Assembly (NCBI RefSeq): GCF_037042905.1
Contig: NC_087245.1
Coordinates: 30,196,001-30,260,000 of the forward strand
Direction: 5' to 3'
DNA from: Lytechinus pictus
Taxonomy: Eukaryota
Length of the DNA stretch: 64,000 bases
Positions within the stretch are counted from its first letter, which is position 1; each line of letters opens with the position of its first letter. The notes under the pieces were generated by a model. The model saw only the letters and a program-made list of their open reading frames with translations, was not told the DNA's origin and made no database searches. Both the position numbers and the translations under genes were made by a program. This document shows positions 1-64,000 of this stretch, one piece after another.

Positions 1-299
1 AATAGTACATGGACCTTTTCTATTCAAGAAGGATTGCTTCAAAACTGTCAATATTCTTTATTACAAAATTAAGGAGTTAGAAGTATCGAATGAAATAATT
101 GTTTATAACACGTCAAGTAATATTTGCCGTCCAAGTTATCGATGTTTATAAAGGTGCCACGTCTTGCTCATGCCCTGCCACTTGAAGCTGCTCTGCCAGT
201 ATCAAAAGTATTTGGAGTCTCTGTGGTAGAAGAGGCGGCATTTTGAAGGACGTCAGAAGATCAATCTCTTTAAATATACCCCACCACATAGGGGGGGGG

Positions 300-684
300 G
301 GGGGGGCTTACGTTCATCGCAAGTGCATGCAGTTGCAACCTGCGCGTAAGAAAGGACGGCGTACGTGAGCAGCACGTGTAAGTACGGCCTCCATTCCAAA
401 ATGTGTCGAACGCACGGAGATCGTACGTTGTAAGCAGGTACAACTCACTCCACACGTGCGCGACGTACATTGCACGCAATCGCTCACTGCAAGGCGTGAC
501 ACGCGGGCAGCGCACGCACTACGTACTTACACCTTGCGTAGTCGTACGAGTGACGTGCGTCGACGCACTTGCTCCCTGCGTTCGCCACTTTTCCCTACGT
601 TTTCAGAAAAACGCAGCGACCGTAGCCTCCCCCAAACAACGTACGGCCAAAAAAACCGTACGGCGGCTTGTGACCAGGGCTTTA
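300..684. mobile_element. Remnant end of a non-autonomous DNA transposon (PIF/Harbinger-like terminus)
   Basis: CGTAC/GCACG-rich tract ending TGTGACCAGGGC-TTTA. A similar terminus (TGTGACAGGGCC-TTAA) ends the tract at 7930-8412. No partner TIR seen. Confidence 0.4.
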
Positions 685-1887
685 CTGAGGGAATATAATC
701 ATTTTGAGTTGTGGTTTCGTTGAGAACACTTGTTATGTGTGAATCATCACAAATTTAATTCCCTCCTCCTCCCCTCTTAGACCACCTGTCATACGTTATC
801 ATAATTAAATTACATAATCACGGGTCCGGTAGTGAATTGGCGGAAAATTGATATTGTCTTTAGATTTATTTATAGTCTTAAGGGCGCTACAGTACGCCCT
901 CAAATTGAGTACCCATGGAGAACATTCAATTAAGCTATCATGCCTGTGCAATTTGCTGGTGCCTCAGACTGTGTTGGTATTGTTTAGTTGTCGAAGCTTT
1001 GCTTGGCAGTAAGGGGATTTTCTCCTCCTTCGACCATGGAGGTTTTCACCCTTACCTGAGGTTCGCAGCACTTTGCACTCGAGCAGGTGGTGCATTTATA
1101 TTACCCCTGCCCGGTCATTGCTAGAATGATTTCAGCAGTTGGTTTATGAGTTAGGATGTTGGTATGTCTGTTCTATCCGAACATACATTGCACATCTTTT
1201 GTGCGGTAAATTGTACAATTTTTGAGCCCCTGTGCCTATCTTACGTAACTTTGGCCGGCTTCACCATACCTTAGCAGGAAGGTGTATTGTTTTCAATTAT
1301 CTGAGATCGGATGTATTGGCCATTGCGTCTTAATTATGCCCCATTTATTTCATGTTGTGCCCTTGTTTCCTCGTCCGTATAGTTTGACACCCTATCATGT
1401 GGAGAGGGATTTTGTTGGGGCAGTGTTTATTAATGTTGTGCCCTTTGAATGTTTCCTCGTCTGTAGAGGTGGGCACCCTATGCAGAGAGAGAATAATATT
1501 GTTTGCGTCATTATGCACCCCGGGTAGGGATATATATGTGCGGACGCGGGGCGGACGCCTTAGTAAATTGTGATTGAATTATCGGATAAAATATACCCGG
1601 GTCCTTCAAGTAGTTATGCTGAAGCCGTCCTCTTTAATTAAGTGGTATACCCATTTTATGAAGTTATAACATTGAACTTAGGATGGAGATCTACAGATTT
1701 AAGAATCGTAATATTATGTATTCAAATTATGTCAGTATAAATTCATCCCACAACATTCATGTTGTAATCGTCAAGATTATTAAGCCTATTCACATAATGT
1801 ATTATGTAATATGTATGAGATTAAAACCACAACCAATGGCACACCTTAGTTTCTTGTGCTTGTGTGAATTGTGAGTGTAAATAATCA

Positions 1888-3007
1888 TTCACAAAAGAAT
1901 ACTATGTCCATTAAACCAAGATGACCTTTGACCATGATCATGTGACCTAAGACATATGCAAAACAATTATTAGTACTTGATTACCCTTACACTGTATGTC
2001 CAAGTTTCATGAACTCGATCTATAAACATTAAAGTTATGATAATTCCACCATTATATCCCCTACACTTTCAAAGTTTGTTGACCCTAAATGACCTTTGAC
2101 CTAGATGAAGTGACATGAAACTTGCACAAGATGTGCAGGGATACGTCTAAGTTTCATAATGAGCTCGCACTTCGTGCTCGGAGTATTATATTTTTACATT
2201 TTCCTTCATGTGTTCAGGTCAGTAAATAAATACTTTCTGTTCGCGTCCAATTAGGCCTACAGATGCGGAATCCGTGCATGTGTAAAGAAAATTTAAATTT
2301 TTCAACTAAGAATATAAAAAAATTTCAGCTCACACTTCGCGCTCGTATTCAAGTCTAAATCTAGAAAAAAATACCAACTCGCGCTTCGCGCTCGCACTAC
2401 TTAATTCATGATTGCAAAAAGTATTTCGAAAGTCAAATTCTCAGGTTTTGAAATAAACAAAATTTTAGGTCGCACTTCGCGCTTGCAAATGTTATTTAGT
2501 ACTATGCCCACCTTTTTCATGGTTACATACAACTCGCTTATTTACTGTGCTCTTTATTAAACTGTGATAACCAGTTCAGTTTTCAGCTCGGATATCTGAA
2601 TTTGTTTTTTTCCCGTCAGCTCTCGCTTCGGGCTCTATAGTGAGAAATGAATTATATTCATGAGTCAATGCAACAGTCATTTATTACATTATTGTTTAGT
2701 TGTTAACGGACATTATTCATAGTGTTTATAATGTCCAAATTTCAGATCGTATATCCATCCTCTTCATGATTACAATCGAGTGTTCAGGTCGAAATATAAA
2801 CATTTTCAATGAGCGCGAATGGTAATTTATATTGAGGCCACATGAAATACGTTGTCTTGTTTCTAAGAATGAAAGTTTAGTTAGGACTTACTCCAAGAAA
2901 ATAAAATCAGATTTTGGCGGCAGTAACGGGGAAAATGTGAATGAAACATTTTTTTCCCGCCCCCTTCCCTTCTATTGATAACTTGAGCTGGATCTGTCCC
3001 TTGGTAT
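1888..3007 (+). repeat. Local duplication of 3575-7619 with a large internal deletion
   Basis: 1888-2157 matches 3575-3948 and 2160-3007 matches ~6740-7619 at high identity by eye; both copies end at CTGTCCCTTGGTATGA. Confidence 0.85.
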
Positions 3008-3482
3008 GAAGGTTAAGGGTCTAAATCTAAAAAAAAAAATAATCTCGTGCTTGGTGCTTGCATCATATATTCAGGGGCGGATCCAGCCTTCGCCAATAGG
3101 GGGGAGGGGCGAGTTTTGTTTCACCCATATTTTCCCTGATCGGACGCTCGAAGATGATTTTTGTTTGTTTCTTTGTTGGGGTAGTCCTAATATTCACTTC
3201 TTAGCTTTATTCTTAGAAATCAAAATAAATACAGTATATAATATAATCCTTATTTATATAATGCGAAGCGCGAGCTAAAGATTTTGGAAATCTTATGTAT
3301 TTTTTCCTAAAAATTTGAACATTCTGGGCAATGTTTGTTATCCTGAAAAAGATGTGTATGGGTAATGCAACTAAATAATCTAAATAATTACTACGAACGC
3401 GAAACGCAAGTAGAAATGAACAGATGGAAAAGGTACTTGTTAAACACTGCATACAGTTAGCCTTGAAGACGTTTCAGATTTT

Positions 3483-4254
3483 AAACAAGTGGAACGCCTC
3501 TGGCAGTCTCGCCTGCATTACGCAATTCGATATAGCAGCAGTGCCGAATTTGAAAACAGCTATTAAATAATTATACACAAAATAATACTATGTCCATTAA
3601 ACCAAGATGACCTTTGACCATGATCATGTGACCTAAGACATGTGCAAAACAATTATTAATACTTGATTACCCTTATGTCTATGTTTCATGTTTCATTCAT
3701 ACACAAAGTTCATTGACCCTAAATGATCTTTGATTTTGGTCATGTGACCAGAAACAAGCACATGATATTCTTGGATACATTATTCTGATGTCCCAAGTTT
3801 CATGAACTAGATCTATAAACAATAACGTTATGATAATTCCACCAATATCCCCCACACTATCAAAGTTTGTTGACCCTAAATGACCTTTGACCTAGGTCAT
3901 GTGATATGAAACTTGTACAAGATGTGCAGGGATACGTCTAAATTTCATAAACTAGATCCATAAAATGTCAAAGTCATGATGACAACTCCTGAAGTACCCC
4001 CAACATGGTCTAAGTTCATTGAACCTAAGTGACCTTTGACCTCGGTCATGTGACCTGAAAATTCAGGCAGGATGTTAATTAGTAATACTTGATTACCCTT
4101 ATGTCCAAGTTTCATGAACTAGGTCTATATACTTTCTAAGTTATGATGACATTTCAAAAATTTAACCTTGGTTAAGATTTCAATGTTGACGACGCCGCCA
4201 CCGTCGGAAAAGCGGCGCCTATAGTCTCGCTCTGCTATGCAGGCGAGGCAAAAA
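3483..4254 (-). mobile_element. Non-autonomous Helentron-associated element (HINE-like)
   Basis: Subterminal inverted repeats TCTCGCCTGCAT (3507-3518) and ATGCAGGCGAGG (4237-4248); A-run flanks with no TSD; internal tandem TGACCTTTGAC-containing units. Confidence 0.7.
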
Positions 4255-4342
4255 TCAAATAATGCGAGCGTGAAGCGCGAGCTATTTTTTTTTGACAATT
4301 CTACCTAAAGAATGGAGATTCTAAGCACTTTTTGAAACTTAA

Positions 4343-4936
4343 AGGACAAGTCCACCTTAACAAAAAGTTGATTTGAATAAAAAGAGAAAAATCCAACAAG
4401 CATAACACTGAAAATTTCATCAAAATCGGATGTAAAATAAGAAGGTTATGACATTTTAAAGTTTTGCTTAATTTCACAGAAGAGTTATATGCACATCCTG
4501 GCGGGTATGCAAATGAGGAGACTAATGACGTCACCATCTCACCATTTCTTGTGTGTTTTATTATATGAAATAGGGAGTATTCCATTTTTCTCCTCATAGT
4601 CAAGTGAAACAAAGATTAATTCCTCCCTGAACATATGGAATAAGCATTGTTTTATACTATATGATTCAGTCAAGTTGGACCTTAATGTCAAATCTATAAA
4701 AAATGAAATATTGTGTAATTCAAACAATAAAAAAACAAAAGAAATATTGAGTAAGGGACATCATCGACTTTCTCATTTGAGTTGTGCATATCATTGTTTT
4801 ATGAAAAATAAGCAAAACTTTAAAGTCTCATAAATTTCTTATTTTACATCCGATTTTGATGAAATTTTCAGCGTTTTGCTAGGTTGATTTTTCTCTATTG
4901 ATTCAAATTAACATTTTTCTGGGGTGGACTTGACCT
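4343..4936. mobile_element. MITE with TTAA TSD and AG termini (Kolobok-like)
   Basis: TTAA|AGGACAAGTCCACC ... GGTGGACTTGACCT|TTAA; the inverted similarity extends over 100 bp inward. Confidence 0.8.
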
Positions 4937-4939
4937 TTA

Positions 4940-6515
4940 AACAGAATAGGTAATTGATGCAAGCGCGAAGCGCGAGAGAAAAAAGTCGAGATTTAGACCT
5001 AAAAACGGGACACTCTATTCATGTTTTGTAAATCATGAAAAGAATGAGTAATAGGGGACTTTTGTACATTAATAATGCGAGCACAAAGCGCGAGCAGAAA
5101 ATTTTTGATATTGTGATCTGAAACTGGATAATGATTTATATTAAGAGAACAAGTTGAGTATCTGAATAAACATGTGCACGCGTGTTCCATATTTAGACCT
5201 AGAATCTAGGCATTCTAAATATCTTTGTTATTATGAAAATCAAAGCGAGCGCGAAGCGCGAGCTTAAACGATTTGATATTCCGATCTGAAAAAAAGATTC
5301 AATTTCACTTCTATATTTCAAGTACTTTGTAGGGAAATTATGAGGTGGATATAGATCGAACTTAATAAAAAGCTTATATTGTTCATTATTACAACTTTGA
5401 GTTTTGACATATTACTGGGACATCCATAGGACATGTCATAATATGAAAATGATGACTGTCTTCCTATTTCTCTTGCTATAAGCGCGAGATAAAACAAAAG
5501 AGACAATTTCATTATTAAATTAATATCTTATTCATGAATGCCTAATGAAGGCGCGAAATCTGATGATATTATGGCCTGAAACTGGACATTTCAAGCACTT
5601 TTATAAAAAGGATGCATTAGTTAATATATTTTTAACCATTAGTGCGAGTGTAAATTGCGAGCCTAAATTTTTTATACACTCATGAAAAGGGGATTTTAAG
5701 TAGTTTGTTGTATAATCAATATTGAGACATACATAACTCGCCAAATCAAAATGCGAGCGTGCAGCGCTAGCTGATACGTTTTGACAATCAGATATGAAAA
5801 GGGATACTTTGAAAACGTTATGGAATACACGAAAATAATAGGTATCTGATAAGTCAAAATTTGAAAGTGCGCAGCAGAAAATGTTAATATTCATTCAGAC
5901 CATAAAACTGACATTTATATAGAGCACTTTCCGAGATGAAATATGTTTTGGATTTTTACTTCCAAACTTGATATCTAAACTCCATATTGAACAAGACATG
6001 AAAATTCACCTACCAGGCAATGCGAGCGCGAAGCGTGAGCAAAAATTTTGTATATAGTGACATGAAAGAATCTTTTTATTTTCTAAATCTTCCTCTCATC
6101 TTATTTTATTCACTCGTCTTCCGCCTCTTCTTCTTTTCCTCTCTTTTTTATTCTCTTTTTTTTTTCTTTTCCTTTCTTTCGTTTTTATCCTTTTTTTGCT
6201 CTGTTTATTTAATAAGATCCATATCCTCTTCACAATTTTTCTTCATTCATGTCTTTGCAAAGTGCTTCAGAAGTTCCCTTTCGCGTCACTTTTTTTTTAT
6301 ATAAAATATTTCAGCTCGCATTATGTTTAATTGAGATACACAGCATGTCCAATTACAGATGCGGAATATCCGAGTTTGTTGTTTATATAAAATCGTGTAA
6401 ATGATTTAGATTTCAAGTAAAAAAAATTCACCTCGCGCTCGTATTATTCATTGATACTCTTCTTTTTCATGATTACAAAAACTGCATGGAATGTCCGATT
6501 TCTAAAGTCTAAATG

Positions 6516-6552
<37 letters not shown>

Positions 6553-7500
6553 GCTCGCGCATCGCGCTCACATAACTCGTTCGATTTGATGCCCATCGTG
6601 TTCAAGATTGCAAAATAAAATGTTTAGAATGTTCAATTACCAGGTTGTAAAATCAAAGTTATCAGTCCGCACAACTATCCAACAGTGATTAGTATGTTCC
6701 GGGTTTAAGGTCAAAAATTTATATAAAAAAAAAGAAAATGAGCTCGCACTTTGTGCTCGGAGTATCACATTTTTACATTTTCCTTCATGTTGGACAGTAG
6801 TTTAAAGGTTCCCGTTCAGGCCAGTAAATAAATACTTTCTGCTCGCGTCCAATTAGGCCTACAGATGTGGAATCCGTGCATGTGTAAAAAAAAGTTAAAT
6901 TTTTCAACTAAGAATATCAAAAATTTTCAGCTCACACTTTGCGCTCGTATTCAAGTCTAAATCTAGAAAAAAATACCAACTCGCGCTTCGCGCTCGCACT
7001 ACTAAATTCATGATTGCAAAAAGTATTTTGTATGTCATATTCTCATGAAGGTTATGAAATAAACAAAATTTTAGGTCGCACTTCGCGCTTGCAAATGTTA
7101 TTTAGTACTATGCCCACCTTTTTCATGGTTACATACAACTCGCTTATTTACTGTGCTCTTTATTAAACTGTGATAACCAGTTCAGTTTTCAGCTCGGATA
7201 TCTGAATTTGTTTTTTTCCCGTCAGCTCTCGCTTCGGGCTCCATAGTGAGAAATGTATTCTATTCATGAGTCAATGCAACAGTTATTTATTACATTATTG
7301 TTTAGTTGTTAACGGATATTATTCATAATTAGTGTTTATAATGTCCAAATTTCAGATCGTATATCCATCGTCTTCATGATTACAATCGAGTGTTCAGGTC
7401 AAAATATAAACATTTTCAATGAGCGCGAATGGTCATTTATATTGAGGCCACATGAAATACGTTGTCTTGTTTCTAAGAATGAAAGTTAAGTTAGGACTAA
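4940..7500. repeat. Degenerate repeat family built on GCGCGAAGCGCGAG / CTCGCGCTTCGCGC motifs
   Basis: Motif recurs roughly every 100-150 bp in AT-rich spacers and switches orientation near 6050-6300. The same family occurs at 2160-3420, 14130-14550 and 56600-57950. Confidence 0.7.
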
Positions 7501-7929
7501 CTCCAAAAAAATAAAATCAGATTTTGGCGGCAGTAACGGGGAAAATGTGAATGAAACATTTTTTTTTCCCGCCCCCTTCCCTTCTATTGATAACTTGAGC
7601 TGAATCTGTCCCTTGGTATGACGAAAGAAAATGTGACTAATGATAATGAAGAACCCTACCATGCCACATGGGATCGTCGAACGTCGGGAGTCGGTACTGA
7701 TATTTGTCGGTAATCAGAGCCTCCACCCCCTCCCGCCCCCCTCCCCCACCACCACTGGAAATGGCCTCGCGATTCCCCTGTCTGTGGCCTCCGTGTCGGC
7801 GACCTCGTGGTCAGTATCGTTGTTGTTGTTGTTTTAGCTTATACGGCGCGTGTCATTCAGTAGTGAATATATCGTGTGTGTGTGTGTGTGTATTTGAGTT
7901 TTGTCAGACGTGTATCAATCATATATGAT

Positions 7930-8412
7930 TATTTACGTCTGGGACCGACCTTTAACGTCACCATCCGAAAGACGTGACCAGGGCTCGAACCTCTGCATCA
8001 ATTTGTAACTTCCCCGCATAGCTTGGATTACAGGCGCACGCCACAACGCCCAGTTGATTCGGTCGTCAATGGTCTCAGCACGAGGCGTGTTTATTAATAG
8101 GAATGACGATTGCCCAATGCTTGCACCTTGTACGCATCTTACACGCAGGTAAGATTGCGCTAGATAACACGCAGGTTGGCAGTAGATAACACGCAGGGCA
8201 CGTATGGCCACGTACGTCGCCCGCAATTTACACGGAAGCTTGCACTTGCCTCGCCCGCAGGTCACACGCAATGCACGCAAGTCGACAGTAGATTGCACGC
8301 ATCCCGGACGCAGAACTTGTGTGAAAATTCTTGTTTGCCAGCAGGAATTTTGTTGCATGCTGCCCGGAACTCACCCGCAAGGCTTGCACGGAACGATGTG
8401 ACAGGGCCTTAA
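7930..8412. mobile_element. Remnant of a non-autonomous DNA transposon (Harbinger-like end)
   Basis: GC-rich CACGCA-repeat tract ending TGTGACAGGGCC-TTAA. Confidence 0.4.
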
Positions 8413-8675
8413 TACTAATGGCAACACTGCCGTGTGTTGCTGCCCTCTACGTTCATTGGGTCAAATGTTAAATAATGTTTGGCCAAGAGCTCTATAACTC
8501 TCTAAACTATTGTGGTGGCAGCATACTACTTTAAAAGTTGGATAGGGTCTCGCGTTACAATATATAGCTTTAGGTAGTACAATGATCTAACATTTTTAAT
8601 TTATATTTCTTTACAGAAATTAAACTTATATAGGATGATTTCTGACTTTACTTCAATGTCGGTGAACTTAGTGGT

Positions 8676-11600
8676 TACGAATAAGGAACAACGTATTTCG
8701 AATAAGTAACAATTAACATATTTTGAATAAGTAACAATGTATTTCGAATAAGTAACTGGGTATTTCGAATAAGTAACTGCGTATTTTGAATAAGTAACTA
8801 CGTATTTCGAATAAGTAACTGGGTATCTGAATAGATAAATGGGAATTTTGAATAAGTAACTGCGTATTTTAAATAAGTCACTGGGTATTTCAAATAAATA
8901 ACTGGGTATTTTAAATAAGTAACTGAGTATTTCGAATGAGTAACTGCGTATTTCGAATATGTAACTGCGTATTTCAAATAAGTAACTACGTATTTCGAAT
9001 AAGTAACTACGTATTTCGAATAAGTAACAAGTAATCAACTTCACATTTTGAATAAGGAATAAGTAACTCACTTCACATTTTAAATAAGCAATAAGGAATA
9101 AGTAACTAACTTAACTAAGTTCACATTTTGAATAAGGAAAAAGTAATAAGTAATAAATACGTATTTTGAATAAGTAACTACGTAATTCCAATAAGTAACT
9201 GGGTATTTCGAATAAGTAACTGGGTATTTCGAATAAGTAACTGGGTATTTGAATAAGTAACTGAGTATTTCGAATGAGTAACTGCGTATTTCGAATATGT
9301 AACTGCGTATTTGGAATAAGTAACTACGTATTTCGAATAAGTAACTACGTATTTCGAATAAGTAACAAGTAACCAACTTCACATTTTGAATAAGGAATAA
9401 GTAACTAACTTCACATTTCAAATAAGCAATAAGGAATAAGTAACTAACTTAACTAAGTTCACATTTTGAATAAGGAATAAGGAATAAGTAATAAGTAATA
9501 AATACGTATTTTGAATAAGTAACTACGTAATTCAAATAAGTAACTGGGTATTCCGAATAAGTAACTGTGTATTTCGAATAAGTAACTGGGTATTTGAATA
9601 AGTAACTGGGTATTTTGAATAAGTAACTGGGTATTTCGAATAAGTAACTGGGTATTTGGAATAAGTAACTGTGTATTTTGAATATGTAACTGCGTAATTC
9701 AAATCAGTAACTGCGTATTTCGAATAAGTAACTGCGTATTTGGATAAGTCGAATAAGAAATTATGTATTTGAATAAGTAACTACGTTTTTCGAATAAGTA
9801 ACTACCTATTTCGAGTAAGTAACTATGTATTTTGAATATGTAACTACATATTTCGAATGACTTAACTACGTATTTCGAATAAGTAACTGGGTATTTCGAA
9901 TAAGTAACTGGGTATTTCGAATAATTAACTCAGTATTTCCAATAAGTAACTGCGTATTTTGAATACGTAACTGCGTATTTCTATTAAGTAACTACGTATT
10001 TCAAATAAGTAACTACGTATTTCAAATAAGTAGCTGGGTATTTCGAATAAGTAACTGGGTATTTCGAATATGTAACTGGGAATTTGAATTAGTAACTGGG
10101 TAGTTCGAATAAGTAACTGCGTATTTCAAATAAGTAACTGTGTATTTCGAATAAGTAACTGTGTATTTGAATAAGTCAAATAAGAAACTATGTATTTGAA
10201 TAAGTAACTACGTTTTTCGAATAAGTAACTACATATTTTAAATTAGTAACTACGTATTTTGGGTATTTCGAATAAGTAACTCGGTATCTGAATAAGTAAA
10301 TGGGAATTTTGAATAAGTAAGTGCGTATTTCAAATAGGTAACTGGGTATTTGAAGAAGTAACTGGGTATTTTGAATAAGTAACTGGGTATTTTGAATAAA
10401 TGACTGGGTTTTTGAATAAGTAACTGGGAATTTTGAATAAGTAACTGCGTATTTCGAATAAGGAACTTGGTATTCGAATAAGTAACTACGTATTTCGAAT
10501 AAGTAACTGGGTATTTCGAATAAGTAACTGGGTATTTCGAATAAGTAACCGGGTATTTGAATAAGTAACTGGGTATTTCGAATAAGTAACTGGGTATTTC
10601 GAATAAGTAACTGCTTATTTCGAATAAGTAACTGCGTTTTTCAAATAAGTAACTGCGTATTTGAATAAGTCGAATAATAAACTATGTATTTGAATAAGTA
10701 ACTACGTTTTTTGAATAAGTAACTACGTATTTTGAATAAGTAACTATGTATTTTGAATAAGTAACTACATATTTCGAATAACTTGATTACGTATTTTGAA
10801 TAAGTAACTGGGTATTTCGAAAAAGTAACTACGTATTACAAATAAGTAACTACGTATTTCAAATAAGTAACTGCGTATTTTGAATAAGTAACTGGGTATT
10901 TCGAATAAGTAACTGGGTATTTCGAATAAAGTAACTGCGTATTTTGAATAAGTAACTGCGTATTTTGAATAAGTAACTCGGTATTTTGAATAAGTAACTG
11001 CGTATTTGAATAAGTCGAATAAGTAACTATGAATTTGAATAAGTAACTACGTTTTTCTAATAAGTCACTACGTATTTCAAATAAGTAACTACTTATTTCG
11101 AATAAGTAACTGGGTATTTCGAATGAGTATTTCAAATAAGTCACTACGTTTTTCGAATAAGTTACTACGTATTTCAAAAAAAGTAACTATGTATTTGAAT
11201 AAGTAACTACATTTTTCGAATAAGTAAATACGTATTTCGAATAAGTAACAAGTAACCAACTTCACATTTTGAATAAGGAATAAGTAACTAACTTCACATT
11301 TTAAATAAGCTATAAGGAATAAGTAACTAACTTAACTAAGTTCACATTTTGAATAAGGAATAAGTAATAAGTAATAAATACGTATTTTGAATAAGTAACT
11401 GGGTATTTTGAATAAGTAACTGGGTATTTCGAATAAGTAACTGGGTATTTGAATAAGTAACTGGGTATTTTGAATAAGTAACACTGTATTTCGAATAAGT
11501 AACTGGGTATTTCGAATAAGTAACTGGGTATTTGGAATAAGTAACTGTGTATTTTGAATATGTAACTGCGTAATTCAAATCAGTAACTGCGTATTTCGAA

Positions 11601-13952
11601 TAAGTAACTGCGTATTTGGATAAGTCGAATAAGAAATTATGTATTTGAATAAGTAACTACGTTTTTCGAATAAGTAACTACCTATTTCGAGTAAGTAACT
11701 ATGTTTTTTGAATATGTAACTACATATTTCGAATGACTTAACTACGTATTTCGAATAAGTAACTGGGTATTTCGAAAAAGTAACTACGTATTTCAAATAA
11801 GTAACTGGGTATTTCGAATATATAACTGGGTATTTCCAATGAGTAACTGAGTATTTCCAATTAGTAACTGCGTATTTTGAATACGTAACTGCGTATTTCG
11901 AATAAGTAACTACGTATTTCAAATAAGTAACTACATATTTCAAATAAGTAACTTGGTATTTCGAATAAGTAATTGGGTATTTCGAGTAAGTAACTGGGAA
12001 TTTGAATAAGTAACTGGGTATTTCGAATAAGTAACAGGGTATTTCGAATAAGTAACTGGGTTTTTGAATAAGTAACTGGGAATTTTGAATAAGTAACTGC
12101 GTATTTTGAATAAGGAACTTGGTATTCGAATAAGTAACTACGTATTTCGAATAAGTAACTGCGTATTTTGAATAAGTAACTGTGTATTTCGAATAAGTAA
12201 CTGGGTATTTTGAATAAAGTAACTGCGTATTTTGAATAAGTAACTACGTATTTCGAATAAGTAACTGGGTATTTTGAATAAATAACTGCGTATTTCAAAA
12301 AAGTAACTGCGTATTTGAATAAGTTGAATAAGTAACTATGTATTTGAATAAGTAACTACGTTTTTCTAATAGGTAACTACGTATTTCGAATAAGTAACTA
12401 CTTATTTCGAATAAGTAACTGGTATTTCGAATGAGTATTTCAAATAAGTCACTACATTTTTCGAATAAGTTACTACGTATATCAAAAAAAGTAACTATGT
12501 ATTTGAATAAGTAACTACATTTTTCGAATAAGTAACTACGTATTTCAAATAAGTAACTACATTTTTCTAATAATTAACTGGGTATTTCGAATAAGTAACT
12601 GGGTATTTGAAGAAGTAACTGGGTATTTAAAGAAGTAAGTAGGTATTTCGAATAAGTAACTGCGTATTTGAATAAGTCAAATAAGAAACTACGTATTTCG
12701 AATAAGTAACTACATTTTTCGAATAAGTAACTACATATTTTGAATAAGTAACTACGTATTTCAAATAAATAACTGGGTATTTCGAATAAGTAACTGGGTA
12801 TCTGAATAAGTAAATGGGAATTTTGAATTATCGTGGAGCGTTGTGGCCCAGTGGATTAGTCTTCGGACTTTGAAACAGAGGGTCGTGGGTTCGAATCCCA
12901 GCCATGGCGTAATTTCCTTCAGCAAGAAACTGATCCACAGTGTGCTGCACTCAACCCAGGTGAGGTAAATGGGTACCGGTAGGAAGTAATTCCTTAAAAA
13001 GCTGTGTGCGCTATGAACGCCTAGCTTAGCCGGGTAATATAGGAGCGCCTCGAGCACCTAACAAGGTGGATATGTGCGCAATATAAATACCCTATATTAT
13101 TATTATAAGTAACTGCGTATTTCAAATAAGTAACTGGATATTTCAAATAAATAACTGGGTATTTCAAATAAGTAACTGAGTATTTCGCATAAGTAACTGC
13201 ATATTTTGAATATGTAACTGCGTATTTTGAATAAGTAACTACGTATTTCGAATTAGTAACTACGTATTTCGAATAAGTAACAAGTAACCAGCTTCACATT
13301 TTGAATAAGGAATAAGTAACTGACTTCATATTTTAAATAAGCAATAAGGAATAAGTAACTAGCTTAACTAAGTTCACATTTTGAATAAGGAATAAGGAAT
13401 AAGTAATAAGTAATAAATACGTATTTTGAATAAGTAACTACTTAATTTGAATAAGTAACTGGGTATTTCGAATAAGTAACTGGGTATTTCGAATAAGTAA
13501 CTGGGTATTTGAATAAGTAACTGGGTATTTCGAATAAGTAACACTGTATTTCGAATAAGTAACTGGGTATTTCGAATAAGTAACTGGGTATTTGGAATAA
13601 GTAACTGTGTGTTTTGAATATGTAACTGTGTAATTCAAATCAGTAACTGCGTATTTCGAATAAGTAACTGCGTATTTCGAATAAGTAACTGCGTATTTGA
13701 ATAAGTCGAATAAGAAACTATGTATTTGAATAAGTAACTACGTTTTTCGAATAAGTAACTACCTATTTCCAATAAGTAACTATGTATTTTGAATATGTAA
13801 CTTCATATTTCGAATAACTTAACTACGTTTTTCGAATAAGTAACTGGGTATTTCGAAAAAGTAACTACGTATTTCGAATAAGTAACAGGGTATTTCGAAT
13901 AAGTAACTGGGTATTTGAATAAGTAAATAAGTAACTGGGTATTTGAATAAGT
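8676..13952. repeat. ~21-bp minisatellite/satellite, consensus TATTTCGAATAAGTAACT(GGG/ACG/GCG), with higher-order blocks
   Basis: Directly visible tandem array; the YSKYPVT / LFEIRSY ORFs are its translation. Confidence 0.95.
12830..13106 (+). mobile_element. tRNA-derived SINE inserted in the satellite
   Basis: A box TGGCCCAGTGG, B box GGTTCGAATCC, anticodon-like loop CTTTGAA, (TAT)n tail; near-identical copy at 19545-19817. Confidence 0.9.
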
Positions 13953-14389
13953 GAAAAAGTTTAAATATTTATATGTATTTTGCACCATATGATTATAACT
14001 TCATATGTTTTTTATCCTTGTTAAATCAGGATATTGATGTCAAACAGCAATTCAGCTGATCTTTTTATCGTGAATAAAATTTTTCTAATAAATAAATAAA
14101 TAAATAATTACTGATAAAAGGGCATCCTTGCGAGATGTTGCGAGCGCGAATCACGAGATCAAACTTTTGGAAATTTTTTGTAGTAAGACATGAAAAGTAA
14201 ACATTCCGAGCAGTTTTTGTAATTAGAAAAAAAAGGATGTGAATCTAAAGAATTACCGCGAGCGCATGCTGAAATTTTTATTGTACTGACCAGAAAAGGA
14301 ACATTTTAAAGACTACATTAATATAGTGACTCATGAATAGGATACGGGCTACATTTCTCACCAATTGAATAATGCGAGCGCGAAGCGTG

Positions 14390-15190
14390 AGCTGAAAACT
14401 TATGATATTCTAACCAGAAAACTGGACATTCTAGGTACATAATGACTACCTTAATAAACAATAATTGGGCAAGAGCAAAACACGAGCCAAAAAATTGTGA
14501 TTTTCTCACCTGAAAACTGGATATTCTAAGCACTGTTTGTAACCAGGAACAGATAAAAAGCCTTTTCTATTTTGAAAAAAGGGCATCTTTTCCTACGGGG
14601 AATTTTTAACCAAACTTGGATGGCAGATTGACTTGGGGGACCTGCATGTTACGCTGCAGTTGGAGGTCACTCGGTATAAGGTCAAAGGTCATTTTTAGGT
14701 CAACGTTAAAGTTTACATGCGAGATTATCTTATGACACCTAACTCCGCATACGTAAGTTATTTTTCAACCAAACTTGGATGGTAGATGGACCTAAGGGAC
14801 CTGCATTCTAGGCTGCAGTCGGAGGCCACATGGTAAGGTCAAATGTTATTTTCAGGTCAACGGTAGAGTTTACATGCAAGACTCTCTTATGACACCTGAA
14901 AATTTGTGATATTCTAACCAGAAAACTGGACATTCTAGGAACAGAGTGACTACCTCAATAAACAATAATTGGGCGAGAACACGAGCCAAAAAAAAAGTGA
15001 TTTTCTCACCTGAAAACTGGATATTCTAAGCACTGTTTGTAACCAGGAACAGATAAAGGGCATTTTCCATTTTGAAAAAAAGGGCCTTGGATGGTAGTTA
15101 GGGGACCTGCATGTTATTGTGTTTGGAGGTCACATGAAATGGTCAAAGTTCGTTTTGAGGGCAAAATTTACGTGCAAGATTCTTATGACA
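14390..15190. repeat. ~505-bp direct duplication including AGGTCA-rich Helentron-like fragments
   Basis: 14392-14585 is repeated at 14896-15085 (TGATATTCTAACCAGAAAACTGGACATTCTAGG ... TTTTGAAAAAAGGGC). Confidence 0.7.
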
Positions 15191-15321
15191 AGTGTTATTG
15201 AATCCCAGTCATTTCACAATGAAGTTTTGATACAATTGTGTTGCGTGCCCTCGCAAATCACGATCTTTCTGGTTATTTTCATAAGTGGGCGATACAAAAA
15301 TTGCTTTTGCCTTGTAAATAC

Positions 15322-15468
15322 CTAAAAATACGACTCCAATACCACATCCAGACTTGCCACTGACGCGCCATACATGCTCCTCAGCAAAGTTGACTGTAAC
15401 AGGATAACCTGGTGATTGGATCACTATTGCGTAAATATCGGGAAGATCGACTCGATTGACCCTGGAAT
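15322..15468 (-). CDS. Internal exon encoding the N-terminal part of a divergent CUB-like domain
   Basis: Acceptor TTATTTTTAG, donor G|GTATTT; 147 bp, phase 1-1. Translation (D)SRVNRVDLPDIYAIVIQSPGYPVTVNFAEEHVWRVSGKSGCGIGVVFL shows the CUB pattern IxSPxYP...W. Confidence 0.65.
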
Positions 15469-15667
15469 CTAAAAATAAATTATATACGAACAAGCTTTTG
15501 AAAATTGGTAGACTGGGTGTCCGATGTACGGACACTTAAATATATAAAATGAAAATCATAATTTTTTCGTCTGGTTTTCTAAATGCGTCAATGTTGTGAA
15601 AGTTGATTATTTTGTTGTGATATTGTCTTACAATTCTTTTCAGTCATTATTCATATTACACTTAGCA

Positions 15668-15842
15668 GGGCGGTGTTTCATAAAGCTGGTCGTAGAGTTA
15701 CGCACTACTTTACGCAGGACTGGAACAAGTTTTTATAGGACATAAATCAATTACATAGGAATATCACTTAGCACAAAAAAATAATCACCAGTCGTGCGTA
15801 AAGTTATTCGTATCCTACGAACAGCTTTATGAAACACCCACC
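15668..15842. mobile_element. Short MITE
   Basis: TIRs GGTGTTTCATAAAGCTG / CAGCTTTATGAAACACC. Confidence 0.75.
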
Positions 15843-16505
15843 AGGATTTATTCGTAATAAAAACTACTATTCTTAAAAACATCCGTATTAAACAAAATGG
15901 GTATGTACTGCCATTGGCAAAAAACAAAACAAACAAATAAACATAATACTCATTATGATTCGTAAAATTTTTTTTCTTGTGGAATATCATAATATAATAT
16001 TAGGTTTATTTCTTGTAATTTTGAAAGAATATCTGTATATTGCCCAATTTCTCAGTTACGTATACGAATACGGCTGTGGAGCTACAAATAACAAATACGA
16101 TTTGTCCAATGATACGCCAGTGGTTGATTTCGTTGGTGTTACAATGGCGTACTAGTTGTATTGGGGATTGGGGATGCTGCTTCTCCCCGACTCATCTCAT
16201 AATAAAATCACAGAAGTGAGATTTTTTTAATTATTGTATCATTGTTTTCCAACACTTTTTTATCGATTTGTTTCATTGCTTGACGTTGCTTTAGTGATTT
16301 GGGAAGGGGCTTGTTCGCATCGCTAGCTTGAAAATTTTACCAAACAACAGAGCGTGGTATCTAAGAGTTATCTACCTCAGTTTATGGTCGGTTTATACTC
16401 ACTGGTTTACAGTTCTACATCTCAGATAGTCTTATACCACATGGATTAAACACATTTGGTCTACTATCAGTTTTATCTAATTGCCGTATAGTCTACTCTG
16501 CACTT

Positions 16506-17472
16506 CGTCGCCTTCCCGCAGAAAGGCCGTCAAAATGAACTGTTTTGTTTCTTATATTTTTGTCAACCATAACTTAACAAAAGATGAACATTTATTTTAA
16601 TCATGAAGTATGTTGTAAATATTTTTTTCTATTATTGCTCGTTGACAAGGAGCGCCCAATATAATATCTTTTTGTACTGATCTTTCATATCATCTTTGGA
16701 TGTTTTTTCCATGTATATTTATGTATATGTCTTTTATATTATGCAGGGCCTCCTAGTATAACAGTATTGTAACTACTGATGGGGCTACCCTGTTAAATAA
16801 AGACGAAGTAAGTAAATAAATAAAATAAACGCGCGCGTGCGCGAAAAGTACATTTTCTAGAAAAAAAAATTATTATGTTTTGATCTAATTTTTTTCTCTA
16901 ATGACGTTGCATTTAGGCGAGAATGGCACCAGAAAAAAGTTCTTGACATGCTTTCAGAAAGGCCGTTAACGTGCATGTGCGCGAAACGTAAATTTTCGAG
17001 AAAGCGCAAATTATATTTTGAACTTATTGTGTGCTTTTAGCAGCTAGTGTATTATTTTCTGTCCTAATTCTCATACCTTCTGACAAAGCAAGATGTTTTC
17101 TTCATTGATAGTTTTTTATTCAAAACACTCTTAATGCTTTCTTATCTTAACAAGGAATACATTACGCCCTTTTTCGGGAAGAGAAGTACGCAATCCGCTG
17201 ATCCAGTGACCGCAGTAAGGCTGCTAGCGCGAATCGGTCTGTGCGCACACGCACGTTGAACGAGAAGTTTCTTGTTCCCAGACAAAGGACGTGTCTCTGT
17301 GCTAAAGCACGTGGGAAAGTTTTTTTTTAATTATGTCATAATGACGTCACATTCATGTTCGAGATTGGTACTAGAAGAAAGATTATGACATGCTATCTCC
17401 ATTTCAGCAATAAAACAAAATTCGATTTTTGGCGCCAGAATACGTTAACGGCCTTTCTGCGGGAAGGCGACG
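16506..17472. mobile_element. MITE with 4-bp TSD (ACTT)
   Basis: ACTT|CGTCGCCTTCCCGCAGAAAGGCCGT ... ACGGCCTTTCTGCGGGAAGGCGACG|ACTT, a perfect 25-bp TIR. Confidence 0.85.
16630..16828 (+). mobile_element. 3' tail fragment of an L2/CR1-group LINE nested in the MITE
   Basis: CAGGGCCTCCTAGTATAACAGTATTGTAACTACTGATGGGGCTACCCTG followed by an (AAAT)n tail; resembles the reverse complement of 46419-46466. Confidence 0.65.
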
Positions 17473-17867
17473 ACTTGGTCTTATTGTAATTTGTTCTTCA
17501 CTGTACTTGCTTTAATATCTACTTATTCTTGGGTTGATTAAATTTTTGTCTTATTTTCATTATTTGAAATGAGAATGTGATTAATAATAAACAGTACGTT
17601 CAACCATCAGACCATTTTATGTGGTGTCTTCAACTAAAGTATAAGTAGACGAACTGGTCTTATATGTGGAATGAGGAAAGTCATACATGCATGAAACGTG
17701 TGTATTATTGCAGATAGTCTATTCAAGCATGACGATTTATGGGACGAGAGGAAACTTTACTTCGGTTGGTATGATGAAGCTATCGAATCGTATGGTTGTT
17801 ACGAAGTCTTGAACCAAAAAGTGAAATCACAAGATTTCCAGCTATTAATATTTTTTTCTCTACACTG

Positions 17868-18896
17868 CGCAGGACCAAAATCCAATTGAAACCAGTTGGA
17901 TTTCTAACTGGTTTCAAATGGTTTTAAATGGAATTTAACAATTTCCAGTTGAAACCAGTTGGGCAACTAGAAATTCTAACTGGAACCAGTTGGACAACTG
18001 GAAATCCTAACTGGAACCAGTTAGATAACTTGAAATCCTAACTTGAACCAGTTGGGTAACTGGAAATCCTAAATGGAACCTATTGGGTACCTGGAGATGA
18101 CTAACTGGAAAGGTGCGTCACTGGAAATGAATTCTAATTGGAACCAGCTGGGTAACTGGAAATAAAACTGGAACCAGTTGCGTAACTGGAAATCCTAACT
18201 GGATCCAATTAAAACCAGTTAATTTGCATATCTGCCAGTGTGCACATATTGATGTTTTATGAGATTCATCATCATTTACAATGTATCTCTTTAATTCTTT
18301 ACAGTTTTAAGTACCACATTTGTTTCAGTATTTAGAATACTTAGCAGTGAAAACCATGTTCATAAATGTTAGAGATTATAATTACAACAGATTCAAAGAT
18401 AATTAGTACACCACTGTTACCAAATTACATCAAATAAAAAATACATACATTTGAAGTTCTTCCATATAAATATATACATATGAAAGTCTGTATTTTACCA
18501 ATGCCCTTTACATTGGTATTAATAGACATATAACACTGCTTCTGTGATGGCATGAGCAATACTTAGTGCAAATACTAATTAATTTGTAATGCTAAGTAAT
18601 TTGTAACTAATTAAGTTCATTCCAACTGGAAGTTCCAATTGGATCCAGTTGGAAACTAACTGGTTTCAACTGGTTCCAGTTGAAACCAGTTGCCTCCAAT
18701 TGGTTTCAACTGGAACCAGCCAGTTGCCTCCAATTTGATTCAATTGGTTTTAATAGGGAAAATTGGAACAACTGGAAACAATCGAAACAAATTGTCAACT
18801 AGTTGCAGTTGCCCAATTGGTTTTAACTGGAACCAATTTGCAACTGGTTTCAATCGGTTTTGCTCTAATTGGTTTTAACTGGATTTTGGTCCTGGG
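17868..18896. mobile_element. MITE with subterminal AACTGG/CCAGTT repeats (CACTA/EnSpm-like architecture)
   Basis: TIRs CAGGACCAAAATCCA / TGGATTTTGGTCCTG; dense subterminal repeats at both ends around an AT-rich core. Confidence 0.75.
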
Positions 18897-18979
18897 GGAA
18901 CTTTTGAGAGTTTGCCTTTGATAGATAATATTTTTAACTGACCATCGAAACTTGATATTAAATATATATATTCATATAC

Positions 18980-19090
18980 CTTCGGAGCAGTTAATGCCAC
19001 TGTAACCCGGAGCGCATTGACAGTTGTATCCCCGATCTAGCTGTAGGCAAGTGCCACGTGGTCCACATGGCTCATGTTCATCACACGAAA
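18980..19090 (-). CDS. Internal exon encoding one EGF-like domain
   Basis: Acceptor TTTTACTCTCTTTCAG, donor G|GTATAT; 111 bp, phase 1-1. Translation [37 protein letters not shown] has six Cys in EGF spacing. Confidence 0.9.
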
Positions 19091-19544
19091 CTGAAAGAGA
19101 GTAAAATAAATAATGTATTTCAATACATATTAATCACACACATTCACACATACACACTATCTTGCCCTCACACACACGCACACACACACACTAGCATATA
19201 ATCTACACCCCGTCTACACCGACTACACCACCCCAACATGCGCTGTCTCCGGTTTCCAGGACATTGACGTTTGCATACACACAGGGCCGTCGCTAAAGGG
19301 GGTGGGACACCCCCCCCCCCCTACTCTGGATATCGTAGGTAAATCTGCGCGCCCGTCAGGAAAAAGGATGAAAGAAAGGAGACAGGGGAAAAAAGAAGGA
19401 AGGGAAGAAGAAAAAATGAAAGGAGAGGGGGAAAAGGAAAGAGAAAAGCAGGGGTTGTTTATGGACCGACGCCTGTCGTATACTAATTATTTATAATCAC
19501 CTACTGAATTTTATTATTTGTAAAATTATAATTTTTATCTATAA

Positions 19545-19817
19545 TCATGGAGCGTTGTGGCCCAGTGGATTAGTCTTCGGACTTTGAAACAGGGGGTCGT
19601 GGGTTCGAATCCCAGCCATGGCGTAATTTCCTTCAGCAAGAAACTAATCCACAATGTGCAGCACTCAACCCAGGTGAGGTAAATGGGTACCGGTAGGAAG
19701 TTATTCCTCAAGAAGCTGTGTGCGCTATGAACGCCTAGCTTAGCCGGGTAATATAGGAGCGCCTTGAGCACCTAACAAGGTGGATATGTGCGCAATATAA
19801 ATACCCTATATTATTAT
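19545..19817 (+). mobile_element. tRNA-derived SINE (same family as 12830-13106)
   Basis: A/B boxes, same body, (TAT)n tail. Confidence 0.9.
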
Positions 19818-20931
19818 AAATTGTTCTTCAAAACGGCATCGCTAACCAGATGTACGTCATACGTAAGCGGTTCAAGGGACGATCCTATTGTATTTTCGTT
19901 GTGTACATTTGGATCGAGGGATCTATACGACATCGGTCTGGCAAGAAACCTTTATTTTTTCACATTTTGATTGATATATTTTTTTTAACCTTCTTATGCA
20001 TTAGGCGTAGGAAGGTGTAGAGAATAATAAATTAAATCACCATCATTTACGTAATTTTTAATTAAAAAAAGATGGATTTCCTAGGGAAATCCATCAGTGT
20101 TTACATGTCTCTATTATGCATATATGGGAGGAGATTCAAGACTCAATGATGAAGAAGTATATGTCAACTTTTTTTTAAAGACGTCATCATGGAGTCCTCA
20201 AGACTAAATCCGTCGCGTCTTTCGAGAATTGGAAGCAGAATTTGATTTTACATCCTCACTCTCGATCCCAACTTTGCCATGTTCTTAGGTGCCGATTTTA
20301 TTTGGCAAAAGAAAACCAAACATGATCCACTACGTGGTATGACTAGTTACCCCATTTCTGAGCCGTCAGCGACTAGGAGGTCCGCCCAACAGAAAGCGAG
20401 CATGTTAGAGCTAATGCTTGGGCAAATTACCGACTATTGCCCAATAATATCGCGCAATTCTATCATTCGTGATTCTACTTCACTAGGGGACATTCGGGGC
20501 AAAATTAGGCTACATTATGGTTTCAAATTAGTGGTGCCCACTTTCTTGATTTTTCCGATATCAAGCTATCAAAGAATTATTGCCTTTGTTGACGATAATC
20601 TCCTTAAGGTTAATGGTGTTTTATCTCACCACGGTGAATTGATGTCAGAAGATGAAGAGTTGGCTCCTACACTTGAGAATGTCATAGTCCTCCAGTGGTT
20701 GCAATTGATCCATGCTGATCTCCCTCGTCTAGCTTGTAAAGCAGAGACATGGCACCGAGCTACGTACTCGATCTCTCTCGAGCCCTCAACAGCCTGCTCG
20801 ATGAGATTCACTCCACCGAAAACTCTCGTGCTATGCGTGCTACTGCCTCTTTCCCTCATCAGAAGGGACACATGTGAGCAAGTTTCCCACTCAAGCTCAG
20901 CCACGCCGTACTACAAAACCACAGTATTCCG

Positions 20932-21380
20932 ATAGAGCTGCACGGGCCTAATCAAAAGTGGTAGGCTATAGATATTCATTCGTGCCAACCCATTGCTCAA
21001 TTTTTAAATTTGATCTCGCTGATTGACAAAAATTGAATGAATATAATTGACAATCTAACACTGATTCTAGGGAGGGTTCCTACTGAACATCTTTTTTTTC
21101 CAAATTGGAAAGATATATCACCACTATATGGAACTAAATTTTACTGGCGGAAGAATTTTGATCCCGTCAGGTGTAGTCTTCATAAATGCTTATTTACTTT
21201 TAAAATGAGCCGGTCGAGGTACCCCTTTCTGGTCAGATATGGAATGTCAGACATTTATCCTATCCACTGGTAGTAAACATTCAACCCTCGAATTTCCTCC
21301 TTATTTTTAATGAATTCTTTTTAGGTGCCACTTTAACACATGAGTCTATGGGGATTGAATTAGGCCTGTGATACCTATAT
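20932..21380. mobile_element. MITE-like insertion in gag
   Basis: AT-rich block interrupting GC-richer gag, bounded by imperfect inverted ends CACGGGCCTAAT / ATTAGGCCTGTG. Confidence 0.55.
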
Positions 21381-21691
21381 ACCACGTCCTAACAAATACT
21401 GTCCTCTTTGCCGTGAGGCGCGCCGGCGCGATACTCATTTCCTTAGCGAATGTACATATTTGCAAGAACATGATCCTCGCTTCATAGCCAAAGCCCATCA
21501 AGTCGCCAATATCTTGGGAGAAGAGGACTTTGTCAAACGACAGTGATTCCGGGGATTCTGAACGGGTTTATCAGCTGTCAGCCCCACAGATGAGAATCCT
21601 CAGCATTCTCAGACTTCTGCCCTGCGAGTACAGATTCGCCAGTCTCCGTATTTTGATGCCTTTTGGGGGCACCATACCACCTCTATTACGG

Positions 21692-21766
21692 TAGTCTGCT
21701 ATGCAGACTCGTTGAATCAGCTGTGGTACACACACTGCAGATGTGGGTCTATAAATTTGTAGACAA
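21692..21766. mobile_element. 75-bp mini-element with TAGTC terminus and ~9-bp TSD
   Basis: CTATTACGG|TAGTCTGC...GTAGACAA|GTATTACGG; removing it restores the protease sequence ITVDSGATG. Confidence 0.8.
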
Positions 21767-24435
21767 GTATTACGGTGGACAGTGGTGCCACAGGTAACAT
21801 GATTCGTGCCACAACCCTACAGGCCTATGACAGTGAAATAAAACCTCGTTTGCAATCTTCATCAGGCGGATGGTGTGTCTCCCTTGAACGTAGTAGGTGA
21901 AACGTGCCTCACCTTCTCACGTGAATCTCAACAACTTGTTTTTGAGGGCTTTGTAGTTCATGAGTTGGATGTTGAAGTTTTTGCGGGGACTCCCTTCATG
22001 GAACTCAATGATGTCTCTGTTCGGCCTGCCAAACGCCAAATATGCATCGGCGATGACTTTGTGATTATTTATGGCTCTAAGCCCTCGTCTAACAAGAAGT
22101 CACATGCTGTTCGTCGGGCACATGTCCTTCGTTCCCTTCCGCAGTCAACCGTCCTATGGCCTGGTGATTTTGTTGAATTGACACTTCCTGCTGATTTGTT
22201 ATCCCATAAGACTGTTGCCCTCGAACCCTGTGTTGTCAGTTCGAAGTTCCTTCCACCGCTTGCCAGTCATGGCCTGATCCCTGTATCATATCGAGTGTGG
22301 CAGGCAAAGTTCGCATTCCAAATCTCTCTGATGAGCCTCGTCTTCTCCGCCAGAACGAGCATTTTTGTCAAGTTAGGCGCGTGTATGTTAATGAGTCAAC
22401 TAAATCTGGCCCGCTTGTACCTGAGCCGGTCAAGCCACGCCCCTCCGTGCGTAGAGTTACCAAACACTCTGATGCTATCTCTTTAGATCCGGATAGCATC
22501 CTCTCTCCTAGCTTAAAACAGGAATTTGCCATGCTCCATTCTGAGTTTGATGACGTGTTTGATCCTGCTTTCAAAGGTCATTTGAGGCAGTGGTGAACAT
22601 GGGGCCGGTCCAGCCTCCTCAGTGGAAGGGCCGCTTGCCCATGTTTGCCCGCCCATCCCTCATTGAACTTCAAAACAAATTTGATGAGTTGGAACAAGTG
22701 GGTGTGTTTACCCGCCTAGAAGATGTGGGCATTGCTGTAGAGAATCTCAATCCTTCTTCCTTGGTAAAGAAACCCAATGGTGGTTTTAGACTCATAACAG
22801 CTTTTGCCGATGTTGGACGTTACTCAAAGCCCCAAGTTCCCCAACCATACATCTTACCCGACGTTGCCTCAACCTTTCGCCATATTGGTCAATGGCGATA
22901 CCTTATTACCTCAGACCTTGTCATTGCCTTCTATCAGATCCCCTCAATTAAATATTGTTGCGTGGCTACCCCGTTTCGCGGAGTAAAGGTTTACTCTCAG
23001 GTCAGCAATGGGAATGCCTGGATCAGAAACAGCTTTTGAAGAGCTGATGTGTCGTGTTCTTGGTGATTTGTTACATGAAGCTGTTGTTGTCAAATTGGTC
23101 GATAACTTGTTCTGTGGGGGAATACCCCCAATGAGCTCTTGGATAATTGGACTCATGTCTTATATGCTGTCCGGTCTTTAAGAAGACAGTCGTTTGCCCC
23201 AAATCAATTGGCGTTCGTGGTTGGATCTGGTCTCAGGGCACTCTTGCTCAAGCCTCCACCGTGGCGCGGCCCTGTCCTCTTGTGACCTGCCCGAGACTGC
23301 CTAAGGTTTGAGATCATTCATTGGTGCCTAAAAGATGATTTCACGAGTTGTTCGTCATTGTGCTGTGTTGCTCAGCCCCTTAGATGCTGTTGTTGCTGGC
23401 CACTCTTCTTCTGACCGCACTGACTGGTCTGATGACTTACACGATGCGTTTCAAACTTGTCGAGATGCCCTTTTCTCCCCTTTCCATTACCCTTTCCCAT
23501 CCAGCTGATCAGATTTGGATTATCACGGATGGCGCTGTCCAGAACCATGGACTTAGCTCTACGATGTATGTTACCAGGGCTGGCAAACCTCATCTGGCTG
23601 GATTTTGCAGTGCAAAACTGCGTTGGCGGCAGATAACATGGTTGCCCTGTGAAGTCTAAGCCCTGTCCATCTCAGCTGCTTGCACTCATTTCGGCCCATA
23701 TATGGTCAAGGCCCGTCAACGCACATGTATTCTCGCCGATAGCAAACCCTGTGTCCAAGCCTTTTAGAGGCCGTGTCGTGGTGCGTTTTCTGCAAGTCCT
23801 CGGGTGTATACCTTCCTCTCCAATGTCAGTAGGTACCAATGTTCCATCCAGCACCTGGCTGGAGCAGTTCACATCCCATCTTACTTTGCTAGTCGTGCTG
23901 ATCCCTCGTGTCAGATTTGCTTGTTCATCCACACAACCGAAGATTCCGTCGTTCATCGGATCACGTCGAGAGAAGTCCTTGCCGGTGTCATAGGATTTTT
24001 GGCCCGGGTACCGGCGGTCCAAAACGACTAGTTGATTAGTACCGCCAGTACAAAACGACTAGTCGATCGGGCCCCCCGGATCCAAATGACTGGTTGAAAT
24101 TTTTGCCGAAACGACAGGAGAGCCGCCGTTTGGTTCCGTATTCGTCAGAATGTAGTAAATGTAGTAAATATATACTATAAATATCTGCTTTGGTGAAATG
24201 TTTCAATATATATATTGGTGTGATTTTGATGTAATTTCATCCCAATTATTTACATAATTCGGTCTAAAATTAAAAATGTTGGTACATCTACATAAGAGGT
24301 ATTTCAGCCTCGTACGTTAGGTACCGGTAACTTTTTTGCGCACGCGCAGCGCTGCACTGCTTGGACAGTTGATAGACACGATACGACGCGGCCCGGTACC
24401 GCACTGTACTGTATTAACGAGTGCCTATCCCTTAA

Positions 24436-24813
24436 AGGTATTGTTTAACTTTGTGAGCAACTGATTTAAAAAATTCTTAAACCAAGATGAAACATGTGTA
24501 CAAGTGCATGTATTAGAACCAATAAACCCTGAAAACAACCATTATTGAGAAAGAAAAGCTAAAACTACAAGGCAAACCCCGATTTTGTAAATAGGCGTCT
24601 ACTAGACGCCTAAATAGTACACATAAGTGTATGGGATGAAATTAAGTTGGTGTTTCCGGTCACTTTATATTTCAATTTTTGAAGCACTAAATAATTATTT
24701 TCGAACGCAATTTTTTCTGGGCTTCATTTTTGTAACATATCACAGTCACAGGTGACAAGTGTGACCTTCTAGCTCAGATTTTTTAAAAGTCAAACCAATG
24801 TTAAACAATTACT
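24436..24813. mobile_element. MITE with TTAA TSD (Kolobok-like)
   Basis: TTAA|AGGTATTGTTTAAC ... GTTAAACAATTACT|TTAA. Confidence 0.7.
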
Positions 24814-25479
24814 TTAAGTTGCCCTTCTTAAATGCCCGACCAGTGCCCGATTTCCTTTTACTGTTCTGAGAACTCTTATACAAGTGCATGTTTTATTTCT
24901 TAAAAATAATTTCAAAATGTTATGCCCCCATCACTTGCCCTTTTTCATCTGCAGAGTGCCCCTTTTTACCTTTGATTAAGCGCCCCATTTGAATATGTCG
25001 TTATTCTAATAAATGCCTCTTTTCTTTTCTAGATTGTTCAAAATGTGCAGTTTGTTAATGTAAAGTATTTGCTATTAGCGCACTCTTATGCAGGGGCACC
25101 TGAACTGGGAAAAGGGGGCACCCCCCCCCCTTTGTGTCTACAAGGGGCATTAGACTTTTTACCTTAGGGTGCCCTGGGGTAGGCAAGGTGTTGAACGTAA
25201 TCTGTTTTCACCCAACCCCTTTTGACAATTTTTTTTTGACCAATTGACCACCGATGGGGACGGACGTACTTTAAGAGCGCTCTTGGCCAATGTCGCCGCA
25301 ACTACTACACGACTTATTTTCTTAATTATGACTAAGGATGTACCTGATATTTGAACTACTGTATATTCTATATCTGCTTATGGATTATTTACGGTCTTCA
25401 CTTCATAAAAACTGATCTTACTACGAATAACCAGATACATTCTTCTCACTGCGTTTTCTTCGACTTATTCGTAGTCATC

Positions 25480-26313
25480 ATGCACCCAAGTACTCGCTCT
25501 AAGACGGCTAATAAGACGCCGCCCGCCCTTCAAACATCAACCCAAGAAGCTAGCAACAACCTACCTCAGTTAACCCTAGCAGACCTTTACAAGAAAATAT
25601 CAGAATCTACATCTAACCTAGGAGACAAGATTGATAAACTTTCAAACGAGGTTAGTCAAATTAATAAGAGGTTTGATGAACTTGAGGATAGCGTCGTTTT
25701 TCATACCGGGAAAATCAACGAAATCGAGAAGGAAATTATTCCCGAAGTAAAGTCGTCTCTTCAAGAGGAAATACAGAAGCTACAGGACAAAATAACGATG
25801 ATGGAAATCCACAACAGGAAATCGAATTTGCTTTTCTACGGAGCTACGGAAACACGCGGAGAAGATATCTACACTGTGTTAAAGGAGATTTTCATACATC
25901 TTGGCATACCTGCGAGGGAAGCGGATCAAATCCAGGTGATAAACACCCACCGGCTACCGAGGCGCCACGCCGAAGCAAACGCAAGTAACCTTGGCCCGAA
26001 CCCGATAATCGCCAGATTTGTCTTCATGGGAGATCGCGACCGTATTTTAAATGCTTTCGAACAACGTAGCCGAAGCAAAAGCGGAGCGACCCCCGAACCT
26101 CAACCCCAACCAGCAGGATCACAACGGCCGCGTATCACCGTAAGGACTGATCTACCCCCGGCACTAAAAATTCAACGTGGGAAGTTAGCTAACGAGGCTT
26201 ACAAATTGCGTAAAGAAAAAGGCCTATCAACGAAAATTGTTGTGTACGAAGCTAAAGTCATCCTAAAGTGGAAGGAAAAGGGATCAGCTAACTGGAACAA
26301 CTACACTGGATAA
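25480..26313 (+). CDS. L1/Tx1-type ORF1 protein (coiled coil, RRM, CTD), intact
   Basis: Uninterrupted ORF from ATG (MHPSTRSK); heptad-rich N-terminal half, then the ORF1p motifs RKSNLLFYG, HRL, PIIARF, DRDRIL and TDLP. Confidence 0.85.
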   Translation: MHPSTRSKTANKTPPALQTSTQEASNNLPQLTLADLYKKISESTSNLGDKIDKLSNEVSQINKRFDELEDSVVFHTGKINEIEKEIIPEVKSSLQEEIQKLQDKITMMEIHNRKSNLLFYGATETRGEDIYTVLKEIFIHLGIPAREADQIQVINTHRLPRRHAEANASNLGPNPIIARFVFMGDRDRILNAFEQRSRSKSGATPEPQPQPAGSQRPRITVRTDLPPALKIQRGKLANEAYKLRKEKGLSTKIVVYEAKVILKWKEKGSANWNNYTG

Positions 26314-26399
26314 AAGTGAGTCAATTCCTAATCCGTTTTCACTTCAAACTTCATTTCAACTTCAACTGAATCACTGGAAAGATATTTCGTTCATGAATG

Positions 26400-28340
26400 A
26401 AATCTTTAAGCATCTAAAAAATTGTCTTTTTTAACTTAATAAAAAAAAGAAGACAAGAAGGAAGAAGGTTAATACTTTTGTAAATCTTCATTCTGTACCT
26501 CTAAATTATCCGGGTTTTCTTTCAAATTACGTATATGATTACACCCCCATAAAGTAAACTTATTAATGTTAAAGAAAATCATGTTTATGGACTGCTATAT
26601 TCTGTTATTTTGGAAAATTCATTTTAAAATCCCAATATACTTCTATATTTGCATATAGAATGGAAATAAGTTGTATGTATTTTCTCTTGCCTTTACATTG
26701 AAATAATATAGGCCTACATGTACTTGCTAAACTGGTAATTTTCAAAAAATCTCAGAAAATTCGTACTAGTTTAAATGTACAACCGTATAAAATGGGTAAA
26801 CATCTATAAAATCAGGGTTTTTTTTCTCAAAATGTGGTAAAAAACGATAAGATGAAGTAAGTCGATATTTTACATTTTCTATTGTAAAACTTCATTCTGT
26901 ACCCCCAAATTACCCAGGTTTTCTGTCAGATTATGTATTTGATTGAAACAAAAAGTAAACTGATTAATACGAAAGAAAATCATGTTTATGGATTGCTATA
27001 TTCTATTCTTTTGGAAATTCATTTTGAAATCCAATATACTTGTATATTTGTATACAGAATGAAGATAAGTCGTATGTATTTTATTGTTGTCTTTACATTG
27101 ATAGATTTTAAAATTTACGCTAAAAGTAATTTAAAAAAAAATCTCAAACATTCGTACGAGTTTGAATGTACAACTGCATAGAATTGTTAAACATCTCAAA
27201 TCATGTTTATTTCTTAAATATAATAAAAAGGAGAATAAGAATGAAGGTCGATATTTTTCCTTTTCTCTTGCAAATCTTCATTCTGTATCAACCTAATTAC
27301 ATGAGTTTTCTTTTAAATAATGTATTTGATTGGACCAAAAAAGTAAACTGATTAATATGAAAGAAGATCCTGTTTATGATTTCTTTCAAATTATGCACTT
27401 GATAGGACCAAAAAGTTAACTGACTAATACGAAAGAAAATCATGTTTATCTGTTTATGGATTGCTATATTCCATTCCTTTGGAAAATTCATTTTGAAATT
27501 CAATATCCTCTTATATGTGCATACAGAATGAAAATAAGTTATATGTATTTTCTTTTGTCTTTACATTGATTGAAGACTTTAAGATTTATGCTGAAAGTAT
27601 TATTTAAAAAAAATCTAAAATATTTGTACTAGTTTATGATGAAAAAAAGAATGAAGGCTGATATTTTCTACCTTTTCCATTGTAAATCTTCATTCTGTAT
27701 CAACCTAAATAACATGAGTTTTCTTTCAAATAATGTATTTGATTGGACCAAAAAGAAAACTGAATAATACGAAAGAAGATCCTGCTTATGGATTAATTGC
27801 TACATTCTATTTTCTATTTGGAAATTCCTTTTGACATCCAACATCCTTATATATTTCTATACAGAATGAAGATAAGTTGTATGTATTTTCCCTTTGTCTA
27901 ACATTGAAAGAGGACTTTAAAATTTATGCTAAAAGTAATTTCCAAAAAAAAAAAATCACAAACATTCGTACTAGTTTAAATGCACAACAGCATTAAATGG
28001 TTAAACATCTCAATCGTATTTTTTTTTCAAATGTGATGACAAAGAGGATAAGAAGGAAGAAGGTCGATAATTTTACTTTTTCTATTGTAAATCTTCATTC
28101 TGTACCCTTAAATTACCTTGCTTTTCTTTCAAATAATATATTTGATTGTACCCAAAAAAGTACAAGGAAAAATACGAAAGAATATCCTGTTTATGGATTT
28201 CTCTCTCTCTCTCTTTATATATATATATATTTTTTTTTTCTTGAAAATTCATTTTGAAACTCAATATCCCAGTATATTTCCATACAGAATGAAGATAAAA
28301 ATTATGTTACATGTATTTTCATATGTCCTTATATTGATAA
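26400..28340 (+). repeat. Five degenerate ~400-bp AT-rich tandem units downstream of ORF1
   Basis: Anchor TTGTAAATCTTCATTCTGTA recurs at ~26478, 26882, 27269, 27680 and 28085. Confidence 0.85.
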
Positions 28341-30204
28341 AACCATATTAAGGCAACAAAACGAATGTACTGCTTATTTCTATTTCATTTTCTCTCGCCA
28401 TGATGAGCACCTACATTCTTGTAATATTCATGAATGAAGTAAATGCCAACTGTTTATTCAGAATCAATATTGTCTAATACCTGATTTAACTCTATTTTGG
28501 ATCAAATTTTTTTATGCAAATGAGTTATAAAGTAATAGTGTCCGTTTTGTATAAGAGGAAAGAATGATACTGAATCGTTTTCTTTGCCCGCCAAATTTTT
28601 CCCGCGAAATTTTTGCCCGCGAAATTTTTCGCGGGTCCTTGCAATCAATCTGCTTTGTATTGCTCATAAGTATCTATTTGAATAGGGACTTGTTATGCTT
28701 TCAACAACATTCTCCAGAATAAACTATTGATACTTAAAGAATCTCCAAACCCTGAATAATGCCTGTATAATTTAGTATTCAAACATTCCTAGTCCCTTCA
28801 TTTGTTTTTCTGAATAAGATTCTTCTGAGTATTTTAAACTCCTAACAATCTGCTCTAAAGCAATCGTGATAATCCATTTTAGAATAGGGAGTTCCTTCAT
28901 ACAGGGAATTTAAAATAAACAGTGTGCTTTGTTTGTTGATGCTAATGACCGTAATGGCTTTCACACTTTCCTTGTACCATCCACAAAAATTCGGACTGAT
29001 ACAACGTTTAGGGTCTATATGCTAATATTGTGAATACAGTATCGTTGTTCAAAGAAGATTGTAACTGCAAATGATTTTTAAAGCAGATTCCATCTGGTTT
29101 TCAAAACATAAAGGACTTTTTAAATAAGCACCGTGTTGTTTCATTGACCCCCAAATTCTGAATTCGAAGCAATTATTTATCTGTTTTCACTTTTGTACTG
29201 TTCAGAATAATCCTCCAGAAATTCATGCAATGACCAGAATTCTGGATCAGAATGGGGACTTGTTTCATTTATGTTTTCAACCGAGTCTTCACAATGTTCT
29301 CTTTTGTAATAAACAAAAGTTGTTAAGCAAATAGTTCATATTATTATACTAGCAAATGCCATCTGTTCTCTTATGTGTGAAGATTCAGAATGGAAATTGA
29401 ATTGTAGAAAACTGAAAACTGTCCAATCCCTAACAATTAGTTCTTCTCTGTCTTGCTCAGTGTAACCTTTTCACAATTGAGACCTCCTTAATGGTGGTAA
29501 TTTGTAAACATCTTCAATAGTGCACCATTGAATGCATGTTACCATTTTTTTGTTCAAACATTGAAATGCCTATAATATCTTTCTTTTTCGGAATGAAGTA
29601 TAATGGCCAGCGATACTTTGTTAAATTTCTTACAAACAATGTTTTGTATCGCTCTCTTTAACTTATTCAGAATTCTTTCGCGCTGTGCAACACCAGCATT
29701 CTCATCAGTGCACTCTTGTAGATGATGACTTTGTGTTAAAATCCTAGTTGCATTCAATTATTATAATGCAACGTGTTGTCAATTACTTGTATAAGATCAA
29801 TTTAAATGCTTCAAACCCTTCAAATGCTTTTTCTTTTTGTCATGCACTCATGAAAATCGTCAGAGAAGAACAACAGGTCGTTTGTGTTGCAATTTCAGTG
29901 CCATTCTCTAATTTGTTATCTTGATAATCCTTGTCATAAACCTGTCATTTAAACGCATTTTTAAATACATGTCGATAACCTTTAGGGAGATGTCCTTACA
30001 AATTTCTGAGATCCAGGAAAGGGGATTGAACTGCCGTAGACCATCCGGCATTCTTACAATACTTATAAGTCCACAAACACTCATTGTGTTTCTTCTTTAA
30101 AGACGCTTCTTTTCTCGCTCCAAAATCAGCTCTCTCTTAATTAACGACATTGCCCATTCTCCTTTCACTCTCTTCCTTTTCTTTAGTTTACTATTTTTCA
30201 CTGC

Positions 30205-33200
30205 AGGTAGATACTTCCAAGGCGGTGCATTGGCCAACAGAGCCTTTTGTACTTTATAGTATATCTCTCAGTGACGATCCTGATACCTCCGTCTCTGTAT
30301 CCACTTGACTGCACACACACGCACATGCACTCACTCCCAACACACATCCCTCAACATGATCAACAACACAGATGAATTCAATAATGAAAATAAATATTAC
30401 ACAGTAGCAGAATTTAATAACTCATTTTCGAAAACAAACAGCTTTAGCATTTTACATATCAACTCAAGAAGCCTCAGCAAAAATTTTGAATATCTTCAAC
30501 ACTTGCTTTGTGCCATCAATTCAGTTCAATTTTCAGTTATTGGTGTCAGTGAAACCTGGTTCAATAAAAATTCTCCTCCATTATTTAACTTACCAAATTA
30601 TTCTTTGATTAGAGCTGACCGTGTAGGAAGGAGAGGGGGTGGTGTTGCCTTTTACGTTTCCGACAATTTGAAATTCCGTACTCGAAATGACATAATATTT
30701 GAGCGAACTGAAACATTGTTTATTGAGATTGACATACCTAAGAGTAAAAATATTATTATTGGCTTAATATACAAACCTCCCAATGTTGAATTTGACATAT
30801 TTTATCAAAATCTGGAGCAATGTCTTGATAAACTTTCTACAGAGAATAAACATATTTATTTCATGGGTGATTTTAATACAAATTTTCTGAATATAAATAA
30901 TTCTAATACCGAAAGATTTCTTCAATTAACTAATTCTTATGCTTTTTCCTCACATATAAATAAACCCACAAGAATAACTGCAGCTTCTGCGACTTTAATA
31001 GATAACATTTTTTCTAATATTCATAATGAAACAATCATCGGCGGTTTACTTTATTCAGAAGTATCAGACCATTTGCCAATATTCACGATATCCGAAACCA
31101 ATTCATCTAAAAATAAATCAACAATACCTCCCCGCTATAGATTAGAAACTCCCAGAAAAATTGAATCTTTCAAACGGGACCTTTTTGAAGAAAATTGGAG
31201 TGATATTTACAATGAAAATAATGTGCATATTGCTTATGAGAAATTTAACAATAAATTACAATTTTATTACGATAAAAATTTTCCACTTGTGAGGAAGCGT
31301 CAAAATTCCCGGGAGGCCAAAAACCCGTGGATCACAAAAGGGATTCTAAAATCAATACATACTCGAAACAGTCTTTACAAATTACATTTAAAGAAACCAT
31401 CACCCATAAACGTGCAAAAATATAGGAAATATCGGAACAAACTTACAAATTTAATAAGATTATCTCGCAAGATGTATTACTCAGACAAATTAACTAAAGT
31501 TAGCGCTAATTCAAAGGCGACATGGCGGGTTATAAATGAGATTATCGGAAAAAAGACAACTGAATTACCTAAAGATGGACTAACTTTAAACGGTGATAAC
31601 ATCGCAGATAATTCCACTTATGCTTCACAATTCAATTCTTTTTTTAGTAACATCGGCCCCCAACTAGCAAATAAGATAGGTAGTTGCAACAATGCACATT
31701 TTACTGATTTTATTTCAACGCCATTCGAAAATTCTATTTTTCTCAATCCTACCAACCCCACTGAACTCATTAACATTACGAAATCCCTAAACTCTAGTAA
31801 GTCACAAGGACATGATAGGATAAGTACATCTATGCTTAAAGAAATTATTCATGTTATTGTTGATCCTTTAACTTATATTTTTAATCAATCTATATCATCA
31901 GGTGTTTGTCCGAACCTACTCAAAATTGCAAAAGTTACCCCGATCTACAAAAAAGATGATCCTCATGAAATAAGTAATTACCGCCCAATTTCTATACTTT
32001 GTAGTATATCCAAAATCTTAGAAAAAATAATATACACACGATTGTACAATTTTTTAAACTTGCATAATTTATTGAATCAAAATCAATATGGTTTTAGGAA
32101 AAATCACTCTACAGATTTAGCGCTAGTAAATATTTACGACAAAATTACTAAAGCGATGGCTGATAAAGAACATGTTATTGGAATATTTTTGGACCTAAGC
32201 AAAGCTTTTGATACACTTAATCACAAAATATTACTTCACAAACTACATTTATACGGAATACGTGGAAATGCACACAGATGGTTAGAAAATTATTTATCAA
32301 ACAGACAACAATATGTTACATTTAATGGAATAGATTCAACCTTTAAAACTATCGAATGCGGTGTGCCTCAGGGGTCAATTTTGGGGCCGCTCCTCTTCCT
32401 ATTATATGTCAATGATATATCAAATACTTCGGCCTTATTATCGTTTATCCTCTTTGCAGATGATACTAATATTTTTTATGCTCACACAGAACTAGAAACT
32501 GTAATATCTACTTTAAATGTTGAATTATGTAAAGTATCTACTTGGTTCAAATGCAACAAATTATCCTTAAAAATAAACAAAACACATTTTATGCACTTTA
32601 AGCATTACAATACACATGCTGTTAACAATACAATAACGATAAACATTGATAACGTATCTCTACAGCAAAAACAACATTCAAAGTTTCTAGGGGTAACTAT
32701 TGATGAAAATTTATCCTGGAATAATCATTTAAGCCAAGTCACAACTTCCGTGTCCAAAGGTGTTGGAATAATTTCCAAATTAAAATACATATTACCTGAA
32801 AAAACTCTCTTTTTACTTTATAATGTTTTGGTGCTTCCTCACATATCATATTGTAATATAGTTTGGGGTAATTGTGGTAAAACGAAACTTAATCCGATTT
32901 TCTTATTACAAAAAAGAGCAGTCCGTATTTGCACAGGATCACAATATCTTGCTAGATCCAATCCTTTATTTTTTAAATTAAAAACATTAAAAATTTCAGA
33001 TATAAATACATTTCATGCTGCTATATTCATGTTCAAATACAAAAAGGGATTACTTCCCCCTTCCTTTCAAAATATGTTCACCCTGAACAACACCATCCAT
33101 TCTTATCCAACACGAAACTCCACAAACTTTCATTTAACAAATCCAAAACTAATAATAACACACAAATCAATTAGACATTACGGTGCGGATTTGTGGAATG

Positions 33201-33773
33201 ATTTATCACATGACATTAAGCTATGCACATCACTTTATTCATTCAAAGCTGTTCTGAAAAAAAATACGCTGTCAAGCTATAATTTCTAAAATCTTTCTGT
33301 GTACCCAAACAACTGATAATCCCCCCCCCCTTGCACATGCACACTCGCACACCTGCACTTGCACTTTCACTTTTATCAACGTTATTAATCTTATCTCAAT
33401 CAAATTTCTCTTCTCTATCCACTTTTGATATATTCCTATTATTTTGTGCAATAAAAGATAGTCTCTTTTATTGCACTATACAGTCTGGTTTTCTACCCCC
33501 TTTCCTTTCGAGGCCTCCATCGCTTTCAAGCTCCAAGCTTAAGATGGAGGTCTCCCACATTTCTATATATATGTTCAGTAATTAAAGAAAATGTATATAG
33601 ATATATAATTTCACAGTACAGTTGATATTTTATAATGATTTATGTGCATTATTCATTATGTTTAAAAAAATATTTGCTTATTATGTAATATTGAAAAAAA
33701 ATGTTATACTTGTATATTCTTTGTTTTTTGTTTAGAAATGTGGAAATAAAATAAATCAAAATCAAATCAAAAT
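30205..33773 (+). mobile_element. Young L2/CR1-group LINE copy without a visible ORF1
   Basis: ORF2, ~450-bp 3' UTR with a stem-loop (CCTCCATC...GATGGAGG), AATAAA and an (AAATC)n tail. The 5' boundary is approximate. Confidence 0.85.
30305..33289 (+). CDS. Intact LINE ORF2 (APE endonuclease + reverse transcriptase), L2/CR1 group
   Basis: EN motifs ILHINSRSL, GVSETW, MGDFN, LIDNIF, SDHLPI; RT motifs NYRPIS, DLSKAFD, GVPQGSILGP, FADDT, FLGV. No stops over 994 codons; first ATG at 30356. Confidence 0.95.
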   Translation: MTAHTRTCTHSQHTSLNMINNTDEFNNENKYYTVAEFNNSFSKTNSFSILHINSRSLSKNFEYLQHLLCAINSVQFSVIGVSETWFNKNSPPLFNLPNYSLIRADRVGRRGGGVAFYVSDNLKFRTRNDIIFERTETLFIEIDIPKSKNIIIGLIYKPPNVEFDIFYQNLEQCLDKLSTENKHIYFMGDFNTNFLNINNSNTERFLQLTNSYAFSSHINKPTRITAASATLIDNIFSNIHNETIIGGLLYSEVSDHLPIFTISETNSSKNKSTIPPRYRLETPRKIESFKRDLFEENWSDIYNENNVHIAYEKFNNKLQFYYDKNFPLVRKRQNSREAKNPWITKGILKSIHTRNSLYKLHLKKPSPINVQKYRKYRNKLTNLIRLSRKMYYSDKLTKVSANSKATWRVINEIIGKKTTELPKDGLTLNGDNIADNSTYASQFNSFFSNIGPQLANKIGSCNNAHFTDFISTPFENSIFLNPTNPTELINITKSLNSSKSQGHDRISTSMLKEIIHVIVDPLTYIFNQSISSGVCPNLLKIAKVTPIYKKDDPHEISNYRPISILCSISKILEKIIYTRLYNFLNLHNLLNQNQYGFRKNHSTDLALVNIYDKITKAMADKEHVIGIFLDLSKAFDTLNHKILLHKLHLYGIRGNAHRWLENYLSNRQQYVTFNGIDSTFKTIECGVPQGSILGPLLFLLYVNDISNTSALLSFILFADDTNIFYAHTELETVISTLNVELCKVSTWFKCNKLSLKINKTHFMHFKHYNTHAVNNTITINIDNVSLQQKQHSKFLGVTIDENLSWNNHLSQVTTSVSKGVGIISKLKYILPEKTLFLLYNVLVLPHISYCNIVWGNCGKTKLNPIFLLQKRAVRICTGSQYLARSNPLFFKLKTLKISDINTFHAAIFMFKYKKGLLPPSFQNMFTLNNTIHSYPTRNSTNFHLTNPKLIITHKSIRHYGADLWNDLSHDIKLCTSLYSFKAVLKKNTLSSYNF

Positions 33774-33780
33774 TGAAGAG

Positions 33781-33815
<35 letters not shown>

Positions 33816-34474
33816 GCTGAATCCACTTTTGATCAAAAGTTAATTTAAAATATAAATTTGTTTATCTTTGACACGGGAATCAAGTGCACCATATCGCATT
33901 CCAAAATATATTGAACACAAATTGAGTTTTTTTACAGAAGGAGCTAAATCCAAAACAGTTTTATTTCAAAAGGAGCTAAATCCACTATGTTCACTGAGGA
34001 TTTCTTGATTTGACAACATTAGCTAAAGTTATGGTTTAAATATTTGTTATGTACCTGTTGTACATATGAGTCTACATCGTCTGCAAATTTTGATATACAT
34101 AACAGAATTTTACTATTTTTATGAATATTTTTGGATTTAGCTCCTTTTGGAATAAAACATCGAAAAATCACCGTCTTCGGAGATTTCAAAAAATTTCCCC
34201 CAATTTTCAATGAATAAAAATCTGAAAAATTGCTAAACATGTTTAAATGTGCAAAAAGGCACATTCGACTACGATTTTATTCCAAAAGGAGCTAAATCCA
34301 TGGAAATTAAATCCATCAAAATTCCTGAAAAATTGAAATTAGTCGCTAGATTTTATAAACATGATTTAATTAATCTATTGTGATAGCATCATCATATATA
34401 TTTCAAAATAGTAATTATCAAAATAATATATTAAGTAGCAGTGGACAAGGGAATATTAAAATTAAATTATATAT

Positions 34475-34506
<32 letters not shown>

Positions 34507-34578
34507 TTGATTTACTGAAGATCGCTTTATATAGATATAGTTCCTTTTGCAATAAAATTTTTCATATATTAGTCTGAA

Positions 34579-35259
34579 CAGGGATGTGTTAGGAATAGGA
34601 AGGATATGAAACTCACGGGTGTTTGATATTCAATGTGGCGTGCCGATGTTAACCCTTCGGATCAGAATGGATTATGCCGGAGCGAAATATCATTTACGCT
34701 TTTTTTCTCTAAAAGCATCGTTTTTCATCAATCTCTTTTGAAAATTTCAAATTAGTTGAAGACAGCAAATAAAAAGCCTTTGTGATGTTTTCATGCCAAC
34801 ATGATATAAAAGAATCGTGAAAAAAAAGACAAATTTAATTTTATAACTACTTCCAAAATTGACAAATTTCAGCATTTTCCGACAATTTGTGCTAGTTTAG
34901 AGCTCACTCATTGTGAAAAATATATGATTATGAACATATTTTGTATTACAAGTTATCCGTGGTCATGTGTGTTTCCGAAATAATTAGCTTTTAATATTAC
35001 TCATATTATGGTGATTTCTGTTCGCTGATACCAATTATACGTACTAATGCATTATCAAAACTGCACCAGCCAAATAAAAATCCGAATCTCTCTTGTTGCT
35101 AAGAGAAAGTGTCGGCAAATGAAAATGCCTGTATTGTTGAAACACCTGAAAAGACATTCATATGTTTAAAGACAATATCCTGTCGTCGGCTCGTCAGATG
35201 GGGTTAAAGCAGGCTGGTACTAAATCGAAGAGATTCCTATCCTTCCTAACACATCCCTG
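34579..35259. mobile_element. MITE with CAGGG termini (hAT-like), flanked by a GTCTGAA duplication
   Basis: GTCTGAA|CAGGGATGTGTTAGGAA ... TTCCTAACACATCCCTG|GTCTGAA. Confidence 0.8.
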
Positions 35260-35752
35260 GTCTGAATATTACGTCAAAATCTATCCATCACAATTATATA
35301 TTTTTTAATTGAACAGTCAAAATTTTGCTCGCAGCTTTAAAAAAAAATGCGTTGTACGCCATGTCTGGCCCAAACTTTTGCCTCATTGCGCCACTTGGGT
35401 AGATAGTATACTATTTTTTTTTTAATTGTTCTTCATATTTTAAGTGCGCTTTTTGCCTTTTTCCCCTGTGTCCCTCTCCCACTTTAAAATTTGCCCCGAC
35501 GCTCCAGATTATTTTCCTCTGTCTTCATATTTTTATATTTTTGGTAAAATATATAGCGTGAGAAATGACTTGCGGACAGAACGTCGCTGGTGTTTCATAC
35601 TCCAATGATCAGTGAAATGACAATACAAATATTGTAGCTTCTTTCTTGTGCCAGGCTTTGATCGAAGCTTAGTGCAATTAATATGATATTAAGAAGCTAC
35701 ATAGGCGACGGAAGCGGGGTGGGGGGAGCGAGGGTCCTGTCCCCCTAAATTT

Positions 35753-35788
<36 letters not shown>

Positions 35789-35971
35789 TGTCAATTTCGT
35801 TCCTGCGTCCCCCTAAATTCAGGTGGACCGCCCTAAAATTGTTTAAAATCGTTATGGTCCCCCCTAAAATTTTGTTCACCTTTCGCCGCCAATGAGAAGC
35901 TATACGACCAAATAGCTTCTCATTGGCGGCGGAAGCCAAAACACACACGGAAGCCAAGACACACATGTAGG

Positions 35972-36007
<36 letters not shown>

Positions 36008-37151
36008 CCTACATGTGTGTTATTAAATGCTAGCCAGGTGCGGATCCAGGAATTTCCTGGGGGCACTTTAGTCCAGAAAAAATTGACAGGCAAAAATTTA
36101 AAAAGGGTTAGCACTTGCACATATACGGTACTTTCGACTTTTTTTTCGCTCTCAAAAGGGGGGAGGCATGAGCCGGGTGTGCCCTCCCCCTGGATCCGCG
36201 CCAAAGCACCCCCTCCCTCGAGCTTAAGGTCAATTTGGTGGCGCGCCCAAGCACGCTCTTTTATTATTATTTCATCTCCCCTCTTTTCCCCCTTCATTTT
36301 CCTTCCCCCTTATTCACTCTTCCTTCTTTCCTTTTCTCATACAGGCTACGTTTCCCCATTTTTTGCGATCTCTTCTTCCTACGTTTTTTAACTCCTCCTT
36401 TTATTTTCATATATTTCCTCCTTTTTTGACTACCCGGGTCCCTTGCCCCAACCCCCCTCAAAAAAAAAAAAAATATATATATATATATATAAATGCGCAT
36501 AGTGTGTGTCTCATTGAGGTGTCACTGAGAGTTCCCTGTGTTTTTGGCAGCCTCATTGTTGGACTTAGTTTTCTTGTATTGATACATTCATTTTGATTTC
36601 TACTTGATTTCGATGAGTATGCATCAGTGTTTACCCCCCCCCCCACACCCTCCCCCATCACCATAGTCGCCAATCTCATCCTATTTCTTGCTTGGTTATG
36701 AAGACCAAGACAAACCAGCCATATTGGTGGATATAAGTTCACACCCCGAATAGCCCAGGTGCACAAAGGGAGCACGCAATGTAGGGCTTCATGGCTCCAC
36801 AAAGCAGCCGTCCCCGGATGTTTAATTACATGCTAAATTACGTGCTAAAAAATGCATACGACTCTTTAAATAACTTGAGATTCTCAAATCGGCAACTGTA
36901 ACTGTTCTGTGGGTGTGTTTGACTTGGATGAGACAATTGGTTGAAAAGGACGACTGGAATATCACATTCTTGCTGTAGGGGTGATAATGGTGCACGAACA
37001 GCGTATCGGAACAAATCGCCTGGTCGGAACAAATCGACTATGACGATTGCATCACATAACAAAACCCGGTACTAATCGACGGGTAATAGAGCCGTCGATT
37101 AGTACCTCCGGCCCCGATCGACTGGCCGGTCCAAATCTCCTATGACACCGG

Positions 37152-38508
37152 CCGGGAGAAACTCTTCTTCACATCCCGGTCCACCTGGCACAGCATCCAG
37201 GCTGAATGTTCTGATCTTCGATGCACACATGCCCACCTCCATCAGGGGACGCGTCCTTCAAAGAAGTTGACTGACATCAAGGACGTCAAGCGGTATCTTC
37301 GCATCGCCACAATAGCACGTGATGGTCTCCTTGTGGTGTCGAGAGAAGTTACCCTCCTTTCCTCACGTGAATGCATTATCGTGCCTCGGAACGTCCTTGC
37401 TGGTATCCTATTCACCTCCAACTTGATCACCAAACACAGAGTCAGCTCAAATCTCTCGTCAACAGACACTTCTTCGCTCTGGATATGGATCATGCCATCA
37501 AACAGGTCACTGATCGATGCCACCAGTGCGCTTCTCTCTGCACTGCTCCCTCTACAATGGCTGCTCAGTCCTCTGCTGATCCCTTTGAAGTTGCCGGCGT
37601 TAACTTCGCAGCAGATGTTCTCAAGCGGGCAAAGCAGTTGATCCTTGTGTTCCGTGAATCTGTATCCTCATACACTGCTACTTGCCTCATTGCTGATGAG
37701 CGCTGGGGTACTCTACGTGAAGCTCTGATTCGATCGTCTATGTGTTGAGCTTCATCCAATTGATGGCCCCCATGCTGTCGTTCGAAGATCCTGCCCCTGG
37801 ATTTTCCTCCTTACGGGATGACCACCAGCTTGCTTCACTTGGCATATCCATCGAGCTCGACCGCCCCAAGAATGCCAATAAAACAACCCGGTTGCTGAGA
37901 AGGCCATACACGAGCTTCTAGACAGGCTGCTCCGCAATACTCCTAGCTGGTAGCCCCTCTCTCCTTTGACTTTGTCTTTGGCCACCGCCCGCCTGAACAG
38001 CCGTCTTCGTTCGTGAGGCCTGTCAGTGCGTGAGATATGGAATCAACGTGACCAGTTCTCCCATGCCCAGATTCCCATTTCTGACGAGGAAATCATTGCA
38101 AGCCAGCATCACCAGCGTTTTGCTAACCACCACCACAGTAAATGTGCAAAGGCACCGTGCGGCCTCCTCCAGGGTGATGTTGGTATTGAGGTTGGTAACC
38201 TTGTCTATCTTCGCAGTGATCGCACCAAGTCTCAGGCATGCCCATGCTACCTTGTCGGCTCTGTTGACGTTACATGGTGCAATATCAGGAAATTTGTTGG
38301 CTCCCGGCTCCATGATTCATCTAATCGTGTGAAGACGTCAGACTGTCTGAAGCTGCCTAGTTTCCCTGCCCAGCCTCGATCGGACTCTGTGGATCCCCAA
38401 CAAAGCGACGACGATGAGGATGTCACTACTTCCCCACCTGATGCCACCCAGCCGGATCCCCCTTCCCCCGTCCCTCCTCTTCTGTCGACGCATGCTAGCT
38501 CGTTTTGA
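37152..38508 (+). pseudogene. Decayed Gypsy pol, 3' part (integrase)
   Basis: HLHQGTRPSKKLTDIKDVKRYL; zinc-binding CHQC; core FAADV and NPVAEKAIHEL; frameshifted. Confidence 0.9.
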
Positions 38509-38928
38509 GGACTTTATTTGTGACTAATCGACCCCTCCCTTTGCCCCATTTATATTTGACGTCTACTTTTCTGGACTTACACTCGAGATGAGACAGATGG
38601 TTGACGCATTATTTTCCAGTATGACGGTTATCAATGCCTTTCCGTCATTCATACTTAATTTTTGCTAGTGTTTTCGACAGACATTTTGTGTGAAGCATTC
38701 CCTTCTACATCAGCTCTATAGGCGATGTACCTATCTGGTGTTTGTCATGGACAAACCAGTTTTCACTTGTGTCATATTCCCTTTCAAAATGGTGGTAATG
38801 TCTGTACCTCATACTTGTACCAGCTATAACCCACTCTTACAGGTTTTAATCTTTTGGTTTATCTGGTTCACCGCAATCTCGTTTATACATCATACCTCCC
38901 CCCCCCCGAGGGAGTGAAGAAGGGAAAG

Positions 38929-39149
38929 TGATCACGCCACTAATTGTGTGTTGCGTATTTAATGTAATAGCGCCACCTTGTGGTCGCTTTGTCTTGTTAA
39001 CGTGTTCTTACTGTTTTTGCGTGCTTTGTATGCACTTAGGTAGCATCTCCTACCTGCCGCGGATCGTGTTAAATAAAGAGTTCAAATTGTACACCTTGTC
39101 TGTGGACTTGTTTGTTCTTTCGCTAAGCTGGCCCTTCGCGCTGGCATCA
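38929..39149 (+). repeat. Probable 3' LTR of the Gypsy element
   Basis: Polypurine tract GAAGAAGGGAAAG immediately followed by TG; AATAAA at ~39072; ends in CA. Confidence 0.65.
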
Positions 39150-39334
39150 TATATTTAGTGAGATCCATAATGTTGGACAGTGCTTAAATTTTCCCTCAGA
39201 ATATCGAAAATTTCCGTCGCGCTTCGCGCTTGCATTAAGATACACCGATTGTTAAATTGCATATGCAAATGTGGAAAATTTACAAGTACAGTTTTATAGA
39301 GATTTATTAAGAATACTAGAAACAGAATGGGATG

Positions 39335-40306
39335 CAAAGGAAAAACATTATCATTGGTGGAGATTTTAATTGTATTCTAGATGCACAACTAGATAAAAAA
39401 AGGTGGGACACATTTGGTCAAGAAAAAGGTTGTGCCAAATATTAGAGAAATTATGGTCCCTTTTGAACTGATCGACATTTGGCGCAGCAGAAATATATTA
39501 ATCGCAGACAATTCACTTGGAGACAAAACACACCTCTTATTCAGTGCAGGCTGGATTATATTTCAATTAACAGCGATTTGAAACATAAAGTTAAAAGGTG
39601 AATATTGTTACTGCATTACGCACAGACCATTCAGGTGTGAACCTTGAAATACGTTTGAATAAAAACATGCGAGGGAAAGGATATTGGAAGCTAAATACCT
39701 CACTTCTCCTAGATGAAGAGTATATTAAGGTTATGAAGGAAAATATCAATAATTGGAAGAAAAAAAAAAGAGTATTCATCCTTAGAACCAAGAATAAAGT
39801 GGGATTGGATCAAGTATAAGATACGTTGTTTTGGTGTGAAGTATTCTAGTAACGTACAAAAGCAGATATCTGGCATTGAACAACAATTAAGAAGTAAATT
39901 GAATTTACTTGAAAATAAACTTGCCATTAGCGAAGAAGGGGGTATTATTAATCAGATAGAAAAGATAAAGGAGGAATTGATAGGAATAGACAATATAATA
40001 ATAGTCGGGCTAATGGTTAGATCAAGGAGTCGATGGTATGAAAAGGGAGAAAAGTGTAATGAGTACTTTCTAGGATTAGAAAAGAGGAATAATGTATAGA
40101 AGCTGTGCTACGAAATATATGTAGAAGGCCAGTTAATTACAAATTTTAAAGATATTTTGTCTGCTCAAAAGCAGTATTATGAAAAGTTATACACTTCAGA
40201 AGTAAGGTTTGGAGCTGGAGAACAATGTAATTCGTTTCTACACAAAATTTGTGTTCCCATGTTACATATTGAAGAAATGGAAAAGTTGGAAAAACCAATT
40301 TCTAAA
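39335..40306 (+). pseudogene. L1/Tx1 ORF2 fragment (endonuclease C-terminal half and linker), 5'-truncated and decayed
   Basis: IIIGGDFN, LIDIWR, FTW, RLDYI, TDHS, GYWKLN, RSRSRWYEKGEK; contains stops and frameshifts. Confidence 0.9.
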
Positions 40307-40484
40307 CTAGATTTTAATTCGTCATGAGGACGAATTAGGTGGTCTGTCATGATTTTCCACTCAGTGTCGGCTAATGTATGAAATGAATCATTTAGATATG
40401 ATTGATAATCTTGATCATAAACATCATAGGAATAAATTTTGACCATTGCTAAATATGATTATTAGTGTGGTGGTGACAATCGTC

Positions 40485-40765
40485 AGACATACATATTCAA
40501 ACAGATACATACAAGATAGATGATTATACATATAGATGGATGGATGGATCGATGGATGGATGAAGTAATGAATGGAGAGATAAATGATAGGTGGTTATAT
40601 TAATAAACATAGATAAACAGACAGACATATAGACAGACAGATAGATAGATAGATAGATAGATAGATATAGACAGACAGATAGATTGATATAGAAAGACAT
40701 ATTCAAACAGATATATATAAGAGAAATAGATAGATAGATAGATAGATAAATAGCCAGACAGACAT
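40485..40765. repeat. (GATA/GACA/GATG)n compound microsatellite, continuing at 50615-51012
   Basis: Same units and the ACATATTCAAACAGAT anchor occur on both sides of the LINE insertion. Confidence 0.85.
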
Positions 40766-42008
40766 TTATTTATCTATTTATTATTTATTTATTTGGTATT
40801 ATTAGTAGTTATGGGTTAGACCTCATACCAACTTGACCTTTGACCCGGCCATGACCTTTGACCACATGACCTTTGACCCGGCCATGACCTTTGACCACAT
40901 GACCTTTGACCCTGTCATGACCTTTGACCACATGACCTTTAGCCCGGTCAGCCAAGACCTTTAGCCCGGTCAGCCACGACCTTTAGCCCGGTCAGCCTTT
41001 GACCTTTGGCCCGGTCAGTCATGACCTTTAGTCCGGTCAGCCTTTGACTGCATGACCTTTAACCCGGTCAGCCTTTGACCACACGACCCGATGGGTTGAC
41101 CCAGACTTCCGGTCAGCCATGTCACCATGAAATGGTATTACGACACAGTTACGCAACCACCGTGATGTCATAGAATTACCCTTATCGCACCATATCGGTA
41201 TTGCACCACCGTGGCGCAATCGCCACGTATAGGATACGATGCACAAAAAAGATTTATGATTTCTAAACAGTTAAAAAGTGAAAAGTTATCTTTCTCTACC
41301 TACCAGCAGGTATGTCAAGTGCCTCGCGGTTCACGAATCGATCACCCCATGCACGGCCAACGCGCGTGATTGAACTTGGGATATCCTATTGGAAAAGTGA
41401 AACCTGACTCTCTCTGCCTCTTATTACAACAATAATTGGTAATCCAACATGTGATTATAATCATGACATCTCAGGCTCTACTCATTCCAGACATTTCCCC
41501 ATCAAAACTCTCTGACTTTTTCATACTGTTTTGTTCATACTTTTCATTTTAACTCACATGACCTGCCCGGCTCTCTGACTCGCAAAAAAATATATTGAAA
41601 CCAGTAGATGACTCCTTTAAATCAACTTCATTCAACCGCAGTACAGATGGTGATAACACGAAACACTATATAGTCAAGGATGATTCTTTATTATTACGAT
41701 CATTTATTCTATTCCATTTCAATGTACATAGGTTCAGATATTGTATAAACAGCAGATTTTGATACAAAGGTAAAATAATGTAAGTTATGTTCTCAAATTA
41801 TGTTGTAATAACAAAATAATTGTTAACTGTTCATTGTTAATATTACAGTGAAGTTCTCGTTTTCTATTTCTTCGCTTAACTTAATGGATTGTAACACATG
41901 TCTATGGATGGCATTCAGAAAATATGAACACAATGAAGTTCAAACTGTCATTTATGTTGACGGCGTTTTCTTGGATTATTATTATTCGACAAGCTGATGT
42001 TTGTGCCT

Positions 42009-42506
42009 TTAGTTGTAGACTCCATCTTCACCCTCCGTTTCTTCTCCACCATCATCATCGTCATCGTCACCTTGATACTGGAATAAACCGTCGAATTGTG
42101 AACCATGCCTGGCTAACACTCTCTGTACGGCTTTCCGGAATTCCATGCCATTCTCTAATCTTTCCGAGAGATCGGACACGATTTCATGATTGATGTCAGC
42201 GTCTTCGAGGTACACGTTCTGCTGCAAGAACTGAGAGTAAAGATCGAAAAAGATGCGTTTGACTGCCCACATTAGTTTCACGTGAGCCTTTGCTTTAGCG
42301 TCTTCTTCTTCCATTCCTTCTAAGATGTATTTCTGATATTTTTCGTCTCTCAAGTCCTTGGTGGCCGTCATGGCTTGCTCTAACCATCCTCGATAAGCGA
42401 GGTTGTCTTCAGTTTCTTCCATGTTTGCTGTCATTGACGATTTGTGTCCATCGCTTTCTGATACGCTCGTTTTGGAATCATCGTTGGATTCTACAACTCT
42501 TTGCAT
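42009..42506 (-). CDS. 165-aa acidic, probably helical protein of unknown function (left arm copy)
   Basis: Uninterrupted ORF with protein-like composition and an acidic tail; one residue differs from the right arm copy. Confidence 0.6.
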   Translation of the reverse strand: MQRVVESNDDSKTSVSESDGHKSSMTANMEETEDNLAYRGWLEQAMTATKDLRDEKYQKYILEGMEEEDAKAKAHVKLMWAVKRIFFDLYSQFLQQNVYLEDADINHEIVSDLSERLENGMEFRKAVQRVLARHGSQFDGLFQYQGDDDDDDGGEETEGEDGVYN

Positions 42507-42532
42507 TTGAGAGGGTGGGTCGGAGTCTTCAT

Positions 42533-43586
42533 CGGATGTTTACCGATTCTTACGGATGTTTACGGATTCTTACGGATGTTATGGATTCTTACGGATTCTT
42601 ACGGATTCTTACGGATGTTTACGGATTCTCACGGATGTTTACGGATTCTTACGGATGTTTACGGATTCTTACGGTTGTTTACGGATTCTTACGGATGTTT
42701 ACGGATTCTTACGGATGTTTACGGATTCTTACGGATGTTTACGGATTCTTACGGATGTTTACGGATTCTTACGGATTCTTACAGATGTTTACGGATTCTC
42801 ACGGATGTTTACGGATTCTTACGGAGGTTTACGGATGTTTACGGATTCTTACGGATAGTTACGGATTCTTATTGATTCTTACGGATTTTTACGGATGTTT
42901 ACGGATTCTTACGGATGTTTACAGATTCTTAAGGATTCTTACGGATGTTTACGGATTCTTACGGATTTTTACGGATTCTTACGGATTCTTACGGATGTTT
43001 ACGGATTCTTACGGATGTTTACGGATTCTTACGGATTCTTATGGATGTTTACGGATTCTTACGGATGTTTATGGATTCTTACGGATGTTTATGGATTCTT
43101 ACAGATGTTTACGGATTCTCACGGATGTTTACGGATTCTTATGGATTCTTATGGATGTTTACGGATTCTTACGGATGTTTACGGATTCTTACGGATGTTT
43201 ACGGATTCTTACGGATTCTCACGGATGTTTACGGACGCTTACGGATTCTTACGGAGGTTTACGGATGTTTACGGATTCTTACGGATGTTTACGGATTCTT
43301 ACGGATGTTTACGGATTCTCACGGATGTATACGGATTCTTACAGATGTTTAGGGATACTTACGGATGTTTACGGATTCTTACGGCTGTTTACGGATTCTT
43401 ACGGATTCTTACGGATGTTTACGGATTCTTATTGATTCTTACTGATTTTTACGGATGTTTACAGATTCTTACGGATTCTTACGGATGTTTACGGATTCTT
43501 ACGGATGTTTAGGGGTTCTTACGGATGTTTACGGATTCTTACGGATTCTTTTGGATGTTTACGGATTCTTACGGATGTTTAAGGAT
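42533..43586. repeat. 10-bp two-variant tandem array (ACGGATGTTT / ACGGATTCTT), left arm
   Basis: Directly visible, about 105 units in strict 10-bp phase. Confidence 0.95.
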
Positions 43587-43670
43587 TGCTGCATGCTGCA
43601 TGGGTCATTCCAACATGGTTGAACTTTCCTTGAGAATATATGAAAGATTATATGAAAGCATCAATTAATC

Positions 43671-44701
43671 TGTAGAATCCGTGAGAATCCGTAAACATCC
43701 GTAAGAATCCGTAAACATCCGTAAGAATCTGTAAGAATCCGTAAACATCCGTAAGAATCCGTAAACATCCGTAAGAATCCGTAAACATCCGTAAGAATCC
43801 GTAAACATCCGTGAGAATCCGTAAACATCCGTAAGAATCCGTAAACATCCGTAAGAATCCATAAACATCCGTAAGAATCCGTAAACATCCATAAGAATCC
43901 GTAAGAATCCGTAAACATCCGTAAGAATCCGTAAACATCCGTAAGAATCCGTAAGAATCCGTAAGAATCCGTAAACATCCGTAAGAATTTGTAAGAATCC
44001 GTAAGAATCCGTAAACATCCGTAAGAATCCTTAAGAATCTGTAAACATCCGTAAGAATCTGTAAACATCCGTAAACCTCCGTAAGAATCTGTAAACATCC
44101 GTAAGAATCTGTAAACATCCGTAAAAATCCGTAAGAATCAATAAGAATCCGTAACTATCCGTAAGAATCCGTAAACATCCGTAAACCTCCGTAAGAATCC
44201 GTAAACATCCGTGAGAATCTGTAAACATCTGTAAGAATCCGTAAGAATCCGTAAGAATCTGTAAACATCCGTAAGAATCCGTAAACATCCGTAAGAATCC
44301 GTAAACATCCGTAAGAATCCGTAAACATCCGTGAGAATCCGTAAACATCCGTAAGAATCCGTAAACATCCGTGAGAATCCGTAAACATCCGTGAGAATCC
44401 GTAAACATCCGTAAGTATCCCTAAACATCTGTAAGAATCCGTAAACATCCGTAAGAATCCGTAAATATCCGTAAGAATCCGTAAACATCCGTAAGAATCC
44501 GTAAGAATCCGTAAACATTCGTAAGAATCCGTAAGAATCCGTAAACATCAGTAAGAATCCGTAAACATCCGTAAGAATCCGTAAGAATCCGTAAGAATCC
44601 GTAAACATCCGTAAAAATCCGTAAAAATCTGTAAGAATCCGTAAACATCCGTAAGAATCCGTAAGAATCCGTAAACATCCGTAAGAATCGGTAAACATCC
44701 G
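43671..44701. repeat. 10-bp two-variant tandem array (GTAAACATCC / GTAAGAATCC), right arm, inverted
   Basis: Reverse complement of the left-arm units, about 103 units, in a different unit order. Confidence 0.95.
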
Positions 44702-44727
44702 ATGAAGACTCCGACCCACCCTCTCAA

Positions 44728-45225
44728 ATGCAAAGAGTTGTAGAATCCAACGATGATTCCAAAACGAGCGTATCAGAAAGCGATGGACACAAATCGTCAA
44801 TGACAGCAAACATGGAAGAAACTGAAGACAACCTCGCTTATCGAGGATGGTTAGAGCAAGCCATGTCGGCCACCAAGGACTTGAGAGACGAAAAATATCA
44901 GAAATACATCTTAGAAGGAATGGAAGAAGAAGACGCTAAAGCAAAGGCTCACGTGAAACTAATGTGGGCAGTCAAACGCATCTTTTTCGATCTTTACTCT
45001 CAGTTCTTGCAGCAGAACGTGTACCTCGAAGACGCTGACATCAATCATGAAATCGTGTCCGATCTCTCGGAAAGATTAGAGAATGGCATGGAATTCCGGA
45101 AAGCCGTACAGAGAGTGTTAGCCAGGCATGGTTCACAATTCGACGGTTTATTCCAGTATCAAGGTGACGATGACGATGATGATGGTGGAGAAGAAACGGA
45201 GGGTGAAGATGGAGTCTACAACTAA
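44728..45225 (+). CDS. 165-aa acidic, probably helical protein of unknown function (right arm copy)
   Basis: Uninterrupted ORF with AATAAA ~300 bp downstream. Confidence 0.6.
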   Translation: MQRVVESNDDSKTSVSESDGHKSSMTANMEETEDNLAYRGWLEQAMSATKDLRDEKYQKYILEGMEEEDAKAKAHVKLMWAVKRIFFDLYSQFLQQNVYLEDADINHEIVSDLSERLENGMEFRKAVQRVLARHGSQFDGLFQYQGDDDDDDGGEETEGEDGVYN

Positions 45226-46414
45226 AGGCACAAACATCAGCTTGTCGAATAATAATAATCCAAGAAAACGCCGTCAACATAAATGACAGTTTGAACTTCA
45301 TTGTGTTCATATTTTCTGAATGCCATCCATAGACATGTGTTACAATCCATTAAGTTAAGCGAAGAAATAGAAAACGAGAACTTCACTGTAATATTAACAA
45401 TGAACAGTTAACAATTATTTTGTTATTACAACATAATTTGAGAACATAACTTACATTATTTTACCTTTGTATCAAAATCTGCTGTTTATACAATATCTGA
45501 ACCTATGTACATTGAAATGGAATAGAATAAATGATAGTAATAATAAAGAATCATCCTTGACTATATAGTGTTTCATGTTATCACTATCTGTACTGCGGTT
45601 GAATGAAGTTGATTTAAAGGAGTCATCTACTGGTTTCAATATATTTTTTTGCGAGTCAGAGAGCCGGGCAGGTCATGTGAGTTAAAATGAAAAGTATGAA
45701 CAAAACAGTATGAAAAAGTCAGAGAGTTTTGATGGGGAAATGTCTGGAATGAGTAGAGCCTGAGATGTCATGATTATAATCACATGTTGGATTACCAATT
45801 ATTGTTGTAATAAGAGGCAGAGAGAGTCGGGTTTCACCTTTCCAATAGGATATCCCAAGTTCAATCACGCGCGTTGGTCGTGCATGGGGTAATCGATTCG
45901 TGAACCGCGAGGCACTTGACATACCTGCTGGTAGGTAGAGAAAGATAACTTTTCACTTTTTAACTGTTTAGAAATCATATATCTTTTGTGTGCATCGTAT
46001 CCTATACGTGGCGATTGCGCCACGGTGGTGCAATACCGATATGGTGCGATAAGGGTAATTCTATGACATCACAGTGGTTGCGTAACTGTGTCGTAATACC
46101 ATTTCATGGTGACATGGCTGACCGGAAGTCTGGGTCAACCCATCGGGTCGTGTGGTCAAAGGCTGATCGGGTTAAAGGTCATGCGGTCAAAGGCTGACCG
46201 GGCTAAAGGTCATGGCTTACCGGGCCAAAGGTCAAAGGCTGACCGGGCTAAAGGTCGTGGCTGACCGGGCTAATAGTCATGTGGTCAAAGGTCATGACAG
46301 GGTCAAAGGTCATGTGGTAAAAGGTCATGGCCGGGTCAAAGGTCATGTGGTCAAAGGTCATGGCCGGGTCAAAGATCAAGTTGGTATGAGGTCTAACCCA
46401 TAACTACTATTATT

Positions 46415-49400
46415 TATACAGGGTAACCCCATCAGTAGTCAAATACTGTTGTACTTGGGGGCCCTGTATATCATGAAACAAAACAAAATACAAGCATATA
46501 TACAATACAAATGAAAAATACAAATCCTAAACATAAGCAGATGGAATTTTTAAGTATAAATCTAATAACAAAAAGTTGTGTGTGAAATTGAGAACAATAA
46601 TTTAACCCAGAGCTATAAGTAGAAAGTAACAGGGGAAAGAAAGATAGAAGGTAAGGATGAGTTGAGGTTTAAAAAAAAAGAACACAGCAGAGAGCTAAAG
46701 CGGGAGAAGAAGGCACATCACCATTTACACTACAATGCAATTATAGTATAGTCTGAAAATATAATTTTTCCTTATATATTAAAATGGGTGTATCTATACC
46801 TCCAGTATGATGATGTAAAGGAAGATTTCGACGTGGAGTTTTTAACTTCATTAGGAAGTTGGTTCCACAGGCACGCACCGTGATGGGAGAAGGCTCTTTT
46901 ACCAGCTTTGGTGCGTGCCCGTGGAACCAAGATTCCACGGTTCAATGCATTTCTTGTATGATGGGAATGGAAAGAACTAAATCTCGGGAACAAATCTGAG
47001 AGGTAACCTGGGGCTTCGCCCTGCGTAGAATTAAACATAGTTTTGCACATTTGAAATCGCCATCGTTCTTCAAGTGGTACCCAATTTAATCTTCCAAACA
47101 CTACAGCAGTAGGTGTATTAAAGTCTACCTGCAAGACCAGTCGAGCCATTCGTTTTATCAAAGTGTCCTTTTAAGTTTTTAAGTTTTTACAGTTGGTCCA
47201 GGTGTTGCAACAGTATTCGAGATGCGGTAAAACTAATGAATTTGCCAATAGTTTAGCACTTGAAACTGTCACATACTTCCGCAATCTAGCAAAAAGTGCA
47301 AGTCTAGACGCAACTTTTTTACTGGTTTCGTTTATATGAGTTCTCCACGTGAGTTTTTCATCAAAATGTACTCCGAGATATTAAAAATTCGACACTCTTT
47401 CAATTCTATGTTGTTCAATGACGAGGTTTAGATCAAAATTCTTGAGTCTTTGTTGGGTTCCAAAAAGCATGTACTGGGTTTTTGTTAAATTGAGTACCAA
47501 ATGATTATGCATTAACCAACGATTCACATTGTGTAGATCTTCATTCATGACAGATTCATGACACGATTCATGACACGATTTCGCACTTATCTATAACCTT
47601 GGTAATATCGTTTACTATGACTGAGAATAAGAGTGGCCCCAAGATAGACCCTTGGGGAACCCCTATACTCACTTCTACAATTTCAGATAATACCCCTTTT
47701 ACACATGTTTGTTGAGTTCTGCCTTTCAGGTATGAACTGAACCACTCAAGTTCCTTTCCTTTAATACCATAAACAGAAAGTTTCTCGAGTAATAGTTCGT
47801 GGTCGATGGAATCAAATGCTTTCCTGAGATCCAGGAAAACTACACCAGTCAGTCGACCACGATCCATCTCTTTGTACAGGCGATCCGTAACATTGGTAAG
47901 CACAGTGTGGGTCGAATGATGCTTTCGAAAGCCAGACTGCTCCTTTACTAGCATGACTAGTATGTTATTTTCAGTACAGAAATCGTGGAGCTTTGTATGG
48001 ATTACCCTTTCGAACACTTTCATGACTATAGGTAATACTGATACTGGCCTAAAATTGTTAGGGTCGTGCCTGTCTCTACCTTTGTGTAAGGCAGCAACTT
48101 TGGCTTCTTTCCATTCATTTGGTATACAACCAGATTCAATTGAGCTGTTATATAATCTTGTCAAATGAACGTAATTGACTGATGCAGCCGATTTCAGGAG
48201 TTTGACATTCAACCCATCGCTTCCGGTCGCCTTTTTTTATCAAGATTTTTCAGAATGTTTAGCACGACATCAGGTTCTATCGTGTCAAATGGGAAGACCT
48301 TGTTACCCTGGGAAACACTGGTCAAACGACTCATGATATCATTCCCCTTAGCATAATCAAATGAAGCATTTGCACCAAAAGAACTAAATATTTTATTCAA
48401 CTCATTTGCTATTTGCTTAGGATCACACAATTTGTTCCCGTTAATATTGAGAATATTTGTAGTTGTCTAGGTCTACCACCTGTTAGCCCCTTTAAAATCT
48501 GCCAAAGTTAAGCGGAGTTATTTTTATTTTCCAAAATACTCCTCTGATAGAAGTCGTTTATCAATGTTTTCTTAAAGTTATTTACATGATTCCTCTAATG
48601 TACGATAATTCCTAAAGTACGATAATGCATCCAATGTATGGGTAACCCAGAACGCTGTGCAAGACGTTTTAACTTATCTCGTTGGTAAGATAGAGATATA
48701 TATTTATCATTAATCCATGGTGTTTTTATACCTCTTACATTCATTGTTACAACTTGGGCATTATAATTACAAATTTGCATGAAATCATGTTTCCAGCATG
48801 ACCTTCAAGATTTCTTTCTAGGTGTAAGCTTTGTATTTGTTGTAAAAATATTCCGACATCAAATCTCTTAAATGATCAAAAGGTGAGGACTTTAGGTGCC
48901 AACGTAGGCTTATATAACTTCCTCACAATATATACCAGATTATGGTCACTAAGACCCTCTGTCAAGACAGCGCTCATGCAAACGTTATTAGGAGTATTGG
49001 TCAGAATAATATCTATGAGACTCGTACTGTTTTCTGTTATTCTATTTGCAGATTCGATAACTTGTTTTAAATCGTTACTGTTACATAGATGGTCAATAAA
49101 ACGAGAACTAGAACTACAAAACATATCATAATTGAGGTCTCCCAATATCTAGACTTCTTTTTCTTGAGAAGTTGCTCTAACTATAGTTTCTTCGATGTTT
49201 CTTTGATACGAAATGTCAGAGTTTGGAGGTCGTAATATGTGCCAATTAATATATTGGTGGACTGTTTTACCCTGAGTTCAATCCATATTGATTCGAGTCG
49301 TGTTCAAGATCAAATCTACGCGTGTAATATAAAGAGTCTAAAACATAAACTGCAACACCGCCACCATGACGGTTACGATCGCGCCTCTCTAGAAATAAAC

Positions 49401-50604
49401 CATCAATATGAAGCTCGGCATCGGCTATAGTTGAATCAATAAGAGTTTCAGAGGATGTCAAAATATCAAATGGTTTCTTTATCAACTTTTATATAAGATG
49501 ATACATTTTACCAAAAATTATATATATTATATATTTAGATGTGCGATTCTCAGACCTTTTGTCTTTACATCAATCGGGTAAGTGTGTGCTTGAGATGAAT
49601 ATTCGTCGCTGCCATGGTGTCGACATCCTATACATGACCAATGATCCTGAAGGGAGGTTCCCAAATGTGACAAGAGCATATAAGTGCACTTTAGATGCCA
49701 TTTAGAGTGACATGTTGAAGATGCTTTTGTTGAATACGAAATACATTCTTACATCCTGGACATAGATCTAAGTTATCATCATTAATGCTTCGGCGTATAG
49801 TAGTAGCCTTGCTCCCAGAGCTAGGCTCGGCAAACAAGTCTTGTGGGGAGGAATATATGGCAACCTACTGCTACCTCGATGTTTGACCCTTTTTGTTTTC
49901 TTTTTGCGTGCTATACCGAGATCTGTAATTCTTTTCCAAGTATTTCGTGATAATCGCAAGATAGTCTGACAAGGTTGTGTAGGGTTTAGTTCATGTAGCG
50001 TCGACGTGTCGTATACAATTCGATCATTGCGGGGCAACGGGTCTGGTGAATGACTAGAAGAATCGTGCTTTTGTTCATATGTGTTAGTGGGACCTGGGTT
50101 TGGGCTTATATCACCAGCTTGTAGTTGTAGAAGTTGGGAGTGGAACGATGCTTCAGAGTTAGCGTAATAACATATCCTAACTCCACAAAATTTCAGAAAT
50201 TTCAAGCCCTCGGGTTTCCACAGGCTCATATAGTAATGTGTGTTCTCCCCCACAGTAGATCCCTGTGCTACACAGAATCAATGCAGACAGTAAGGTAGTC
50301 AGAAGGGTTGAGTGGTTTTGTATAGAGTTATAGTACATGCCCTATGTAGCAGCATGAACACAGGTAAGTGTTTTCATGAAAACAAGTGAAGCTTGCTTGC
50401 TATTGCAGCAACATACTGAAAAAATACGCTGAAAGTTCCACAATATTGAGCAATAATACTCACAAATTTAATGTCCAAACTAATCTAGAAGTGTTCATAA
50501 ACCATCTGGTAACTGAAGAAAACAAAAAACCAAGCAAGAAGAAACAAAAAATAAAAAACACGGTACCGAACGTCGTGAGGAGCTACAAGCTGAGCGCTCA
50601 CTCA
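46415..50604 (-). mobile_element. Decayed near-full-length L2/CR1-group LINE (2A-like motif, Cys/His-rich remnant, endonuclease, RT)
   Basis: GDISPNPGP; EN motifs SET, RHGGGV, GDLN, LIDII, SDH; RT motifs NFRPVS, DLRKAFD, GVPQGSILGP; frameshifts. The rest of the (AAAT)n tail lies at 40765-40803. Confidence 0.9.
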
Positions 50605-50631
50605 AAAAAAAAATATATATACATACATACA

Positions 50632-50663
<32 letters not shown>

Positions 50664-51114
50664 AAAAAGATATAGAGAGACAGGCAGATATATAGATAGA
50701 TAGATAGATAGACATATTTAAACCGATATATATATTAGACAGAGAGATAGAGAGAGAGAGTGATAGATAGACAGATACATATACAATGTAGGTAGATAGA
50801 CAGACAGACAGATATGGATAGATAGAGGGGGGAGAGAGAGAGAGAGAGACATATTCAAACAGATAGATATATATTAGACAGAGAGATAGATAGATATGTC
50901 ATGTAGGTGGATAGATAGACAGACAGATAGATAGATAGAAAGAAAGAAATATAGATAGATTTATACAGTAACATAGATAGCGGATAGATAGACGGATATG
51001 ATTAGATAGATATAATATAAAAAAAGTAATTATGTTCTGTTTTATTTTGCAATATTTTAGCTATCATTTATTAGAATTCTTATAATTGATCGTGCGCAAG
51101 ATAGTAAAAAAAAA

Positions 51115-51200
51115 TCATGTTCACCCGCGGACTCGAACCCCTGCCCGCATGATTGAATGAGATACAAGTCTGACGCCTAACCGATTGAGCTAGAATAGAC
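51115..51200 (-). other. tRNA-like cassette (Pol III A/B boxes), not a canonical tRNA
   Basis: Reverse complement TAGCTCAATCGGTTAGGCG-TCAGACTTGTATCTCA...GGGGTTCGAGTCC; the acceptor stem does not pair. Confidence 0.5.
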
Positions 51201-51328
51201 TTTACACATATGCAAAATTCGAGAATCTCAAATCCAATTTTGCAAGTGAAATAACGGCATGATCCCGGCTTCTGATCGAAAAATAAAGGCAACATAGTCC
51301 AGGATAGGCCCCATAGAAACTTGACCAA

Positions 51329-54043
51329 ACCTTGTTTTTTTTATATATACAATATGTATTGATGGTTTCTTGTCAATTCGATGGTGCTGATTACGAATAT
51401 GGATGATGCCACTCGTGTAACCTTGAGCATTTTCCGCAAATTGGCAAAATCCAATATGGCCGCCAAAATATGCAAATTACCCATGAAAATCAGAAAATTG
51501 TCCGCACACTGGCTATGAAATGCATGAAATTGTCTGACAGGAGTGAAGTACTCTCTGAAAAAGTATTTTTTTGACAAAACATTTATTTTCCTGATATTCA
51601 AAATGGCCGCTATGGGCCTTTGTTTACTCTATTATGTACAATATGAATAGGGAAAACTAACTTTCACAAAAATGAGTGCTAAATTGCAAAAATCGCGATG
51701 TTTGAACGAAGTAATATATGCAAATCATCATTACTAACGAGATATATTATTTATTATGTCATATACGGGAACATTGCTGTATTTTGATGTCTAAAATAGC
51801 CGCCACTAGCCCAAAGAGTATTATTTAACGGCAATGGCCGGGGCCCAAAAATGACAAGAGTGAGCACTAAAATACATATTATCAATATAAACGAGTGGAA
51901 TACTGACTGAAAACATAATTGTTAATATGCCATTTATGTGATATATGCTGTATTTTGAAATTCAAAATGGCCGCCATGGGCCCTATATTTTACCATGTAC
52001 AATTCGAATGGAGAAAGTAATTTTCACACGAGTAAGAAACATAAAATGCATGTTAGTGTGATCTACGAGTAAAATATTGCCTGAAAACACAATATAGCAA
52101 GACATATCATTTATTTTGTCGTGCATGAGATAAATGCTGTATTATGAAATTCAAAATGGCTCTTATAGGCCCCAGCAGTATTATCTACGGTGAATGGGTA
52201 CATATAGTTTGTACGAATTTGGTTTTGCTTGACTATGACATCCATACAATCTCGTTGTATGAGTAAAATGTTATTTGAAAACATTTTTTTTAAATAAATC
52301 ATAGCATTTCTTCTGTCATATAGGTGATAAAAACTGTATTTTGACATTCAGAATAACCTCTACAAGCCCTAATTAAATTATGTAACATGCGAACAGGGAA
52401 ACTAATTTTAACATGAGTGAGAATCATAAAATGCATCTAACTGTGATGTACGAGTAAAGATATTGTCTTAAACATAATTTCTAACTAAATACATCACATA
52501 TTGGTCGTGGAGGTAACAAATGCTGTGCTTTGAAATAAAAAATGGATGCCATAGTTCCTATAGGTATTGTGTACATTGTCACATGGCACATATAATTTTG
52601 ACAGAATTTTGCTGTGCTTGACTCTAAATATTATTATATTTTGATGTAAGGGTGAATTATAGTCTAAAACCATGGTTTCTAACGAGATATATCATAATGT
52701 TGTGTAATTAAGGTGAGAAATCCTGCATTTTCAAATTGAAAATGGCCACCGTAGGCCCTTATCGTATAATATACAATTTGAGTGGAGTCAAATAATGTTC
52801 ACAAAAAGGGCATATGGCACCCATTTTGAATGTTGCAATACAGTATTTATGAACTAAACTACAAAAGATATGATATATGTTGTTTTAATTCATGTTTTCA
52901 GACAATATTTCACTCATACATCACAATTTGTCCAAGCAAAGCCAAATCCTGTTGAAATTATTTGTTCCCATTCACATTGTGCATAATAACGTAAGGGCCT
53001 GTAGAGGCCATTTTGACTTTATAATGAAACTATTTATCACCTTACTGACAGAATAAAGGATAAATCTTAATAAAGATACGCTTTCAGACAATATTTTATA
53101 TTTATCAATATTGTGTGCATTTATATTGCTCACTCCTGTGAATATTGGTTTCTCACTTTGCATTGTACATAATACAGTTAATGCCTATGGCGGCCATTTT
53201 GAAAATAAAAATACAGTATTTAACACAAACTTGAAACCTGAATAATATATTTCGTGAGAATATACGTTTTTAGACAGTATCCCATTAATTTATCACATAT
53301 ATATGCATTTTAGTGCTCACTCTTGTGATTTCTTTGCTCCTTTTTCTCATTGTGCATAATACTTTTAGGGCCTTTGGCAGCCATTTTAAATATCAAAATA
53401 CAACATTCATCACATACATGGCATATTAATAATATATTTCGTAAACAATTATGTGTTTGGTCATTATTCCACTCGTTTAAGCTTCATAATGTGCATTTTA
53501 GTGATCACGCTTGTGAATTTTTTTGGCCCCCATTAATTGTACGCAATACTGTTTGGGCCAGTGGCGGCTATTTTAGATATCAAAACACAGGAATGTTCCG
53601 ATAAATTACATAATAAATGATATATCTTGTTAGTAATGATTAATTGCGTATATTACTTCGTTCATACATCGTGATTTTTTGCAGTTTAGTGCTCATTCTT
53701 GTGAAAATCAGTTTTCCCTATTAATATTGTACATAGTAGAGTAAACAAAGGCCTATGGCGGCCATTTTGAATATCAGGAAAATAAATATTTTGTCAAAAA
53801 TTATTTTTTTCAGAGAGTATTTCATTCCTGCTACACAATTTCATGCATTTCATAGCCAATGTGCGAACAATTTTCTGATTTTCATGGGTAATTTGCATAT
53901 TTTGGCGGCCATATTTTATTTTGCCAATTTGCGGAAAATGCTCAAGGTTGAATACACGAGTGGCATTATTCAGATTCGTAATCAGCACACTCGAAATGAC
54001 AAGAAACCATCAAAAAAAGTATTGTATATATTAAAAAAAGGTT
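51329..54043. mobile_element. 2.7-kb foldback-type non-autonomous DNA transposon with long TIRs
   Basis: 51330-~51970 is the reverse complement of ~53380-54043 (paired mirror ORFs 51341-51601 and 53755-54066); internal AAAATGGCCGCC subrepeats. Confidence 0.8.
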
Positions 54044-55127
54044 ATGCCTCTTCTATTCTGGAATAACATTAGCAAAAGCTTAGAATCTCAGCTACATCAT
54101 ACTAAAAGCTCAGGGAAAAATGACGAGAATTTTTTTTTAGATATGGCTGATGAAATAGAGGAATGTAGTATCAAGTGTTGAGAAAAAGTCATGTCCCATA
54201 GAGATTACACGCAAAATGAGTAAAAATGACATGCCTTTATTATTTGCAATTTTTCAGGATGATCCTTTCATTAAAATGAAAAAAAGGCAATAATTCAGAA
54301 AGAGTAAGATCTAAGATACAACATATCAAAAATTGGGTGAAAATTGATCAATATTCACGCAGTTCAATGGTGACATGAAATCAAATTTGCACGTCATACT
54401 CTATCGATATATGAAAAAAAAATAGGGGTCAACGGACTATTTAAATAGCTACAGTAAATGTTCAATAGGCATATTTTTTTGTCCATATATGGCCTATAGT
54501 GAGAGCTCGCGCGCACACGAGCTGCAAACTTTAACGGGTGATAATTTCATTATTAATGGTTGTAGAAGGTGGATCAAGGTATCGAATTGCTCAGAGTTAT
54601 ATTATCAATGCAATGATATAAAAAGGAATGGTGTTTCTGCGTTGCATGAAGGCGTTACGCGCAGAAACGCGCGCGCATACGTGTATGTGCGCAAATTTTT
54701 GAAATACTTAAAATGACCTGAAACGTACTCTGCTATGGTCATAAAGTGATTTTTAGCATTTAAAAATTTTGACGCGCGCATAACGCGTGCGTTGTGACCT
54801 TCAGGTGACCTTTGATGACATGAACCGTTGACCTTTGACCTGAAGTTGATTTGATGTAAATATTGTTATTTTTTTTATAATTGATAATGGAGATATTGAT
54901 AATGTGATTTTACAAAATGGCGTCTAGATGACGTCATCATGAATTGATTACCTTGAAAAGCTTTTTTTTGGCGTTTCCATGACAGATCCTATAGATGACA
55001 TGAAATTCAATGAAATTGACAGTCAAATTTGAGATATCTTGGCGAAAAATATGTTGCTATTAAAAAGAAATTAAGAACATTCTGACAAAATTAAGAGGTG
55101 ATCTGTCATAGACAGACCACCTTATAA

Positions 55128-56500
55128 GAATGTAGAGAAGTTCTAAATGACTTGGCCAAAAACAAGAGCCCAGGAAATGATGGTATCCCAGTGAAATTTT
55201 ATTTACGTTTTTGGAATTATTTAGAAGATATTTTTATGGAATCGATATTATACAGTTTTGAAATAGGAGAATTGTCAACATCACAAAGGCAAGCTATCCT
55301 TATTCTGATTAAGAAAGAAGGCAAAGATGAAAGAGAACTTAAGAATTGGCGTCCGATTTCTTTATTGAATGTAGGTGTAAAAATAATAACTAAGGTTTTT
55401 GCCAAACGCATGTGTAAGTTTATAGATAAATTGATAAGTGTTTGTCAGACAGGTTTTATCAAAGGAAGATTTGTAGGTGAATCCATTAGAGTTATTATGG
55501 ATATTATGTTTTATACAAAAATGCATAACATACCAGGGCTTTTTAATTCTTAGATTATGAAAAAGCATTCGACTCATTAGAATGGGGTTGTATGATGAAA
55601 GTACTGGACAAATTCGGTTTTGGACCCAAATACCAAAGTTACATCCAGACTAAATTCAAAGGCAAAGAAATAGATTTCATGAAGTTGACAACACAGAATA
55701 TCAATTTAATTTTGAAAGGCAAACTTTTTGAGGCTCCAATATCAGAAATTTACTTGAACAATAAATATAATATAGAAAAAGATATATGGAAGATTATCTA
55801 TAAAAATGCCCTTTTTGTTTCTAACGGATACTAAGAGTAGAACTTTTCAATATAAAATAAACACAAGAACACTCCTCTTAAATAAAAGATTATATATAAT
55901 GAAAATTGTAGAATCTGAATTATGCACCTTTTGTAAACTAGAGGCCGAAACAACAGAGCATCTTTTTACAGAATGTCAGCATGCATGTACCTTTTGGGAA
56001 GAGTTTTTGAAATGGTGCCATACAAAATCTGATAATAATTTACAACTAAATAATAAAGATATGTTGTTTGGTATATCAGATGAGAGACCATTATTTTTGA
56101 ATCAGTGCTTAGTTGAAGCTAAACAAATGATGTATACATGCAGACATTTGAATATTTTACCGTCTTTTGATTTGTTCTTTGTAAAGCTGAAACGAATATA
56201 CAAAATAGAAAAAAAAATTGGCATTCACAATAAACAATTATCTAAGTTTGAAAAGAAATGAAAAATTCTAGATCCCTCTTTCATATAATAGTTTGGGCAG
56301 CTTGATGGAAAACGAAATTAAATGTGATGCCATAACCATTCAATCCTGAAATGTTTTCTATTTTTTCCATTTTAATTATCCCTTGTTTTGTATTTTATTT
56401 CATTTCATTTTGTATATAATATGAATAATGTACAATGATTATGTTTGTTGTATGTATATGAAGTTATGAAAAAAAAAAAAAACATTGAAAGAGAAAAAAA
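55128..56500 (+). pseudogene. L1/Tx1 ORF2 continuation (RT N-terminal part, internal deletion, C-terminal Cys-rich region), 3' UTR and poly(A)
   Basis: KSPGNDG, NWRPISLLN, QTGFIKGR, DYEKAFDS, then a jump to the C-terminus with CTFC...ETTEHLFTEC; A-tail at ~56468. Confidence 0.9.
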
Positions 56501-56683
56501 ATGCATATGCTGCATTTGAGTTTGTCCTTATAATAAATTGTTAAACTATTAAGTTTTAATCAAAATGTTAAGTTTTTAAAGTCAAATATCAAAATTTGTC
56601 AGCTCACGCTTAAACGACAGTGATAAAAATTGCCCTTTTTAAAGTCTTTGTCCCAAAAATTGTTACCTCGCGCTTTGCGCTCG

Positions 56684-56687
<4 letters not shown>

Positions 56688-56757
<70 letters not shown>

Positions 56758-56872
56758 AATGTCTGTGGTCTATATTATGGTTGTTCCACTTTATATGTTT
56801 GTCATTTTGCCTCCGACGAAGATTCTGCTAGGATCGAAAGCTTAGGCCCCTTTTGACTCTCTTATATATATA
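56688..56872 (+). mobile_element. Short Penelope-like terminal fragment within a (TA)n microsatellite
   Basis: ~105-bp insert flanked by TA runs, containing a hammerhead-like motif. Confidence 0.5.
56809..56847 (+). ncRNA. Minimal type I hammerhead ribozyme-like motif (variant core)
   Basis: GCCT-CCGACGA-A-GATTCT-GCT-AGGATC-GAAA-GC-TTA-GGC: stem I, core box, stem II, GAAA and palindromic AAGCTT. Confidence 0.55.
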
Positions 56873-57992
56873 TTTGTATAAGCCGGGAGATCAATATTCT
56901 TTCCACAATTTTCCTTTATGTTGGACAGTGCTTCAAATTTCCCTTTTGGGTCACTACTATACCAATAATTTCAACTCGCGCTTCGCACTCGCATTACGTT
57001 TTTGAGTTACACAGTTAGTTCAATTATAGATGCAGAAACTGAGTGTGTTTTGATATAAAAACGTGTAAACATGTTCAGGTTTCAAATAGAAATATTCGAA
57101 ATTTCCAACTCGCACTTCACCCACCGCTTTATTATTAGTGCAAAGTGTATCATATAAATGAGTATTTGCAAACAATTAATAATCATGTCATATTTCTGAG
57201 AAAAAAATAAATGAAAATATCAGCTCACGCTCGCATATTATTTGTGCAAAAACTGCTTAGAATGTCCATTTTTCTGGTCGGAAATCAAACTTTTGAGCTC
57301 ACGCTTCGCGCTCGCATTATGTATTTTAGGTACACAGCTTGTTCAATTACAGATGCAGAAACTGGGTTTCTTTTAATGTAAAAATGTGTAAAAATGCTTA
57401 GTTTTCAAGTTCAAATAGCTTTAATATCAAACATGTTCATATCGCGATTCATGTTCGCTGTATTTGATTTTAGTGAGATATGTATTTTATTAATGAGTCA
57501 CTGCAAACAGTTAAAATAAGATGTCTTTTTCAGAACAATTATACACATATCATTCATGCAAAAAGTGCCTAGAACCTCAAGTTTTCTGGTAGGAATCACA
57601 ATTTTTCATCTCGCGCCGGGCGCTTCCTACAATTATTTGGTTAAAGAATTTATCCTCTTCATGGTTACAATCGAGATTTCATGTCAAAATATAATATTTT
57701 TCAGCTAGCGCTTTGTTCTCGCAATGATGGATTGGTGAGAAATTTATTATTTCATAGTTCACTGCAAACAGGTCTTTTTGCTGGCCAGTATAATTTCAAC
57801 TGACATTTTGTACTTACATAGATCATTAAGTTAGATACCCCTCTAGTTTATGATTACAAAAGTGGTCACAATGATCAATTATTCAATTTCCAGGTATAAA
57901 TATATAAAATATTTAAAAATTTGAGCTCGCGCTTCGCGCTCGCATGGTAATTCATATTCAGGCTACATAAAATACCTTATCTTGCTTCTATA

Positions 57993-60069
57993 CACAACAA
58001 AAAAAGTAAGTCCCCCCTTGAACAAACATCAATAATTTCCGAACCAATGCGAGTTTTTGATATATTTTGACACGAGTGTGTAGGTAATTTTATAAGCTAC
58101 CCTCTGAGTTAATGTTATGGACGTATTTTACGTCATGCTTCAGTGAGCACCGTCAGAAGGCAAAAATGTCACTTTTCAAAAGTCACAAGCCAAAAATCAT
58201 GACTTTGATTCCATTTTATTGGTACGGATTCCACATTCTCATCATGAAAAATAGTCAAAAGGCTTGTAAAAGGTACTTTCTAAAAGACGATACAATTTTT
58301 CGGGCTAAATTTCACGGTTGAATAAACACAAGTCCAAATTTGCTATAATTGGATTTTGTACACATTTTCAACGATAAAAATGATAGAATATGATGACATT
58401 TATTTTTTGGAAGAGTATCTTCAACAATATTCATCGTTTCACGGTTCAATGAACATTTATTGAAAACAAAAAATACGATTTTCAAATATCATAGGCAAGT
58501 ATTGTTTCATTTTGGTAACTGAAACTGATCTTTTATCAACTTTTTCGTTATGTTCATGACCAATTAACATGCTTCAATGATTCAAAGGCGTTTAATTAAA
58601 CATTCACGCTTGAATGAACATGTGGAATGTGATTAGCTCTTTTTTACGTTATTGGAAAAAAATGCAATTTGTAACTAAAGATATCTGTCACAAACCTCCG
58701 TGCATGGTTCATTTGATTTGATTTTTATGAAAATCCCGATGTTTAATGCATCAGTGAGCACACAATATTATAAAATTATGCAAATGAGAAGAAAGTTCAA
58801 GGCCTTGGCCTCACTCTGTGCCGCATCGAATTGTTAGTTTGGTGTGCGCGCCTTTTGGATAGTGTTACTCTGAAGCCATGTGCTAAGTTTCATGAAATAA
58901 CTGTTGGCAGAAGTAACAAAAACCGTCCATGAAACAAACCCCTTATTTCATATTTGTTAAATTTTGACTTCCTCTCTCATAGACTTGTGTACATTATGGG
59001 TGCATATGTTTAAGAATTAGTAACCCCTTATTCAATATGGTGGAACTTTTTTTCAAAGCTGTCTACAGCAATGTCATTTGGCAGTAATGTTTATCAACCT
59101 ATGGGCAGAATTCTGTGCAAAAATTAAATCGATTTGTTTATTTACGGATGAGTGAGCACGCATCAAAGTGAGAAAATGGGTATTTTCAATGTCACAGACT
59201 CATTTTAAAGGGTAATACGGTGAATGTTGGGGGCAAATTCGGTTTCAAATGTGTTTTTAATTTCTGTTGTTTTTATCATCCATCATTTCTATCACCACAC
59301 ACTTACCGAACTTAACATTTTCATGGTTGAGTGAGCACATTCGAAAACTTAGGAATGAATACTCTTTATACTGCATAAATGCATTATTTTTCTAACAATT
59401 TCTCATGATCAGTTTAATGTATGGACAAATCAGTGGTGGATCCAGAATTTGAAAATGGGGGAGGGGCCTATAATCGGGGGAGCCACTAACATTTTTAATA
59501 TGACCTAACAAGTTGTAAAGGATACTACCAAAAAACCCTATGATGATACGTCACAATACAGGGGCCGCGGAACGGTTTTCAAAGTGTGGGGGAAGGGCTG
59601 AGCCAAAAGCGGGGGGGGGGGAGCTGATCATGCAAAAAATCACAATCTGTGGTCATTTTTGCATTTTTGTACATGATTTTGGAAAAAAGTGGGGCCCCCC
59701 GCACCCCTGCTTCCGCGGCCCCTGCGATATTGTGTTCACTCAACCATGAACATACGAATTCAAAATTGTGTGTGGAGTGGCTAAATGATGGATAGCAAAA
59801 CAGCATAACACCATAAAATTCACCTAAAAACAACTTTTGCCCAACTTTGTATTTGCGAAATCTGAAAAACGACTCTTGTGACTTTCAAAAATGGTCATTT
59901 TTAATTCAATCTTTAATTACTCATGCATGACTCAACCGATCAATTTCATTCTTCCCCAGGAGTTGCTTAATGAGTGTAGAAAACCACCTACGAAATATCA
60001 TATCTCAAAATAACTCCATTCAAAAGTTACAGCAATTCGATTTAGGGGGGACTTACTTTTTTAGTTGTG
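57993..60069. mobile_element. 2.1-kb non-autonomous DNA transposon with TA TSD (Tc1/mariner-like)
   Basis: TA|CACAACAAAAAAAGTAAGTCCCCCC ... GGGGGGACTTACTTTTTTAGTTGTG|TA. Confidence 0.8.
59559..59724. mobile_element. Small MITE nested in the previous element
   Basis: TIRs CAGGGGCCGCGGAA / TTCCGCGGCCCCTG. Confidence 0.75.
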
Positions 60070-61331
60070 TATATATTCATTCTAAGAATAAAAATTTAGT
60101 TAGGACAAGCCCTTAAACGTCTAAACAATTTGGTGGCCGCGACGTAGAAAATGCGGATGAAAATATCCCCCCCCCCCATTTATGAAAGCTGGAACTGCTC
60201 CTGGGTATGTCGAAAAAAAATGTTACTAAGGAGAGCAAGAAAAATGACAAGATTCAAGGTCACGGGTCGTCGGTAATCGGTTTGTCCGTAATCAAGGCCT
60301 CCACACCCCCCTTCTGGAAAAGGCATAGCAACGCCCCGCATAAAAACCCGTCCTTGTCGACAGTCGACACACACAAATACTATGGAAACACATACATTGA
60401 ATCTCTGACAACTATATACACACGCTGTCTCTGTCACCACAAAACACACGCCCACTTTTTTGAACCCACGTACGCCCACACACATGAAACCTCACTCGCA
60501 CACGCGTCTGCACAATCCCATGTACATCGAGAAGTGCACGATACTTTCTGAACACTCCGACTCCTAAATGCAATACCATGAATACAGACGTGAACGTTGG
60601 TTATGGATGTATATTCGACATGATTGGTTTATTGATTGTATTAGTTGTTACTTTTTCTTATCTGCCCCATTTATTTCCAGTAAAAACACACAATAAACAA
60701 AACACAGGCATAAATATACAGTATTCGCATAACATACAAAACAAACTAAGCTACAACATGATATTGCTAGTATACAACAGCTGAAAAGAGAAATACGTTT
60801 CTAACCATTTTTCCTACAAAATTCCTGTTAAACGATCGGAGTGATCCCATTTAGTACTTTAAAATGTTCAGAGCTCTGTAAATAATACTTATTTTCTGTA
60901 CAGCATAGGGATATTTTAATATATGCTAAGGTACATTTAATTCAATTAATGTTTTAATGATAAACTTAATAAATGAAAGCTGAAATTAACACACTTCCGA
61001 TAAAAAGAAGGTCATTCATAGATAAAATAACAAAATATGCAAAATCATTTTATGTTTAGACTCGATGAATAAGTACCTTCTAAAAAAAGTAATTTTGATA
61101 AGGATTGTTTAAAAGAATAAAGCTGGATCTCTATAGAGATGAATGACAGGAATTCGACTTAAAAATGTGATTAAAATATTTTGTGCTTGTTAGAATATGT
61201 ATGTTGTTTTTAATGTTAGTTTTGTTTTTATTATGTATAAAAAATAACGGAGAGAAAGGGAGAGAGAGGGGAAAAAGTTTAAACCATTTAATAAGTGTCG
61301 TATTAAACTATGAATCATCAGGGTAACTTAA

Positions 61332-62070
61332 CCCTAATTCTCCCGGGGGGGGGGGGCATAATGCCCCCCCCCCCTCGACAATTTTCGCGAGATATCTGCT
61401 GCGCACAATTTTGTGACCTCGCCGCTCACTGACTTTTTACTTTTTACCCCGGTACGTGGTTACGACATTATGCAACATTATGTAAGTTCATGTCAGACCC
61501 AAAATTGCTCATAAACGTGATTTCATGTACAAATCCAATTGCAAATTGTGTATTTAGCCAAAATTAATAAATGTATCATTATTTCTACTTTTACTGATTA
61601 AACTTGATTAATTTTGCCTTGTTTTGATCAGAATTAAGTCTGGAACAATTTCCGTCGAAAAAACAATAAAAAACAAAAAGTTAAAAACAAAGAAATACAT
61701 AAGAAATTTAAAAAAAACCAATAAAATACGTAAGGAATCGGTCTTGGTTCCAGAATTTGTTTCATTCACAATTGTTAGGAATGTTATCAAGAATATTTTT
61801 ACTAAAAAATAGCATTCTAGGAGCTGTATTTAGTGAATCAGAGTAAAAAGTATGATTTCATGAATAAATTAGTATAATTAAATCATATAAAATAAAAATA
61901 TATGAATTCAGTGAAATTTACCAATGCAACTGCGTAGATTACGTCATTCTCTACCATCATGCAAATTTTCGTTGTGATCGCGCAATCCGCGGCTGAGATC
62001 TTAAGGGGGGGGCAATAATGCCCCCCCCCCCCGGAATGACAAGAATCAAAACACCCCGGGAGATTTAGGG
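61332..62070. mobile_element. piggyBac-like MITE
   Basis: TTAA|CCCTAATTCTCCCGGGG ... CCCCGGGAGATTTAGGG|TTGA; subterminal GGGGGGCATAATGCCCCCC palindromes at both ends. Confidence 0.8.
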
Positions 62071-62189
62071 TTGAAGAAAAAAGAAGGGGTCTGTGACATT
62101 TGCTACGGCAATATTCGCTTCGATGAAAAATATGCAAGTTGAGCCAAACATTAAATATAACCTCAAAACTGAATAAACCCAAATCACTA

Positions 62190-62780
62190 TATTTCAATTC
62201 GATTCAATCTATTTTTTTTTTTCATTTTCAATAGAACAAAGTAAGGTGGTCGAAATAATTACCTTGAATTTATAGAGACAAAATAAATTGAGGCATGTAC
62301 AATATATGATATTTATCTATAAGTAAAAGTAAAACAAAACAGAGTATTATATATAATCAAAATATCATAAACATTATAAAATAAAATTTTGAGAAAATGG
62401 AGGGATACACTAAAAAGCAGTGCTTGTATTGTATGGACCCCTCTAAATAATTTCAGATTTGCCTACGAAGGTGACAAAACAGAGAACACCAGAACAAAAA
62501 AAAACAAAGAACAAGGAACAAGAAAAATGGAAACACAAGGGGTACGAAGATAAAAGGGAAAATAGATAAAAGAAGATAATAGAGCAGGACTTCGACGCGC
62601 GGATGATAAAAAAAAGAAAATAAGTTATGGAGGCATGAAATGGTGAATTTAATGATATGATTATTCAAAATTAAGGAAATGATGACCTGTATGATTTCAG
62701 ACAATTATTTTTGAGTTTCATTTTAAAAGAACAGAGGGATTGACTTTTAATTATATCTTCACTAAGGGAGTTATAGAATC
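62190..62780 (-). mobile_element. 3' fragment of an L2/CR1-group LINE
   Basis: Reverse translation FYNSLSEDIIKSQSLCSFKMKLK resembles the C-terminus of the 994-aa ORF2 (WNDLSHDIKLCTSLYSFKAVLK); 3' UTR and (TTGAA)-like tail. Confidence 0.7.
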
Positions 62781-62781
62781 C

Positions 62782-63045
62782 ACACGGGTCGTGTGGTCCA
62801 GTGGTTAGAGCATTGGACTCATAATCGCAAGGTTGTGAGTTCGAATCCCATCTCTGCCATTGTCTCCACTTTGATAAAAAGGCCCGAGAGTGATATCTGT
62901 CGTCTATAACGTCAGCCACTATGACTGATTTACCTAGACGTCAAATGTTTCATAGGTAATTGGTTATATACCAGCTTGGCGTTTCCCAGCAAAATGCTGT
63001 CCTGCCGAGTTCCAACGGGAGTTACCACAAACAGAAACAGAATCT
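62782..63045 (+). mobile_element. Second tRNA-derived SINE family
   Basis: A box TGGTCCAGTGG, loop CTCATAA, B box GTTCGAATCC; body differs from the other SINEs; (AAACAG)n tail. Confidence 0.75.
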
Positions 63046-63529
63046 CCGGGCCATCGTATATAAATGTGTTTTTTTAGCTAACAGTGTTCTTAAAAGACGT
63101 AAATGAAAGTCGTTAGACTGTCTCGTAGGGTACTATACGTGTACATTTCTCAAAAACTCTAACACTATGCTCTCTGAGATATTAAGACCAGACTTGAGAA
63201 GCGAGGGTTCTAGGGGTGAACCACCGCCAACATTTTCCATGGGGGGTACTGCGTGATAGGCAGCACCCCCTGGAATTCTGGTAGAATGAAGGTCATTTTG
63301 GTCAAGAGTAATATGAAATGCAATAAAAAAGGTGAGTTCTATAAAAAAAAATGTAGGTCAGTTTGGTTACATTTCTCCATTTTGTCATACCTACCAGATT
63401 TCCAGGACCAAAATGACCTTCATTTTGTAGTGAAACCCGTTTTTGTCCTTTCAAATTTACATCAGCACCCCCTGAAAAGAAGTCGTTCCCTAGGTCCTTA
63501 GCAAATGTCGCAGGACCCCCCCCCCCCCC

Positions 63530-63567
<38 letters not shown>

Positions 63568-63613
63568 CAGATATTTGGCGTACATCGACTTCCTTTAAGA
63601 GACTTATAGCCTA

Positions 63614-64000
63614 TAGGGCCGTCTGCACCATCCCGAGTTTTCAAATTAGCGCGCTATTTCTGATCCGGCAAATTATCCCGATCTGAAAAATCTCGAGATA
63701 GTTGGCGGTGCAGACGCAATTATCGCGCTAGTTCGTAGGATTAATCTTGAGATTGCAATCCCAAGTCAACTCGGGTTTATTTGCAAAATAGCGCGCTATT
63801 TTACGAATTATCCCGCTAATTCGTCGGTGCAGACGCACTCGAGATTGGACTCGGGGTAATTTATTCATGACGTCAGTCCATAATGCAATTCGCGTTCCAC
63901 TTCCGCCTTGGTCAAAACATAAACACGTGCGAAAGTCAACTTTATACATGCGAATAGCGTTCATAAGCAACGATGGTGTCCCACCAGTGAATGGATTTTG
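63614..64000. mobile_element. Left part of a probable non-autonomous DNA transposon
   Basis: Starts TAGGGCCGTCTGCACC; internal GGTGCAGACGC and TAGCGCGCTA repeats. Confidence 0.4.

What the first reader, a model, noticed from the sequence alone, without database searches (positions are those of the whole stretch)
40804..46408. 5.6-kb fully palindromic element with Polinton/Maverick-type ends, a possible snap-back or satellite derivative
Seen: AGTAGT...ACTACT termini, an exact 6-bp ATTATT duplication, two ~2.75-kb inverted arms and only ~85 bp of unique spacer. It sits inside a LINE 3' tail that resumes on the other side, so it integrated as one unit. Known: Polintons have AG/AGT-repeat ends and 6-bp TSDs and are thought to replicate by protein-primed strand displacement through a panhandle. 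Inference: this is a minimal hairpin genome formed by template switching at one end of a Polinton. It keeps only the origins/integrase sites and one small gene and would depend on a helper, like a defective-interfering genome.
Basis: partly seen in the sequence, partly recalled or inferred. Interest (0 to 1): 0.85.

Follow-up and report, generated by a model that had tools for sequence, protein, structure and literature searches.

The report
Palindromic satellites of urchin Polinton viruses
This 5.6-kb mirror-image DNA insertion is one of dozens of copies of a small parasite element that borrows the ends, and probably the enzymes, of virus-like Polinton transposons while carrying its own conserved gene, which suggests that animal Polintons have their own satellites.

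Summary
The element is real. It has AGTAGT/ACTACT ends, a true 6-bp duplication inside a LINE tail and mirror arms, although about 1 kb of each arm is a 10-bp array.

It belongs to a dispersed family. Of 30 two-ended copies examined, 29 have perfect 6-bp duplications, and arms differ by 0.09% within a copy against 4.1% between copies.

Its gene encodes a C2H2-finger, acidic, helical protein and is under purifying selection (variant ratio 0.26). It was absent from all 5 full Polintons checked, and this copy has lost the finger on both arms. Four families carry the gene; three share termini with a different resident full Polinton each, and end junctions are mirrored on both arms.

Best reading (0.65): a long-lived, helper-dependent satellite lineage that captures helper ends and is re-symmetrised by arm-to-arm copying. 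It is not a one-off snap-back of its helper. Hairpin replication and the protein's role are inferred. No helper was found that matches this copy's ends beyond about 100 bp.

The scan noted similar palindromes before, in this genome and in others (unchecked notes).

The parts
40798..40803 (+). left copy of the 6-bp target-site duplication (ATTATT), inside the TA-rich 3' tail of a minus-strand LINE
   Evidence: uninterrupted LINE copies show a single copy
40804..40833 (+). left terminus, (AGT)2 motif; about 75-105 bp resemble the ends of resident full Polintons
   Evidence: motif described in PMC8097293
40834..41079 (+). subterminal short repeats of the TGACCTTT type, 15-45-bp periods
   Evidence: similar repeats lie in the helper TIR
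41080..42008 (.). left non-coding arm, most of it part of the ~1.4-kb core shared by family A copies
42009..42539 (-). left, outward-pointing remnant of the C2H2-finger/acidic/helical gene; 165-aa ORF 42009-42506; first 41 codons and the upstream stretch are missing
42533..43587 (+). left 10-bp tandem array with two alternating units sharing TTACGGAT
43588..43676 (.). central asymmetric spacer, shared by 24 of 30 copies; several copies show small nested fold-backs in it
43677..44684 (-). right, inverted 10-bp tandem array
44695..45225 (+). right remnant of the same gene with the same 5' break; 165-aa ORF 44728-45225
45226..46145 (.). right non-coding arm, mirror of the left
46146..46408 (-). 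right subterminal repeats and terminus ending ACTACT
46409..46414 (+). right copy of the target-site duplication
46409..48236 (-). host LINE interrupted by the element (3' region; reverse-transcriptase frame 47568-48236)
   Evidence: Pfam RVT_1 E 1.7e-23; 43 genome matches to its 3' end

Best explanation
A member of a non-autonomous satellite lineage of Polinton/Maverick elements. SHOWN: it inserts as a whole with Polinton-type ends and 6-bp duplications; it encodes no replication, integration or capsid protein; it carries its own conserved gene that the examined helpers lack; relatives carry ends of different resident Polinton families; and changes on one arm (substitutions, deletions, stop codons, end junctions) end up on both arms. 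INFERRED: a helper's protein-primed polymerase starts at the captured ends. The displaced strand folds into an almost complete hairpin that is itself a duplex template. Copying or repair across that hairpin keeps the arms identical and lengthens the inverted repeats until they meet, and the helper's integrase inserts the duplex. GUESS (about 0.35): the protein is a DNA-binding regulator acting at the TTACGGAT arrays upstream of its own gene. The window copy is a degenerate member whose finger was lost on both arms, so the protein was not needed in cis for this copy.
For: 29 of 30 two-ended copies have perfect 6-bp duplications. Median arm distance is 0.09% within a copy against 4.1% between copies; the partner arm is strictly nearest in 15 of 21 copies, and the tree has no left or right clade. 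9 of 9 two-armed copies tested have the same helper-end/core junction on both arms, and the junctions differ among copies. Two copies carry 860-900 bp of one helper end, beyond its ~550-bp TIR, on both arms. The gene shows 30 synonymous against 34 non-synonymous variants in 14 distinct sequences (ratio 0.26, binomial p 3e-7) and dN/dS 0.10-0.20 between families. It is absent from 5 of 5 full Polintons, and no listed hit lies within 600 kb of 17 integrase loci. Families B and C share exact 24-nt termini with their own full Polintons. Forms range from one gene with ~1-kb or ~2-kb inverted repeats to full palindromes. A 16-kb end-to-end multimer of family D lies within a single duplication.
Against: No free hairpin or linear form was observed. 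No helper matches this copy's ends beyond about 100 bp; 13 of 30 copies have this end type. No helper was found for family D. 12 of the 17 integrase loci were not read as sequence, and only 150 of 299 gene candidates were scored. In 6 of 21 copies the partner arm is not strictly nearest: 2 are ties and 4 have arms differing by up to 4.6%. Different end junctions could come from deletions of one captured end. RNA support is thin: 95 of 8.7 million records, on both strands, with no start site. Unchecked scan notes report palindromic forms of unrelated transposons in this genome, which would favour a general host-side process.
Confidence: 0.65

Rival explanations
1. Snap-back or deletion derivatives of Polintons that carried the gene as a terminal accessory gene and are now lost or unsampled. 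Selection on the gene would date from that parent.
For: Some copies hold a single helper end on both arms. One family B copy carries a 236-aa ORF that is 87% identical to its helper's end region, so helper accessory genes do enter these elements. 12 integrase loci were not read.
Against: The gene is absent from 5 of 5 full Polintons of three end types. Selection is visible among the satellite copies themselves. It would need four separate parents that all lost the gene or vanished.
Confidence: 0.17
2. Ordinary non-autonomous foldback transposons moved by the Polinton integrase. The symmetry would be made and kept in the chromosome by gene conversion or repair between inverted repeats, not by hairpin replication.
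For: Unchecked scan notes describe palindromic Tc1 and IS3EU-like families in the same genome. Four copies have arms that differ by 1.5-4.6%, three of them closer to other copies than to each other, which conversion between loci could explain.
Against: One-arm insertions of about 33 and 43 kb persist. The window's arms keep 11 differences, 7 of them transitions, as expected if copying stops after insertion. The end-to-end multimer inside one duplication suggests free linear molecules (a single case). It does not explain a selected gene.
Confidence: 0.13
3. A host-beneficial hairpin-RNA source that silences Polintons.
For: Read-through of a palindrome would give double-stranded RNA, and RNA reads lie on both strands.
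Against: Only the ends match helpers, about 100 bp in this copy. The protein-coding gene is under selection. The RNA signal is very low.
Confidence: 0.04
4. Assembly artefact from fold-back reads.
For: Perfect palindromes are a known long-read artefact (own knowledge). No laid record spans the centre, because the centre was not part of the stretch laid.
Against: There are dozens of loci with distinct duplications, non-identical arms, non-collinear arrays and a conserved asymmetric spacer. The host LINE is split cleanly.
Confidence: 0.01

Closest known systems
Polinton/Maverick elements (PMC8097293, passages read)
   Same: (AGT)2//(ACT)2 termini, 6-bp duplications, terminal inverted repeats; ends shared with resident full elements.
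   Different: None of the core genes. It is 2.6-6.2 kb against 12.7-24.6 kb. Inverted repeats cover nearly the whole element against 46-1,447 bp. It has its own gene, which the examined helpers lack.
AAV snapback subgenomes (PMC8235507, abstract and outline read)
   Same: Self-complementary subgenomic molecules with two copies of one end, dependent on the full virus; both 5'-type and 3'-type forms, like the divergent and convergent palindromes here.
   Different: AAV forms are transient pieces of the parent genome. These are germ-line integrated, heritable, carry a gene not found in the helper, and pair with several helper families.
Transpovirons (PMC5499653, passages read)
   Same: Small linear DNA with terminal inverted repeats and no structural genes, parasitic on a larger DNA virus, Polinton-related.
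   Different: Transpovirons encode an SF1 helicase and accompany mimiviruses. No helicase-sized ORF is present here, the partner is a Polinton, and the element is a palindrome in an animal genome.
Polymerase-less mobile Polintons of insects (bioRxiv 10.1101/2025.02.07.637071, passages read)
   Same: Polinton-ended elements that stay mobile without polB; some have ~2-kb gene-containing TIRs.
   Different: Those keep Polinton core genes and are over 12 kb; the word palindrom does not occur in that text.
Non-autonomous foldback/MITE-type DNA transposons, including sea-urchin TU elements (recalled; search found no paper)
   Same: Long inverted arms with internal tandem repeats, moved in trans.
   Different: Polinton-type ends and 6-bp duplications here, and a selected protein-coding gene.

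Membership tests
Polinton/Maverick (autonomous) | (AGT)2 or (AG)3 terminal motif | tested here: met
   definition in PMC8097293
Polinton/Maverick (autonomous) | 6-bp target-site duplication | tested here: met
Polinton/Maverick (autonomous) | terminal inverted repeats | tested here: met
Polinton/Maverick (autonomous) | protein-primed polymerase and retroviral-like integrase | tested here: not met
   the only non-array ORF over 100 aa from an ATG is the 165-aa remnant
Polinton/Maverick (autonomous) | ATPase, protease and capsid genes | tested here: not met
   such genes were found in the helpers only
Non-autonomous Polinton-dependent element | ends shared with a resident full Polinton | tested here: met
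   families A, B, C; only about 100 bp for this copy; none found for family D
Non-autonomous Polinton-dependent element | repeated independent insertion without own enzymes | tested here: met
   29 of 30 perfect duplications, 27 distinct hexamers
Non-autonomous Polinton-dependent element | mobilisation by helper polymerase and integrase | not testable with these tools
   inferred from shared ends and duplication length
Defective-interfering / snap-back genome | sequence derived wholly from the helper genome | tested here: not met
   core and gene absent from 5 of 5 full Polintons examined; unsampled parents not excluded
Defective-interfering / snap-back genome | self-complementary molecule with two copies of one end | tested here: met
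Defective-interfering / snap-back genome | interference with helper replication | not testable with these tools
   no data
Viral satellite (transpoviron-like) | own gene maintained by selection and distinct from the helper's | tested here: met
Viral satellite (transpoviron-like) | SF1 helicase of transpovirons | tested here: not met
   no ORF of that size; no such Pfam hit for the family protein
Viral satellite (transpoviron-like) | packaging in helper particles | not testable with these tools
   no particle data

The most novel reading that the evidence does not exclude
A previously undescribed class of true subviral satellites of animal polintoviruses. One ancient gene lineage (single C2H2 finger, acidic linker, helical domain with no known fold match) hops between unrelated Polinton helpers by capturing their replication and integration ends. 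It replicates as a snap-back hairpin and may use its protein to regulate itself or the helper.
Probability: 0.4. Interest if true: 0.85.

Novelty: new variant of a known kind. Interest (0 to 1): 0.7.

Why it matters
Free replication of animal Polintons by protein priming through a panhandle is a long-standing model without direct proof (own knowledge). Dozens of young palindromic copies whose arms are repeatedly made identical, which carry captured helper ends and form end-to-end multimers, are an indirect record of that extrachromosomal phase. They give specific, detectable intermediates to look for in a laboratory sea urchin. A selected gene kept apart from the helpers would extend virus-satellite biology to germ-line DNA viruses of animals. 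The gene is also mis-annotated as a host gene in public databases, and it is a usable marker for finding such elements elsewhere.

Tried and rejected
Long terminus pairs as helpers. The 48.8-kb and 38-kb pairs are family copies with one-arm insertions. The 16.2-kb family D pair is a satellite multimer, not a Polinton.

Single-ended copies as a non-palindromic family A parent. The 8 examined are truncated or interrupted copies and showed no second kind of end.

Protein function. Pfam gives only a weak C2H2 hit below cut-off. The Atlas gave no usable hit. The AlphaFold model is confident over residues about 90-205, but the viral library gave no match at E<=0.001 and the wide PDB search no Z>=8; this is inconclusive, not evidence of a new fold. 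The second ORF of family B gave no Atlas hit.

Other collections. No relative was found in viral contigs. Only four short metagenome contigs were found, too short to show ends.

Literature. Ten searches listed no description of palindromic, gene-bearing Polinton satellites. The original Polinton paper was not held, and Repbase and most subscription journals were not searchable. PMC9863843 gave only reference-list hits. Passages of PMC3014272, PMC6431247, PMC10680173 and bioRxiv 10.64898/2026.10.13.758929 had nothing on such elements. No supplements were read.

No complex prediction was run, because no protein-protein binding is claimed.
Full report
OBSERVATION. The element spans 40804-46408. 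Its first and last 30 bases are exact reverse complements beginning AGTAGT, and ATTATT flanks both sides. The right flank is the 3' region of a minus-strand LINE (RVT_1). Three of four other LINE copies fetched read through the site with one ATTATT, so the duplication and the single-step insertion are real. The outer arms are 99% complementary over 1,625 bp. The inner kilobase of each arm is a 10-bp array that is not collinear between arms, and about 89 bp separate the arrays.

A FAMILY, NOT A ONE-OFF. The 26-nt terminus has 32 forward and 31 reverse matches in the genome, against 0 for the control. I fetched loci. Thirty were two-ended non-helper copies, including the window; 29 of 30 have perfect 6-bp duplications, with 27 distinct hexamers. 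Twenty-eight are 2.6-6.2 kb, and two are swollen by one-arm insertions. Eight further loci were single-ended or truncated and two were complex arrays; these are left out of the counts. The layout is conserved: end, variable outer region, ~1.4-kb core, outward-pointing gene, array, spacer, mirror image. The spacer was found in 24 of 30 copies and two-sided arrays in 23 of 30. A protein search scored 150 of 299 candidates; these form 51 divergent pairs, 2 convergent pairs and 44 singles, so the count is a lower bound. The closest named proteins are from the sea urchin Lytechinus pictus, under uninformative host-gene names.

THE GENE. Intact copies encode 215-216 aa, and 31 of 60 arms passed my full-length filter. 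The model shows a single C2H2-like finger, a low-confidence acidic linker and a confident five-helix domain; no fold match was significant. Relative to one intact copy, the window copy lacks 231 bp, including the first 41 codons and the finger, at the same point on both arms. It also has the longest arrays (149 motif hits against a median of 41). Among 14 distinct family A genes there are 30 synonymous and 34 non-synonymous variants (ratio 0.26, p 3e-7; shared variants alone 0.27, p 0.002). The copies are related, so these p values are approximate. Pooled pairwise dN/dS is 0.33 within A and 0.10-0.20 between families. Remote homologues exist: 71 representatives at E<=1e-10, a few of which match through zinc fingers only, mostly unnamed and on short contigs. 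Four metagenome contigs at about 40% identity were recovered. Three have arrays of TTACTCAT- or TTACGCAT-like units upstream of the gene, the fourth a few related units, and two have an inverted array downstream as well. Family B keeps TTACGGAT units upstream, while families C and D do not. The link between array and gene is therefore suggestive only.

HELPERS. Two full-length Polintons share the family A terminus and have their own duplications. Pfam confirms integrase, type B polymerase and A32 ATPase, with a weak adenovirus protease hit. The capsid labels rest on size, position and recall, not on a call. A third copy of this helper family has a variant terminus that matches two satellites over the first 26 bases. 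Three further families carry the same gene with other ends. Family B (AGAGAAT) shares an exact 24-nt terminus with a 17.3-kb Polinton and family C with a 17.2-kb Polinton; their integrases are only 42-53% identical to that of helper A. For family D (AGCAGC) no helper was found. The gene was absent from 5 of 5 full Polintons examined. No listed gene hit lies within 600 kb of 17 integrase loci, of which 12 were not read as sequence. Two convergent family B palindromes instead carry ends like those of a 14.6-kb element with 3,446-bp identical TIRs, a distant polymerase-like ORF (E 6e-12 to helper A's) and no other long core ORF.

ARM SYMMETRY IS RENEWED. Over ~1.1 kb of core, median distance is 0.09% within a copy and 4.1% between copies. 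The partner arm is strictly nearest in 15 of 21 copies with both arms; two are ties and four are not. The tree has no left and right clades. Sixteen of 30 copies carry 440-900 bp of helper A's end, 13 (including the window) share only about 40-150 bp, and one has one end of each type inside a perfect duplication. The two end types are interleaved on the core tree. In 9 of 9 two-armed copies tested, the junction between helper end and core is the same on both arms and differs among copies. Shortened ORFs are also mirrored. Family B shows a series: one gene with ~1-kb repeats, one gene with ~2.2-kb repeats, then divergent and convergent full palindromes with different centres. Large one-arm insertions persist, and the window's arms keep 11 differences (7 transitions, 3 of them at CpG). 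That fits copying before insertion but does not prove it.

MECHANISM. Protein-primed strand displacement with a panhandle intermediate is the standard model for Polintons and adenoviruses (recalled; PMC8097293 passages support protein priming at these end motifs). In a palindrome the displaced strand would fold into a near-complete duplex with one open origin, and copying or repair across it would give exactly the mirrored changes seen. Helper polymerase and integrase acting in trans are inferred from shared ends and 6-bp duplications. No intermediate was observed. The protein's role is a guess.

EXPRESSION. On one intact copy, 95 of 8,710,588 RNA records were laid at 88% likeness. Depth was at most 12, reads lay on both strands, 39% ran on into unlike sequence, and no start site appeared. 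By the usual convention most gene-body signal would be antisense, but the library was not calibrated, so this is inconclusive. Contigs from three coded organism labels hold pieces of the arm and gene; one may be the assembly's own source.

COMPARISON AND VERDICT. It works like a Polinton-dependent non-autonomous element and resembles AAV snapback genomes (PMC8235507, abstract). It fails membership as a Polinton (no core genes) and, on the helpers examined, as a defective-interfering genome (core not from the helper). Ten paper searches found no description of such elements, but Repbase and most subscription journals were out of reach, and I recall that non-autonomous Polintons have been catalogued. 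Unchecked scan notes report Polinton-ended palindromes in this genome and several others, and palindromic forms of other transposons in this genome; I use them as leads only. Verdict: a real feature and a new variant of a known kind, interest 0.7. The satellite-lineage reading stands at 0.65, and its boldest form at 0.4.

Noticed in passing
G000:C17:8134560-8181441 (L081-L086): 47-kb tandem array of family A units about 4.1 kb long, in which a terminus is joined to an internal arm position; the outer ends share one 6-bp duplication. It could be amplified self-insertion, local duplication or an assembly effect.
   Followed up: partly
G000:C19:4647614-4662238 (L117-L118): 14.6-kb element with 3,446-bp identical TIRs, a 6-bp duplication, a distant polymerase-like ORF and a multi-finger ORF but no other long core ORF; a degraded relative lies at C29:1070203-1084533. 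Possibly a second, polymerase-only class of Polinton dependants.
   Followed up: partly
G000:C1:8757111-8773346 (L135-L136): Family D multimer: units joined terminus to terminus with a few bases lost, plus an unrelated ~6-kb insert, inside one duplication.
   Followed up: partly
G000:C5:43400251-43406122 (L140): Non-palindromic family B copy carrying a 236-aa ORF 87% identical to a region near its helper's end; other B copies have a different 138-147-aa ORF there.
   Followed up: partly
G000:C8:34725002-34730896 (L064): Cluster of very short palindromes made only of family A end sequence.
   Followed up: no
G000:C17:12792967-12809161 (L056-L057): Full Polinton with an internal 3.8-kb duplication of its left end; its polymerase region is split into several ORFs.
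   Followed up: no
window 8678-13926: 5.2-kb satellite array of a 21-bp unit.
   Followed up: no
window 30284-33289 and 25348-26313: 1,001-aa open LINE frame (endonuclease and reverse transcriptase) and a 321-aa coiled-coil frame that may be a LINE ORF1.
   Followed up: no
window 2212-2964 and 6814-7574: About 750-bp direct repeat, 94-98% identical, 4.6 kb apart.
   Followed up: no
window 42533-43587: One array unit contains TGTTTAC next to GGAT, resembling forkhead and ETS sites; the subterminal TGACCT repeats resemble nuclear-receptor half sites (both recalled, untested).
   Followed up: no
L123 and L124: Distant metagenome homologues of the gene are flanked by inverted short-repeat arrays on both sides, as if in very small TIR elements.
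   Followed up: partly
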